A DNA stretch of 64,000 nucleotides from Leptospira sp. (GCA_034439575.1 JAWXAQ010000002.1:1-64000), one strand, 5' to 3'. Counted from the first letter of the stretch, positions 1 to 64,000 are shown. Numbers and translations are program-made. The notes: a model not told the origin generated them from the letters alone.

Positions 1-1
1 T

Positions 2-469
2 AAGTTTTAAAATCGACTCTTCCATATTTGCCACAAAATGATGTTGTGAAATATTTCTAGAAAAACTAAAACCTCCCCCCATAGCATGTGGTCTAGTCAC
101 GATCAGTGCTAGATCTTTTTCTTCAGATAATACGATGCTACTATAACTCATCACAGGTACGGGGCGCACAAGTTCAGAAAAGGCTTTCATACGCTTCGCA
201 TAACCAATGCTTCCTGCTCTTTTCAAAATTGATTGGTTTGTAATTTCCCCAAGCATCCCAAAAATATTTGTACCATCCCAATTTCCTGGAATCAGAAATG
301 CTTTTTTAGTTAATCCTGATAAAGTAAACTTTGGTAAAAAAGAACCGTAATAACGAAGTCTTCCCAGATCTCCCGTAAAAAAAAGGGCATCGTAGTCACT
401 TTGATTGAAGTATTCGGTATCTTTTTGATTCCAAAATCCGTGAATGTCGCCTATTAATGCGAACTTCAT
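2..469 (-). CDS. Metallophosphoesterase (calcineurin-like), runs off the left edge; missing from the ORF track
   Basis: Manual translation from ATG at 469: MKFALIGDIHGFWNQKD...FFTGDLG...LIPGNWDG, giving DxH, GDL and GNxD motifs. Starts 1 nt after the GH31 stop. Confidence 0.85.
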   Translation of the reverse strand, partial: MKFALIGDIHGFWNQKDTEYFNQSDYDALFFTGDLGRLRYYGSFLPKFTLSGLTKKAFLIPGNWDGTNIFGMLGEITNQSILKRAGSIGYAKRMKAFSELVRPVPVMSYSSIVLSEEKDLALIVTRPHAMGGGFSFSRNISQHHFVANMEESILKL

Positions 470-470
470 A

Positions 471-2726
471 TTAATCTTTGATTTCCGAAAATAGTTTTCG
501 TAGGATTTTTTCTTTTTCACCACCTATTCGTATGAAGGCGGTCGGTTTTCCAAGAGGAGTGTCAATTTCATATGTATTGTTGCCATTATATATTTTGCCT
601 GACCAGATGTGTTCCCATTGCCCTTTCGGTAAATAAACTTCGACTTCATTTGCTCCCGATTTTGTAATTGGTGCAACTAACAAGTCATTGCCGACAAAAA
701 ACTGATATTTTTTATCAGCAAGAATTTGATCCAAAGGTTCCACCAAAAAATTGTGCCGAACCACAGGTAAGCCGTTTTTGGATGCCTCTAATATTAGCTC
801 TTTGAAGTAATCTTTTAATGCATAATGAATCTTTCCGATCTTTGCAAAAGTTTTAACTGTTTCAGAGTCTGATTGTGAGCTAATACCCTCTTTGTTTGTA
901 TATTGATAGACTTGCCAATTTTTTAAAGGTCTATTGCCTTCATGTGTGCGAAATACGGGAGTAAAAGCGGAAAGTTCTGCCCATCTCAATAATAATTCTT
1001 TAGGACGATGGTAATTTCGTAAAGGATTTGAAATTGTCGTATAACCGCCGATATCACTATGATTCAAAGCATAACCGCTGATACCCGATGATGTGAGGCC
1101 TAAGATTGTGGATGGTAATCCGTCATTAGTTCCCCAACTCACCATTTGATCTCCTTCCCAAAATAATGTGGAATACGCATTGGAATAAGAATATCCTGCG
1201 CGAGTAAAAAATACGATTTCACCTTCTTTACCCGCTTCTTTGATCGCTTCCCGATTCACCTTCGCCCAATCGACTGGATATTGGTTGTGATACACTTTCG
1301 CATCAATGCCAGAATGCATCTTAGCATCATATGGTAACCATTCTCCGAAATCTGCCATCCAACCTGATAAGCCAACATCGATCATATTTTTTTTGATAAT
1401 ATCTTTTGTCCATTTAACAGCCGCTGGATTCGTTAAATCTATTAGATATGCAGGAAACCCCACAGTCTGTATTAAATAATCTTCGCCTTTTTGATTCTTA
1501 ATTAAAAATCCTTTTGCTTTTGCTTCCACGAGAAGTGAATTTGTAAAATCATCGCCCGGTTTTTTTGGATCAGTATCAGCAAGGAATGAATTGATATAAC
1601 CTAACACCTGTACATTTTTTTGATTCATCCCTTTTACAAAATTTTTAAAATCGGGATATAATTTTTCATCAGCATACCATCGCCATTTTAATTGGTCTCC
1701 AAAATTTGTGACTCTTCGGCCACACCAGTCCTGGATCCAAAGTGCTGTGACAGGATTTCCAGCGGCCTTGGCTTGGTCTACGATCGCTGTCACTTTGTCC
1801 GTGCCACCTTGAACACCTAACCAAGTACCATATGACCAATCTGGAAGGGGAACAAAGCGTCCCGTTTTTTTTGTATATTTTTCAACCAATTCTTTTGGAT
1901 TTTCACCGATCCAAATACTTGCCTTCAATCCTCCTTGTAAATTTGTATCCCAAAATTCTACGAGGACTTGATCGGATGTCGATAAATCAAATTTTGAATA
2001 ACCACTGTTATCAAAGAAAACAGATCTATTTTCGGATGTTATATAATGTGGAATTGGTGCATAGGTAGTATATTCATTACCGCCAGCTCCAGCTATTAAA
2101 TTGGCACCGGTTGTAATCGGTTGGTCCCCGCGACCTATACCTTGTTCTTCGGTAAACAAAAATGGTTTTTTGCCTTTAAATTCTTGGTTTGAAAATTGTT
2201 CTCCAAATCCATAAAATTTTTCAGTAGGAGAACTTTGGTATCGTAACCAAACACGGTTTAACGCTTTGTCTGAGAATGTTATTTTTAATTCAATTTCCTT
2301 ATCAGCAATGGGTTGAATAAGGAATGAATAATCAGAATTGCAGTGATTACCAGAAACCGTACCAGAAATAATATAACTATTGCCTACGACTTTTGCTTCG
2401 TTGACAGATTGCACTGAACAAGTTCTCAAAACATCTTCTTTAAAAGAGAAGGATGCCATGCGGTATTTAACCGTAGGTGCGCCTTCCCCAGCGGATAAAA
2501 AATTAGTATCTAGAGGTAGGGAAAGATAGATTTGGCCTGATTTTATATCTGAAATATTTAAAACTTTGTCTGATGATTCAAAGCTTAAAGAACCTAGTGT
2601 TTGTTTGGTTGGCTTTGTGTTTAAAAACTTGATTTGCCCCGAGGAACAACTCGTTATAATGAACGATATTAGAATGAGGGAAAGGTGATTAAATGAGAAT
2701 GTATTCAAAAAGAAACGAATCAGCAT
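471..2726 (-). CDS. GH31 alpha-glycosidase, YihQ/sulfoquinovosidase-like, predicted lipoprotein
   Basis: WIQDW, GWMADFGE (nucleophile), WEGDQ (acid/base), HSDIGGY, FRTHEGNRP; N-terminal hydrophobic stretch followed by IITSC lipobox. Confidence 0.9.
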   Translation of the reverse strand: MLIRFFLNTFSFNHLSLILISFIITSCSSGQIKFLNTKPTKQTLGSLSFESSDKVLNISDIKSGQIYLSLPLDTNFLSAGEGAPTVKYRMASFSFKEDVLRTCSVQSVNEAKVVGNSYIISGTVSGNHCNSDYSFLIQPIADKEIELKITFSDKALNRVWLRYQSSPTEKFYGFGEQFSNQEFKGKKPFLFTEEQGIGRGDQPITTGANLIAGAGGNEYTTYAPIPHYITSENRSVFFDNSGYSKFDLSTSDQVLVEFWDTNLQGGLKASIWIGENPKELVEKYTKKTGRFVPLPDWSYGTWLGVQGGTDKVTAIVDQAKAAGNPVTALWIQDWCGRRVTNFGDQLKWRWYADEKLYPDFKNFVKGMNQKNVQVLGYINSFLADTDPKKPGDDFTNSLLVEAKAKGFLIKNQKGEDYLIQTVGFPAYLIDLTNPAAVKWTKDIIKKNMIDVGLSGWMADFGEWLPYDAKMHSGIDAKVYHNQYPVDWAKVNREAIKEAGKEGEIVFFTRAGYSYSNAYSTLFWEGDQMVSWGTNDGLPSTILGLTSSGISGYALNHSDIGGYTTISNPLRNYHRPKELLLRWAELSAFTPVFRTHEGNRPLKNWQVYQYTNKEGISSQSDSETVKTFAKIGKIHYALKDYFKELILEASKNGLPVVRHNFLVEPLDQILADKKYQFFVGNDLLVAPITKSGANEVEVYLPKGQWEHIWSGKIYNGNNTYEIDTPLGKPTAFIRIGGEKEKILRKLFSEIKD

Positions 2727-2787
2727 GGTCTTCCTCCGAAGAAGTCCTCTGATTCGCTCTTTTTAATCGAAATTAGTAAATCTTTTT

Positions 2788-3636
2788 TTAGACTTTCTTT
2801 CTATCTAAACCACCCACGCGAGGAGGTGCGACTACGACTGCTTTTTGTCCAAACATAGAAACAGCTTGTTTTGGTAAGCTAGACTTGCGCCATTCAAACC
2901 AAGAACCTTGGTATGTGTTCACATCTATATAACCAGTTTCACGAAGCATCAGTGCAAGTAGGCAAGAGCGAGCTCCATTGTAATCATAGATAACAGTAGG
3001 TCTCTCTGGCATAAATGGAAAACCATTCAGCCTTTTTTTGAATACAGATCGATCAATGAGATTAGCTTCCGCATCGTAAAGATTTCGCCAGTCCCAAAGG
3101 AAAGCACCTGGCAATCGTCCACACAATGTTCCTTCCTCTGGAGCTGTTAAACGAGGAAGTCTACCTTCATACTCTTCTATCGTGCGAGCATCGAATATCT
3201 GTAACTTTGTGAGATTTTTTTCCATAAAGGCTTTATCTACAACGTTTTCGATCGGTTTTGATTTTTCTGCCGGCTCAAATTCCATCTTATGTTTGCCAGG
3301 TCTTTTTGTGCCTTCAATTGGCCATTTACGTCCAAGGACAAAACTTTCTGTCATGCCCATAGCACGAAGGAGATAGACCATACGTGTAGAAAACATTCCC
3401 ATCCCTTCGTCAAAAACGATCACTCGGTTCTTTTTCGATTTTTGAATTTCGGTAAGTACGGCCTGCATAGGTCCGCAAAGTTTTTTATGAGATTCGGGAT
3501 CAGATCCAAAAGCTTTCTTTATAAATGGAAAGTAGTATGCACCTTCCAAAGTTTCCTGCTCGTAAGCGGTTTGTGATCTACAATCAATTAAGAAATCACC
3601 CGCATCAACCTCGGTTTTTAGAAAGCTCCAGTTCAA
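2788..3636 (-). CDS. Tandem-rhodanese (SseA-like sulfurtransferase family) protein
   Basis: [30 protein letters not shown] start. Confidence 0.85.
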
Positions 3637-3805
3637 AAGTATCTCCTCATCGGTACAATACTTTCGAACCCTCTCTTTTTTGAAAGCCTGAAAACCAAAA
3701 AAAACAAATGAGTTTTATATCGAGACATAATATACCTTTATTTCAATACTTAGATTTCAATTCTAGGGGGAGAAGAAACCGATATTATAGAGGACGAGTC
3801 CCTAA

Positions 3806-4672
3806 ATGGCACAACAATATCTAAAATATTTATCCTTAATGTTCGTGTATCTTAGTGGCCTTGGGCTTTTCGCAGAGCCAATTCGTAACAAAACGAAAGC
3901 CAGCTTGCAAGAATTATACGAAGCACTTGAGATATCAGGTGAATTGAAAAATACCTCGCTTAGAAAATCATTGCTTCAAAAAAAGAACATTTTTCCTCTA
4001 ACGGATGTTTCAGGATGTTCCCTAGTAAAGACAGGAAACTTTGATACTATAGATTATTATGGGATTAATTGCAATGGCAGAACACGGGAAGGTTTAATTT
4101 CCTATCCAAGCCAAAGAACGAGTCAAAAAGTCTCTATTGGCAATTTTCTTTTACATGGGGAAGAAAAAATCGGGAAGAAAAAATTCTTCAAAATAACGGT
4201 CGCTAACTCAAAAAAAATACAATCCAATGAACAGAAGTATTATAATGATACAGAGTTTGAATTGAATGTTAATAAACCGACTCTCAAACAAAATTCTAAA
4301 CCTGTTATAGAAAAAGTAACAAACGCAAATTTATCCTATTTTAAAAGTATAGTCGTAGATCCAAATCGAAGAAAGGAAGCCCCGAGCAATCTGGAGATAT
4401 TTTTTGATCATACCTGCCCTTTAAAATTTTTTGAAATAGATCAAAGTTTTTATTGGGACAATACCATATCTTTTGTTTTTGAAATCAGTTGTGCTAAAAA
4501 TACTCCTTATGTTTTTGTGCGCGTTCCCGGTAATAAACAAAACAAACTCGTAGTTTCAAATAAAATTACAAATACCCCAAATAAAGGGGATTCTTTTTTA
4601 GCAAAATTGACTTTGCGTAAAATCACAAACGAACAAGCATTCTGGGAAGATTTCAAAATATATTATGAATAA
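3806..4672 (+). CDS. Exported hypothetical protein
   Basis: 288 aa with a signal peptide (GLGLFA-E); GAGG RBS; stop overlaps the next gene. Confidence 0.75.
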   Translation: MAQQYLKYLSLMFVYLSGLGLFAEPIRNKTKASLQELYEALEISGELKNTSLRKSLLQKKNIFPLTDVSGCSLVKTGNFDTIDYYGINCNGRTREGLISYPSQRTSQKVSIGNFLLHGEEKIGKKKFFKITVANSKKIQSNEQKYYNDTEFELNVNKPTLKQNSKPVIEKVTNANLSYFKSIVVDPNRRKEAPSNLEIFFDHTCPLKFFEIDQSFYWDNTISFVFEISCAKNTPYVFVRVPGNKQNKLVVSNKITNTPNKGDSFLAKLTLRKITNEQAFWEDFKIYYE

Positions 4673-6128
4673 AAAAGACCTTACAAAAATATTTGTCCTA
4701 ATTCTTGTTATTTGGAGTTATTCTGTCTTTGCACAAGAAACAGAAGACTCAGAAGTAAATAATTTATACCAAGCTGTTGTCTTGGTTAGAAATGATAGTT
4801 ATACCTCGGAAAATAAAATCCAACCTTGGATGAAAAAAAATCTTAGTACTGGACTTGGATCGGGAATTGTACTCGGAAAAAATTTAATACTAACAAATGC
4901 TCATGTGGTCAATGATTCAAGCCGGATCAACATTCGAATGAGTGGCAGTCAAAGGGATTACAATGCGCGAGTTTTATTTATAGGTTATGACTGTGATCTG
5001 GCACTATTAGAAGTTCTCGACAAAGATTTTGCAGATGTTAGCAAAACATTAACTTTATCCGATGTTCCACCTATTTTAGGTTCGGATTTACTTGTCTTCG
5101 GTTTTCCCAATGGACAAGAACGACTAACAGTTGAAAAAGGATCAATTATTAGATTCGAAAAAAGTCGTTATAGTTATTCGGGGCTAGATTTTCGCAATGT
5201 GATTAAAATCAATGCCAACATTCAACCTGGAAATTCGGGTGGGCCTGCGATACAAAATGGCAAAGTTGTAGGACTTACATTCCAGATTTCAAAAACAGGA
5301 AAGGATGTAGCTTATCTAATCCCTATCGAAATCATACAACACTTTTTAAAAGATATAAAAGATGGAAAGTACGATGGATTTCCAAACATTGGGTTCACTT
5401 TTCAGAGCGGGGCACCGAACAGTCTGAAACAAGGAATGCAAATACCGACTGAAGTGAGTGGGGTCTTTATCAATCGTATTTATCCAAATTCTACTTTTTC
5501 AAAAGTATTACATGAAAAGGATTTTTTAGTTTCTTTAGATGGAATCCCTCTATCGAACGAAGGTGAAATGATTTCTGGACAAAAAAAGGAATCCATTGTT
5601 GATCATATTGAAAATCGACAATTAGGTGAAACTTTAAAAGTCGAAGTATACCGTGCAGGGAAAAAATATTCCGCTGATACTGTTTTACAGAAAAATTTTG
5701 CCTTAGATTTATATCGTGAAACAAGCGATAACTATATTTTAAATTCAGGCCTTGTTTTCCAGCCTATATCCCGTTCTTTTTTTAATAATGAGGATGGAGA
5801 ACTTGATAGTTCTATAAAGTATCACTATAGTTACTTTATTCAAGACCTATTGTATCGTTATACGACAAGAGATATAGTGCTCAGCTATATATTTGATGAT
5901 CCAGAAGTTCAAAAATATAAAAAATATAAATTTAAAGTTGTAGAAACGATCAATGATCGAGTTCCGAAAGATTTAAACGACTTTAAAAAAATTTGGCAAG
6001 AGAATGAAAAAAATTTCATTGTGATTCGATTTCGTGGACTAGAACTTCCGATAGTGCTTAGTTCAGAGTCCATTCAACAAATTAATGTTAGGGTTAAAAA
6101 AAGATATGGGGCAAACTATGGAGAATAA
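4665..6128 (+). CDS. HtrA/Deg-family trypsin-like serine protease with PDZ domains
   Basis: TNAHVV, DLALL and PGNSGGP catalytic triad motifs; signal peptide; C-terminal PDZ-like region. Confidence 0.92.
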   Translation: MNKKDLTKIFVLILVIWSYSVFAQETEDSEVNNLYQAVVLVRNDSYTSENKIQPWMKKNLSTGLGSGIVLGKNLILTNAHVVNDSSRINIRMSGSQRDYNARVLFIGYDCDLALLEVLDKDFADVSKTLTLSDVPPILGSDLLVFGFPNGQERLTVEKGSIIRFEKSRYSYSGLDFRNVIKINANIQPGNSGGPAIQNGKVVGLTFQISKTGKDVAYLIPIEIIQHFLKDIKDGKYDGFPNIGFTFQSGAPNSLKQGMQIPTEVSGVFINRIYPNSTFSKVLHEKDFLVSLDGIPLSNEGEMISGQKKESIVDHIENRQLGETLKVEVYRAGKKYSADTVLQKNFALDLYRETSDNYILNSGLVFQPISRSFFNNEDGELDSSIKYHYSYFIQDLLYRYTTRDIVLSYIFDDPEVQKYKKYKFKVVETINDRVPKDLNDFKKIWQENEKNFIVIRFRGLELPIVLSSESIQQINVRVKKRYGANYGE

Positions 6129-7484
6129 AATAACTCTATTCATTTTATTGGTTTATATAAGCTCATTTAATATATATTCATATGAAATAGAAAATGCGGA
6201 ATCAGTAGATATTTCAGTAAATTTTCAAAAAATAAGCCACCAAAATCCCTGGATCGTTGGGGAGCCCTTTTCAAAAAAAGGAAAGGCGATTCACTTAGGC
6301 AATGGAAAATTTTTTACCATGTCATTGTCTGCCCAAAAACCTTTGTTTGCTGAAATGGATTCCTACGATTATGCTGTTCCAAAGCTTAAAATCGAAGCAT
6401 ATGATTCAGAAACAGGCTTTACACTTTTGCAAGCAGTGGACACAGATCGTTATCCGAAAGCCGTGCTCTTTGACATAAATTCTGTTCGCAAGAATTGCAA
6501 ATCCGGAAAATCAAAATACATTCAATTACCCTTTTCCAAAACACCAATAAAAGCATTTATATTGGAAAAAAAAGAATCCGATGAATCCAATTTTTCATTC
6601 AATAAATCTGTCGTTTGCGGGATTACATTTCAAGATGTTCTGATTCCTACAGAATACATTCGTACATTCTTAAATACGAATGGATATGATAGACAATTTC
6701 CGCACCCAGGTTGGATGTATGATGTTCAATTGACACCATCAGAAAAGAAATTTTATTCAAGAGACATTGGGCGAGGCATTTTGGTATCTGATACCTTTCC
6801 GGGAATTGGACCTGCATATAGTCTGTACCCTGGTGATGTTGTGTTTGGTATCAATGGGACTTTATTACAAAAGATCAATGATTGGGATCGTTATGATCGT
6901 ATAATGGACCTTATATTGAGAGATGCTTCGGGAAAATTAAAACCGATTGGCTCACAAGTAAAATTGTTTGTATATCGTAATCATCAGAAATTAGAAATTA
7001 CTTATCGTTTGAATGGTTATAAAACGGATGGCTTTTTAATTCCCGAGCAAGCACCAAATCGAATGCCTCTTTATCTAATATTGGGCGGATTCTTTTTTAC
7101 AGAATTGACTGGATCTTATATAAAAGAATTCGGTTCTGAATACCGCTTGAAATCAGAAAAAAATTGGTGTATTTAACTGATTTTTACCAGAAAAAGACAC
7201 ATCCCATTCGTGAAAAAATAGTCATACTCAGTCGTGTTTTTCCTTTGGATGGAAATGTCGGTTACCAGGATTTTCAGGATTTAATACTTCAAACTGTGAA
7301 TGGAGTTCGTATAACTTCACTTGCTCAGTTAAAGGACAAAATTGAATTAGAAGATAAGCCGAGTTATGCCTTTGAATTTTCTGGTGGAAAAATTGCCATC
7401 TTAACAAGACGCGACCTTGTAGATTTACGGACAGAACTCCAAAATATTTATAAAATCGATAGATTTCAAAATTTATCCGATTAA
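6118..7484 (+). pseudogene. PDZ-containing, catalytically degenerate Deg-like protein, split by a 1-nt frameshift at A7 (7157-7163)
   Basis: ORFs 6085-7176 and 7164-7484 join into one protein collinear with the upstream protease if one A is added (KSEK-K-LVYLTDF). Likely start is ATG 6118 (MENKITLFILL). Could be a sequencing error or slippage rather than a true pseudogene. Confidence 0.65.
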
Positions 7485-7538
7485 CATTCTCTGCTTTTAA
7501 AATTGTAATTTACTTTCGCGAATAGTCCAGAGGATATT

Positions 7539-8447
7539 ATGTCAGGACTATTTCCAAATCGGATGAAAATACTATTTGTTGATGATGAAGAAAATATTCG
7601 TGAACTCTTTCAAGAGTATTTTAAATCTGATTATGAACTTGTGTTATCAGATAATGGGCAAGATGCACTTCAGATCGCTCAAACTCAAACCTTCGATCTT
7701 ATAATATCTGATATCAGTTTACCAAAGCTAAACGGTGTACAATTCATTAAAAAACTTCGGTTTGAAGGTAATGTGACACCATTTATCGTAATTACTGGTG
7801 ATAGTGATATACAACTGGCAATCGATGTATTTAGATTAGGTGCAGTTGATTTTTTTTTGAAACCCTTTCGAATGGAAGCCTTGCGACTTCGCATTCAAAA
7901 ATATGAAAATACAGATCCTGATTTATCAGTACTTTACCGTAATCATGAAGTTAGATTCCATGATTGTGAACAGAATATCGAAATTTATCCAAGAATCAAA
8001 AATATAAATAAATATGTTTCAATGATCATTGAACAAATCCAACCAAACCCAAAAGTCAAGGTTGATGATTTGCTTTCAATAAAAGTAGTACTCTATGAAC
8101 TTTTAGCAAATGCGATCGAACATGGTTCTGCGGGAATCAGTTATAAAGATAAACAAAAAATTCTTGAATCAAATGATGATTATTTTGAAGTTGTCGATGG
8201 TCTTTGCAAAAAGCTCGATAAAAGAATTTGGATCCATTACAAAATATCAAATGAAAGTATTTGTCTGAAGATTACTGACCAAGGAACTGGATTCAATTTA
8301 AATGAAATTCCAAGCCCTATTGATGATCCAAATGTAAATTTAGTAAATGGAAGAGGTATTTTTTTAGTGAGAATGAATATTGATTCTCTTACTTATAATG
8401 AGATTGGAAATGAAGTAACAATCGTTAAATTATTGACAAATTCTTAG
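7539..8447 (+). CDS. Response regulator: receiver domain fused to an RsbW-like HATPase (anti-sigma kinase type)
   Basis: ILFVDDE, IISDISLP, FLKPF; ELLANAIEHG, DQGTGF, GRGIFL. Confidence 0.88.
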   Translation: MSGLFPNRMKILFVDDEENIRELFQEYFKSDYELVLSDNGQDALQIAQTQTFDLIISDISLPKLNGVQFIKKLRFEGNVTPFIVITGDSDIQLAIDVFRLGAVDFFLKPFRMEALRLRIQKYENTDPDLSVLYRNHEVRFHDCEQNIEIYPRIKNINKYVSMIIEQIQPNPKVKVDDLLSIKVVLYELLANAIEHGSAGISYKDKQKILESNDDYFEVVDGLCKKLDKRIWIHYKISNESICLKITDQGTGFNLNEIPSPIDDPNVNLVNGRGIFLVRMNIDSLTYNEIGNEVTIVKLLTNS

Positions 8448-9919
8448 AACTGAAATCCGGAAGATAAATAAAATCGAATGTATTCTCTTTCTTTTTGTGT
8501 TTCCACAAATGGTTCCGATACCCAAATTATTTTTTCATTCGAATTGACTCGCGCATAACATCCAGATAGTGAAACGAATCCCATGATTTTGGGATCAAAA
8601 TTCTTTGTGATTTTTAAAATCACTTCTTTACCATTTCCCATTTCGGAACTTGATGAATTTAGAAAAAAGTCAGTCCTTATTTTCCAATGCAGTTCTTTTC
8701 CAAATTGTAATCCGATTATTCGCATTCCTTTATTTTCAAATCCAGGCGGCTTCCTAAATCCATAATCGGTAAAAATATTATCATTTGGTAGAGAAACAGA
8801 TTGATACAATAAAAAGGAGGAGTACCCACCCATTATTCTTGGTTCACCTAAGGGGGCCGCATAACCATTGCTTTCTCGGTCAGTTCTTTCCTTTGCATCT
8901 TTTTTTGCATAAAATCCACTAAAAGCCCAAAAATATTCATTTAAAGTTCCATGAATCGATCCATAAGCTAATATAGAATTTGTTGAGGATTCAGTTTCAT
9001 TCCAAGGATAGGTTTTCATTTTTCTGATTCCCGTGGTTCGAATCAGCGAAAGATCTATATTTGTATCTGTCAAAAATTTTTCAGAACGAAATTCTAATCC
9101 AGAATATAAATAATTTCCAAAGATATTCGCATGATTGGTGTTAAATGATTCATAGGAAACATTTGGTTCAGAATAAATATAATGAAATAATTGAAGATTT
9201 TCCCAAAAAAGAAAAGGTTTTGATCTTAAGGCGCCACCAAAAATTCGTTTTGATTCGTGATTCCAGGCGGATGGAGTGAGAGGTTCATCCATTTGTTTGA
9301 ATCGTAAATGGATTAATGAAAGCGAAAATTGATCTGCGAATACCAATTGGACTTGCCCATAATTTGCCATACCATTAAATAAAAATCCAAATCCGTCTAA
9401 CCGTTGCCAGGCTCTTCCACCTTCAAAGGCTATTTTTGATTTTCCGGAAATAAGTGTATAACCGAACAAACCTTCCGCATCCCAAACGGATGTTTTGTGA
9501 GAATCTATGATTTGTGTTTTATTTGCCGATAACTTTGGACCGAGAAAAATACTGAAACTATGGATTGTTGAACTATAACCCAAAAGAATCGCAGAATTTC
9601 CTGAAATGGTACCGGCATGTTTGTTTGCGAATTGGTGATTCGCTCCACCTTTTTGGGCTAAAAATCCACCGCCTAAATAAATTTCTGAGCCTGAGACAAA
9701 TCCATTTTTTTCAGACTTGTTTATATGTTCAGTTCTTGATTTGGTCTCTACTTTTTTTCGTCCCCAATCATTTTGGGCATAAAAATCATCGAAGGAATAA
9801 TTAGAGTAGGATTCAGCCCAAAGATTAGATGAAAAAATCCAAAGTAGTAGACCAATTGAACCGATCTTTGTAGGGAAAATGAAAATTCTTTTAAGATATA
9901 AATACTTTGGCCTTCTCAT
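8444..9919 (-). CDS. Putative outer-membrane beta-barrel protein
   Basis: Signal peptide ending NLWA-E; amphipathic strands; terminal Phe (YLSSGFQF). Likely start is ATG 9919 rather than 9964. Confidence 0.65.
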   Translation of the reverse strand: MRRPKYLYLKRIFIFPTKIGSIGLLLWIFSSNLWAESYSNYSFDDFYAQNDWGRKKVETKSRTEHINKSEKNGFVSGSEIYLGGGFLAQKGGANHQFANKHAGTISGNSAILLGYSSTIHSFSIFLGPKLSANKTQIIDSHKTSVWDAEGLFGYTLISGKSKIAFEGGRAWQRLDGFGFLFNGMANYGQVQLVFADQFSLSLIHLRFKQMDEPLTPSAWNHESKRIFGGALRSKPFLFWENLQLFHYIYSEPNVSYESFNTNHANIFGNYLYSGLEFRSEKFLTDTNIDLSLIRTTGIRKMKTYPWNETESSTNSILAYGSIHGTLNEYFWAFSGFYAKKDAKERTDRESNGYAAPLGEPRIMGGYSSFLLYQSVSLPNDNIFTDYGFRKPPGFENKGMRIIGLQFGKELHWKIRTDFFLNSSSSEMGNGKEVILKITKNFDPKIMGFVSLSGCYARVNSNEKIIWVSEPFVETQKEREYIRFYLSSGFQF

Positions 9920-10505
9920 TTTTCCCCTTGTGATTCTTTTTCTATCTTGGCAAGAGTCTGGCACTCGTTTTTCTCATGAACTAAACTCATTTTTTCCAAA
10001 AGAACATTTGAGTAAAAAGGAAAGAGTCCTTTATTTTTTAGGCGAAGAAGAAATAAGCAATCCTTTATCACAAAGACAAAAGAAAGATTTAGCACGCGCT
10101 ATCGTAAGGTCTTCGCAGAGATTGCAATTGCCAGATGGGACTTTATTTTCTGGTGTGAACCCTGATGTCGATTTGTTTTTATTTAATTGGGCCAAAGTGA
10201 GAACCAATTTTGGTTCTGTTTCTAAAGCTAATTCTCGTTATGGGATTTTGGGTCTGACCGAAACTACTTTGAAAGAATTTGAAAAAAGAAATAATGTGCA
10301 AATCGAACGGAAATTTGACGCATTAAATTATAATATCCAATACAAAATAAGTATCATTCTTTATAAGGAACTTTTAGCAACTGATTTAAATGCTAAGGAA
10401 GCATACTTTAAATTATTTGAACTTCCACCTAATTCGAATGAGTGGGATATTTTAGAAAAATCGTATTTGGAAATTCATAAAAAAACAATTCCAGAAAATT
10501 TATAA
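9879..10505 (+). CDS. Membrane-anchored protein with degenerate SLT/lysozyme-like fold
   Basis: N-terminal TM; LARAIV..., KVRTNF, YGILGL resemble the SLT VESNF and GLMQL motifs. Confidence 0.55.
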   Translation: MKILLRYKYFGLLIFPLVILFLSWQESGTRFSHELNSFFPKEHLSKKERVLYFLGEEEISNPLSQRQKKDLARAIVRSSQRLQLPDGTLFSGVNPDVDLFLFNWAKVRTNFGSVSKANSRYGILGLTETTLKEFEKRNNVQIERKFDALNYNIQYKISIILYKELLATDLNAKEAYFKLFELPPNSNEWDILEKSYLEIHKKTIPENL

Positions 10506-11783
10506 TTCTTTTCTAAAATAAGCTAAAAAATACCCAACTAGGATTAACCAAGAAACGATTTGTCCGAGAAATAAAGAGACTGCCGCTCCATTGGCTCCAA
10601 AATCAGGAATAATCCAATAATCAAACAGTGCGCCAAACATTAGTCTCAATAAAGCAAGAGCAGCTAACATTTTTGGTTGTCCAAGCGCAAATAAAGCGGT
10701 GCCCAGTGGTGCAAATACCAATTGCAATAAAAAATTTGGATATAGTATTTTAAAAACTGATATGGAGTTTGAATACTTTGCACCAAATAACAAAGTTAAG
10801 ATGGGTTCTGCGAGAAATATACCAGGGAGTAAACAAATGGCTATAAGTGCTCCAAGTAAAACTGCCTTTTTTAGAAAAATTGGAAATTCATCTGATTCGG
10901 CAAGTCGTGAAAGTTTTGGGTAAATGATAGAATTGAAAGTAGCGAGTATAATCACAAAGCCACTGAACAGTTGCAAGGCGGTTCCATAATCGGCAACAAT
11001 TTCAGGGGGGTGAAATTGGTTTAAAAAGAAAACTTCCAATCTATCGGAAAGAATCGCAAAAATGGATGCTGTAAATGCCCATAAATTAAATAGAATCAGC
11101 TTACGTTCGTTATCCTTCACAAGATCAGAAGGTGCCGACCAAGAAATTTCTTTGCCACCAAAGAAGAAAAAAAATAAGAACAAAATAAAAATTGGTGAAA
11201 TGGCAAATATAGTCAGAATATCTAAATAAGTCAAAGGATGTATTGATGTCTGTGCAAAGTAAAATAAAAGACTCAGCCTTAAAATATTTGGCAAGGGATT
11301 CCAGAGGGAAAGAGCTATGTACTTCCTATACGAAATAAAAATACTTTCAAAATAAGAAATAAAGGATACGATGATACCACCAAACACGAGTATCACTAAT
11401 ACAAAATAATTTTCATAAGTAAAGGCGAAGGCTATAATAGATAAAAGTACAAGAAGTAAAAAAGAGTAAAATTTAATCTTAAGAGATGCTCGAAGTAAAG
11501 CACCTGGGTCTTCATTTTTATCGGCTAAAGGAGAGATATATTTTATTAAAGCATTGGGCAGACCAAATTCAGCAATCGCGAGTACAATCGGCAATAAACT
11601 CAAATAGTATTGGAATTTACCATTCTCGACTTTACTCAGCAAATTCACTGAATAAATCATAAAAGCTAAATTTGTGACTGAGGAAAATGCTTTGGATACA
11701 CTTACAAAGAAAGAATTTTTAAGTACACCCTCTCTTCTTAATTCAGCTTTTAATAAAGAGAATAGATTTTTAAGTTGCTTCAT
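10500..11783 (-). CDS. Wzx/MOP-family oligosaccharide flippase
   Basis: Polytopic; EFGLPNALIKY, IYPKLS, IPDFGANGAA. Confidence 0.85.
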   Translation of the reverse strand: MKQLKNLFSLLKAELRREGVLKNSFFVSVSKAFSSVTNLAFMIYSVNLLSKVENGKFQYYLSLLPIVLAIAEFGLPNALIKYISPLADKNEDPGALLRASLKIKFYSFLLLVLLSIIAFAFTYENYFVLVILVFGGIIVSFISYFESIFISYRKYIALSLWNPLPNILRLSLLFYFAQTSIHPLTYLDILTIFAISPIFILFLFFFFFGGKEISWSAPSDLVKDNERKLILFNLWAFTASIFAILSDRLEVFFLNQFHPPEIVADYGTALQLFSGFVIILATFNSIIYPKLSRLAESDEFPIFLKKAVLLGALIAICLLPGIFLAEPILTLLFGAKYSNSISVFKILYPNFLLQLVFAPLGTALFALGQPKMLAALALLRLMFGALFDYWIIPDFGANGAAVSLFLGQIVSWLILVGYFLAYFRKEL

Positions 11784-12777
11784 CTTTCTCTTTCAATAAA
11801 AATTTACCCTCAGCAAACATTTGTACGATGATAGGATATAAGAATACCAAACAGAAACTAACCAAAAAGTATCGCATGTATCTAAGAAATAAATCTTCTT
11901 TCCAAATTGTATTCTTTAAAAATTGTCCAGGTAAAACATAGAAGATAAAGAGTATGAAAAGTAATACGATAAAACGAAATCCGATTGCTGCAAAATCTAC
12001 CTTGCCTTTGCTATATGGAAAACCCCAATCCAAAAAATGTGATTTTGAAAATCGAGGATAAAACAATAGTCCCATCCAAAAACCAGCCAAGGCTCCAGCT
12101 GAAGTCATAGCACTGGAAAGACTATGAAAATGTTCTGAGGAGAGAACGGGTGAGTCGAGTAAGATGATCGAAAGTGTGAGGATCATCCCCATAAGCGAGA
12201 GTGTGCGGTACTGTTTTGTTTTGAAAAAATAATGTTCGATAGATTTCCTGTCCAAATTGCGAATACAAAAAATAACAATAGCTAAATGAACAGTACCCAT
12301 AAAAAAACCAAGAGTGACATCACCAAGGAAGTGGACTCCGAGATACATTCGAGAAAATGGAGAATATAAAATTACAAATGCCGCAACTATACGTAACCAA
12401 ACATTATTTATGCGGTAGATAAGTAATCCCCATACAACAATTGCCGCATACGTATGCCCAGAAGGAAGACCGAAGGCTTTCTCATCAAATTGTTCTGGAT
12501 AGGGTAATGGCCTTGGGCTTTCAAAATAAAATTTTGCCAATGCGATCACTATCCCGGCTGTTAGAAGGCCAATAGAGAGCTCCAAGGCTAACTTGGGTCT
12601 ATAAAAAGCGTAGGTGAGTGAAATCAGAGCTAGAAAAAAAGTGGTTCCGCCCAAGTGGTGACAAATGACGGAAGCAAATTGCAAAATACCGCCAATTTGG
12701 GAGTCAAATATGTGGAGGGATTGGAGGAGTTCTGTTGAGAACCAGTGTGAGTTGGCAAGAATGATGTTCACAAACAT
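11770..12777 (-). CDS. PAP2-family membrane phosphatase
   Basis: K...PRP, PSGH, SRMYLGVHF. Confidence 0.9.
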   Translation of the reverse strand: MFVNIILANSHWFSTELLQSLHIFDSQIGGILQFASVICHHLGGTTFFLALISLTYAFYRPKLALELSIGLLTAGIVIALAKFYFESPRPLPYPEQFDEKAFGLPSGHTYAAIVVWGLLIYRINNVWLRIVAAFVILYSPFSRMYLGVHFLGDVTLGFFMGTVHLAIVIFCIRNLDRKSIEHYFFKTKQYRTLSLMGMILTLSIILLDSPVLSSEHFHSLSSAMTSAGALAGFWMGLLFYPRFSKSHFLDWGFPYSKGKVDFAAIGFRFIVLLFILFIFYVLPGQFLKNTIWKEDLFLRYMRYFLVSFCLVFLYPIIVQMFAEGKFLLKEKDEAT

Positions 12778-12794
12778 ATGATTTTCCTTCTAGA

Positions 12795-13661
12795 ATGAAA
12801 ATCCAACTTGATTTCATAAAGTTTTATTTTCATATGAGTGCTGTTCCTATGGATGAAAAAGAAATACCAAATTTAGAAAGTTTGTTCATCATACCGAGAG
12901 AGGTTCCTAAGACGATATTACGGAACCTACTTGAATTGATCTACGATGTTAAAGTTACGGGATCAAAATTCATCCCAGAAACTGGTGGCGCACTTATCAT
13001 TTCGAATCATACCGATTATTTGGATATTCCGGTCCAAGGCACCTATACGGAACGAAAGATAGTCTATTTAGGCAAATACGAACTCTTCCATCCTCAGGAA
13101 GATATCATGAAATACATCAATCATAAGAATTCACCCTTCAATTACCCACCATTGAGTTTCACTAAGCCACTCGTCGAATTGACATTGGCATCTCTTGGCG
13201 GAATCATTAAGGCAAATTTAGTGAGCTGGGGTGGAACACCCATCATTCGCAATGCGGCTAATGAGTCAGAGATGAATAAAAAATCCGCTATGGATTATTA
13301 TGTGAAATTAGAAGAATATATGGTAGGTTTGATGAAAGAAGGAGAAGTCCTTTCGATTTATCCCGAAGGAACGCGTTCGGAATCTGGAGAACTCGCGCCA
13401 TTTAAAGCGATGGCGGCAAAATTGGCCATTCGCGCGAATGTTCCGATTATCCCTTCTGGAATTTCGGGTGCGACCAATATGTCCAAACCAGCCGCCTTCT
13501 TTAGCGGAGATGCCTTCAAAACAAAAATTCGTTACAATATTGGCAAACCCATTATGCCTTCTGAATTTCCAACGGGTCCAGAAAAAAAAGCGGCCAAAGA
13601 ACTAACAGAAATGTGTGAAAAACGAGTGAGAGAGTTGATCCTAACTCCAGAATCCGATTAA
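12795..13661 (+). CDS. 1-acyl-sn-glycerol-3-phosphate (PlsC-like) acyltransferase
   Basis: NHTDYLD and YPEGTRS motifs; true start may be 12834 or 12849. Confidence 0.88.
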   Translation: MKIQLDFIKFYFHMSAVPMDEKEIPNLESLFIIPREVPKTILRNLLELIYDVKVTGSKFIPETGGALIISNHTDYLDIPVQGTYTERKIVYLGKYELFHPQEDIMKYINHKNSPFNYPPLSFTKPLVELTLASLGGIIKANLVSWGGTPIIRNAANESEMNKKSAMDYYVKLEEYMVGLMKEGEVLSIYPEGTRSESGELAPFKAMAAKLAIRANVPIIPSGISGATNMSKPAAFFSGDAFKTKIRYNIGKPIMPSEFPTGPEKKAAKELTEMCEKRVRELILTPESD

Positions 13662-13752
13662 CGAATTATAGCTCCTTTAGTTCTAAAAGTACGCATTTAC
13701 TGATTTAATTTCCAATTGAATCTTCTCATTTCTTTGGGATTACTGTACCTGT

Positions 13753-16700
13753 ATGACACAGGAATTCACTCCCTACACTCCCAAACACAAAATTCGCTTT
13801 GTAACCGCCGCTTCTCTTTTTGACGGCCATGATGCATCGATCAATATTATGCGTCGTATTCTCCAACAAAGTGGAGTGGAAGTGATTCACTTAGGACACA
13901 ATCGGAGTGTGCAAGAAATTGTGGAGTGTGCCATCCAAGAAGATGTGCAAGGAATCGCTCTCACAAGTTACCAAGGTGGGCATGTCGAATATTTTAAATA
14001 TATGATCGATCTTCTAAAAGAAAATGGAGCAGGTCATATACAAGTGTTTGGTGGTGGCGGTGGAACCATTTTACCAACTGAGATCGACGAACTACACAAA
14101 TACGGTGTGACACATATTTATTCCCCAGATGAAGGCCGAACAATGGGCTTGCAAGGTATGATCAATGATGTTGTGAAGAGATCTGATTTTTTAACTCCTC
14201 TTTCCTTTAATGGAGATTTACATTCATTCGTTCAAAAAAAGAATCCTTTGGCTCTCGGACAAGCAATCACACAAATGGAATTTTCTTTGTTAAATGATTC
14301 AGCCTCTCTCTCAGTAAAGTTAGATTTTCCTTTAACTAAAAAAGAAATTCCTGTACTCGGAATCACGGGAACAGGTGGTGCCGGAAAATCCTCGTTAACT
14401 GATGAATTGGTACGAAGGTTTCTTTTGGACTTTTCCGAAAAAACCATAGCCATACTTTCTGTTGATCCCTCCAAACGTAAAACAGGTGGCGCTTTGCTCG
14501 GAGATCGCATTCGTATGAATGCAATATTCAACAAACGAGTGTATATGCGATCTTTTGCTACTCGTGAAGCAAACATAGCATTGAATCGAAGCGTAAAGGG
14601 TGCGATTCAAATTTTGAAATCGGCTGGTTTTGATCTTATCGTTGTCGAAACAGCAGGCATTGGTCAGAGTGATTCTGAAATTACTGAAGTGTCTGATGTG
14701 TCTCTTTATGTAATGACGCCTGAATACGGCGCGGCGACACAATTGGAAAAAATTGATATGATCGATTATGCCGATTTGATATCGATCAATAAATTTGATA
14801 AACCCGGTGCCTTGGATGCACTTCGCGATGTCAAAAAACAATTCCAAAGGTCCAGACAACTCTTTGAATCATCCATAGATGAAATGCCCGTCTTTGGAAC
14901 CATCGCCTCTCAGTTCCAAGATAATGGAACAGATGAACTCTACATGCATTTAATAGAAAAAGTGATAGATAAATCAAAGTTAGATTGGAAGTCCAATTTT
15001 GAAAATATCAGATCACAAAACCAAACATCCATAGTTTTACCTCCGGAAAGAGTGAGATATTTAGCAGAAATAAAAGAAGAAATTGATCGAAATTTTGCCT
15101 TTGTTCAAAAAGAAATGGAGGTGGCAAGATCCGCCTATCAGGTTAAAGGTGCTATTTCTGTTCTGGAAAAATCTGGCAAAAAAACAGATGATTTAAAATT
15201 CGAATTTCAATCACTTTGGGACTCACTTTCGCTTGATTCTCGCAAATACATTGATGAATGGAGTGCTAGAGTGGCATCGTTTAAAGCCGAGCATTTTAGT
15301 TATTTTGTTCGTGGTAAAGAAATCAAAGTTTTAAATTATACAGAATCACTTAGCCACTTAAAAATTCCAAAAATCGCCACACCAAAGTTTGTGGATTGGG
15401 GAGATATTGTAAGATGGTCATACCATGAAAATTTCCCAGGATTTTTTCCCTATACGGCGGGAGTGTACCCATATAAAAGAAGTGGTGAAGATCCCACTCG
15501 AATGTTTGCAGGTGAAGGTGGGCCAGAAAGAACAAATCGTAGATTTCATTATTTAAGTTCTGGAATGCCCGCCAAACGTTTGTCAACTGCTTTCGATTCT
15601 GTCACTCTATATGGTGAAGACCCAGACCTGAGACCAGATATATATGGTAAGATAGGAAATTCGGGTGTGAATGTAGCCACACTCGATGACGCAAAAAAAT
15701 TGTATTCTGGTTTTGATTTATGTAACCCGTCTACTTCTGTATCTATGACAATCAATGGGCCAGCTCCCATGGTACTTGCCTTTTTTTTGAATGTGGCCAT
15801 AGATCAAGCCTGCGAAAAATATATACAATCTAACGGACTTGTGGCGGAAATCAATGATAAGATAAATAGTATCTACAAAGAAAAATCTATCCCAAGACCT
15901 ACATTTGACGGAAAACTTCCCGAAGGAAACAATGGGCTTGGTTTGTTATTACTCGGTGTGACCGGAGATCAAGTTTTACCAAAAGATATTTATGAAAGTA
16001 TAAAAAAAGAAGCTTTATCGCAAGTTAGGGGAACGGTTCAAGCTGATATCCTGAAAGAAGACCAAGCACAAAATACATGCATCTTTTCCACGGAGTTCGC
16101 TCTGAAAATGATGGGTGATATACAATTATACTTTATCAGCGAGAATGTTAGAAATTTTTATTCTGTTTCTATTAGTGGATATCATATAGCAGAAGCAGGT
16201 GCCAATCCTATCACTCAAGTTGCCTTTACTCTCGCCAATGGATTCACATATGTAGAATATTATTTGAGTCGAGGAATGAATATAGATGACTTCGCACCAA
16301 ATTTATCCTTTTTCTTTTCGAATGGTATTGATCCAGAATATTCTGTGATAGGTAGAGTGGCGCGTAGGATTTGGGCGAAGGCAATGAAGTATAAATATTC
16401 TGCCAATGAACGATCGCAGATGTTAAAGTATCATATCCAAACTTCAGGTCGTTCTTTACATTCACAAGAAATTGATTTCAATGATATTAGAACCACATTG
16501 CAAGCGCTATATGCTATTTATGATAATTGTAATTCCTTGCATACAAATGCTTATGATGAAGCAATCACCACTCCTACAGAAGATTCAGTTCGTCGAGCCG
16601 TTGCCATCCAGTTGATTATCAATAGAGAACTCGGGTTAACTAAAAATGAAAATCCATTACAAGGATCTTTTATCATCGAAGAGTTAACTGATCTTGTTGA

Positions 16701-17127
16701 AGATGCGATTTTGACGGAGTTTCATCGCCTAAGCGAAAGAGGTGGAGTGCTTGGTGCTATGGAGAGAATGTATCAAAGAAATAAAATCCAAGAAGAATCG
16801 CTTTACTATGAGACTTTAAAACATACTGGTGAATTTCCTATCATTGGTGTGAATACTTTTTTAAATAAAAGTGGATCACCGACAGTGATTCCGGGAGAGG
16901 TAATCCGCTCCACAGATGATGAAAAATCTCATCAGATTAATAACCTAAATCATTTCAAAAAACGTAATGAAACTACTTCTAAAAACAGTTTAGAAAAACT
17001 TAAGACTGTTTGTAGAAACAAGAATAATGTATTTACGGAGCTTTTAGAAACAGTAAAAGTGGCGTCTCTTGGTCAAATTTCGTTAGCCTTATACGAAGTT
17101 GGTGGCCAATACAGACGAAATATGTAA
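13753..17127 (+). CDS. icmF: Fused B12-binding / MeaB-like GTPase / acyl-CoA mutase (IcmF-type)
   Basis: DGHDASIN B12 motif, [10 protein letters not shown]-loop, [25 protein letters not shown]; 1124 aa. Confidence 0.9.
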
Positions 17128-17143
17128 TTGGTAGGATTCGAGC

Positions 17144-18844
17144 ATGATCTCTTGGGAATTTATAAAAAAACATAAATTAGGTATTCCACTTTTATGGGAT
17201 ATTTTAATGGTTTTTGTAGTACTCGGAAACTTAAGCCTCATTATATTTGATTTAACATACCTTTGGTTAAGGCCGTTTTACTTTAAAAACTTTCCGGAAA
17301 TTTTAACTATATATGATAAACCGATTTTAGGAATCGAGCCCCATAGAACGACCCAGGCTTACACTGATTTTGTAGATGATCTAAGTTATTTGACAAAACT
17401 GCGTGATTCAGAATTTAGAGAAAGTCAGCGAAAAAAAACAAGAGAGGAAGTTTATTCACTTCTTCTTGAATTAAAGACCACTGCATCGAGCGAAAAATTT
17501 GATAAGTTACTTATAGAATTTGAAGATGGTTTAAAAATTCAAGACACCGAAAAAAGAAGATTAAAGCTTGAGCCCACCTTAGTTCAATTAAACGAATTTT
17601 TTAGTGTTATGGAAGAAACAGATCAAATTAACAAATTGATAGAACTTTCTGAAAAATATAGTTTCATCAATCGTTTGAGTCAACCTGGTAAAGAAGCCTT
17701 CGAAATCCAAAAAATCATGTCCAATATGGACAAAAAAATGTTGGAACTTATAGAAACAAATCCATTTGCCATGTCAGGTCAGACGGAAAATTTTATTATG
17801 ATTCAAGATATTATCAAAGGTGAATACCAAGTTCATAAAACGAAAGCAAAGGATATAAAAATCCGTCAGGAGTTGGACGTTTTCTTAAATCGGGATCGCA
17901 TTCCTTCCACTGTTGTTGCCTTCTATTGGTTTTGGCGAGATACGGATCGCTCTTTAGAAGATAAAATATCTTTTTTTAATCACAACATCCGTCTTTATTT
18001 TGATTTAAATTATTACCGCGCTATCGGCTCCGATGGAAAGCCAGTTAACCACTATTTGTTGTTAGATGCCCCATTTTTCTTTTTTTTCTTAGCTGAGTTT
18101 AGTATAAGTTGGATGTTGGCTATTCGTAAAAAAACATACATTGCATGGTTTCTATATCCTGTGTATCATTGGTATGATGTACTAGGTTTAATTCCTATTG
18201 TAGAATTTCGATTATTTAGGTTGGTTCGAGTTTATAAAATTTATTTATTATTACAAACAAATCAATTTACCAAAATTTTAGGCAATGACTTAATCAGTCG
18301 AACTTTGAGGTACTATAGTAATATTATCAAAGAAGAAATATCTGATTTAGTCACAATTCAAATTTTAACTGAAGCACAAAACGAGGTAAAGTCGGGCAAT
18401 TCCTTGGATCAATTTGTGAACGCAATTGATCAAAATAGATCTGAGCTTAAAAAAGTTGTGATCAAAAACATGATCAAATCTGCACAAAATGAAAATCTTA
18501 AATCCTTGATTCAAAATTTGGTCGGCGAAGTTACGGAAAACACTGCTCAAAATATGAAAGGTATTAGTTTTTTACCAAAAGAGTTTCAAGTGAATGTATC
18601 AAAACAAATAAGCAATGCTTTGTACCAAGCATTATCGCGTTCGGCGGCTGCTATGTCGCAAGACCCTATGGGTCAAAAGTCAATTGAAAAGCTTATTGAT
18701 TATCTAATTGATGAGATGATACTTTTTGCACAAGATCCTGATATGATTAAATTAAATACGAACATCTCTGTCGCTTTGATTGAAAATATGAAAAAAGGAA
18801 TCGCTGAGAAAAAATGGTTAAAAGCGGAGATTGGTTCAAGCTAA
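17144..18844 (+). CDS. Membrane protein with voltage-sensor-like S1-S4 segments and no evident pore
   Basis: FFFFFLAEF, WYDVLGLIP, FRLFRLVRVYK; large hydrophilic loop and C-terminus. Confidence 0.65.
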   Translation: MISWEFIKKHKLGIPLLWDILMVFVVLGNLSLIIFDLTYLWLRPFYFKNFPEILTIYDKPILGIEPHRTTQAYTDFVDDLSYLTKLRDSEFRESQRKKTREEVYSLLLELKTTASSEKFDKLLIEFEDGLKIQDTEKRRLKLEPTLVQLNEFFSVMEETDQINKLIELSEKYSFINRLSQPGKEAFEIQKIMSNMDKKMLELIETNPFAMSGQTENFIMIQDIIKGEYQVHKTKAKDIKIRQELDVFLNRDRIPSTVVAFYWFWRDTDRSLEDKISFFNHNIRLYFDLNYYRAIGSDGKPVNHYLLLDAPFFFFFLAEFSISWMLAIRKKTYIAWFLYPVYHWYDVLGLIPIVEFRLFRLVRVYKIYLLLQTNQFTKILGNDLISRTLRYYSNIIKEEISDLVTIQILTEAQNEVKSGNSLDQFVNAIDQNRSELKKVVIKNMIKSAQNENLKSLIQNLVGEVTENTAQNMKGISFLPKEFQVNVSKQISNALYQALSRSAAAMSQDPMGQKSIEKLIDYLIDEMILFAQDPDMIKLNTNISVALIENMKKGIAEKKWLKAEIGSS

Positions 18845-18908
18845 GATCGATAAAACCTTGTTTGGTGTTAAACTGTTATCATGCCACCAAACAAGATTTA
18901 GGTAAAAA

Positions 18909-19283
18909 TTATTCCTTTAATCCAATACCTGCCCAAGGAGTCCAAGCTTTGTCTCCATCATCAAAATTAATAAACAAAGCTCCTCCTATAATTTTCGCAA
19001 CGGTTCCTGGATAAAATTTACCATCGGTAAATCTAGCCATCACCTTACTCCCAACAGCAATGTTCAATTTTCTCATACGAGGAAAAGGCACTACTTCTTG
19101 GTCTCCATCATCAAAAATCACAAGAAATCCACCACCTTTTACGGTGTTATCTGATTCGACCGCCGTTCCCACAAAGTAACCTTTAGTCGCTTCGTGGTAA
19201 GCTATGACTCGGTCTCCTACACCAATTGCAAAAATTTGCGTTTGTATGGCAAACAGACCAAAAACTATTAAAATTGTTTTCAT
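18909..19283 (-). CDS. Secreted tandem Tudor/Agenet-like domain protein
   Basis: Signal peptide; two repeats of VG.xV.A...Y/F..GT....F.V/I.FDDGD; AAGGAG RBS. Confidence 0.75.
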   Translation of the reverse strand: MKTILIVFGLFAIQTQIFAIGVGDRVIAYHEATKGYFVGTAVESDNTVKGGGFLVIFDDGDQEVVPFPRMRKLNIAVGSKVMARFTDGKFYPGTVAKIIGGALFINFDDGDKAWTPWAGIGLKE

Positions 19284-19338
19284 GATTTTACTCCTTAATT
19301 AAGAAAAATTTCAATTTTCGCATGGCTAAAAATTATCC

Positions 19339-20880
19339 TTATTTTACGGGTGGGGGGCCACCAGACTGAACTGTTTTAATATATTCAGGTGCCTTCGTTT
19401 CTGTCTTTGTTAAACTACGAGATGCCACGGAAGTTTGATTTTTTGTTTGGACTTGAAAATTGATCGTATCTGCACCACTTCCATTCCAAAAAAACCACAC
19501 GCTATCTAGCTCCCAGACACCATCTTCAGCTAACACTGCTGCATCTTGTTTCGGGTTTCCTGCTGTAAATGCCACATATGAAGGATTGATCACACCAAAT
19601 AATTGATCAGACTGTGGGTCGTGCGGAAACCATTGATTTTTAGAAGCATCATAGATTTCTAATATGGAATGAGGTAATGCAGGCGATGGATCTGTCCAAG
19701 GTCCGATGCCGTAAACTCCTCGGACTGGAATTTTTAAGGCACGTAACATACCTATGGCGATATAAGTAAAATATCCACAGTCGCCAGTCCCTTGGTCTAA
19801 CCATGATTTAACGGAGTTTCCTTCTACGCGAGTTCCGTATTTATAATTGGCCCTTAGATAGTTTAAAGCCAAGTCTGCCTTCTCGCCGAGACTCCTTCCT
19901 GATCTTGTGATCTGATTCACTTGACTAATAAACTCTGGGTCGTCTAATGAAAAGAGACCTTCTCTATTTTCTGATGCCCAATCAAAATTTGGATCACCTA
20001 ACTTTGATGCCTTCAGTTTAGCAGGTCGATTTGTCAAACTCTTTGCATTTTGTTCTATGACTAAACTTAACTGAATTTGTTCTGGCCAATCTTCGTTGTT
20101 TGGTTTTTCCAATTGTAAAAAACGATTTCCTCGTTTGGAAATTTCTGAGGTATTTAAATTTGAATTTGGCTCAGTCAATTTATAAGAAATCAATTTTTGA
20201 TAGGGACGGTCTAAAGGCAGAGTTATACGAATTGTATTTCCGTCTTGGATTCTCCATGATGATAAAAGTTTTGTTAGTCGGATGTTCCAATCAATTCGAA
20301 TTTCTTTAGGTGCCAATTGTTGTTGGACCCATGATCCTTCTGGCGCATATTGAATCGCTTTATTCGTATCGCCTTTTGTATAATATAGCCAAGCTAGATT
20401 TTCTTGAAACCAAGGAGAAGGGTTCTTGTTGCCACCGCGAATTGTATTTTGAAATTTTAAATTGTAAGTGATCGCATCATCTAATTTGCGTAAATTTTCT
20501 AAACAGATAATCGTTTCTTTAAAGGGCATTTCGTCCAAATCATTATTTAACTCGGACGCTTTTTGTAAATATGATAATGCTTCTTTGGGATTTTGCAAAT
20601 AATTCTTTAACGTATAACCAATCATAAATGGTCTAGACCATTGTTCGGGCTCCAATTCATTTGCCATCTTAAATTTGGTAAGGGCTTCATTTGGTTGATT
20701 TTTATTATATAATAAATCAATTCCTTGATTATAAGCTTCTATTCCTGAACTTTGAGAATAAATATTTTCAGAATAAAAAGGTGATGATAAAAGAACCAAA
20801 AACACAAATTTTATAAGGAAATTTCTCTTAATAAAAAATTGAATTTTACGCTTAGATAGAAATGGATTTGGTAAGATCAT
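19339..20880 (-). CDS. Exported TPR + transglutaminase-like protein
   Basis: N-terminal TPR-like helices; GDCGYF, PHSILE, WFPHDP (Cys-His-Asp triad). Confidence 0.85.
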   Translation of the reverse strand: MILPNPFLSKRKIQFFIKRNFLIKFVFLVLLSSPFYSENIYSQSSGIEAYNQGIDLLYNKNQPNEALTKFKMANELEPEQWSRPFMIGYTLKNYLQNPKEALSYLQKASELNNDLDEMPFKETIICLENLRKLDDAITYNLKFQNTIRGGNKNPSPWFQENLAWLYYTKGDTNKAIQYAPEGSWVQQQLAPKEIRIDWNIRLTKLLSSWRIQDGNTIRITLPLDRPYQKLISYKLTEPNSNLNTSEISKRGNRFLQLEKPNNEDWPEQIQLSLVIEQNAKSLTNRPAKLKASKLGDPNFDWASENREGLFSLDDPEFISQVNQITRSGRSLGEKADLALNYLRANYKYGTRVEGNSVKSWLDQGTGDCGYFTYIAIGMLRALKIPVRGVYGIGPWTDPSPALPHSILEIYDASKNQWFPHDPQSDQLFGVINPSYVAFTAGNPKQDAAVLAEDGVWELDSVWFFWNGSGADTINFQVQTKNQTSVASRSLTKTETKAPEYIKTVQSGGPPPVK

Positions 20881-21061
20881 ATTTTTAATCCTTTAGTTGC
20901 GGTTACAAAAAATTATAGAAATTTAATTTTCGAATGTCTGAAAGTTATTAGGATCAGATTTTCAAGTTCAATTTTTTAATCTATTTTTCACAGACATCAA
21001 TCAAAAAATCGGGTAAACTTTTTCTAAAATTTTTTTTTTAAACATACTTTTAGGATTACTT

Positions 21062-21090
21062 TTGACAGAGTAACCTTTGCATTTTAATTA
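21062..21090 (+). promoter_or_regulatory. Candidate sigma70 promoter for the marR gene (near-leaderless)
   Basis: TTGACA-N17-TAATTA ending 7 nt before the ATG at 21098. Confidence 0.4.
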
Positions 21091-21097
21091 GAGTATC

Positions 21098-21526
21098 ATG
21101 GAAACAGATTGGAAGAATATGGATTCAGTCGTATTATTAATCCGCGGTGGACGCATTGCAGCGGAATTATTAGAAAATGAAATTCTTTCACTCGGGATAT
21201 CAGTTCCACAGTTGAGTATCATTTTGAGCTTATATACTCTCGGAGAAATGACTGCAAGTGATTTGTGCCAAGTGACTATGAGAGATAAAGCGAATATAAG
21301 CGCTCTTACAAAGAAATTAGAGTTAGGTGGCTTTATTCAATTAATAAAAAATAAAGAAGATTCGCGTAGTTCTTCTATTTCACTTACAGCAAAAGGTAAA
21401 AAAACAGCTCAATTAGGTCAAAAAGCACAGGCTTCTGTATCTAAGAAATTAGAAGGATTATCTACAAAGTCTGAATTTCCAAAAAATTATCTCCTCCAAC
21501 TCATTCAGAAAGTTCCATTCCGTTAA
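21098..21526 (+). CDS. MarR-family transcriptional regulator
   Basis: wHTH pattern, DKANIS..LE..G, EDSRS, LTAKG. Confidence 0.88.
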   Translation: METDWKNMDSVVLLIRGGRIAAELLENEILSLGISVPQLSIILSLYTLGEMTASDLCQVTMRDKANISALTKKLELGGFIQLIKNKEDSRSSSISLTAKGKKTAQLGQKAQASVSKKLEGLSTKSEFPKNYLLQLIQKVPFR

Positions 21527-21568
21527 TTTTTTTTATTGATATTTTATCCTAGATTCTTTAGATGAAAA

Positions 21569-21590
21569 TAGTTAGTATGCAAACTAACTA
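21569..21590. promoter_or_regulatory. Palindromic operator, probably bound by the adjacent MarR
   Basis: TAGTTAGT-atgcaa-ACTAACTA, a perfect 8-bp inverted repeat abutting the AAGGAG RBS of 21606. Confidence 0.65.
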
Positions 21591-21605
21591 AAGGAGAATA
21601 CTCGA

Positions 21606-22031
21606 ATGTCACAAATACTTCTATTTTTGACCCTGCTTATATTTGGAGCTGTAACCGTAAACGCTGAGACAAATGTGAATCGGGAACTGGAAGAAAAAAT
21701 TATTCAGTTCGTAAAGGCAGGAGATGAACAAAATCCAAATCTATTGGATGGAGTTTTGCATCCAGACTACCGTATCACATATGCTTTTCCTTGGGATACT
21801 AAGGTTAGCATTGTAAATCATGATCTGTATCGTCAAATGTTGTCGGACAAAAAATTAGGTGGTAAAAAACGTACAGTGAAGATCGAGGATATTTCGGTGA
21901 GAGGAAATATTGCCGTTGTACGAACGCGGATGCAAAGTGATGTTATGAAATTTTCTACTTTTTTTTCTCTTATTAACATAGGTGAAGGATGGAGAATCAT
22001 TGCCGACTTGCCATACGCAGAAAAAATCTAA
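21606..22031 (+). CDS. Exported NTF2/SnoaL-like (lumazine-binding-like) protein
   Basis: Signal peptide; LHPDY, I.V.GNIA.V, GWRII. Confidence 0.75.
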   Translation: MSQILLFLTLLIFGAVTVNAETNVNRELEEKIIQFVKAGDEQNPNLLDGVLHPDYRITYAFPWDTKVSIVNHDLYRQMLSDKKLGGKKRTVKIEDISVRGNIAVVRTRMQSDVMKFSTFFSLINIGEGWRIIADLPYAEKI

Positions 22032-22083
22032 ATCTTTTTGAATTGGAAGTGCAAAGGAATTGGTTTTTTGAAAACTGATTCCT

Positions 22084-22791
22084 ATGTCCAAATCTTCTAA
22101 ACCAAATACTCGATTTTTACCGAAAGGTTTGGAAATTATTTATGATGATAGGGACATACTTGTAGTTAATAAACCTGCTGGCCTTTTAACGATCGCTACA
22201 GACAAAGAAAAAACCAAAACCGCCTATGCTTCGTTAATGGATTTCGTCAAAAAGGGAGATGATCGTTCAAAAAATCGAATATTTATAGTTCATAGATTGG
22301 ATAGAGATACTTCAGGAATTCTTATCTTTGCAAAAACAGAGGCGGCAAAATTAAAATTACAATCGAACTGGGAAAATACAGACAAACGTTATATGGCTGT
22401 CACACACGGAAATTGGAAAATTAAACAAGGAACTATAAAATCTTATTTAATCGAAAATAAAGCACAGGTTGTTTATTCAACGCATGATTCTGAATCGGGG
22501 AAACTCTCTATCACAAAATATCAAATTTTGAAAGAGACGGATAAATATTCCTTAGTCAGTGTAGATTTACAAACAGGAACTAAAAATCAAATTCGGGTGC
22601 ATATGGCTGATGAAAAACATCCTATCGTCGGTGATACCAAATATGGCAATGATCAGAAAAAATACCAAAGAATGGCATTGCATGCTTTGGCGATCAAATT
22701 CCAACATCCGTTTAATGGAAAGCAGATGGAATTTCAAACTGATATACCATCGTTTATAAGTGGTTTAGTGGGCGGATATGAATTGGTTTGA
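22084..22791 (+). CDS. RluA-family pseudouridine synthase
   Basis: VNKPAGL, VHRLDRDTSG, TGTKNQIRVH, PIVGDTKYG. Confidence 0.92.
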   Translation: MSKSSKPNTRFLPKGLEIIYDDRDILVVNKPAGLLTIATDKEKTKTAYASLMDFVKKGDDRSKNRIFIVHRLDRDTSGILIFAKTEAAKLKLQSNWENTDKRYMAVTHGNWKIKQGTIKSYLIENKAQVVYSTHDSESGKLSITKYQILKETDKYSLVSVDLQTGTKNQIRVHMADEKHPIVGDTKYGNDQKKYQRMALHALAIKFQHPFNGKQMEFQTDIPSFISGLVGGYELV

Positions 22792-22887
22792 GGGGTTCTT
22801 TAATTTGATGATTTCGAATTTTTATCTTCAAAAAAGAATCCTTTTTACCTTTTGTAATTTAATAATTTTATTAAAATATGATTATCA

Positions 22888-23727
22888 TTAGTTAGTGCAG
22901 ACACTTGGAGAACCAACACATGTGTAGCTGCCCTCGACTGTGCATACATTGCTACAACCATCACCGCTATTTGTATTTCCGTCGTCGCATGGCTGATAAG
23001 ATGGTTTAACTCCATCACCACAAATATCACAAGCGACAGCTACGTTTGTGATATTGGAAGAAACTATTGTACCAGAACCATTGGCAGTGACTCCACAACT
23101 TGATGTCGTTGGTTGGGTAAACACGGTGACTGCATATGTATTATTTGTTGAGACTGTGGTTCCAAAAACAAAGGCTCCTGTTGCCGATCTAGAGAGATTG
23201 TTTGCACCATTTAACCTAAGTACGACTGTTCCAGAGTTTAAATTTCCCGTTATAGATCCACCTACAGTATGATTTGTGATGGGTGTTGTTGCAGCAGTTG
23301 TCGTAGTTGAACTTGTACCACCTGTAATCTCTAAAGTTAGAGTAAATATGGTTGTTGATCCATCTGGCCTTGTTTGTGTGATCGAATATGTTGTCGAAGC
23401 TAAGGAGGCAGTAGAGGATCCACTTAAAACGCCCGTACCGGTATCGAGTGTGATTCCAGAAGGAAGGGAAGGGGATACACTATATGTTGATCCAGATACA
23501 TGATTTGAAGGAGCTAGGTTTATGCTTTGGCCTGCTGTATAAGAAAAAGTCGTTGAAGAGGGGTAAGTGGAATTTGTTGAGGATTGCGCTGTGCCAGAGA
23601 CGAGTGCTAAACCCGCAGCCCCGATCATAGATTCATTTGATTCTTTTTCTGGTTTGATAAGATCGCAAGACAAATGTAAGCAAAAAGTTAAGAGTAAAGA
23701 AATCAATTTTAGTTTTATATTTTTCAT
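22888..23727 (-). CDS. Lipoprotein with Ig-like modules and a C-terminal myxococcal-type Cys-rich repeat
   Basis: LHLSC lipobox; SLPSGITLDTGTG.LSG (He_PIG-like); CGDG...CDDGNTNSGDGCS..C.VE..YTC. Confidence 0.8.
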   Translation of the reverse strand: MKNIKLKLISLLLTFCLHLSCDLIKPEKESNESMIGAAGLALVSGTAQSSTNSTYPSSTTFSYTAGQSINLAPSNHVSGSTYSVSPSLPSGITLDTGTGVLSGSSTASLASTTYSITQTRPDGSTTIFTLTLEITGGTSSTTTTAATTPITNHTVGGSITGNLNSGTVVLRLNGANNLSRSATGAFVFGTTVSTNNTYAVTVFTQPTTSSCGVTANGSGTIVSSNITNVAVACDICGDGVKPSYQPCDDGNTNSGDGCSNVCTVEGSYTCVGSPSVCTN

Positions 23728-23860
23728 CCGAATATTTCCTTTCGCATTTTAGTGATTAGGTTAGATTAAATAAACGGCTGTTATTTAGTCAATGGATTTC
23801 TATATATTATCAGATTGGAATTCGTATTCCCAAATGGTTAAATTTGATGCTTTTATCAAA

Positions 23861-23888
23861 TTGACACCTTTTCTCTACGATTTAATCT
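23861..23888 (+). promoter_or_regulatory. Candidate sigma70 promoter for the DUF1566 gene
   Basis: TTGACA-N16-TAATCT, 9 nt before the ATG at 23898. Confidence 0.4.
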
Positions 23889-23897
23889 GATTGTAGG

Positions 23898-25364
23898 ATG
23901 AAATATTTTCAAAACGCACAATTTATTAGATTCATTTTAATTTTTTGTGTAATGGGATTCATGTTACAAAATTGTAATCAATTGAATTTGGACAATCCAT
24001 GTGAATTGAATTCTAAACAATATTCAAATTTTCAGGTATTGAAACTTGCTACTGGGTCCGATCTTTCCAATTGTGCTCGTGTGATTGGCAATACGCAATC
24101 CACAGATTTATCTTCAAAAGTCATTACTACCTTTTCTTTTACATCCGCATTAAATGAAATTTCTAGAACCTATGAAGGAACCATTGTAGGAGATAATATC
24201 ACAATTTCCATTCCCTATGGCATTCGTAGTTCAGCCATCCCTACTTTCGCACATTCAGGAAAATCAATCCAAATCGGTGATACGATCTTAGAAAGTGGCA
24301 TCACGATTTCTAATTTTTCTTCTAACACAACTTTAAAAGTAACAGCGCAAGACGGCACAACGAAAGACTATAATTTAACAGTTATGCCTATTGTTTTAAT
24401 TCCCGACACGGCCCAAACGAGTTGTTGGGACCAAGCAGGTGCTTTACTTGGAAGTTGTTCGGGGACAGGGCATGATGGTGCTTATGAAAACATTCCTCAT
24501 ACAAGAAACTTTTCGGACCCCACTACAAAAACCGCTTATCCTTCGGATGCCATCACATACGACAAGTTAAATGGTCTGACATGGAAAACTTGCGCGGAAG
24601 GATTTTCTGGGGTTACTTGTACCACGGGGGGAACGACCCAATCCTTTGCGGCTTCGGCTACTTTATGCTCTAATTTAAATTCAACAAACTCGGGTTCTGG
24701 GTATGCGGGAAAAAAAAATTGGCGAGTGCCTACCATCATAGAATTGGCAAACCTTGCTAACTTCCAAAATGTTTCCCCAACCCTTGCCCTAGATTCAAAT
24801 AGTTTTCCAGGAACCCTTGCCGCCAATACATTTTGGTCCAGTACGCCAAATGCAAGCAATACAGCAAATTCTTGGGTTGTCAATTTTTCTTCAAATAACA
24901 TAAGTGATTTGGCCATTGCAACACTTGCCAATGTTAGGTGTGTAGCAGGTGATTTACCACCCTCTGGCAATTTTACAGACAATGGGGATTCGACTGTGAC
25001 TGACAACAATACAAAATTGGTCTGGGCAAAATGCTCTGATGGGCTTACTGGTACGACATGTACTGGAGGTGGACTCAATTCACAGATTCTTTCAACTAAC
25101 CTCACAATTTGTAATACGTACACACTAGCGGGAAAAACGTGGCGATTGCCCAATGCGAATGAACTAAGGAGCCTTATGGATTACTCACTTACGACACCGA
25201 CCTTAATTAATTCTTCATTTCCAAATACCAACGCTACTCAATATTGGACTTCATCGACTAATCCAAATACTACTACTACCGGTTTTCTTCATTATTTTAA
25301 TACTGGAAGTTTTGCTGCATTAGGGAAAGGAAGCCCACGTCCCTTTCGTTGTGTTGCGAATTAA
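23898..25364 (+). CDS. Lipoprotein with an Ig-like domain and two DUF1566 (Lcl C-terminal) domains
   Basis: MLQNC lipobox; VTAQDGTTKDY; two copies of L.W..C..G...WR.P...EL...FP....W.S...RCV. Confidence 0.85.
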   Translation: MKYFQNAQFIRFILIFCVMGFMLQNCNQLNLDNPCELNSKQYSNFQVLKLATGSDLSNCARVIGNTQSTDLSSKVITTFSFTSALNEISRTYEGTIVGDNITISIPYGIRSSAIPTFAHSGKSIQIGDTILESGITISNFSSNTTLKVTAQDGTTKDYNLTVMPIVLIPDTAQTSCWDQAGALLGSCSGTGHDGAYENIPHTRNFSDPTTKTAYPSDAITYDKLNGLTWKTCAEGFSGVTCTTGGTTQSFAASATLCSNLNSTNSGSGYAGKKNWRVPTIIELANLANFQNVSPTLALDSNSFPGTLAANTFWSSTPNASNTANSWVVNFSSNNISDLAIATLANVRCVAGDLPPSGNFTDNGDSTVTDNNTKLVWAKCSDGLTGTTCTGGGLNSQILSTNLTICNTYTLAGKTWRLPNANELRSLMDYSLTTPTLINSSFPNTNATQYWTSSTNPNTTTTGFLHYFNTGSFAALGKGSPRPFRCVAN

Positions 25365-25369
25365 AAAAG

Positions 25370-25405
25370 GAAATTCATATTAGAAAACTATATATTATGA
25401 ATTTC
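25370..25405. terminator. AT-rich inverted repeat after the DUF1566 gene, possible terminator
   Basis: GAAATTCATA...TATGAATTTC. Confidence 0.4.
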
Positions 25406-25481
25406 GAATCATTGAAATCAAATTGAGAATTTTAATTATTGAAATGTAACTTAATAATAATCGATTTGCGGTAATCAACTG

Positions 25482-26217
25482 TTATGCGAAATGACTTTAT
25501 TTTTTAATTGAGAATGAAATAAATGGAAATGAGTATCGGAAAAAAATATGATAAAATAGCTCAATGGTGGCATCAACATCACTTTCTTTCCAATTACGGA
25601 ATTCCTCAAATTGAAAGAGCAATTAATTTTACTAATATTCGAAATTCAGCATTGGATATAGGTTGCGGAAGCGGCGGAAGAATTATTAGGAAGTTACTTT
25701 TGGAAGGATTTAATATCACTGCCATAGATGCTTCCATTGAAATGATTAATATTGGTAAAAGTATTCATAATAATGTTGAATTTATTCACGCAGATATATT
25801 GGATTGGAAATCAGAGAAGAAATTTGACCTCATAATTGCTTGGGATAGCATCTTTCATATTCCTATGCATAAGCATGAAAGTTTATTATATAAACTCTCT
25901 AATTTACTTACGCAGAATGGCATTCTTATTTATTCTTTTGGAAATGATTTTGGAGAGCATGTAAGCGATTGGCATGGAGAAAAATTCCCATACGCTTCAA
26001 TTGGAATTAATCAAAATATAAGTAAAATCATGGAATCAGGTTGTCAAATTTTGCATTTAGAATTAGATCAATATCCAGAAAAACATGTTTATATGATTGC
26101 AAAAAAATGTAACATGAAAATTGCGTAACTTCATATAACTTCGGCCTGCCGCATCGCTCAGTGACTTACGCCACTTACGGAGGCTAATCTATTGGCAACT
26201 TCGACTTGCCTAGTTAG
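25482..26217 (+). mobile_element. Solitary integron-like gene cassette
   Basis: Begins G|TTATGCGAAAT (GTTRRRY-like) and contains one ORF. Ends in a GC-richer imperfect inverted repeat starting at ATATAAC (26133) and ending at G|TT (26217). Confidence 0.6.
25523..26128 (+). CDS. Class I SAM-dependent methyltransferase
   Basis: ALDIGCGSG, IDAS, HADI, FDLIIAWDSIFH. Confidence 0.92.
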   Translation: MEMSIGKKYDKIAQWWHQHHFLSNYGIPQIERAINFTNIRNSALDIGCGSGGRIIRKLLLEGFNITAIDASIEMINIGKSIHNNVEFIHADILDWKSEKKFDLIIAWDSIFHIPMHKHESLLYKLSNLLTQNGILIYSFGNDFGEHVSDWHGEKFPYASIGINQNISKIMESGCQILHLELDQYPEKHVYMIAKKCNMKIA

Positions 26218-26223
26218 TTACTC
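26133..26223 (+). repeat. Degenerate attC-like site
   Basis: TTCATATAAC matches the reverse complement of the cassette's first bases (TTCGCATAAC) at 8/10; inner arms GGCCTGCCG and CGACTTGCC pair at 6/9. Confidence 0.55.
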
Positions 26224-26547
26224 GGCATCACCAACAACTAAGTGATTGTACTTTTCAGGTGAGTCTTCTAGTAAATAATGGGCAATCAGTAAATCGATGT
26301 CTTCTTCTGTGCGGAGGCGAAACCATTTGCCTTCAGGGTAGGATACTTGGATAGGACCAAGTTCACATCTATCCAAACATCCTGCTCTTTGAATTCGGAA
26401 TTTATAATTGATACCAGCTTTCACCGATTTTTGTTTGAGAAGTTTTAGGATTTCTCCTGAGCCTTGCCTTCCACAAGATACTCGTTCGCCGGGAGCTCTT
26501 TCGTTTTCACAAACAAAGATATGTTTCTCATAAAACTGATTAGGCAT
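26218..26547 (-). CDS. Thioredoxin-like [2Fe-2S] ferredoxin
   Basis: HIFVCENER...SC...[16 protein letters not shown]. Likely start is ATG 26547, overlapping the gcvP stop. Confidence 0.9.
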
Positions 26548-29452
26548 AACTTTCCATAGGAATACAAGAACAAATAAGATTTCTATCTCCATAGACATTA
26601 TCCACTCTTCCTACACTTGGCCAAAATTTTCTAGTTCGTATCCATGGGAGTGGGTATGCGGCTCTTTCTCTCGTATAACTGTGATTCCATGAATCAGATA
26701 TGACCATTTCCGCTGTATGTGGGGCATTTTTTAAAGGATTGTCTGTTTTATCCAATACACCATTTTCGATATCTTTGATTTCATTGGCAATGGACAACAT
26801 AGCATCGATAAAACGGTCGAGCTCTTCTTTGGATTCTGATTCGGTAGGTTCTACCATAAGAGTACCTGGTACGGGAAAAGACATGGTCGGTGAATGGAAA
26901 CCATAATCCATTAGTCGTTTGGCGATATCTTCTACTTCAACTAAAGAAACTTTTTTAAAACCTCGAATGTCCAAAATACATTCATGAGCAACTAGCCCTT
27001 TGTTTCCTTTGTACAATACAGGGAAAGCATCTGATAAACGTTTGGCGATATAATTGGCATTTAAGATCGCAAGTTTTGTCGCATGTTTTAATCCTTCAAA
27101 TCCAAGCATAGCGATGTATGCCCAAGAGATGACGATGATGGATGCGGAACCCCAAGGAGCCGATGTGACAGCACCTTGTCCATTGTTTGATCCATTTTCA
27201 ATCATACTATGACCTGGTAAAAATGGCGCTAGGTGTTCTGCGACACCAATTGGCCCAACACCTGGACCACCACCACCATGAGGGATACAGAAAGTTTTAT
27301 GTAAATTTAAATGACAAACATCAGCACCAATATCTGCAGGTCTTGTGAGTCCGACTTGTGCATTCATATTGGCACCATCCATATAAACTTGGCCACCGTT
27401 CTCATGAATGATATTGCAAATTTCTTGGATGGATTCTTCAAAGACACCGTGTGTTGATGGATAGGTGACCATGAGAGCACCCAAATCATCTTTATGTTCG
27501 ATGGCTTTTTTCTTTAAATCACTTACATCTATATTTCCATTTTCATCACAGGCAACGACCACAACTTGGAATCCAGCCATCACAGCTGATGCGGGATTTG
27601 TTCCATGGGCCGAGACTGGGATCAAACAAATATTTCTATGATTATCGTTCCTACTTTGATGGTAATTTCGAATGGCAAGTAAGCCAGCATATTCACCTTG
27701 CGAACCTGCGTTAGGTTGGAGGGAAACTTCCGCAAAACCAGTAATTTCACATAACCATTTTTCTAATTGTCCAAATAGTTTTCTGTAACCTTCTGTTTGA
27801 TTTTCTGGAACAAATGGATGGATGCTCGCAAGTTCTGGCCAAGTGACAGGATACATCTCGGTGGATGCATTTAACTTCATCGTACAAGATCCGAGTGCAA
27901 TCATCGAAGTGGTTAACGATAGATCTTTGGCTTCGAGTCTGCGAATGTAGCGTAACATTTCAGTTTCTGTATGGAAACTATTGAAAACTGGATGAGTTAA
28001 ATACTCGGATTTTCTTTCTAATAATTCTGGTATGGCCCACTCTTTTTTTTTGGAAAGTTCTTCCAGAGAAAAATGTATAACTTTGTTTTCATTAAATACC
28101 TCTAACAAATCTTGAATGTCGGCAAGAGTCGTTGTTTCATCCAAAGAAATGCTGATTACATGTTGAGATACAGAACGTAAATTGATTTCTTTTTCTTCCG
28201 CATAATGGATGATTTCCGAAGAAGTAACTTTTGTTAATTCGACACGCAATGTATCAAAATAAGGTTTGGAAATGACTTTAAATCCCAGTTTTTCAAGGCC
28301 TGTGGCAAGTAGGGTTGTCATTCTATGAACTCTGGCAGCAATTTGTTTCAAACCTTGTGGCCCATGATAAATCGCGTACATTGAAGACAGAACTGCAAGT
28401 AATACTTGCGCAGTACAGATATTAGATGTCGCTTTGTCTCTACGAATATGTTGTTCACGAGTTTGTAATGATAGCCGATATCCGGGTTTTCCTTGAGAAT
28501 CTTTGGACACACCGATAAGGCGACCAGGCATATTACGTTTGTATTCTTCTTTTGTCGCGAAAAACCCAGCATGTGGACCACCAAAGCCGAGTGGCAATCC
28601 AAATCTTTGTGTGCTTCCCACTACAACATCCGCATCCATTTCACCCGGTGGTTTTAATATCGTTAATGCAAGTATGTCGGCGGCTACAACGGCTTTGGCA
28701 CCTACAGCGTGTAAACTTTTGATAAATTCGCTAAAATCAAAAACCGTTCCATCGCTAGATGGGTATTGGACAATGGCTCCGAAAAAATCATTTGATGGAA
28801 CCATCTTTTTGAAAGATCCTACCACGATATTGATCCCAAGAGGTATGGCGCGAGTGCGAATCACATCTAAGGTTTGTGGATGAACGGATTGCGAAACAAA
28901 AAAAGATTTTCCTTGGGCTTCCTCTTTCAAAGCGTATAACATAGACATGGCTTCCGCCGCCGCAGTTCCTTCATCTAACAAAGAAGCATTCGCGATTTCC
29001 ATTCCAGTCAAATCAGTGATCATCGTTTGGAAATTGATAAGGGCTTCCATACGACCTTGTGCAATTTCTGCTTGGTAAGGAGTGTAAGCCGTGTACCAAC
29101 CTGGATTTTCTAAGATATTTCTTTGGATCACTGGTGGCGTGATACATGCGTTATATCCTAGTCCTAGATAAGACCGATAGACTTTGTTTTTAGAAACGAT
29201 TTTTTTTAATTCTTTTTGTAATGCGAATTCACCGAGCGGAGAAGGAAGTTCCAAAGTTTTTTTCAGACGAATATTTTTTGGAACTGCATCATCGATTAGC
29301 CCATCCAATTCCTTATAACCAATCGTTTGTAACATTTCAGCAATGCGTGTGGCATCAGAACCGACGTGTCTTCTTAAAAACGTATCACTGGGATGTAATG
29401 TTTCATCGAAAGTATGATCTGTGGAAGAAAGAGAATGGGAAGATGTTTTCAC
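26540..29452 (-). CDS. gcvP: Glycine dehydrogenase (decarboxylating), P protein
   Basis: [22 protein letters not shown]-lysine motif, DNVYGDRNL; 970 aa. Confidence 0.98.
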
Positions 29453-29468
29453 AACAAAACTCCGAGTT

Positions 29469-29861
29469 TTAATCTAATTTGGAAACGTATTCTTTGTACT
29501 TAGATGCACTTAAAAGTGATCCAAGTTCGGATGAATTGATACCTTTAAGTTTGACCATCCAAGTTGTAAAAGGTTCAGAATTTACACTGCCTGGATTGGA
29601 ACTAAGGGAGGCATTGATTTCTACCACCTCACCTGAAATAGGTGAATATAGATCTTCTGCAGCTTTTACGGATTCGATAGTGCCTAAACTATCTTTTTGG
29701 CTGATTTTTTTACCAGGCTTTGGTAAATCGATAAACACGATATCACCTAATGCGTTTTGTGCGAAGTCAGTAATGCCGATGAGAGCAATATCGCCATCAA
29801 CCTTGACCCATTCATGTTTTTCTGTGTAGTAGTAACCTTCTAAAGCATTTGTTTCAGCCAT
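29469..29861 (-). CDS. gcvH: Glycine cleavage H protein
   Basis: HEWV, GITDFAQ, IESVKAA lipoyl-lysine motif. Confidence 0.97.
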
Positions 29862-29879
29862 GTTTTTTCTCCGATGAAT

Positions 29880-31001
29880 TTATTTTGATGTTGTATTGAC
29901 TCTAACACTTCCCTTGATAAAGGGAGATGTATCTACCATGGCTTTTTTCTTTTGACCACGTATTTCTACAAAAACTTCTGTTTGGTTTTTGGTATAAGGA
30001 AATTCTAAGATGGCAAGACCTAAGGATTCTTTTCTAGATGGGGAATGAGTTCCAGAGGTAGTTTTTCCGATTTCTTTTCCATCTTGAGAAAAAATAGGAA
30101 AATTTTCACGTAACACACCTGGTTCTTGTAAGATGATTCCGACAACTTTCTTTTTTGGCGAATTCTTTTTATCATTTTGAATTCTTTCATAAGCAAAGTA
30201 AGGTATTGGTTTTTCTTTAACGATAAACCCGATACCAGACTCTACTGGTGACCATTCATCATTCAATTCATGACCGTATAACGGATACTTTGCTTCTAAA
30301 CGGAGTGTATCTCTGGCTCCAAGTCCAACTGGCACAAGGCCCAGTGGTTTTCCAACTTGCAACAAAGCATTCCAAAGTTTGATACCTAGTGATTTTGATG
30401 TATAAATTTCAAATCCATCTTCGCCCGTATAACCAGTTCTTGATACGATGATCGTTTCACCTTGAAAGGGAATTTCTATAAAATGATAATAGAGTAAACT
30501 GTTTAGTTCACGACCAAGATATAATTCTAATATTTGGTTCGCATTTGGTCCTTGCATAGCAAGTTGGTGCCAATTCGCACTGACATCTTCCACCTTACAG
30601 GTTCCAGATGTAAATTTTTGTAAATGCGCTGCTACTTTTTCATAATTGGAAGCATTGGAACAAATCATATACTTCGTATCTGAAAATTTATAAATTGTAA
30701 CATCATCTACGAGTCCACCTGATTCGTTGAGAATGGCATTGTACTGAACTTGACCTTCATACATAGATGAGACGATATTGCAGGTAACTTTTTCTAAAAG
30801 AGATAGAATGTCTTCTTTGTTGCCTGTGATAAAAATTTCTCCCATATGTGAAACATCGAAGAGACCTGCATGAGTTCTAGTCGCGAGATGTTCTTGTATG
30901 ATACCAGTATATTGAACAGGCATGTCCCAACCACCAAAGGGCACCATTTTCGCGCCTAGGTCTCTATGATATTGATTGAGTGGAGTGCTTTTTAATTCCA
31001 A
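29880..31001 (-). CDS. gcvT: Glycine cleavage aminomethyltransferase T
   Basis: [41 protein letters not shown]. Confidence 0.97.
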
Positions 31002-31096
31002 TGTCTTCTCTCTTATTGCCTGTCGTTTTTTTAGCGACGTAATACCATGGAAAAATCTTTTCTTGGCAGTGGAATTCGATTTTTTTATAAAAAATA

Positions 31097-32116
31097 ATGC
31101 AAAGAGAAGTTTATAGAGTCATAAAACCAGGTTCCATCCAAGATCTTTCCAAAAGAATAGAAGAACTCCCTCCACCAAACGATGATGAGATAACTGTCCA
31201 AGTACGGGCAATTGGCTTAAACTTTGCTGATATATTTGCAATTTATGGATTATATTCTGCGACTCCGAAAGAATCTTTTGTACCAGGACTTGAGTATGCA
31301 GGTGTCATCATAGCAAAAGGAAAGAATGTAAAAAAATTCAAAGAAGGTGATTCCATCTATGGAACAACACGTTTCGGTGCGTATGCTACTCATCTAAATA
31401 TAAATCAAAATTATATTTATTCATTACCAAAAGATTGGAGTTTCGCACAAGGAGCATCCTATTCAGTGCAAGCTCTGACTGCTTATTATGCATTAGTACC
31501 ACTTGGTAATATACAAAAATCACAAACAATTTTAATTCATAGTGGTGCCGGTGGTGTTGGACTCTATGCAAATCAAATCGCAAAAAAATGGAATGCATAT
31601 ACAATTGCACTCATTGGTAGTGAATCAAAGATACAAATGATAAAAAATGTTGGTTATGATGATTATATTTTACGATCATCACATTTTAAAAATGATTTAA
31701 TGAAAAAATTATCAGGCAAACGATTAGATTTGGTGCTCGAATGTATGGGAGGTCATTATTTTCAGGACAGTTATGACTTATTATCACCAATGGGAAGACT
31801 CATAACATATGGAAGTGCAGTCTTCACACCACAATCATCGTATAGAAATTGGATCAAGATCGCATATCAGTATCTCATTCGACCAAAAATTGATCCATTG
31901 AAGATGATTTCAGATAATAAATCTGTTATGGGATTCAATTTAATATGGTTATGGAATGAAATTAATGAATTAAAAAAACATTTTGATGCACTTCAATCGT
32001 TAAACTTACGTCCTCAAGTGATTGGTGAATCATTTTCTTTCGAAAATATGAAAGATGCATTAGAAAAATTTAAAAAAGGTAACACGATTGGTAAAATAAT
32101 CATCAATGTTCCGTAG
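31097..32116 (+). CDS. MDR-family (VAT-1/quinone-reductase-like) oxidoreductase
   Basis: [23 protein letters not shown]. Confidence 0.88.
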
Positions 32117-32269
32117 AATCAGTATTAGTTTGCAAAAAAATTAAAATAAATTCCTGTAAAAAATAAAATTTCTTTACATTAAAATTGATATGAATTAATT
32201 ATGTCGTATCAAACTACTTTATCCGCCAAGGAATATGGTAGTTTGAAATTAAAGATAAGGACGATCACA

Positions 32270-32344
32270 ATGGTTGCTAAAAAGAAAGCCGCAAAAAAGA
32301 AAGCCGCTAAGAAAAAGGCCGCAAAGAAAAAAGCTAAGAAATAA
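32270..32344 (+). CDS. 24-aa Lys/Ala-rich small protein MVAKKKAAKKKAAKKKAAKKKAKK (histone-H1-tail-like); missing from the ORF track
   Basis: TAAGGA RBS 8 nt upstream; four 15-nt repeats differing only at synonymous third positions; own terminator. Confidence 0.8.
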   Translation: MVAKKKAAKKKAAKKKAAKKKAKK

Positions 32345-32390
32345 CCTTAGCAAGTTTCTTCCTCCGATGTTGTCGGAGTAAGATTGTGTG

Positions 32391-32415
32391 AACCCGCAAG
32401 ACCTGCGGGTTTTTT
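32391..32415 (+). terminator. Intrinsic terminator
   Basis: AACCCGCA-agacc-TGCGGGTT followed by a T run. Confidence 0.85.
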
Positions 32416-32433
32416 CATTTATAGACGCATTAA

Positions 32434-33015
32434 TTATGCGATCGCTCTTGTAAATCCTCGCCTTGGACTATAAAATCCTGATTTTTTTTCATAATTTGGT
32501 CTCTCAATCCCAATAAATTGAAAGTGATCTTTCTTATTTATCGAATGAAAGAGTGATTTAAGTAGAGAATCCATGTTAGGGTGCGCTACATTCTTATAAA
32601 CTTTCTTTGATGCATCCTTTCCCCATATTTCCAAATGGTCAGATTCAGGTAATTTAATGATCAAAGAAGGCAAATCATAACGCTTCATTAAGATATGACA
32701 GGTATCTTCAAATCCGGCTTCAGTGATCGTTGTTTGGTCAAAGAAGGTTAAGAGATATAATATTGCGGCTTGTTCCACCGATCCGCTATCATCAGCGACT
32801 TTTTGTAAGCCATCCAACACAAGATACCGCAATTTTTTTGATTGAAGCCATAACTTTTGGTCTTCATGGCGCTTGAGATTTACTTCTTCTGAAAATCTTT
32901 TTTGAAAAACAGTTGCGAGAAAGAATCCTGTGGAATCATTTCGATCCGCTATAATTCTTTCCAATTCAAAAGGTTCGAATTCTAAATTGAAGTATTTACT
33001 GTAAGTATCTGCCAT
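32434..33015 (-). CDS. Hypothetical protein
   Basis: 193-aa ORF; no motif recognised. Confidence 0.7.
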   Translation of the reverse strand: MADTYSKYFNLEFEPFELERIIADRNDSTGFFLATVFQKRFSEEVNLKRHEDQKLWLQSKKLRYLVLDGLQKVADDSGSVEQAAILYLLTFFDQTTITEAGFEDTCHILMKRYDLPSLIIKLPESDHLEIWGKDASKKVYKNVAHPNMDSLLKSLFHSINKKDHFQFIGIERPNYEKKSGFYSPRRGFTRAIA

Positions 33016-33064
33016 ATCACTTATAGTAACGGACAGATGTTAAGAATAGATCGTAAAATTATAA

Positions 33065-34207
33065 TTAGAATTCTAACATTCTTCGTTCTGAATCATGAAT
33101 AAAAGTGAATCCTTCCTTTTTCCATGTATCCCAAAATTTAGCTGAACCTTCTCTCATAAAACAAATCCTTTCTTCCGTTGAGATGGGAGTTAAAACTAAA
33201 AAATTTACTCTCTTCCCATTTTCAGAAACAAGTCCATGCAATTGTGGAAGAGATAGATTTGTATTTGTATCCAATTCATCTGTAATATTATTAAATACAA
33301 ACCAATTGAAATCTAAGTACAATTGGTCTGGATCTTTTCTTGGATTTTGTATTGTGTGCGAATGACCAAACCAAATGCCCGTATTCCAAGGAAATTTTAT
33401 CATTTCACCAAGTGCATGTTGGATCCATTGTTCTGAATGATCTTCCGAATTTTCTAATAATTTAATAGCGAAAACAAGTTCAATGCGTGCGAAGTCTTCA
33501 AATTGTTTATGATACAACTCAACACTCGGTTGGTTTTGTACGCTCATACCTATCGTTGAAAAAACTCTAACACCAGGAAATTCTTTTGGATAAAAAGAAG
33601 CGATACCAAGTGATGGATAAGCTCCGCCATCTGCTGACCAATACTTATCATGTTTGCCGAGTTTTGATTCTAAAAATTCTAATCGTAGAGTTTGTGCTTT
33701 TTTCCAATGATCTTTTTTGGATACATCTTCCCAAAACTTTCGCGAAGCCTTCACACGTTCCGCAATGACACCATTCTCTGTATCACCTAAAGGAGATGCG
33801 GTGAGGGCTGTCTCTTTAGCTTCCTTGGCATAACCTTGGATGCCTTTGATGCCTGACCAAGGAGGAAGGTATGCATACAATTCATCTTTCACAAATAAAG
33901 CTACTGCATCACCTTCCTCGGCCCATATAAAATGAATTTCATCTTCTGTTAAACTGGGAAGCGCTTTTGGATGATTTAGTTCTGATGCAATGAGTATAGG
34001 TGCGAGTCCTTTTTGAAAATCATCAGGATCCCTTTCAATGGGAGCATCAATTAGATTTCTGATCCATAGTGATTTCATTTTCCATTCGGGATTGTTATGA
34101 GATTGTAAGTATAAATAAATCGTCCTTCCATCATCTTCTAAGAAGGCAGTGAAAGAACCGTAGGGATTTGCCTCTTGGTAGAGGACCTTTGGTTGATTTG
34201 GATTCAT
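33065..34207 (-). CDS. Suppressor-of-fused (SUFU)-like domain protein
   Basis: STIGMS..QP, RIELVF, W.G.SHTI, VNFL.L.PI...E. Confidence 0.8.
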   Translation of the reverse strand: MNPNQPKVLYQEANPYGSFTAFLEDDGRTIYLYLQSHNNPEWKMKSLWIRNLIDAPIERDPDDFQKGLAPILIASELNHPKALPSLTEDEIHFIWAEEGDAVALFVKDELYAYLPPWSGIKGIQGYAKEAKETALTASPLGDTENGVIAERVKASRKFWEDVSKKDHWKKAQTLRLEFLESKLGKHDKYWSADGGAYPSLGIASFYPKEFPGVRVFSTIGMSVQNQPSVELYHKQFEDFARIELVFAIKLLENSEDHSEQWIQHALGEMIKFPWNTGIWFGHSHTIQNPRKDPDQLYLDFNWFVFNNITDELDTNTNLSLPQLHGLVSENGKRVNFLVLTPISTEERICFMREGSAKFWDTWKKEGFTFIHDSERRMLEF

Positions 34208-34485
34208 TAAAATTTATGTGGGACGATTCTCTTTTTAAAATTTTCAATCAAACGATGGATTTCTTTATCCATATCTTTTTCAAAATAAATATCTGGAGCA
34301 TAAGAAGAGGCATTGCGTAGGCCAATGAGTTCTGGTTCATTCCACTTGCGATACGTTTTTAAAGAAGTCCATACCTCATCAGAAATGGGCAGAGATTGTT
34401 TTTTCGCATCGAGAAATGATTGAACAGTGCGTGTAGGAGTCATACTACCGTATAGGTTTTGTGATCTTTCTTCTTCTTCCAACAA
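34207..34485 (-). CDS. Small hypothetical protein
   Basis: 92 aa; stop overlaps the SUFU start (TAATG coupling). Confidence 0.65.
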   Translation of the reverse strand: MLEEEERSQNLYGSMTPTRTVQSFLDAKKQSLPISDEVWTSLKTYRKWNEPELIGLRNASSYAPDIYFEKDMDKEIHRLIENFKKRIVPHKF

Positions 34486-34570
34486 AAAATTATAGTTCTA
34501 TAGGGATTTATTTTCTACAAAATAGCAAGAATCGGGTTTTGATCCATTTCAATTTCTGTATAATGAAAAT

Positions 34571-35419
34571 ATGAAAGAAAATTCTTCTGAAAATTTCAAA
34601 CGAATTGAAGAGGCAATTCATTACCTTCGCAATCATTTTCAAGAACAACCAAATTTGGATGAGGTTGCGGCAGAGATTGATCTGAGTCCTTTCCATTTCC
34701 AAAGACTTTTTACCGAATGGGCTGGCGTTAGTCCGAAAAAATTTTTACAGTACATTACCATTAATTATGCGAAAGATAAATTAAAATCAGAGAATATAAC
34801 TTTATTTGATACGGCACTCGATGTAGGACTATCGGGAACGAGTCGGCTCCATGATTTGTTTGTAAATATTGAAGGCATGACTCCAGGTGAATATAAAAAC
34901 GGTGGAGAATTGTTAAAAATAAATTATAGCCTCACGGAGAGTCCTTTCGGAAATATTTTTTGTGCCTCCACATCTCGTGGGATTTGCCACCTGTCTTTTG
35001 TTAAAGATGAATCACAATCTTATCTTGAATTAGTAAACCTATTTCCAAATGCCAAATTTTACCAAGCGGTAGACCCACATCATACCAATGCCTTAAAATT
35101 ATTTTCAGAAAACTGGACGGATCTAAATCAGATCAAATTACATTTAAAGGGAACTGCATTTCAAATCAAAGTGTGGGAAGCACTCCTTCGTATTCCTTTA
35201 GGCGAATTGACAACATATGGACAACTCGCAAAAAGTATAGATAAACCGAGAGCCTCAAGGGCCGTAGGTTCTGCGATAGGTGACAATCCTGTTGCCTATT
35301 TGATTCCTTGTCACCGAGTGATTCAATCTACAGGTAATTTTGGACAATACCATTGGGGGAGTGATCGTAAAGTAGCTATGATTGGTTGGGAAGCAGCACA
35401 ATGCGAATTGGTAAATTGA
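34571..35419 (+). CDS. Ada-like AraC HTH + O6-methylguanine-DNA methyltransferase fusion
   Basis: LSPFHFQRLF..WAGVSPK; GTAFQ..VW, RAVG.A...NP, IPCHRV; lacks the N-terminal Ada Zn domain. Confidence 0.92.
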   Translation: MKENSSENFKRIEEAIHYLRNHFQEQPNLDEVAAEIDLSPFHFQRLFTEWAGVSPKKFLQYITINYAKDKLKSENITLFDTALDVGLSGTSRLHDLFVNIEGMTPGEYKNGGELLKINYSLTESPFGNIFCASTSRGICHLSFVKDESQSYLELVNLFPNAKFYQAVDPHHTNALKLFSENWTDLNQIKLHLKGTAFQIKVWEALLRIPLGELTTYGQLAKSIDKPRASRAVGSAIGDNPVAYLIPCHRVIQSTGNFGQYHWGSDRKVAMIGWEAAQCELVN

Positions 35420-35524
35420 ATTGATAAATTTAAATTTTATCATCATTCGCAATAAATTTGGTTCAGATAAAATTAGTATCATCAAAAGTATAAATTCTAA
35501 TTCAGATAAAAATAATTATACCAA

Positions 35525-36130
35525 ATGTCAGATTTATTCCCGATAGATAGAAATGTAAACTTGCTCCCGTTTGGTGGTATTGTAAATTACTTTGGTCCGA
35601 TTTTGAATGCGGAAGAATCCTCTCTTTTACTAAATTCCCTATTAAATGAAACACCTTGGAAATATGATGAAGCTGTAATATTTGGCAAACACATTTATAC
35701 AAAACGGAAAGTTGCCTGGTTTGGTGACGCTGGATTTTCTTATCATTATTCTGGCATTGAAAGAAAAGCCATACCATGGACGGATCTTTTATTAAACCTA
35801 AAAAGCAAAATTGAAACGTATGCTGGTGATACGTTTAATTCTTGTTTATTGAATTTATATCATGATGGAGATGAAGGAATGGCTTGGCATAGTGACGATG
35901 AAAAAGAACTAGGAAAGGATACAACCATCGCATCCTTAACATTAGGTGCAGAAAGAAGATTTTTGTTTCGTCATAAAATTAACAGAACAACAATTACGGT
36001 TCATTTAGAGAATGGAAGTTTGTTACTCATGAAAGGAGAAACACAAACGAATTGGTTACATTCATTGCCTAAAATGAGGCGAGTTAAATCTCCACGTATC
36101 AATTTGACGTTTCGGAAGTATGGGAAATGA
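35525..36130 (+). CDS. AlkB-family Fe(II)/2-oxoglutarate dioxygenase
   Basis: NSCLLNLY, WHSDDE, HSLPK, RINLTFR. Confidence 0.92.
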   Translation: MSDLFPIDRNVNLLPFGGIVNYFGPILNAEESSLLLNSLLNETPWKYDEAVIFGKHIYTKRKVAWFGDAGFSYHYSGIERKAIPWTDLLLNLKSKIETYAGDTFNSCLLNLYHDGDEGMAWHSDDEKELGKDTTIASLTLGAERRFLFRHKINRTTITVHLENGSLLLMKGETQTNWLHSLPKMRRVKSPRINLTFRKYGK

Positions 36131-36229
36131 TGTCTTACCTTTGTTAAAAGTTTTATTTGTAGGAATAGGCTCCGCATTACACAGAGCCCAATAATTTTAA
36201 ACTTTATAATATAAAATAATATTTAAAAA

Positions 36230-36985
36230 TCAATGACCTACCATCGTATGCGAGAGAAGAAAAAATCCGATCAACAACAAACTTTGTGCGATAAGGTAGG
36301 TGATCCAAGGCACTTGGAATTCCCAAACAGGATGTCTTCCTCCGTGAATGGTTGTCTCACCCATCACAGCATCAGAAAGTAAAAATACGAGCCCACCTAA
36401 CATAAGAAAAATCCAATACCCACCAAAAGCGATAAAGGCATTCACAGCGAGAGAGACGAAAAAACATAGAACGAGTCCATAGACAAAAGCAAAAATCATA
36501 ATCGGTTTTGGTCTTTTGGGATTATAAACACGGAAATAAAAGATAACAGCAGGCAATATCAAAAAAACCAAAGTGACCACATATGGAATGACTCCCGTAT
36601 AAACAGAATTCCAAGGTGTTAGCTGAAAAAATGCAGAGATATAAAATAACTGAGCCATAGCAAAACTCACAATGCCACCTATCAAAGGTTCACCGTTATT
36701 TTTAAGTGCTACGGGAAAGTGTAAATTAAACCAATCCCCTAGAATAGAAAATCCAACCGCAAAGAGAGGTGCAAGAAATACAGACTTACCTAAGTAAAAA
36801 AGTAAGCCCGCAAATATTACAATCTGAAAGGAAAAACCCAAATAGACACCTCTTGAAATTTCAAGGCGTGCCTTTCCTGTTGTTACCGAACGGAGAGTAA
36901 ACCAATGGATAAAAAAAGCAGAAACAACTGCAATAGGGATGGAAGCAAGGACTGCATAGTATGTCATACAAGACCTAGCTTCCAT
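36230..36985 (-). CDS. YhhN/lysoplasmalogenase-family membrane protein
   Basis: FS..GD, F...Q..Y, GG..F..SD, TY..AQ. Confidence 0.75.
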   Translation of the reverse strand: MEARSCMTYYAVLASIPIAVVSAFFIHWFTLRSVTTGKARLEISRGVYLGFSFQIVIFAGLLFYLGKSVFLAPLFAVGFSILGDWFNLHFPVALKNNGEPLIGGIVSFAMAQLFYISAFFQLTPWNSVYTGVIPYVVTLVFLILPAVIFYFRVYNPKRPKPIMIFAFVYGLVLCFFVSLAVNAFIAFGGYWIFLMLGGLVFLLSDAVMGETTIHGGRHPVWEFQVPWITYLIAQSLLLIGFFLLSHTMVGH

Positions 36986-37022
36986 TTAATATTTGATACT
37001 GGCAATAGAATTAATTTGAATT

Positions 37023-40000
37023 TTATCTCAGGAATAAACCTAATTGATTGTTGTTTAAAGAATTTGTTGTAACTACTGCAATTCTTGCATTTAAAGAATC
37101 AATAACCAAATTTCCTGAATAACCGCTCGAATTAATCCCCGTCGAGATATCAACTGTCGCCTCATTCCCCCCATCCAAGTCACAATAAAATAATTGTGGA
37201 CGATTATTTATACTTTCTGTTCCGACTATGAACAATTTACTATTCACAGAATCAATTTTGGCTGATATGTTGGTATTTGAACTTGAACTAAATATTATAC
37301 CAGATGAGATATCTTTATGCGTACAATTGCTTCCATCTAAATTACATCGAAAGAGACTAAGTTTATTCCCAAGGGCTTGATTTTTAGTTGTAATTAATAG
37401 TTTAGAATTAATTACATCTACATTTATGTAAGGTGAATATCCTGAATCAGAACCTTGCCCTGATGAAACATCCGTATGCGTACAATTATTACCGAGTAAG
37501 TCGCAAAGAATTAAACTAGGCTTATTGTTATTTGTTCCATTTCGAGTCACTATTACAATTTTATTTGAAATAGGATCAATCGTTGCATTTATTTCTGAAG
37601 AAATCAATGTTCCAAAAGCTAAACCGTGGTTCAATGTTTTTCCAACACAATTGGTTCCATCTAAATTACATCTAGAATAGATGATATTTTGAGAATTACC
37701 TGATCGTGAAACCATAATTAGTTTATTATAGAACGAATCCATGAGTAATGTCGGTTTGTAAGATACTCCCGTACCTCCAGAAATGTTTTGATTCGTACAA
37801 TTAGTACCATCTAAATCACAACGGAATAGTGATATATTAAAAGAACTACCACCATTAGTTCCAGCAATTAATAGTTTTTGATTGACGTTGTCAACTACGA
37901 GGAATGGGTCATAAGCAGTCGCGTTAGCTTGACCAGCTGAAATATCACTGTGGGTACAATTTGTACCATCTAAATCACAAATAAATAGACTAGGTTTACT
38001 TCCATTGGCGCTATTCCTTGTAGCAGTAATTAATTTTTGATTAAAATAATCAATTTTTGCATTTGGTTCCCCTCCAGATGAGGATCCTTGGTTTAGTGAA
38101 ATATCTACATAACTTCCAGTAGCACTTAATCCCATTGGCGTAGGTGCAGTTAAAGCACTTCCTTCAAATGTACTTATGCTTCCTGTTCCCACTGAGTTTT
38201 CTGCCTGAACTCGAAAATAATACGTCGTGTTAGCTGATAATCCAGTTAACAAAACATTTGGATTAGTTATTCCAATTATTTTCGGAGAACTCGCATTGAC
38301 ACCTTGAGTTGAACTATAATAAATCGTATAGGCTGAAGCACCGGCAGATTGCATCCATTCAAGAAAAATGTTAGTTCCACTGCCAGTCGCAACGATATTA
38401 TTAGGTGAACTTGGTACGCCGACGAAAAATGAAACGTCTAATTTTGTTCCAAGATTTAAGGCCATATCATTTGCTAAAACTTGTAATCGAATTAGACCAT
38501 CCGGTAAAGTAAAGGAACTTGAATATAAAGTACCAGTATTAAGGGAACCATTCGCTAAATAGCTTACTGTATCTGTCTCTCCAAGTGAATAAATAATATT
38601 TTTACACCCAGACCCATTCGTATCTGTACACTGTAAGGTGACCTGTGTACCTGATGGAAAAGGGCCAGGTCCAGTCGGCGAAACTATGCTCACAACGGGT
38701 ATTACACTGTCTTTATGTATCGTCCTGGTTATTGAACCTTCAACTCCAAAAGAAGTTGTAAAACAAATGCGTATTGTATTGTCTCCTTCGGCAAACAAGG
38801 CTTTGTTCATATTGGATGATCTAGAAATATTTGCGGCAACAGATCCTACTACATTTGAATTAGGTGCTCCTACGGTAAATGCCGTCCCCGTTGTGCAATC
38901 CGTACCACCAATCCTTAATTGATAATTTCCGGCCTTATTACTTTTCCAGTTGATATTCGGGTTCACAGTTCCTTTAACAAGACTTGTCACTGAATTTACC
39001 GTAATAACGGGAAGGTCAGAATCAACAACGTAGGTTTGTAAATTAATAGCAGATACGTTTCCAGCTGAATCTCTAGCTTGGAATTTGAGGGAAGTCGTCG
39101 TAAGATTGGCCATAGTAATCGCCGTATAACCATAAGCAGTGCCTGTCGTAATGACTCCAGTTACTGGATCAAATACAGGATCGGGTGCAACACCTGCTGT
39201 GTTTGTCGTATATACAATTCCATTACATCCAGATCCACCACCATCGGAACAACTCAGTGTGGGAGAAGGTTGAGTTCCATAGTTACCACTTCCGACGGAT
39301 GCAGAAACTGTCGGTGCCGTATCATCACGATAAACAGAGAAAGTAACTTCTGCTTTACGGCCGGCTTCGGAATTGAGACAAATTCTGTAATAATTGGTAC
39401 CTTCGCCAGTGAAGTCAGTGGCATCCCTAGTAAATGTATATTCAGTATCCGCAATGGCATTGCCTGACGCGAGAGTGACTCCATCGTTGCATGAATTGCT
39501 ACCGCTTCGTAATGTATAAGTCCCCGACTTCGATGACTTCCAGCGAGTTATAGATTGCGAAATTGCGCCAACATTTATACTTACACCTTTTGATGTTTGG
39601 CTAATGATTTGTATATTAGGCAAATTAGGATCGATAGTAAATACTTTCAAAATTTTACTTGAAACATTTCCACCTAGATCGCGACAAAAAGCTGTAACCG
39701 TATAATCACCATTTGCTGTTAACTTAAATTTACTATCTGCAGGATGACGAACAGTTCCATTTAAAGGCATAAAACTAGGGTTACTCGCATCGAGTGTATA
39801 AATAATATGTCCAGGTGCTTTGTCATCATTACATTGTAATGCGATTTCTGTTTCTGACGCATAAATTCCCGCTGGCGGATTTAAGGAAAGTGTAGGTGAA
39901 GATTTATCTTTTAACACATCTGAAGTGAGTGTGTCATTGGGAACTCCGTCGCTATCTGTATCAAATCCTAGAATATCACGTGACCCACTTAAAACTAAAA

Positions 40001-40460
40001 AAACAGGATTTCCTGAACCATTAGCACCTGTTCTAAGAACTCCACCACGCGAATTGACATTCAAAAAATATTCTGGATTTCCATCACCGTTTGTATCGAT
40101 AGAATCAGGTTTATTATCTGCGTTTAAATCAAGAGCTAGAATATTAGGAATCCCATCTCCTCGCAAATCGATCCCATCAGAGAATCCATCTCCACTTACA
40201 TCAATCCATGTTCCAGTGAAACTATTGTCGGAGGTAAGGCTAACACTCGTCCCAGGAGTTGTATCAATATCCGATGGCAACAGGAATAAACCTGCAAGTA
40301 GGTTTAAGGAATTTTGTGAACTCGGATTGATTAAATTCAGGAGTTGATCTTTTATAAAAACATTCGCTGAAGGCCAATACGTACAATTCGAAACTGAAAA
40401 TAATAAAAATATAGCAACTGTTAATTTATATAGAATTCTGTGCATACTAAGCTCCCACAC
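37023..40460 (-). CDS. Large surface lipoprotein: DxxGDG repeats, chitobiase-C-like repeats, FN3 domain, Cys-stapled beta-propeller
   Basis: SVSNC lipobox; IIYTLD.S.P-type modules; LSANTTYYFRVQAEN; six CxLxGxN repeats. Confidence 0.8.
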   Translation of the reverse strand: MWELSMHRILYKLTVAIFLLFSVSNCTYWPSANVFIKDQLLNLINPSSQNSLNLLAGLFLLPSDIDTTPGTSVSLTSDNSFTGTWIDVSGDGFSDGIDLRGDGIPNILALDLNADNKPDSIDTNGDGNPEYFLNVNSRGGVLRTGANGSGNPVFLVLSGSRDILGFDTDSDGVPNDTLTSDVLKDKSSPTLSLNPPAGIYASETEIALQCNDDKAPGHIIYTLDASNPSFMPLNGTVRHPADSKFKLTANGDYTVTAFCRDLGGNVSSKILKVFTIDPNLPNIQIISQTSKGVSINVGAISQSITRWKSSKSGTYTLRSGSNSCNDGVTLASGNAIADTEYTFTRDATDFTGEGTNYYRICLNSEAGRKAEVTFSVYRDDTAPTVSASVGSGNYGTQPSPTLSCSDGGGSGCNGIVYTTNTAGVAPDPVFDPVTGVITTGTAYGYTAITMANLTTTSLKFQARDSAGNVSAINLQTYVVDSDLPVITVNSVTSLVKGTVNPNINWKSNKAGNYQLRIGGTDCTTGTAFTVGAPNSNVVGSVAANISRSSNMNKALFAEGDNTIRICFTTSFGVEGSITRTIHKDSVIPVVSIVSPTGPGPFPSGTQVTLQCTDTNGSGCKNIIYSLGETDTVSYLANGSLNTGTLYSSSFTLPDGLIRLQVLANDMALNLGTKLDVSFFVGVPSSPNNIVATGSGTNIFLEWMQSAGASAYTIYYSSTQGVNASSPKIIGITNPNVLLTGLSANTTYYFRVQAENSVGTGSISTFEGSALTAPTPMGLSATGSYVDISLNQGSSSGGEPNAKIDYFNQKLITATRNSANGSKPSLFICDLDGTNCTHSDISAGQANATAYDPFLVVDNVNQKLLIAGTNGGSSFNISLFRCDLDGTNCTNQNISGGTGVSYKPTLLMDSFYNKLIMVSRSGNSQNIIYSRCNLDGTNCVGKTLNHGLAFGTLISSEINATIDPISNKIVIVTRNGTNNNKPSLILCDLLGNNCTHTDVSSGQGSDSGYSPYINVDVINSKLLITTKNQALGNKLSLFRCNLDGSNCTHKDISSGIIFSSSSNTNISAKIDSVNSKLFIVGTESINNRPQLFYCDLDGGNEATVDISTGINSSGYSGNLVIDSLNARIAVVTTNSLNNNQLGLFLR

Positions 40461-40652
40461 TTAGCCTTAGAAAAAATAATCTAGGCTAAAATATGTTCCA
40501 ACATTTACTAAATTATAGTAAACTAGTGGCGAAATTTGGCACGTCTGATGGGAATAAAAATTTGCCTAATGTAATGGATTGGGCTAAAAAGTCCTTAAAT
40601 TTTGAATTTATTGTTCCAAATCGGACATAATACGAATGACTCAAGAATTCAG

Positions 40653-40964
40653 TTAAAAGCTAGGAATGGGCCAAGGGTTTTGACTTTCCTTATCGCAATT
40701 TTTTAAATCATTAAAGTAAGCAGCGCATTGAACAAGAATGAGGTTCATTGCATCATTTCTCTCCATCTCGGTTAGATTGGAATATAAGCCAATGATATGA
40801 TTGCAATTAGCAACCCTGTCCGCTATGCTGCTTTGGAAATCAAAAAGGCCGCCAGGTTTATCATTTTTACAAACATCTCTGCCTGAAGTGCCTGGCCCCA
40901 TTTTACAATTGGAAAAAAGAAATATTGAAAGAGAAAAAAGCAAAATAATATTTTGCATACTCAA
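40653..40964 (-). CDS. Small Cys-rich lipoprotein
   Basis: LFSNC lipobox; four further Cys. Confidence 0.7.
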   Translation of the reverse strand: MSMQNIILLFSLSIFLFSNCKMGPGTSGRDVCKNDKPGGLFDFQSSIADRVANCNHIIGLYSNLTEMERNDAMNLILVQCAAYFNDLKNCDKESQNPWPIPSF

Positions 40965-40996
40965 CTCGATTTATTTATATTAAACAAGATAATCCC

Positions 40997-41422
40997 TTAT
41001 AAATAATCTTTCAAACAAGGTAAAAAGAATTCGTAATTTTTTTTACCAATTTGTATCATTTTGATGGTGTTAGGTATCGTTTGGAATTGGATTTGACCGA
41101 AAAACCAACCCATCTTTGTTGTGATTTTTTGAATATGCGAAAATTCTAATGAAAATTGATCGTGACTAGTTTTTATAAACGATTTATGGACAAAAATAAA
41201 TCTTTGATTTGTCAAAACAACTAGCCATTCCCCAGCTAAGTATTTTTCCTTTGATCCTTCCAGTAAACCCATGCAGTAACCTTTGATAACTTCATCTTCC
41301 TTTATTAGTTCGTGGAGGGTATGAAACTCAGGTATATATTTAAATAAAATATCTATATTGATATTTGGATGGTTTACAAGTAAAGATTTAATTTGTGAGA
41401 CAACGGTTTCTTTGGATGGCAT
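40997..41422 (-). CDS. Bacterial PH-domain-like protein
   Basis: VVLTNQRFIF...I..I..K.G.FFG.I. Confidence 0.7.
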   Translation of the reverse strand: MPSKETVVSQIKSLLVNHPNINIDILFKYIPEFHTLHELIKEDEVIKGYCMGLLEGSKEKYLAGEWLVVLTNQRFIFVHKSFIKTSHDQFSLEFSHIQKITTKMGWFFGQIQFQTIPNTIKMIQIGKKNYEFFLPCLKDYL

Positions 41423-41443
41423 GTCATATTTCCATATCTAGAA

Positions 41444-41487
41444 TTTTCTCCTATCAGTGAAGTTTGATATCCATTGATAGGAGAAAA
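41444..41487 (-). terminator. Hairpin terminator of the hydrolase-MaoC operon
   Basis: TTTTCTCCTATCAGTG...CATTGATAGGAGAAAA. Confidence 0.7.
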
Positions 41488-41495
41488 AATATTTC

Positions 41496-41915
41496 TTAAA
41501 CTGCTCTTACAACCAAATCGCCACCAGCTTTCACTTCGCCAGCTTCGTTTTTTGCCTCAACAAGTACAGTGACGGTTTTTTTACCATCTTTTTCAAACTT
41601 CTTTTTTATTGTACCGAAACAAGTTAGCTTTTCACCTAACTTTGTCATGGCTTTGAAAGTAACACCAAAATATTCTATGTCTTTCTGGTCCGCCCAAGAA
41701 GTACATAACCTTCCTACTTGTGCCATCACATACATACCATGAGAAATAGTTCCTTCGAGGCCTGCTTTTCGTGCAAAGTCAGGATCATTGTGAATAGGGT
41801 TAAAATCCCCAGATGCACCCGCATAACGAACTAAATTTGCATGTTCAATGACAGGAATATCAAGTGATGTTAGTGTTTCGCCAACTTCTACTTTATCAAA
41901 TTGAATTTTAGCCAT
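41496..41915 (-). CDS. MaoC-like (R)-hydroxyacyl dehydratase, catalytic subunit (HadB-like)
   Basis: YAGASGDFNPIH, ISHGM hydratase-2 motif. Confidence 0.9.
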   Translation of the reverse strand: MAKIQFDKVEVGETLTSLDIPVIEHANLVRYAGASGDFNPIHNDPDFARKAGLEGTISHGMYVMAQVGRLCTSWADQKDIEYFGVTFKAMTKLGEKLTCFGTIKKKFEKDGKKTVTVLVEAKNEAGEVKAGGDLVVRAV

Positions 41916-41933
41916 AAATATTATCCTCCTTCC

Positions 41934-42377
41934 TTAATCCTTACGAATGAATATGGCCATATCTGCTGAGAGAATAGGGTCATTTTTTTCATCATAAATT
42001 GTAGTTTTAAAAGTAACTATTTCTGCTCGTCCCATTTTAACGTCTGCGATTTCGGATTGAGCATATACTTTGCCTGGATAAAGAACTTTATGGTATGTAT
42101 ATTCTTCTTTTAAGTGCAGGATTTTGGAGAGGTCAATGCCGAGTTCCGCCATATCATTCCAAATCTTTGGATATCCCCAAAACATAATGACAGTAGGGAA
42201 TGTTAGTGGAGCAGGTACATCAGAGTAACCAGCTTTCTTTGCTTCTTCTACATCAAAATAGATAGGGTTTTTTTCATTGATTGCGAGACAAAATTCTTTT
42301 ATCTTCCCGCGTTCAACTGTGAAATCAAAACGATCTAGTTTCTTTCCAACTATATCTTTCGTAATTGCCATTGGCAT
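41934..42377 (-). CDS. MaoC N-terminal-type dehydratase partner (HadA-like)
   Basis: [11 protein letters not shown]...NPIY.D...AP.TF. Confidence 0.85.
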
Positions 42378-42385
42378 TTATCTCC

Positions 42386-43252
42386 TTAGTGTTTATCTAA
42401 CCATGATACTAACTCTTTTAAGACGACTGCTCGTTCTTTCGGAGTTTCGTTCATAGTCTCGTGGTACAATCCATCAAATAATTTTATAGTTTTGTCGGTT
42501 GATCCTAGTTTGGCAAATGCATCTTCTGAGCCTGAACATATTGCGATTTGATCTTCTTTTCCATGAAACATATAGATCGGTAATTTGATACGCGAAGCGG
42601 TATTGAGTGCTAGGTCATAGCAATTCAATAAAAAATCTCCAAGGTATGCGGAAACATTTCCATGAACTAATGGATCATTTACATAGGCTTCCACCACACT
42701 TTTGTCATGTGAAATCATATTAACATCTAACCCGGCAGGTATTGTGAGAGTAGGGAGAACTTTTGCAAGAAAACCACCGATACCTTTTTTAACATCCATT
42801 ACGAAATCGGTTTTTACTTTGATAGGGAGTGCACTCGTGACAAGAGCATCCAAATCATCTTGGTAATTGTCCGTTCCTGTATAAAGAAAAGTAACTGCAG
42901 CACCCATAGAGTGTCCAAGTAGAGTGACTTTTTTAACACCTTCTTTTTGTTTTGCGATATCAATGAGTTGTTTTAAGTCTACAAAAAAATCAGAAATATG
43001 ATTGATCACACCTCTTCTGCCATCGGAACGTCCATGTCCGCGTGCATCTAAAAGATAAATCGCATAACTTTTTTCTGCTAAAGCATCAAGTAAGTTCGTA
43101 TAGCGACCGCTGTGTTCACCGAAACCATGGTGAACGACAAGTGCTCTTTTGGCTCCTGACTTCGGTCGGTAAACTTGATAGTAAATTTTGCTACCATCAT
43201 TGTTTTGAAAGGTGGATTCTTCTCGTGTGTATGCTGTTTCCCAAATGCTCAT
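42386..43252 (-). CDS. Alpha/beta hydrolase, lysophospholipase/monoglyceride lipase-like
   Basis: HGFGEHSGRY, GHSMG, YHE..NE. Confidence 0.92.
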   Translation of the reverse strand: MSIWETAYTREESTFQNNDGSKIYYQVYRPKSGAKRALVVHHGFGEHSGRYTNLLDALAEKSYAIYLLDARGHGRSDGRRGVINHISDFFVDLKQLIDIAKQKEGVKKVTLLGHSMGAAVTFLYTGTDNYQDDLDALVTSALPIKVKTDFVMDVKKGIGGFLAKVLPTLTIPAGLDVNMISHDKSVVEAYVNDPLVHGNVSAYLGDFLLNCYDLALNTASRIKLPIYMFHGKEDQIAICSGSEDAFAKLGSTDKTIKLFDGLYHETMNETPKERAVVLKELVSWLDKH

Positions 43253-43399
43253 AGAATGCTAAATTCATGCAAAGAAAGGGAAAAAGAAAGAACTTTTCGA
43301 AGTGGCAGGGATCAATCTGTCTCCTAAAGGGGGAAACTCTCGACAATTTTTGTAGTCTTAATTGTTGTATTAAATAAGGAATAATTACAAGGACCCATT

Positions 43400-46300
43400 A
43401 TGTCATTTTCTAGATTCAAATTCCTTTTCCCAATTGGCTTGTTCCTTTTCGTGATTACTTCATGTATTCCCACAGTAGAAAGGAGTTTGGTTGAACTTGC
43501 GAGTTTTATAAGAACTCAGACAAATCAAACTTCGGGAAAAATTTTTGTTACAGTCAATGCTCTCCAAGGTTCAGGACTAGTTTTAAATTTAAATGAATCA
43601 GAGGATCTTAGCGTCAGTTCTAGCGGGGAAGTTTCATTTACTACGACCTTATCGCCTCGGTCAAATTATACAGTTACCATCAAAACTCAACCCACTAGCC
43701 CCTTTCAAGTCTGCTCAGTGAGTGGCGGAACGGGAACTCTCATCTCTGGTGATATCAAATCTGTTCTCGTTAATTGTGACGAAGCCACATATTCGTTAGG
43801 TGGAACCATTTCTAGCCTTGCTGGTTCAGGCCTAGTTATATCCAATAATGGAACAGACTCAGTTTCAATTTCCGCAAACGGGAGTTTTGCTTTCACAACA
43901 ACCTATAAAGTCGGAACTACCTATTCTCTATCTGTATCCTCATCGCCCACTCACCCAACACAAACTTGTACTATTTCAAACGGTAGTGGAACTTTTTCTG
44001 CGGCTAATATAAGTTCAGTGAGTATTTCTTGTACAACAACGGCACGTGCAGTGCGGGCGACAGTGACTGGTATAGGTTCTGGAACTTTAGTTCTTAACAA
44101 TAACACATCGGATTCATTAAGTATATCTTCCAATGGAAGTTTTGTTTTTAATAATGATGTTACAATTGGTGCGAGTTATGCGGTCACAATCACATCGGCA
44201 CCTACTTCCCACACTTGTGCTTTGTCTGGTGCTACCGGAACCATCGCTGGGACAGATGCTACAGTGACTGTGAATTGTTTTAGTATAGTCGCACAAACGC
44301 CTGAATCGCTTTCTGTCTTACGGACAAATCAAAGTATTTCACTTCGATTTTCGGCTTCAGTCACAGCATCTTCTTGCACATTGGGAGCAGGCAATTTAAC
44401 AACTGGTGGCACTATTTCATATTCGGTAAGTACGACTTCAATTACAGACGATACTTTGACGATTTCGACAACTACAACTTGGAATCCAGCCTCTGTTTCT
44501 CAACAAATCACATGTACGAGTGCTGCAGGCAATTCACTTGCCAATGGAACACATACTTTTCGTTATACGATTCCCTCATCAGTTAGTTATGTGAGTTCGG
44601 CATCAGGTGCCGATGGAAATTCTGGCACATCTCCTGCTGCACCAGTCCGAACCATTCAGAGAGGGATCAATGTTTTGGGTGCTTGTGGCACCCCTCCCTG
44701 TGTCGTTTATGTAGAAGACGGAACTTATGAAGCAGAAGACTTTGGCCAAAATTTTATCACTTTGTCAGTTGGTGTATCGCTTTATGGTGGCTATACGGCT
44801 GGAAGTTCTTTTGCAACAAGAAATGCGAGTGCTAGGCTCACACTCATCCAAAACAGTGCACCTACAGTTTGTGGAGCTTCCGCAATTCCGCTAACTCCTT
44901 GTAAGACGATACTTGTTCCAGGAACTGTGACAAATAATACTTTTATTGACGGTTTTAGAATTACTGGGGCGAGTACAAGTTCAGATTCGACTGCGATTTC
45001 CATTGTAGGTGGCAAACCAATTATTTCAAACAATACGATCTCTGGTGGGAGCTCAAATAATGCGGCAGGAATTATAATTAATAATTTTGGTGGCTCAAGT
45101 GCAGGTGATGGCTCGCAAGGAGCCATTGTCAATAATACCATTTCTGGAGGTAGTTGTACAGTGGCTAATTGTATCACAGCGGGAATTGTATCATATAGTA
45201 CAACAGCAGGATTATTTCCTTATGTGCAAATCAATACAATCACTGGTGGATCATGTGCTACGGCGACATGCAAAACCTATGGATTTTATTTAGGAACTGG
45301 AAATTCAGTAGATCTAAATAATTTTCGTTATAATACGATTAGCGGAGGTACAGTTTCTCCTGCTTCGACTGGAACGGAAAGCACTGGTATTTATATAAAC
45401 GATGGTTCAACGACCGGTAAGCTGTATGGAAATACAATTAACGGTGGTACGGCGGCAAATACTTCTGGCATTTATCTTGGAGTTTCTATGCCACTTGTTA
45501 TTGGGGATAGTGCGACAAAAACTGGAAATGCCATTTTTGGAGGTACTTCTAATTCAACGAGCTATGGTGTTCGTTTAGGTTCAGGTGGAAGTTTATATTC
45601 CAATTCAATCCATGCAGGAAATGTTATAGCTCCGACTGCCTCAGCAATTACCTATGGAGTTCAATCATCATCTGGTGTTGTCACATTAAATGGGAATCGA
45701 ATTTATGGAGGATCGTCAGTCGCGAATGGATCTGTATTTTCTGCCTCATATGGAGTCGCTTTGGTTAATTTGGGAGCCGCCACCATCATAGTGGGAAATC
45801 ATATATCGGCAGGGATTAGCCGAAATAATGGAACGAATAATGCGTATGCATACGGCTTACATTTAGCGCAAGTTTTTAATACACCATTAAGCGTATATAA
45901 TAATATGATTGATGGGGGAACTAGCAGTCTTGCCGTTTCTACTAATACTTCCGAATCACATGGTATATTTATATCAAATTCTACAATTGTATCGAGCATT
46001 TACTATAACACTATTTTTTCAGGTTCGGCAGAAGATATCTCTACTCCCATCACTTATTCTAATACAAATTCTCGATTTGCTGATATAAAAAATAATATTC
46101 TCTATACACAAGTAGGCGCGACAAATCGGATTTGTCTAAATCATTTTGGTACTACAGAAGCTACAAATTTGTCAGCACTTAGCGGAAATGTTTTTTATGG
46201 ATGTACAACACTTGTTAAATTTCCTACAATTTCTGCTGACCAAATTTGTGTCGGAGGAGTTGTGAGCAGTAGTGGTTGTCCCACTACAAATATTTCTACA

Positions 46301-46519
46301 CCCTCATCTCTTAATGTATATGTAGATCCTGTTCTTAGCACAACGACTACTACGTATAACATGAGTTATCGATCCTATTCCACTAGTTCACCGTGTACTG
46401 CGACTCAAATTAGCAATGTTTTGGGCGCACCTGTTGTAGATTCGCTAGGTGCGGCAAGACCTGGATCTGTTGCCGGAATTAGTGCTGGAGCATTGGAATA
46501 TAACGGATCTTGTCTGTAA
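43400..46519 (+). CDS. Large Ser/Thr-rich surface lipoprotein: three Ig-like repeats plus a right-handed beta-helix
   Basis: VITSC lipobox; repeated L..N....L.I...GSF.F...Y.V.....P...C; YVS...G.D.NSG....P.RTIQ; many N.I.GG repeats. Confidence 0.8.
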   Translation: MSFSRFKFLFPIGLFLFVITSCIPTVERSLVELASFIRTQTNQTSGKIFVTVNALQGSGLVLNLNESEDLSVSSSGEVSFTTTLSPRSNYTVTIKTQPTSPFQVCSVSGGTGTLISGDIKSVLVNCDEATYSLGGTISSLAGSGLVISNNGTDSVSISANGSFAFTTTYKVGTTYSLSVSSSPTHPTQTCTISNGSGTFSAANISSVSISCTTTARAVRATVTGIGSGTLVLNNNTSDSLSISSNGSFVFNNDVTIGASYAVTITSAPTSHTCALSGATGTIAGTDATVTVNCFSIVAQTPESLSVLRTNQSISLRFSASVTASSCTLGAGNLTTGGTISYSVSTTSITDDTLTISTTTTWNPASVSQQITCTSAAGNSLANGTHTFRYTIPSSVSYVSSASGADGNSGTSPAAPVRTIQRGINVLGACGTPPCVVYVEDGTYEAEDFGQNFITLSVGVSLYGGYTAGSSFATRNASARLTLIQNSAPTVCGASAIPLTPCKTILVPGTVTNNTFIDGFRITGASTSSDSTAISIVGGKPIISNNTISGGSSNNAAGIIINNFGGSSAGDGSQGAIVNNTISGGSCTVANCITAGIVSYSTTAGLFPYVQINTITGGSCATATCKTYGFYLGTGNSVDLNNFRYNTISGGTVSPASTGTESTGIYINDGSTTGKLYGNTINGGTAANTSGIYLGVSMPLVIGDSATKTGNAIFGGTSNSTSYGVRLGSGGSLYSNSIHAGNVIAPTASAITYGVQSSSGVVTLNGNRIYGGSSVANGSVFSASYGVALVNLGAATIIVGNHISAGISRNNGTNNAYAYGLHLAQVFNTPLSVYNNMIDGGTSSLAVSTNTSESHGIFISNSTIVSSIYYNTIFSGSAEDISTPITYSNTNSRFADIKNNILYTQVGATNRICLNHFGTTEATNLSALSGNVFYGCTTLVKFPTISADQICVGGVVSSSGCPTTNISTPSSLNVYVDPVLSTTTTTYNMSYRSYSTSSPCTATQISNVLGAPVVDSLGAARPGSVAGISAGALEYNGSCL

Positions 46520-46563
46520 ATCTCTGATTGTTTTTAGCCTCGATTTTTCCAGACTAGTCTGAG

Positions 46564-48855
46564 ATGATGATTTTGATTCTTCATTTCAGAAAAATATTTT
46601 TATTTTCATTCTTAACTTTTTTGTTTTGGCACTGTTCAGAAGATAAAAAAACAAATGGAATCTCTTACGATTTGGTGCATGAGCTAAACCAAACATCAAC
46701 CTTATCGAACGGAATTCCAAATATTTCTGATCCAATCCCTTACCATTGGAAAAAAAATCCTGGAAGGCAAAGTGCTTTGCCCGTTAGTCGCAAATGGGAA
46801 AATACTCAAATCACTTTCAATACTGATAAAAATTTATTTATCAATCATTCCTTAGATTCAATTTATTTTCCACCAAAATCAAGTTATACGTTCAAACTCA
46901 AAAACGGAAATTATCAACTGAAGGGAATGTTGGGGTTTTTGAATTCATCGCCCCAAATTAAATTAAGTTCGGGAACTTTGAAATTTTACGCAGATGGAAA
47001 GGAAGTATTTTCACAAAAATTTAATAATTCTAGAGTCGAAATATGGAATCCTATTAATCAAAATATCTCTATAAATTCGGAATTTAAAGTTCAATGGGAA
47101 AGTGAATCTGATCATTTATTTTTCGCAGAACCGTTATTATATGAAAATAATCATTCAAAAAAACCAAATGTCATTTTGATTGTTCTCGATTCGGCGAGAA
47201 AAGATTTTTTCGGAACTTACGGATTTCCTTATCAAATTACACCGCAAATGGATGCCCTCGCCAAGGAATCTATTGTATTTCAAAACCCTTTTTCAAATGG
47301 GAATTGGACAAAACCTTCGATGATGTCTTTTTTTCACTCTGAATATTCTTCTAATTTGGGGCTTGGTAATTCTTGGTTCACAACGAAACCTTACCAGCGT
47401 AAAGTATACTATGGAAAAAAAAGACCTAATTTAACAAATATTCTACGAGAAAATGGATATTATACAAAATCTATAATGAATAATGTTTTCTTTTTGGACT
47501 ATACAACCGTTGGAATCGATTTGGGTTTTCACAATACTTACCAAGTCGGAATGGATATTTTGGATACCGAAGAATTGACCAATCACGCATTGGAATTCGT
47601 ACAAAATATGAATGATACGCCTTTTTTTCTTCACTTAAATTTGAATACGCCTCATGCATCTTATGCGCCACCAGCAGAGGATATGAGCGCAGTGAAAAAA
47701 ATCATTCCGAATGATGTGTTTTATAAATATGAATCACCTGTACAGCGATATATTGGCGAGATGCATTATACTGATCGTGAAGTGGGTAGACTGATACAAA
47801 AATTAAAAGATCTTAGAATTTATGATGATACACTTATCATTCTGACAGGAGATCATGGCGAGCTCTTTAGTCCCCATCATGATTATAGTTACCACTTCAT
47901 AATGAAAACGCGCTTCGGACATGGGGAAACGCATTACGATGAAGAAATCAATGTTCCGTATTTTATAAAACTTCCGAAAACTTTAACTGCAGAAAAAAAT
48001 TTGATCAAAGGTCAATCTTCCTTGCTATCCTTGTTGCCTACAACCCTTGGCCTACTCGGAATCCCGCAGATACAATTTCATTTTAAAGGTTTAGATTATT
48101 CGGATTGTATTTTGAATTCGAATGAATGTCCGAAAGAGGATATGATTTATACAGAAGGGCGAATGTCTGAATCGGTAAGGACGGAAAAATATAAATACAT
48201 TCGAAGGTATCCTGGATTTACAACTGTTAGTAGAAAGGCTGATGGTGAACTTCATTCCATGCCAGAAGAATTATATTTATTAGATTCTGATCCAGAGGAA
48301 AAAATTAATCTTTCTACATCAGATTCATCCAAAGAGATTTTAACAAAGGTTAGGGAAGATTTTCATCAAGGAAAATTTTTGGATCGGAATCATATCCAAT
48401 TACGAATTCCAATTTGTTCACAAATTAAATGCAGAGATTCCTTGAGTATAAATTTGCAAGGCTCTATTTATGATTGGTTTTCTCCCGTTCCCTTAAATGT
48501 TAGCGGGTCTTCCGCAAAAACCTTCAATTTTGAATTGGAAAGCACAAAACAACCCGTTGAAATTTCTATTGCGACTGTTAATCCTGAATTGGAAGGTAAC
48601 TTCCAATTTTTTAGGAATGGGCAAGCTATGTCCCATCGTTTGGGTCGGTGGGGAATCGAGACTATATCCAGTAACCATAAACAGGCCGGAGATTTTATAC
48701 TTTCAGACCGTAAACCGATCGGATGGGAAACAAGTGAACTTCCTTGGGTGTATAATGATGGTTTTTTTAGTGGAACTACTGAATCCAATGTCCAAAGAGA
48801 GATGGGCAAAGAAGTGAAAAAGATTCTCGAAACTTGGGGATACATTCACGAATAA
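46564..48855 (+). CDS. Sulfatase/alkaline-phosphatase-superfamily lipoprotein
   Basis: PNVILIVLDSAR, WTKPS, PH..Y, TGDHGE, HG. Confidence 0.85.
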   Translation: MMILILHFRKIFLFSFLTFLFWHCSEDKKTNGISYDLVHELNQTSTLSNGIPNISDPIPYHWKKNPGRQSALPVSRKWENTQITFNTDKNLFINHSLDSIYFPPKSSYTFKLKNGNYQLKGMLGFLNSSPQIKLSSGTLKFYADGKEVFSQKFNNSRVEIWNPINQNISINSEFKVQWESESDHLFFAEPLLYENNHSKKPNVILIVLDSARKDFFGTYGFPYQITPQMDALAKESIVFQNPFSNGNWTKPSMMSFFHSEYSSNLGLGNSWFTTKPYQRKVYYGKKRPNLTNILRENGYYTKSIMNNVFFLDYTTVGIDLGFHNTYQVGMDILDTEELTNHALEFVQNMNDTPFFLHLNLNTPHASYAPPAEDMSAVKKIIPNDVFYKYESPVQRYIGEMHYTDREVGRLIQKLKDLRIYDDTLIILTGDHGELFSPHHDYSYHFIMKTRFGHGETHYDEEINVPYFIKLPKTLTAEKNLIKGQSSLLSLLPTTLGLLGIPQIQFHFKGLDYSDCILNSNECPKEDMIYTEGRMSESVRTEKYKYIRRYPGFTTVSRKADGELHSMPEELYLLDSDPEEKINLSTSDSSKEILTKVREDFHQGKFLDRNHIQLRIPICSQIKCRDSLSINLQGSIYDWFSPVPLNVSGSSAKTFNFELESTKQPVEISIATVNPELEGNFQFFRNGQAMSHRLGRWGIETISSNHKQAGDFILSDRKPIGWETSELPWVYNDGFFSGTTESNVQREMGKEVKKILETWGYIHE

Positions 48856-48906
48856 AAAATGCTAGAAAGCGAGTGAATCATTTTCGATCTTAACTACACA
48901 GCATTT

Positions 48907-50175
48907 ATGAAATCATCTTTCATTCCCCCTGCCTTTGATCTTCCTTTTGCATGGACTCTTGACCTGAGTTTTCCCATACTTTCAAAGTTACTTTTCAACT
49001 TAGATGGAGTAGAAATAAGTAAAGAAGACAAACGTCTGCTAAATGATCTTAAAAATAAAAGATTACTTTATCTCTCCAATCATCCATCTGATGTAGAGCC
49101 AGCTATTGCATATTATGTGGCCAATGAAATGGGTTCCCGATTTCATTTTATGGCTTCTCGTAGTATTTTCAATTGGGGCTTTGGCCTAGTCGGTGAATTT
49201 ATCAAACGTGTGGGAGCATTTTCTGTATTAACTGGAAGTGCTGATCGCGATGCGATTAAAATGGCGAGAAAGATTTTATCAGCCTCTGAGGGTAAGTTAG
49301 TTCTTTACCCAGAAGGTATGATGTCGGGTGAAAATGACAATCTCGTATCCTTTATGCCAGGTGTGGCTCAAATCGCGTTCGGTGGATTAGAAGATGCATT
49401 GAAACGAGATCCGGCGGCAGATCTTTATGTACTGCCCACGTTTGTAAAATATATCATTTCTGGTTCCAAAGAAACGATTGTTCGTGAAATTGAAAATTCA
49501 CTCCAAAGAATTGAAAGAAAATTAAAATTATACCCTGGTGGCAGAACTTTGCTTAGGCGATTTTTGACCGTTGGACGTGTGTTACTCGAAGAAACGGAAT
49601 TTGAACTTGGAGTTCCGAAAGCCGATATCGAAGGTAAAGATTTTGATTATCGTTTGGGTCGTGCTAGGCACACAGCCCTTAACCAAGCTGGAAATATACT
49701 CAATGTTAAGTTCAAAGATACAGATCATGCCATTGATAAAATTCGCCAACTTTTTACAGCACTCGATGCAATGGACGCCGGTTCTCCCTTGCCAACAACT
49801 CCTAAAGAGTTAACACCACAAAATATCCGACGTGCGAGACAATTAGTAGATACCGCTTATACTTTCCTTATCACAAGACAAAAAAGTCTGATCCAACATC
49901 CATCTGCCGAGAGATTATTCGAATGGATTATTAGTTTTGAAAGGCATGTATTTGGTAAGTCCGAAGACAGGGCTAGGCGCGCTCATGTCCTCGTTTCATC
50001 TCCAATTTCCTTAACGCCCTATCATAAAATATATCTCTCAAACAAAAGAGAGGGAATTTCTGCTTTGATGTCTGAAGTTCGTAAACAAATGGAACGATTG
50101 GTGGAGAAGGGGAAGTCTTTAACTGAACCTGTCATTCCACCATATTCAGTGGGCCTAGATATCAATATCGGATAG
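48907..50175 (+). CDS. Glycerolipid acyltransferase family protein
   Basis: SNHPSDVEP, GAFSV, LYPEG. Confidence 0.85.
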   Translation: MKSSFIPPAFDLPFAWTLDLSFPILSKLLFNLDGVEISKEDKRLLNDLKNKRLLYLSNHPSDVEPAIAYYVANEMGSRFHFMASRSIFNWGFGLVGEFIKRVGAFSVLTGSADRDAIKMARKILSASEGKLVLYPEGMMSGENDNLVSFMPGVAQIAFGGLEDALKRDPAADLYVLPTFVKYIISGSKETIVREIENSLQRIERKLKLYPGGRTLLRRFLTVGRVLLEETEFELGVPKADIEGKDFDYRLGRARHTALNQAGNILNVKFKDTDHAIDKIRQLFTALDAMDAGSPLPTTPKELTPQNIRRARQLVDTAYTFLITRQKSLIQHPSAERLFEWIISFERHVFGKSEDRARRAHVLVSSPISLTPYHKIYLSNKREGISALMSEVRKQMERLVEKGKSLTEPVIPPYSVGLDINIG

Positions 50176-50190
50176 ATTGCTTTTGATGCA

Positions 50191-51441
50191 TTAATCTAAA
50201 ATCAAAGTGATTTCGACTCTTCGATTTTTTGCACGATTTTCTTCCGTATCATTCGGGACAACTGGAACTGAATCACCATAACCATGAAAAGATATTTTGC
50301 GATCATCTAGTTTGTGTTTATCGACAAGTTCATTTAATACGGATTTGGCGCGGTCTTCGGATAATTTTAAATTATAATCTTTTTTTCCAACATTATCCGT
50401 ATGTCCTGAAACTCTGATTTCTCTTTCGGAATGTTTTTTTAAAATCTCTGAGATTCGTTTGATGGCTTCAGAGGCTTCTGGTTTTAAGTTTGAATCATTA
50501 AAATCAAATAAAATAGAATCCAATGAAAAAGTGACTCCATCATCCGTTTTTCTGACGCTAATCGGTGATTCGGTTTTTTGATTTAAGTTAAGTGGATTTG
50601 GTTGTGAAATGTCACCAACGATTAAATCTTTTAACACATCTTCTGTGAATTTATCTTTTTCTGCTGTATTTAAACTTCGACGTGTATGATAGATTCCTTG
50701 TATATCATAACTTGCTTCTTGCAGAGTACCATCAGGGAGGATAAACGTATAAGACAATTTAACTTCTTTATATTCGGGTAATCCTTTTTTGGAATCAAAG
50801 TAAACGACTCCTCTTGCGAAACCAAATATTTTATTGGGAACATTTCCCTTTCTGGGTTTTTTATCACGGTTATCATAAAAAATTGGATACGTATAACTGA
50901 TCTTATCTGTGAAACCTGATTCCTTTTGGAATTGCCATTTATCTTTTCCTAAATAACTATATTCTGGCTCGACAGCGATTTTGATGCGCTCACCAGAAAA
51001 ATCAAATGATTCTTCGGCAGGTAACTTCCATGAATCTCCAACATTTAGTTCCGTATCGGGAAACGTGGGAAAACTTCGCAAATTCGGCATAACATATTCA
51101 TCTGGTACTTCATACTTTCCATTGCGAAAGATGGTAAATTGGGAATCGAACTTTTTATCTTTTTGGAATGGCCCTTCTGTTTTTCCAAATCGTATATAAG
51201 TATCAAACCATGCTGAGACTTGGCAGCCTAAGTTATCACATTTGCTTGTCTTTAAGAGAACTCGGTTGCGATCTTCTCTTGATACACTTCGATTGCCGAC
51301 ACGAAAAAAAACATCATGGTATTCGTTTAGTTCAAGAATTTGGTTATCTGACCATTTCCATTGAAATTTAGTAGGTTGGGTTCCTTCGGCAAAAATGTCC
51401 AAAGAAAGGAGAAAGAGGATACTTACGACAAAAGTTCTCAC
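50191..51441 (-). CDS. OmpA-family peptidoglycan-binding protein
   Basis: ILFDF, GHTD..G...YN..LS..RA, NRRVEI; signal peptide. Confidence 0.92.
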   Translation of the reverse strand: MRTFVVSILFLLSLDIFAEGTQPTKFQWKWSDNQILELNEYHDVFFRVGNRSVSREDRNRVLLKTSKCDNLGCQVSAWFDTYIRFGKTEGPFQKDKKFDSQFTIFRNGKYEVPDEYVMPNLRSFPTFPDTELNVGDSWKLPAEESFDFSGERIKIAVEPEYSYLGKDKWQFQKESGFTDKISYTYPIFYDNRDKKPRKGNVPNKIFGFARGVVYFDSKKGLPEYKEVKLSYTFILPDGTLQEASYDIQGIYHTRRSLNTAEKDKFTEDVLKDLIVGDISQPNPLNLNQKTESPISVRKTDDGVTFSLDSILFDFNDSNLKPEASEAIKRISEILKKHSEREIRVSGHTDNVGKKDYNLKLSEDRAKSVLNELVDKHKLDDRKISFHGYGDSVPVVPNDTEENRAKNRRVEITLILD

Positions 51442-51548
51442 CTTCCCATCATCGGGGTTTTTGAGAAAAAGTAAATATGTCTTAGAAAAAACGGCTCAGA
51501 TTTTTTCGGATTGACGGATGGTTTAAAATCGGACATTCCCACTTTATC

Positions 51549-52466
51549 ATGAAAAACCTACTGATACTTTTTTACATTTTGATTACATTCACTTTCTCCT
51601 CATGTAAAGAGAAAGAAACACTTAAAATTGCCGGTTCCGAAACGATGAATGTCATGTTTAAGTACATTGGTGCGGAATATGAAGAAACCAATTCAGCAAT
51701 TAAAATCAAAGTTGAGGGTGGTGGGTCAGAATCTGGTATCGATAGACTCAGGAAAGGTGAAATCGACATAGCTATGTCTTCACGTGATTTAAACCAAATG
51801 GAATTTGAAGACCTTCGTCGAACAGGAAATTTAGAAAAGATTAGAATTGCTTACGATGGCATTGCAATTGTTGTTAATCAGACAAATAAACTCGAAAAAC
51901 TACACCTAACACAAATTTCAGATATTTTTTCTGGCAAAACCAAAAACTGGAAAGAGTTAGGTGGTAAAGATGAAAAGATTCAACTTGTTATCAGGAATGA
52001 TAAATCAGGTACTCAAGATTATTTTGAAAATCATATACTTAGACAAAAAGATTTATCACTTGCAGATTTTGAGAAAAACAAAAGTCTAAAACTCGATCCT
52101 TCTGCCAAAATAGTAAAAGACAATTCTGAAATGGCTGACTTTGTTAAGGCAAATCCATCTGCCATAGGTTATATGGGAATGGGAAGTGCGATTATCGATA
52201 ACAAAGAAAAGGTGAAAGCTCTCAATTATGCGAGAAAACCATCCGATCCATATGTTTTACCTTCTATAACAAACGTTTATGATAGAAAGTATCGTTTGGC
52301 GAGAGAATTATTTGTCGTATATAAATCAGACCAAGGCGGAAAAGTGGATGCTTTCCTTTCCTTTTTGACGGGTGAAGTAGGACAAGCCTTGGTATTAAAA
52401 TCTGGATATTTACGTGCTAGTCTGCCAGAAGTAGAAGTCAATAGTTCACAACCTAGCCCTAAGTAG
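51549..52466 (+). CDS. pstS: Phosphate ABC transporter substrate-binding lipoprotein
   Basis: GSET, GGGSESG, SSR, R...SGT; TFSSC lipobox; no pstCAB nearby. Confidence 0.8.
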   Translation: MKNLLILFYILITFTFSSCKEKETLKIAGSETMNVMFKYIGAEYEETNSAIKIKVEGGGSESGIDRLRKGEIDIAMSSRDLNQMEFEDLRRTGNLEKIRIAYDGIAIVVNQTNKLEKLHLTQISDIFSGKTKNWKELGGKDEKIQLVIRNDKSGTQDYFENHILRQKDLSLADFEKNKSLKLDPSAKIVKDNSEMADFVKANPSAIGYMGMGSAIIDNKEKVKALNYARKPSDPYVLPSITNVYDRKYRLARELFVVYKSDQGGKVDAFLSFLTGEVGQALVLKSGYLRASLPEVEVNSSQPSPK

Positions 52467-53913
52467 GTGATGACAATTTAAAAACTGTGGCGGGAGTTCC
52501 AACTCCTTTCAAAGTAGCAGAAAGTTTTTCAGATACAAATCCAGATTTTTGAATTTGGTCTTGGGTTCCTGGGGCATTCCAAATGGATTCAGAAACCCAA
52601 ATTTCACCCGAGCTCGCGAGTCCTTGGACTCGTGCAGCGATATTTACCGATTGGCCAAAATAATCCAACCTTTCATCATTAACAACCGCTAAAGCAGGAC
52701 CTTCATTAAGTCCGACTTTTAATCCAATGATATGACCATCATTTCCCCAAGATTGGTTCATATTTTCAATTTTTTTTAACATTTCTAATGAAGCCAACAA
52801 ACCTTCTGTAGGTGACGAAAATGTTGCCATAATGGCATCCCCCATAGTTTTAACAATGGCTCCTTTATATTCTCTAACGGTTTCGGTGAGTAAACGAAAA
52901 TGTTCCTGAACCAATCGATAGGCAAAAATATCGCCTGCTTTGTCATACATTTCTGTTGATCCGCGTAAATCTGTGAACATGATAGTTAAGGATTTTACAT
53001 TTAAATTTAAATCAGGAGACAATCTATGGATGCGAAACAAATCTCTAAACGATTGGTTGTTTAATAACATTTTTGCTGTTAAAAAAGGGGAGATGGTTGT
53101 GGGATGTTGTTTAACAATATTCATAAGTATTTCAACGTTAGGTGTGAGAATTTGGATTCCGGCAGTCCATCTAGATCTATTGTGAATCGTAAAATGATAC
53201 TTTCCCGGTTTTAAATTTTTGGTTTTAGGCAAGAAGCCTGTTTCTAAGAGATCAACAATCTGATTTGATTCAGTTCCATCTATCGTTTTATCTGCATAGA
53301 AAAAAGAGGCTGCGTTTCTATCAATAGATACAATTTGTAAAACAGAACCCGTATCTTCACCTAATTTCAGTTCAATTTCGATCTCTTTGGATTCATCCGG
53401 TGCTAAAACAAAAAAATGTTTGATCGTAGTTCTGATCCATGCTTGTAATTCTTTTGATTTGTTGTAATTTGCAGAAAAATAATATGTATAATATTCTTCT
53501 AATGAAGCAAAAGGATTTTTTTTGTTTTCTACGAGGGATGGATGTAACTCAAAGGCAACTTCTACTTGGTCATCAAGAAGTGTGGGTATATAAAAATTAC
53601 AAGCAACACAATGAAATTCGTGATTCTGAATTTCGTCCAATTTGTGGTGTGTATGAACTATTCCACCACATAACGGGCATAACAAATTATAAGCAAAATC
53701 AAACAAACCGACTTTGGTAGCATGCACAAAAAAATCCAAACTATCTTCTTCTGTGATTCCATTTTGTTTTGCAAAAAGAAGAGGGTTAATCCTTGTTAAT
53801 TTCCAATCATCTGAATTTCGAATCACACCTTCTGCTTTTTTTATCACCTCTGGTTTTAAGATAGGGAATGTGTTTAAATTGGAAAATTTTTGATTCAAAA
53901 TAGCTTCTTTCAT
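52459..53913 (-). CDS. Class III adenylate cyclase with an N-terminal CxxC-containing (DUF5939-like) domain
   Basis: FTDLRGST, KTMGDA, DYFGQSVNIAARV; CPLC and CVAC. Confidence 0.9.
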   Translation of the reverse strand: MKEAILNQKFSNLNTFPILKPEVIKKAEGVIRNSDDWKLTRINPLLFAKQNGITEEDSLDFFVHATKVGLFDFAYNLLCPLCGGIVHTHHKLDEIQNHEFHCVACNFYIPTLLDDQVEVAFELHPSLVENKKNPFASLEEYYTYYFSANYNKSKELQAWIRTTIKHFFVLAPDESKEIEIELKLGEDTGSVLQIVSIDRNAASFFYADKTIDGTESNQIVDLLETGFLPKTKNLKPGKYHFTIHNRSRWTAGIQILTPNVEILMNIVKQHPTTISPFLTAKMLLNNQSFRDLFRIHRLSPDLNLNVKSLTIMFTDLRGSTEMYDKAGDIFAYRLVQEHFRLLTETVREYKGAIVKTMGDAIMATFSSPTEGLLASLEMLKKIENMNQSWGNDGHIIGLKVGLNEGPALAVVNDERLDYFGQSVNIAARVQGLASSGEIWVSESIWNAPGTQDQIQKSGFVSEKLSATLKGVGTPATVFKLSSPT

Positions 53914-53934
53914 AAGTATCCTTTAGACTTGGGT

Positions 53935-54453
53935 TTAGTCGATTTTTGGGTCATAGGCGGCGACGTAGGGAAGATTTCTAAATTTTCCCGCATAATCCAA
54001 TCCATAACCGACCAAAAATTCATCCGAGATAATAAAACCGGGATAATGAACGGTAATTTTTGGATTTGCTTTTTCTTTTTTCCAGAATAGGGAGGATACC
54101 CGTAAATCTTTGGGCTTTTGATTTTCCAATTCATTGAGAATGGATTCTAATGTTTTACCAGTATCCACAATATCTTCGACAATCAAAACCGAACGTCCGG
54201 TTATCTGGTGTTTTAAATTTTTTGTGAAATTTACATGACCAGATGATACCTGTTCGTTGCCATAAGAAGAAGCACCCAAAAAATCAATTTCATGTGGGAT
54301 AGCAATGGCTCTGCATAAATCTGCTGTAAAAATAAAACCACCGTTTAATATGCCAATGATGACCAAGTCTGATCCCAAATAGTCTCTTGAAATTTCACGA
54401 CCTATCTCATCAACACGGGTTCGAATTCTATCTTCAGAAAATAATATTTTCAT
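53935..54453 (-). CDS. hpt: Hypoxanthine phosphoribosyltransferase
   Basis: VEDIVDTGKT, FLVGYGLDY, RNLPY. Confidence 0.93.
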   Translation of the reverse strand: MKILFSEDRIRTRVDEIGREISRDYLGSDLVIIGILNGGFIFTADLCRAIAIPHEIDFLGASSYGNEQVSSGHVNFTKNLKHQITGRSVLIVEDIVDTGKTLESILNELENQKPKDLRVSSLFWKKEKANPKITVHYPGFIISDEFLVGYGLDYAGKFRNLPYVAAYDPKID

Positions 54454-54962
54454 AATTTACCAATTTGGCCTGGAATCCAGAATACTTTCAACTTTGACTT
54501 TCCGAAGGAAATATCTTTCCAATTTTCACATTCAGAATTCACTCCCAATAGAGAGGCTGTAGGAAATTTCGTAAAGCAAGATGCTTCGGGATTTCCAAAC
54601 AAAAGTCCACTCGCAAAATTTTCAAGTCCCGGATTATGCCCAACGATCAGAATTGATCTTACCATATTTGGAATTCCTTGGCATAAAAATAATAAATCCT
54701 CAGCATCCGACTCGTAAATGGAAGGAATAACATCTGGTTTGGGTAGTCTTAAAATTTCTTTGCGTAAATGGTGGTAGGTCTTTTCTGCACGGACTGCTTG
54801 CGAAACAAGTGCCATATCAACATCCAATTGGTAGTCTTGTAAAAAGTGGCGGAGAGCTTTGATTTGTTTTTTTCCCCTTTCGGAGAGTCCACGTTTTTCG
54901 TCGCTTTCGAATGGTTCGCTCCAATCCGACTTGGCATGTCTTAGTAAATAGATATGTTTCAT
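54450..54962 (-). CDS. sixA: SixA-like phosphohistidine phosphatase
   Basis: LLRHAKS, VGHNPG, FPTA. Confidence 0.8.
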   Translation of the reverse strand: MKHIYLLRHAKSDWSEPFESDEKRGLSERGKKQIKALRHFLQDYQLDVDMALVSQAVRAEKTYHHLRKEILRLPKPDVIPSIYESDAEDLLFLCQGIPNMVRSILIVGHNPGLENFASGLLFGNPEASCFTKFPTASLLGVNSECENWKDISFGKSKLKVFWIPGQIGKL

Positions 54963-55008
54963 AACAATTGATTATAATCTATCTACAGCAAAACAAATGA
55001 CTAAATTG

Positions 55009-55605
55009 CTATTTTTGCATTTCTTTTTGGTATTTGGAGATTAACTCGTTATTGTTTTTGCAAGAAAATTTGGTTCTCATTTGGTTCAAATGGTATTCCA
55101 CTGTTTTGCGGGATTTATTTATCTTTTCTGCCACTTCGTTCTGAGAAAGTCCCTGTATTAATAAATTTAATATTTCTATTTGAAAGGTTGAAAATGGTAA
55201 AGTAACGGTACTGATACCTTCGGAAATAAAAAGATCCCCTTTCATAATCGATTCGATAACAGACGGTAGGTGTGAAATAGGATCTGACTTTAAAATGTAT
55301 CCATTTGCTTTTGATTTTAATGCGTCTTCTACATAAAGTTGTCCGGAATGAAGAGTGAACATCGCCACCTTTGTTTTAGGAAAATTTGCTTTTACTTCTC
55401 TAAGAATTTCAATCCCATTTACATCTGGCAGATCTATGTCCAATAAAAGAAAGTCCACTGAACTCGTACTTAGAAAATTTCGTAAATCATTGCCAGTGCG
55501 AAATTGTCCTAGAACTTGAAAGAAAGGGTTGGTTTTCAGGACCGATATGATTCCCTCTGTAACTACAGAGTGATCTTCTAAGATTGCAATTTTTATAGGT
55601 TCCAC
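55009..55605 (-). CDS. NarL/LuxR-family response regulator
   Basis: ILEDH, LLDIDLP, GYILK, HTH SRKTVEYH; likely GTG start at 55605. Confidence 0.9.
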   Translation of the reverse strand: MEPIKIAILEDHSVVTEGIISVLKTNPFFQVLGQFRTGNDLRNFLSTSSVDFLLLDIDLPDVNGIEILREVKANFPKTKVAMFTLHSGQLYVEDALKSKANGYILKSDPISHLPSVIESIMKGDLFISEGISTVTLPFSTFQIEILNLLIQGLSQNEVAEKINKSRKTVEYHLNQMRTKFSCKNNNELISKYQKEMQK

Positions 55606-55644
55606 GTGTACTACTTTAAGAGATTTGAAATTCAACATAACCAA

Positions 55645-58008
55645 ATGTTAAGACAATGCAAAGTCATTTTTGTAGTGATAGTACAATCTATACTTATTTC
55701 CTGCGGACAAACAATCCCTCAGGCATTTGCCCAAGATGGTTTGTTAAATGCTCAAAATTGGTACATCCCGAGATCCAATTTGGAACTGCGAGGTGAGTGG
55801 AGATTCTTTTGGCATGAATTTTTAGATGCCAATGAAGTGGACAGGCCAGATAAGATGAGTCTTTCTGCGGGAAAACATTGGACTTCTCTAAGAAAAGACG
55901 GGCAAAGCCTACCTAGTTTTGGGTATGGGACGTATCGATTGAATGTTTTACTGCCTGACAATCGTGACACTCTCGCATTGTACATTCCTGTGATGCATAC
56001 CGCTTACCGCGTGTACGTTGATGGCGAATTTTTATACGAAAATGGTGTCGTTTCGGAATTTGAAAGTTTCCATAAACCTTCATTTCATACAAAGGTCATC
56101 GCATTACGAGGACACAGAAAACACCTTCGGATACAAATCGATGTATCAAATTATACTCACAAAATCGCTGGCATGAAAGAAGTGATTCAGCTAGGTAGAA
56201 TTGATAATATATATGCCCATGTTTCAGGAGCGTATATATTTAATTGGTTTATTATTTTCTTCTTAAGTATACTTTCAATTTATCATTTCTTTTTGTATAA
56301 TCTCCGTCAGTCTGAGAAAGCTTCTTTTTATCTTGGATTTCTTTATTTAGGAATTCTGATCATGATACTCACTTTAGCAGAAGGAAGAATATTGTTTAAT
56401 ATGCTGCCTGATGTTTGGTGTATGTTGATCATACGATTGTCTGGAATAGGATTGCCACTCAGTATTTATATGGGAGCGAGAGTGCTTTATTATTTATTTT
56501 TGGATCACCGGTTTGATATACTGATTACTGTCTCAAAAATTTATGTAGTTTCGTATATTTTTACGTCCCTTTTCTCACCAAACGAATATATGGCAGAATG
56601 GACATATCGATTTGAATTTGTTTCTATATTTTTTATCATAGTTGGATTACTTCTAACATTAAGAGCCGTTATATATAGAAAAAAAGATAGTCTTTTGTAT
56701 TTGACGAGTTTGATTTTGATTTGTTTCGGTTCTATTCACGATACTCTCTATAATGGGAATTATGCGATCGGTTTGCATCCGCTTGGTTACTATAGTGTTA
56801 TTTTTTTTCTAATTCCCCAAACGTACATATTAACTAGGTCAATTGTTCAGATTTTTAAATCAGAAGAAAAGATCTCTCGTGCACTTATCAAAAGTAATGA
56901 AGATCTGGAAAATAAAGTCCAAGAACGAACCGTAGAACTGCAAAAGGCAAATCGTTGGAAGGCAAATTTTGTATCCTTAATGTCACATGATTTACGTTCA
57001 CCACTTATCGGTGTGAATCAAATTTTGGATGTATTGCAATTCAAACTATCAACGATACCTGATATAGAAAAGTATAAGTACATAACCATTTGCAAAGAAG
57101 GAATTCAAAATTCACTTCGCATGTTAAAATCATTGTTAGATATCAGTCGCTTTGATTCAGAGGGTATCAAACTCCAACAATCTCAGTTTTCTCTAAAATC
57201 ACTGATTACGGAAGTGACGTCTATACTTCATCCAATAGCAACTGTTAAAGATATCAAGTTAAATATAAATATTTTGCAGGATACGAATATTATTGGTGAT
57301 AGAGCATTATTAGAAGAAGTCTTCAAAAATATTTTAACAAATGCGATAAAGTTTTCTTATCCAAATTCCAGTATAGAAATTTCCGATAAAATCAAAGGAG
57401 ATTGGGTTTCCATAGAAATCAAAGACTTTGGCCTCGGTATGGAAGAAGATGTCGTTGCTAAAATATTAGGAGACAAAAATCCAAAAAGCCAAGTCGGTAC
57501 GAATGGCGAACTTGGGAGTGGCTTTGGCTTAAAATTATGTATCAATATTTTGGATGCTCATTTCAGTAAATTACGCATTCAAAGTGAACCTGGAAAAGGC
57601 TCAACATTTGAAATCCAATTTTCTAAATTGTTAAAATCAATTTTGTTAGTTGATGATTCGGATGGTTATAGAGCTGGACTTGCCGAAGAATTACGTAGGA
57701 GAAAATGGATCGTGATCGAAGCAAGGAATGGGGAAGAAGCTTTAGATCATTTAACTAGAATTAAGCCTACGCTGATTGTTACTGATAAAGAAATGCCTAT
57801 CTTAGATGGGATCGCATTTTTACACGAATGGGAAGCCATCAAAGGCAAACTAAACATTCCAATAGTTTTGATTAGTTCCGATGTATCCTTATCAGGTGAT
57901 AAAGACATTTTAGAAAAAGAAGAGCTGGAACATATGGTGGTTATGTTCCTATCAAAATTAATACCAATTCATAAGTTAGCAGAAAGAATTTCCAATACCT
58001 TTAAATAA
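55645..58008 (+). CDS. 7TM-DISM-type hybrid sensor histidine kinase (extracellular sensor, 7 TM, HisKA, HATPase, REC)
   Basis: LRGEWRF.W, GYGTYRL, SHDLRSPL, NAIKFS, GSGFGL, LLVDD, VTDKEMP; likely start ATG 55645. Confidence 0.9.
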   Translation: MLRQCKVIFVVIVQSILISCGQTIPQAFAQDGLLNAQNWYIPRSNLELRGEWRFFWHEFLDANEVDRPDKMSLSAGKHWTSLRKDGQSLPSFGYGTYRLNVLLPDNRDTLALYIPVMHTAYRVYVDGEFLYENGVVSEFESFHKPSFHTKVIALRGHRKHLRIQIDVSNYTHKIAGMKEVIQLGRIDNIYAHVSGAYIFNWFIIFFLSILSIYHFFLYNLRQSEKASFYLGFLYLGILIMILTLAEGRILFNMLPDVWCMLIIRLSGIGLPLSIYMGARVLYYLFLDHRFDILITVSKIYVVSYIFTSLFSPNEYMAEWTYRFEFVSIFFIIVGLLLTLRAVIYRKKDSLLYLTSLILICFGSIHDTLYNGNYAIGLHPLGYYSVIFFLIPQTYILTRSIVQIFKSEEKISRALIKSNEDLENKVQERTVELQKANRWKANFVSLMSHDLRSPLIGVNQILDVLQFKLSTIPDIEKYKYITICKEGIQNSLRMLKSLLDISRFDSEGIKLQQSQFSLKSLITEVTSILHPIATVKDIKLNINILQDTNIIGDRALLEEVFKNILTNAIKFSYPNSSIEISDKIKGDWVSIEIKDFGLGMEEDVVAKILGDKNPKSQVGTNGELGSGFGLKLCINILDAHFSKLRIQSEPGKGSTFEIQFSKLLKSILLVDDSDGYRAGLAEELRRRKWIVIEARNGEEALDHLTRIKPTLIVTDKEMPILDGIAFLHEWEAIKGKLNIPIVLISSDVSLSGDKDILEKEELEHMVVMFLSKLIPIHKLAERISNTFK

Positions 58009-58018
58009 TTCTAAAAAT

Positions 58019-58588
58019 TTAAGTCAGAGAAATCCTTTCAAAATGATTCTTAATGTGAAATAAATGAGCATTTTCATAATCTTCTCTAGATAACTCACCA
58101 TAGGCGAAGTGTGGTTTCAAATCTTCGGTAGTTTTTTTCTGAAATAAATTGATAGCCTCAATTAATTCTTCTTTTCCAACAGAAAATATTGTATTTAAAT
58201 CAATTGGTGTCGCACCGGGAATAGGTTCTTCCAAACCATGATTCATTTTTCCTCTCATTGAAAAAATGGAAAAGGCAAGACTTCCCACCGTATTTCTGAA
58301 GAAAGCAGATTTCATATCCGGATAACCATCGATCGAATAACGTATGCTCTGTGCACAATGGGAAAGCACTGTCCCAATTGACCAAGTGCTTTCAATTTTC
58401 AAATTTTTTTCAACTGCGCTCAAACGTTCTAAGAGTACCAAAAATTCTTTTAGATTGGTAACTTTTTTTAATTCGCTGACTAATTCAGATTGATCTTGAA
58501 TTTCTTTCATTTGTGCCTTCAAAATTTTGGGAATAAATAATAAACTTCCCAATGCCATTATTTTTTTAATAAATGATCGACGATACAT
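58019..58588 (-). CDS. DUF1569/DinB-like protein with a twin-arginine signal
   Basis: MYRRSFIKK; HCAQSI, PHFAYG, H..NH. Confidence 0.75.
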   Translation of the reverse strand: MYRRSFIKKIMALGSLLFIPKILKAQMKEIQDQSELVSELKKVTNLKEFLVLLERLSAVEKNLKIESTWSIGTVLSHCAQSIRYSIDGYPDMKSAFFRNTVGSLAFSIFSMRGKMNHGLEEPIPGATPIDLNTIFSVGKEELIEAINLFQKKTTEDLKPHFAYGELSREDYENAHLFHIKNHFERISLT

Positions 58589-59326
58589 CTACTTGTCCTT
58601 AAAAACTACTGGTTTATTGGAATTTTTTCTTAATTGTATATTTAACATTTCAACAACAACAGAAAATGCCATGGCAAAATAGATATATCCTTTTGGAATA
58701 TGCATTTCCCAACCTTCGCCGAGTAATGCGAGTCCTATGAGAATCAAGAAACTAAGTGCTAGAATTTTGATCGTAGGGTGCCTATCTACAAAATCAGAAA
58801 TGGACCCACTAGCAAGCAACATAAATCCTACCGACAGTATGACGGCTGTTATCATAACTGCTAAATGATCTGTCATACCAACAGCCGTTATGACCGAATC
58901 GAGTGAAAAAACAATGTCAAGGATCATAATTTGAATGATGACATTTGTAAAAGATACTTTTTTCTTATCCCCACTTGCTGCATCAGCTTCCCCTTCTAGT
59001 TTATGGTGAATTTCTGTAGTTGATTTTCCGATTAAAAAGAGTCCACCTAAGATTAAAATTAAATCTCGCCCACTAATTTGATGATTCAAAATAGAAAATA
59101 GGGGAGTTGTTAATTTCATAATTAGAGAAAGAGAAAATAAAAGCATAACGCGTGTTAACATCGCCAAGATAAGCCCAACTTGTCTCGCACTTTTTTGTTG
59201 GTTTTTAGCAAGTCTTGAGGCAAGAATGGAAATAAAAATGATATTATCTATTCCTAGAACAATTTCCAAAGCAGTAAGTGTAATAAGTGCTATTAAAATA
59301 TTTGGGTCGGTTAAAAATTCGAGCAT
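58589..59326 (-). CDS. TerC-family membrane protein
   Basis: LEIVLGIDN, DIVFSLDSVITAVG, IPKGYIYFAM. Confidence 0.93.
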   Translation of the reverse strand: MLEFLTDPNILIALITLTALEIVLGIDNIIFISILASRLAKNQQKSARQVGLILAMLTRVMLLFSLSLIMKLTTPLFSILNHQISGRDLILILGGLFLIGKSTTEIHHKLEGEADAASGDKKKVSFTNVIIQIMILDIVFSLDSVITAVGMTDHLAVMITAVILSVGFMLLASGSISDFVDRHPTIKILALSFLILIGLALLGEGWEMHIPKGYIYFAMAFSVVVEMLNIQLRKNSNKPVVFKDK

Positions 59327-59388
59327 GAAATTTCCTTTGTGCGTAAACTTAAATTTGAATTTTGGAAAAATCTAGCAAAAAAAGAATC

Positions 59389-60834
59389 TTAGTTTGAAAT
59401 CCTTACCAATTTCCAATCAACACAAATTTGACTCATTACTTCTTTTTGACCAAACAAAAGATTTTCATCCTTGGAAACGATTCCCCATGCAAAGGAATTT
59501 GGAACTTTTGAATCTAATTCTTTATCCCAATTTAGGTTGTGTACCCAGGGATAATAAATTCCTTCTTTTGTAAATGGGAGAAGATGGATGGATTCCATAC
59601 TGAATGTTCTTAAATATTTTACTGGCCAATAAGTGGATGACCCCTCTTTTACATTCCATAATTTCACAGTTCGGCTGACACAAAGTAGGCGATCGTCCAT
59701 TTTTAATTTAGCTATATTGATTTTATTTTGTATTTTAGGTTCCACCCAATAGCGATGTGAATAAAATAAAAGGCCAATGAGTAAAATATATGAGATAATT
59801 TTTGTGAATATTCTATTGTTTTTAAGAATGAAAAAAAACATAACAATGATAGAAATAGGTAAAAAATAAAAATAACGCGCATTTGGTTCTATTTGGCTAA
59901 ATTTTATAAAAAAGGATGTGAATACAAAGGCAAATGGTAAGATCCAAATTCGTAGTTCAAATTTTTGTTTAAACATTTTGTAAAATAAAATTAAACAAAA
60001 AACCCAAAAAGTGGGAATCATATATTCCGAAAGAGGTAGTTGTGGTAGGTGCGAAAAAAGATTTCCTATCAATGTAATGGGTTCATATGAGAAAAGAACC
60101 TTGGCATTTTCTATTGTTTCTTTCAACGGAAACTGTTTGATTTGAAACGAACCTATTCCTGTTTGTTTTTGTAAAAATTGAAATCCTTTCAATGTGATAA
60201 AACCGACTAACAGAGTAAAGATGCTCAATTTGGGTTTCAAGCTGGTAATGATGAATAAAGATAAAATAGGAAGTGTGTGAACAAAAAACCATAACTCAGA
60301 ATAGATTGAAATGCCTATAAGCAGTCCAAGGAGTATAGCTTTTGTTAATTCATTGAAAGAATCTTTTTTGATGATCCTTAGGGAGAGACCCAACATCAAA
60401 AATTCTGAAGCATGAAAACTTGGTAAAAAAAACTGGCCCCATTCCCTCGGAAACATTTCGCCTAATTTTAAAAAAGTGAGAGCTGTGATTAAGGAAATGA
60501 TGCGATTAAATCCAAAACTTCGCATCAGATAGATTATACTAATAAAACAAAAAAAAGAATAAAACCAGTGGATCCAGAAAATATCCGAGACAAAAATTTG
60601 AATCAGATACATCACCATTAAATCTGGAAAAAAACAATGAGAAGGCGGAGTCACCCAACCTAGAGCTAAACTGAATGAATTTGTAAGATCACGTATGAAA
60701 AGATAGGGATAAAGGGCATCACTATTTGTAACTGTACCAAAGTGATAATAATAAATGCTTTCAAAAGATGGCTGTAAAAACCAAAAAATAAATAAAACAG
60801 CCACCAACCGAAGAAATAAAAACATCTTGTTCAA
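59389..60834 (-). CDS. Polytopic membrane protein, possible GT-C glycosyltransferase
   Basis: About 11 TM segments; NSDALYP and FFPD in the first loop. Confidence 0.55.
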   Translation of the reverse strand: MNKMFLFLRLVAVLFIFWFLQPSFESIYYYHFGTVTNSDALYPYLFIRDLTNSFSLALGWVTPPSHCFFPDLMVMYLIQIFVSDIFWIHWFYSFFCFISIIYLMRSFGFNRIISLITALTFLKLGEMFPREWGQFFLPSFHASEFLMLGLSLRIIKKDSFNELTKAILLGLLIGISIYSELWFFVHTLPILSLFIITSLKPKLSIFTLLVGFITLKGFQFLQKQTGIGSFQIKQFPLKETIENAKVLFSYEPITLIGNLFSHLPQLPLSEYMIPTFWVFCLILFYKMFKQKFELRIWILPFAFVFTSFFIKFSQIEPNARYFYFLPISIIVMFFFILKNNRIFTKIISYILLIGLLFYSHRYWVEPKIQNKINIAKLKMDDRLLCVSRTVKLWNVKEGSSTYWPVKYLRTFSMESIHLLPFTKEGIYYPWVHNLNWDKELDSKVPNSFAWGIVSKDENLLFGQKEVMSQICVDWKLVRISN

Positions 60835-60896
60835 TAATATTATTAAACATTAGATTGAAAATCATAAGAATAAAATTAAACTAATTTTTTGGATAA

Positions 60897-61574
60897 ATGA
60901 TGATTAAATATATTTACTTTCTTAATTTTATAAACATAGCAATCTTTTGCATAAATTGTCAGAATAAAAATAACTTTCATCATATTTCTGATTTTGTAAT
61001 AAATGAGAAAAAAAATCGTACTGTACTCATTTATAGAGATCAAAATTTACCTCCGCTAGGATCCGGTTGTATCATTAAAGATGGGTATGTACTTACAGCT
61101 CAACATGTATTAACAGATGCTTGGGATAAACTTTGGATTTCCTATGATGGGAATACATTAACGTCTGTAAATATTGTTAAGTCCGAGGCAAAATTTGATT
61201 TGGCATTACTTAAGATCATCGAATCAAATCAGGAATTTCCGAAAGACAATTTATCATTTATAGATCGAGAGAAATTAAATGTCGGAGACTATGCATTTGC
61301 CTGGACTGGTGCTTATGGAGCTCCGCCCGGTTTCTATTTAGGAATGATTTCTCATAAGAATCGTTTAAATTTTGATCCCATGTTTCCAAAAATTCCTTTT
61401 ATACAAGTGAACGGGATCGCATATCCTGGAGCTAGTGGTTCATGTGTCTTTGATGAAAAAGGAAATTGGATAGGAATTGTGAGAGCGGCGATTGGCATAC
61501 GTGAGGCGAGCCAAGTAGGATTGGTCATTCCGATCGGATTTGTGAATATACTTTTATTGCAATATTTTAAATAA
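60897..61574 (+). CDS. Trypsin-like serine protease lipoprotein (no PDZ)
   Basis: TAQHV, DLALL, PGASGS. Confidence 0.85.
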   Translation: MMIKYIYFLNFINIAIFCINCQNKNNFHHISDFVINEKKNRTVLIYRDQNLPPLGSGCIIKDGYVLTAQHVLTDAWDKLWISYDGNTLTSVNIVKSEAKFDLALLKIIESNQEFPKDNLSFIDREKLNVGDYAFAWTGAYGAPPGFYLGMISHKNRLNFDPMFPKIPFIQVNGIAYPGASGSCVFDEKGNWIGIVRAAIGIREASQVGLVIPIGFVNILLLQYFK

Positions 61575-61664
61575 ATCTTAATATTTTTCCAATTTTTTTG
61601 TACAGATTTTTTTTTGACAATATTCGAGTTATATGGGATTGTAGGTACTAAAGGAGCAAATCAA

Positions 61665-62687
61665 ATGAATAAAATTTTTAAATTCACAATATTATTTGCA
61701 TTGTGTATCGCCTTACTGGCATCAAGTTGTAAAGAAGAAAAAAAAGATGATAATAGCTTAGCTCTATTACTCTTACTTAGTTCAAGTGCGAATACAAATT
61801 CGGCTACATCTCTAACGCAAACTGCCTCTGTAAGGGCTGTTTCAAGCGGAGTTTCTAGTTCCATCAGTTCTGGTATCCAATCAGGTGTTTCCTTTCATTT
61901 ACCATCCACCAAAATGAAATTGTCAAAAAATGAATTGATGGCATACATTCATAAAAATGCAGTTCGGGCTTCCCTAAAAAATCAAGTACAATCTTATGCG
62001 ACCGCATTACAAAAAGAAGAAGGAACTTGCACTACATCTTCTTGCACTGCGACACTTTCTGGAACTGTTGATTGTACTCTTAGTGGTGTTAAATCAGGAA
62101 CGGCTAAGCTCGACAAAGTTAAAGTTGAATATACAAATGGAACTAACGGTCTCGGTTACAAAATGAAAATCGATGGTAAGGTAACACTTGATAAATGTGG
62201 AGCGAGATCAAACAATTGGTTGGATTTCCCTAGTCAAGCAACGGCTGTAACGACAGGCGATGTAACCTTTGTAGGAACAAATAACATTGACGTTCTAAGT
62301 TATACAACTTCTGGATCGGGATCATCTGCGACTACGACTTTTAACTTAAAATATTCAGAAAACAATACTATTAATTCATCTGCATTGACAATTAATTCCG
62401 ATGCGGCTGTGGCGATCAAAGATTTAAAATCAGTAGTTGACCTTGCAGTGGTTAGTATTTCTTCGAATGTTACTTCATCTTTCACTGCCACCACATTAAA
62501 GTTTACTTCTGATTATAAAGACACTTTAACAGGAACAGTGAATGTAACCGGAACCGTTGGATCAGGATCAGTGAATCAAACCAAAGTTTATTCGGGCGAT
62601 GTGTTTAACTATAACGTAGCATGTGATTTAACTTATAATTCCACTAATGGAACCATTACAGGTGATTGTAAAACTACCAAAAAGTAG
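61665..62687 (+). CDS. Ser/Thr-rich lipoprotein
   Basis: AAGGAG RBS before ATG 61665; LASSC lipobox. The track's TTG start at 61614 lies in a TTGACA -35-like element. Confidence 0.8.
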   Translation: MNKIFKFTILFALCIALLASSCKEEKKDDNSLALLLLLSSSANTNSATSLTQTASVRAVSSGVSSSISSGIQSGVSFHLPSTKMKLSKNELMAYIHKNAVRASLKNQVQSYATALQKEEGTCTTSSCTATLSGTVDCTLSGVKSGTAKLDKVKVEYTNGTNGLGYKMKIDGKVTLDKCGARSNNWLDFPSQATAVTTGDVTFVGTNNIDVLSYTTSGSGSSATTTFNLKYSENNTINSSALTINSDAAVAIKDLKSVVDLAVVSISSNVTSSFTATTLKFTSDYKDTLTGTVNVTGTVGSGSVNQTKVYSGDVFNYNVACDLTYNSTNGTITGDCKTTKK

Positions 62688-62697
62688 TTAATTTGTA

Positions 62698-62727
62698 TAG
62701 TCGCTAAGCAAAATTGTTTAGCGACTA
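62698..62727. terminator. Hairpin between convergent genes
   Basis: TAGTCGCTAAGCAA-aa-TTGTTTAGCGACTA. Confidence 0.7.
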
Positions 62728-62738
62728 ATGATTATAAT

Positions 62739-63170
62739 TTATCTAACGACTGTCACACTGCAATTTGCATGATGAACGACACGGTCAGATACGCTTCCTA
62801 CCATAAACCTTCCAAAAGCACCAAGTCCACGGCTACCCACAACAATCATATCTACCTTTTCAGTATCTGCCATTTTACAGATTTCTTCGGCGGGATATCC
62901 TTCTACGATTTTGCGCGTCCATTTGACGGATGTTTGGTCAAGAATGGGATGCACTTTTTCAAATCTTTGTTCTGAAATCCATTTCACTCGATCTTTACCA
63001 GGGGGAGCCGCATCATAATAACCTGGGAGTGGACCAAAATCTTCGATCACTTCAAGAACAATACATTCAGCTTTACTTGCTGTGGCTATAGCCAAGGCCA
63101 TTTCTAAGGCACGCTTTGAACCTTCAGAACCATCAACGGGAACCAGGACTTTACGAATTAATTTTTCCAT
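62739..63170 (-). CDS. Universal stress protein
   Basis: [26 protein letters not shown]. Confidence 0.93.
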
Positions 63171-63201
63171 ACTACTTCCTTTGAAATTTATTTATAAAAG
63201 T

Positions 63202-64000
63202 TCAATAGCTTTTGCATTTTCTTGCAAATGTTTGAAATCTTTCTGGCATCTCAATCGAGATATCAATCGTTTTATCTGCAATAAAGGGATGTGGAAAACT
63301 CATTTCTTTAGCAAGTAACAACATTCCATATTGCGCATATTCTTTTGCTGACCTTGAATACAAGCTATCTCCCACCACAGGACATCCAATTTTTTGTAAG
63401 TGAACTCGTATTTGGTGAGTTCGACCTGTCTCTATTTGGACGGAAAGAAATGAAAATTTCCTACCAGTTTGTGTCTGGACAATTTGTTCGGTTTTGTAAT
63501 GTGTGATTGCATCTCGTCCATCTTCTCTCACACACATTTTGATGCGCTCTACAGGATGGCGACCAATGGGCATACGTATTGTGCCAAGAGCTTCAACCGG
63601 AGATTGTAATACCCAAGCATTGTACAACTTTTTCACTTTTCTTTCTTGGAACATTTTTGCGAGCATTGCGTGAGCACGGTCTGATTTCGCCACAAGGAGA
63701 ACACCTTCTGTCGGTTTGTCCAATCGGTGAACGATCCCTGGTCTTCGTTCCCCACCCACACTTGATAATTGTTTGAATTGATAGAGGAGACCATTGACGA
63801 GGGAAGGTTGGTCATCCCCAGGTCCACTATGGCAAGCGATCCCAGGTTTTTTATGGATTACCATAAATTCGTCTTCTTCATAGAGAATGGGAATGTCCAT
63901 CGGAATGGGTTCCAAGCGCGAAGCAGGTCTCGGCGGGATTTGAATGGAAAATTCTTCTCCTGGTGACACGCGATATCCATTCTTTTTGATGATTTCTGAA
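63202..64000 (-). CDS. RluA/RluD-family pseudouridine synthase, 5' end outside the window
   Basis: RPGIVHRLDK, TGRTHQIRVH, PVVGD; frame stays open to the window edge (SEIIKKNGYRVSPG). Confidence 0.92.
   Translation of the reverse strand, partial: SEIIKKNGYRVSPGEEFSIQIPPRPASRLEPIPMDIPILYEEDEFMVIHKKPGIACHSGPGDDQPSLVNGLLYQFKQLSSVGGERRPGIVHRLDKPTEGVLLVAKSDRAHAMLAKMFQERKVKKLYNAWVLQSPVEALGTIRMPIGRHPVERIKMCVREDGRDAITHYKTEQIVQTQTGRKFSFLSVQIETGRTHQIRVHLQKIGCPVVGDSLYSRSAKEYAQYGMLLLAKEMSFPHPFIADKTIDISIEMPERFQTFARKCKSY

Follow-up and report, generated by a model that had tools for sequence, protein, structure and literature searches.

Integrons are defined by IntI together with attC, and surveys based on models of both report nothing in Leptospira. 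The closest described systems are the sedentary chromosomal integrons (the Vibrio superintegron, those of Treponema), with which the arrays of the Leptospiraceae described below have much in common: long arrays of co-oriented, mostly single-gene cassettes, one homogeneous structured repeat per cassette with inverted AAC/GTT cores, toxin-antitoxin pairs and restriction/modification-type genes among the cassettes, cassettes that are common to species but stand in a different order, and a tyrosine recombinase at the head of the array that is co-oriented with the cassettes. The latter orientation is typical of the Treponema integrons. Unlike in these integrons, the repeat of the Leptospiraceae is about 177 nt long, has a branched interior and is missed by attC models derived from IntI-linked spirochaete arrays, the recombinase has about 70-100 extra residues and scores below the integron-integrase cut-off, and in two genomes (G010 and G023) the recombinase lies away from the array.

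According to a paper from 2013 (PMC3607928), Treponema is the only spirochaete clade with integrons. The IntegronFinder supplement of 2016 contains a column 'Inverted_integrase' and gives NA for two L. biflexa rows, and Table S1 of IntegronFinder 2.0 lists 0 complete integrons, 0 CALIN and 0 In0 in 32 of 32 Leptospira genomes. Leptospira is not mentioned in the main text of the two IntegronFinder papers, and in the available portions of the L. biflexa genome paper and of the 2016 comparison of the genus neither the word 'integron' nor cassette arrays were found. No description of such Leptospira arrays was found in the literature searched outside subscription journals; a prior description is possible.

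A second point of comparison is provided by solo cassettes and CALINs that arise when an integrase inserts cassettes at secondary GTT sites, which the locus studied here resembles in having a lone cassette far from an array, a G/TT junction (the slash marks the crossover point) in DNA that is not a site, and a decaying site of its own. Cassette insertion outside att sites is reported in a preprint (10.1101/2022.09.11.507474), and the creation of CALINs at secondary sites is mentioned in PMC4889954. The present case differs from these in that both the site and the recombinase of the Leptospiraceae fall outside the IntI/attC family as it is defined, and in that the event is one that we infer. 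A third group, that of Xer-dependent modules, consists of the pdif/dif modules of Acinetobacter plasmids and the IMEX elements, in which host or Xer-like tyrosine recombinases move discrete gene modules; dif-type sites are duplex sites of about 28 bp. The core boxes CGCATAA and TTATGCGAAAT resemble, in our estimation, the two arms of a dif site. Unlike in dif-type sites, however, these arm-like boxes are about 160 nt apart and are joined only by folding.

The methyltransferase locus

The window, by which we mean the whole stretch of 64,000 nucleotides that was analysed (Leptospira sp., GCA_034439575.1, JAWXAQ010000002.1:1-64000), comes from a 37-contig assembly (MAG) of 4.1 Mb with a GC content of 0.357 and a completeness of 99.98%. 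To judge from the names of its ferredoxin's relatives, this is a Leptospira of the saprophytic side. A first-pass annotation had described a methyltransferase gene in this window as an orphan integron-like cassette that was inserted exactly at the stop codon of a neighbour. The coordinates and motifs it gave were all correct: G at 25481 followed by TTATGCGAAAT, TTCATATAAC at 26130-26139, G at 26217 and TTA at 26218-26220, the latter being indeed the stop codon of the convergent ferredoxin gene. The locus is organized as follows.

22084-22791, plus strand: RluA-family pseudouridine synthase gene (NCBIfam TIGR00005, 183.9 bits)
22792-26217, no strand: lineage-specific 3.4-kb segment (tblastx synteny, Pfam), without counterpart in two syntenic relatives
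22888-23727, minus strand: DUF4215/He_PIG lipoprotein gene (Pfam), within the 3.4-kb segment
23898-25364, plus strand: Lcl_C lipoprotein gene (Pfam), within the 3.4-kb segment
25468-25480, no strand: short stretch like the inner (L) box of a repeat end (family HMM), abutting the left junction
25481-25492, plus strand: R'-type core box G/TTATGCGAAAT, with the left cassette boundary between 25481 and 25482
25482-26217, plus strand: putative 736-nt cassette, from the TT of the upstream core to the G of the downstream core (integron convention)
25523-26128, plus strand: class I SAM-dependent methyltransferase gene, 201 aa (Pfam)
26128-26171, plus strand: decayed repeat copy, 5' part, with R'' box CATATAAC and L'' region (family HMM positions 3-45)
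26160-26226, plus strand: decayed repeat copy, 3' part, with homology up to GTTA at 26217-26220 (HMM positions 108-173)
26218-26598, minus strand: thioredoxin-like 2Fe-2S ferredoxin gene, final gene of the gcvP operon

The limits of the 736-nt cassette were deduced from the consensus of the repeat family and from the homology breakpoints of the cassettes common to G010 and G023. The methyltransferase matches Pfam Methyltransf_25 (52.2 bits against a cut-off of 27) and four sister families, including Methyltransf_23, and the motif DxGCGxGG and later motifs are invariant in 21 of its homologues. The protein is predicted to carry a Rossmann-type SAM-binding domain; no NCBIfam equivalog matched it at its cut-off. 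Homologues at E<=1e-10 numbered 410, the closest at 63%, and the family is patchily spread over several phyla. An orthologue was not found in 40 genomes of the genus, in which the best match reached 43% (G056). One cassette of the G018 array encodes a class I methyltransferase to which it is distantly related (34% identity). The surroundings of 80 homologues from other taxa revealed no common neighbours, no flank similarity and no repeat of the family.

The ferredoxin gene was found in 41 of 41 genomes of the genus. Its ORF matches the NCBIfam 2Fe-2S ferredoxin models below their cut-off, its relatives carry the name (2Fe-2S) ferredoxin domain-containing protein (Leptospira), and its C-terminus is of equal length in the window and in G020. 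The TTA of the right junction originates from the TAA stop codon of this gene (26218-26220). The spacer of 89 nt at 26129-26217, which had been called GC-richer, has a GC content of 0.49 as compared with 0.304 in the methyltransferase gene and 0.357 in the genome. A groundwater-metagenome contig of 921 nt spans 25600-26520 with 8 differences and thereby bridges the junction, which is therefore genuine and no artefact of assembly. No terminator-like site was present in 22700-26700, Rfam gave no match on the spacer or on the array repeats, and ARAGORN gave no tRNA at the locus. The RNA of the minus strand of the spacer folds with z -2.40.

Local gene order was kept in 2 of the 29 loci examined (G020 and G052). 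Here, the rluA homologue ends 15 nt (G020) and 3 nt (G052) from the ferredoxin stop codon, which implies that the window differs from these relatives by a three-gene segment of 3.4 kb and not by 736 bp. By this comparison of sequences the RluA gene is the ancestral convergent neighbour of the ferredoxin gene. Indel boundaries unrelated to the two GTT positions were not encountered, with the caveat that the segment in question is larger than the cassette. The empty site at the ferredoxin stop codon that the first-pass annotation had proposed to look for in sister species was not found. There was none in the syntenic relatives, G020 and G052 being too distant to yield one; contigs of four metagenome runs contained no joint across an empty site, uncovered stretches (for example X13 over 25601-26324) being no evidence; and a protein-pattern scan of metagenomes with the ferredoxin returned only distant relatives (<=53% identity). 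Comparison of the left edge of the 3.4-kb segment (22780-22895) with its right edge revealed no direct or inverted repeat.

A structured repeat family in the Leptospiraceae

The spacer had also been likened to a dispersed intergenic repeat of Leptospira, and this was borne out. A genus-wide search with 65 nt around 25481 gave many matches of about 40 nt, often at contig ends, and a match of 44 nt in another species (the G006 locus) starts exactly at TGTTATG. The matches of about 40 nt are one end of a repeat of about 177 nt. With a covariance model of this repeat (R3) it was found in 100 of 114 Leptospiraceae genomes, up to 23 candidates being scored per genome; by genus, it was present in 40/40 (the genus of the window), 22/22, 24/24 and 5/5 genomes. 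In those 100 genomes homologues of the repeat adjoin other single genes, so it is far from being single-copy. Its consensus starts with ...CTTCGCATAAC and ends with CTAGTTCGTTATGCGAAAT, which are the two boxes of the first-pass annotation.

The repeat is bounded by two core boxes in inverted orientation, ...CGCATAAC on the 5' side and GTTATGCG... on the 3' side, and the pairing of CGCATAAC with GTTATGCG forms helix 1 of the family consensus. Unpaired columns separate it from helix 2, in which 5 of 7 pairs covary. The complete consensus fold is branched and has 54 pairs, with compensatory changes on both sides in 18. Paired cells amount to 96.9% in the repeat alignment against 86.2 +/- 0.8% after shuffling (0/500 shuffles as high) and 24-43% in slid-partner controls; as the 12 copies that served for this test had also yielded the structure, these pairing figures are somewhat flattered. 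The family consensus accordingly has the site architecture of integrons: AAC/GTT cores in inverted orientation, inner boxes that pair yet contain unpaired bases, and a single strand that folds.

For the locus itself the proposed attC-like properties stood only in part. The reverse complement of TTCATATAAC agrees with GTTATGCGAA at 8/10 positions as claimed, but this is not above chance, since the window contains 137 matches of at least 8/10 to the box against 123 +/- 11 in shuffled sequence. Likewise, the bottom strand of the joined site folds with -12.9 kcal/mol (z -1.43, 21/300 shuffles as good), whereas the fold of the consensus is strong; in situ the bottom strand has a fold z of -2.56. 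The observation rises above chance through external evidence: both boxes coincide with the conserved termini of a repeat family, the 12-mer at the left box is rare in the genome, and an HMM of the family has its best matches in the window on the flanks of the gene (see below). In the genome GTTATGCGAA has 78 copies, which have no conserved flanks and by eye mostly lie in coding-looking or unrelated contexts; no weight is given here to their excess.

The 64 kb of the window were searched on both strands with an HMM of the family that was built from 19 copies, none of them from the window. The top match was at 26160-26226 (positions 108-173, E 0.0044), the second at 26128-26171 (positions 3-45, E 0.98) and the third on the minus strand at 25490-25468 (positions 5-27, E 1.1). 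As the first two are collinear, the spacer represents one copy minus about 62 central positions (46-107). This copy begins at the methyltransferase stop codon (26126-26128). Genome-wide it had an E value of 0.28 with the family HMM, and R3 gave 9.8 bits (E 0.17) over 26126-26230 in an alignment in which the outer helix is partly broken; these scores are weaker because of the deletion of about 62 positions. The eight copies elsewhere in the same genome align with both halves of the spacer and make the same central loss visible. One more match (41820-41837) lies inside an ORF and was taken as chance. Inside 22792-25467 the HMM gave no match at E<=10, and the two lipoprotein genes are without repeat traces.

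In the minus-strand match 19/23 columns agree, and 10/13 (counted by hand) in its part at 25468-25480, a region with 78-82% matches to the repeat ends in relatives. Among the R' 12-mers of the arrays in G010 and G023, that of the box at 25481 ranks second in frequency (21/200), and the exact 12-mer GTTATGCGAAAT occurs only 9 times on both strands of the 4.1-Mb genome. It is situated 42 nt ahead of the ATG, as in the aligned array cassettes. As in the rest of the family, the repeat lies directly after a co-oriented ORF, and about 30 nt separate the core box from the next start codon. The family homology of the window copy stops at the GTTA that overlaps the ferredoxin stop codon, and the expected continuation TGCGAAAT stands at 25485, right behind the other GTTA. 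A cassette that has recombined at its core box has this geometry, and the 736-nt unit of the first-pass annotation (25482-26217) is the natural way to delimit it, with the 3' part of a core box on its left edge (from 25482) and the repeat copy on its right edge (26128-26220).

The genome of the window has eight further copies of the repeat (about 1.4 kb), including two-copy mini-arrays on contigs C15 and C21. Because two family copies are located at the start of C21, the MAG may lack unassembled array sequence. With 106 nt around the spacer, BLAST found no second copy in this genome or in 40 relatives, and the spacer had no significant BLAST match in plasmids and phages. The best other match of a single-sequence nhmmer search in the same genome had an E value of 0.73; two of three such sub-threshold matches fall within the family copies, in the correct orientation and register.

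Cassette arrays and their recombinases

In relatives the repeat forms arrays of co-oriented single genes that span 70-200 kb.

G010: 123 full copies on one strand, 104.6 kb, median spacing 897 nt (324-2599), 120/125 ORFs co-oriented
G023: 80 copies, 71.7 kb, 70/80 ORFs co-oriented
G127: at least 81 copies, about 94 kb (C2:299364-393160)
G398: at least 84 copies, about 84 kb (C2:220186-304483)
G410: at least 114 copies in two blocks of about 201 and 27 kb

Beyond the arrays of G010 and G023, further ones occur in three other genera. In G010 the repeat occupies each spacer between successive ORFs of the same strand. The GC content is 0.55 within array repeats and 0.29 between them. Among the cassette ORFs at the edges of arrays are HigB/HTH, Mrr-like, DndB-like, Dam-type and HATPase genes. 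The idea that arrays start at the stop codon of a neighbouring polymerase gene was rejected, since in both genomes the polymerase gene has a small conserved gene behind it.

The first-pass annotation had extrapolated from the single locus to a genome-wide shuffling of cassettes, and the arrays of G010 and G023 agree with such a wider system, as they have cassettes in common in a different order. About 10 cassettes are 86-97% identical between the two and occupy unrelated positions; some of them are duplicated within G010. In 8/8 common cassettes the sequence to the right of the junction between CTAGTTCG and TTA is conserved and cassette-specific, whereas the upstream repeat has an identity of only 0.45-0.90, and the sequence past the downstream G one of 0.43-0.74. 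The homology of 8/8 breaks within the conserved 11-mer CTAGTTCGTTA, which is compatible with G/TT at a resolution of 11 nt. In 3/8 pairs the conservation of the downstream repeat equals that of the cassette body (>=0.96), and in 5/8 it is lower (0.78-0.88); these five are below the conservation to be expected if the repeat always moves with its cassette.

In G127, G398 and G410, 4/4 arrays have a tyrosine recombinase gene of the same strand at their 5' end, with one ORF between it and the first repeat. In these three genomes co-oriented cassettes with one site each and a recombinase at the head are thus found together. In G010 and G023 the recombinase is not at the head but about 1.7 Mb or more away from the array, and the window locus consists of one cassette. 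The array-head recombinases are 345-373 aa long, have a mutual identity of 37-43% and are 39-46% identical to the 366-aa protein of G010. With the integron-integrase model TIGR02249 (cut-off 265) they score 170-183 bits, and the G010 protein 188. The top curated model for all six recombinases scanned was NF040815 (192-231 bits overall and 192-214 bits for the array-type proteins, 5/6 below its cut-off of 220 bits), with the XerC/XerD models shortly below NF040815 and the integron-integrase model. NF040815 (XerA-type 'site-specific tyrosine recombinase/integron integrase') is the best-scoring model, but its name defines no cassette system. The array recombinases have about 70-100 extra residues ahead of the part that is matched by the Xer/IntI models, and in their alignment the integron-integrase model omits positions ~180-235, which we take to be the IntI-specific insertion. 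From its sequence this recombinase of 345-373 aa appears to be an intermediate between Xer and IntI. The proposed search for an IntI-like recombinase was therefore successful in so far as an Xer/IntI-like protein stands at 4/4 array heads; the integron-integrase cut-off was not reached.

The genome of the window encodes no protein at this cut-off (TIGR02249, 265 bits), and in its family an integron integrase was found in 0/75 genomes at E<=1e-40, whereas the same search yielded 41/401 phylum genomes above the cut-off. Two attC models were derived from IntI-linked spirochaete (Treponema-type) arrays, R1 from 14 sites of one genome and R2 from 28 sites of four genomes. In four control genomes R2 detected 62, 49, 12 and 20 sites, whereas the genome of the window gave no match with either model. 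With filters off, neither R1 nor R2 matched 26123-26223, and models of this kind gave no match on the Leptospira repeats. They are valid for membership of the canonical attC class, not for the more general idea that had been put forward. Of that idea, a cassette that is bounded by two G/TT junctions and has a decaying 3' site is upheld, and a canonical attC is not. As far as sequences tell, the system would work like an integron, yet it is recognized by neither of the two models, IntI and attC, that define membership.

Proposed origin of the probable solitary cassette

Taken together, the repeat, its position and the junctions suggest that the methyltransferase gene is probably a lone cassette from an integron-like system general to the Leptospiraceae. 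The cassette would have been excised as a circle, which a recombinase acting in trans would then have inserted at the G/TTA site at the end of the ferredoxin gene. This target was possibly itself the remnant of an older repeat copy: the 13 nt to the left of 25481 are repeat-end-like, so insertion may have been into an earlier site or a small array and not into naive DNA. After insertion the repeat copy would have decayed with the loss of about 62 internal nt, and with its repeat decayed the cassette is probably immobile now. The G that precedes the ferredoxin stop codon is also present in G020, so the GTTA microhomology could equally have served illegitimate recombination.

Delivery in trans is preferred here to the erosion in place of a mini-array beside the ferredoxin gene, in which deletions of most of the upstream repeat and of 62 nt of the downstream one would leave a single cassette. 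Such an erosion is the less probable course, although it deserves consideration: the 13 nt to the left of 25481 still agree with a repeat end at 10/13 positions, two-copy mini-arrays exist in the same genome on C15 and C21, and the same CTAGTTAGTTA, followed by core DNA, closes the final repeat of the array in G010. However, the deletion on the right would have to stop exactly at GTTA and spare the stop codon, and the two lipoprotein genes on the left are without repeat traces. A different proposal would see in the repeats elements of a selfish or regulatory kind (MITE/REP-like, terminators, RNA stabilizers) that build up in intergenic regions and do not serve recombination, the methyltransferase gene having come by ordinary horizontal transfer. 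The arrays of G010 and G023, which have no adjacent recombinase, the folding of the minus-strand RNA of the spacer (z -2.40) and the circumstance that cassette recombination is known here from sequence comparison alone are in keeping with it. It is nevertheless improbable, as 123/123 copies in G010 are in one orientation with one per gene spacer, the homology of the common cassettes breaks at the core box, recombinase genes stand at 4/4 array heads in three genomes, 22700-26700 contains no terminator-like site, and Rfam gave no match on the spacer or the array repeats.

That the resemblance is due to chance, the spacer being an ordinary unique 3' spacer between convergent genes with coincidental boxes, might be concluded from BLAST and single-sequence nhmmer, which gave no significant second copy, from a box complementarity of 8/10 that is at chance level and from the unremarkable fold of the joined site. 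We consider this very improbable, because the three best matches of the family HMM in the window flank the gene and the two in the spacer are collinear, 2/3 sub-threshold nhmmer matches fall inside the roughly 1.4 kb of family copies in the same genome, and that genome has only 9 occurrences of the 12-mer found at 25481. Scarcely any probability, and the least of all, is left for a canonical integron cassette with an attC recombined by a bona fide IntI. The AAC...GTT cores, the paired inner boxes with unpaired bases and the architecture of the cassette arrays would be as expected for it, but with the integron-integrase model (cut-off 265) the best proteins reach 162-188 bits, 0/75 family genomes stand at E<=1e-40 against 41/401 phylum genomes above the cut-off, the attC models find 12-62 sites in four controls, 0 in the genome of the window and none on the repeats, and Table S1 of IntegronFinder 2.0 has zero elements in 32/32 Leptospira genomes.

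More tentatively, and with slightly less than even confidence, we propose that the Leptospiraceae harbour an undescribed branch of integrons: sedentary platforms that comprise from 80 to over 120 cassettes and extend over 70-200 kb, a branched repeat of about 177 nt, an Xer/IntI-intermediate recombinase without the IntI-specific domain that can act in trans, and cassettes that escape to GTTA sites, all of which current finders miss. If so, the whole family, including groups that contain pathogens, would have a large unrecognized reservoir of mobile accessory genes, and a natural intermediate between the Xer type and the integron type would make the origin of integrons directly testable. The window would then show how cassettes reach ordinary chromosomal sites and decay there.

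The name orphan, which had been given to the methyltransferase cassette, is appropriate for the locus but not for the genome, which has the eight further repeat copies and, on another contig, a related recombinase. No close orthologue of the array-type recombinase was found in this genome; the closest protein, of 305 aa and encoded on contig C11, is 34% identical to it and scores 231 bits with NF040815, above the cut-off of 220, and 162 bits with TIGR02249. Downstream of this C11 recombinase gene are two ORFs that look PIN-like by eye, followed by a miniature repeat.

Possible integron-type sites near methyltransferase homologues

The Treponema-type attC model, a covariance model built from attC sites of IntI-linked spirochaete arrays, has matches near methyltransferase homologues in other taxa. 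In a gammaproteobacterial MAG the start of a methyltransferase homologue lies 14 nt from a match to this model (E 2e-4), and the matched site carries GTTAGGC at its end. A weaker match was found near a Marinomonas homologue.

Treponema-type attC model matches near methyltransferase homologues
L137 2103-2202 and 204-285 (minus): gammaproteobacterial MAG
L113 1071-1181: weaker match, Marinomonas

Because of these two matches, the methyltransferase family may also be carried, and moved, by classical integrons. The Nitrosomonas and Shewanella homologues (stretches L125 and L133) are almost identical, with branch lengths of 0.011 and 0.005 and a support of 99, which points to a recent transfer between classes.

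Recombinase genes and the borders of the giant arrays

Three ORFs for tyrosine recombinases of 310 aa occur in the interior of the array of relative G398 (C2:238981, 250928 and 276500). They are on the plus strand and the array is on the minus strand, so that their orientation is opposite to that of the repeats. Their Pfam scores are 133.3, 133.3 and 135.6 bits; two of them are identical and the third is close. Region C11:40691-44830 of the own genome starts from a gene for a 305-aa XerA/IntI-like recombinase. Downstream of it, in the same orientation, come two ORFs judged by eye to be PIN-like and a 143-aa ORF, then a CTAGTTnGTTA remnant (44176) and a miniature repeat of about 60 nt (44765). 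The arrangement may represent a small cassette locus with its own linked recombinase.

In relatives G010 and G023 a family-B DNA polymerase gene is situated about 1 kb upstream of the start of the giant array; the polymerase gene is itself preceded by a conserved ORF of 201/223 aa.

Polymerase loci
L321 8542-11178: G010
L323 3410-6019 (minus): G023
C5:26708-28963: own genome

The pair is retained in the own genome with identities of 43% and 47-48%, and repeats are absent at this locus. The terminal repeat of the G010 array (L322 2291-2400) has CTAGTTAGTTA at its end, after which core DNA begins. This 11-mer is common to that last repeat and the right junction in the window, whereas the internal copies of the array have CTAGTTCGTTA in its place.

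Other elements and the surroundings of the probable cassette

A second small repeated element is present in about five copies in the own genome (C8, C11, C30 and C35, as judged by eye). It starts with GTTATGCGAAAGATTG, has a GC-rich interior and ends near CCATATAACAC, and therefore has the same core boxes in reversed order.

Window positions 25480-25523 match 44 nt in relative G006 (C9:40294-40337; L008 1501-1544) at 86% identity. The match begins with TGTTATG and extends across the 5' leader; in G006 it is located outside any array, and a 257-aa ORF, AraC-like by eye, follows 85 nt downstream. Possibly, it represents another escaped cassette edge.

Comparison with relative G020 revealed a second lineage-specific segment at window 18845-22083, with four ORFs (124, 513, 142 and 141 aa), of which a piece (21305-22028) was also found in relative G052. 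Downstream of the ferredoxin gene, the region differs in 27 of the 29 relatives examined.
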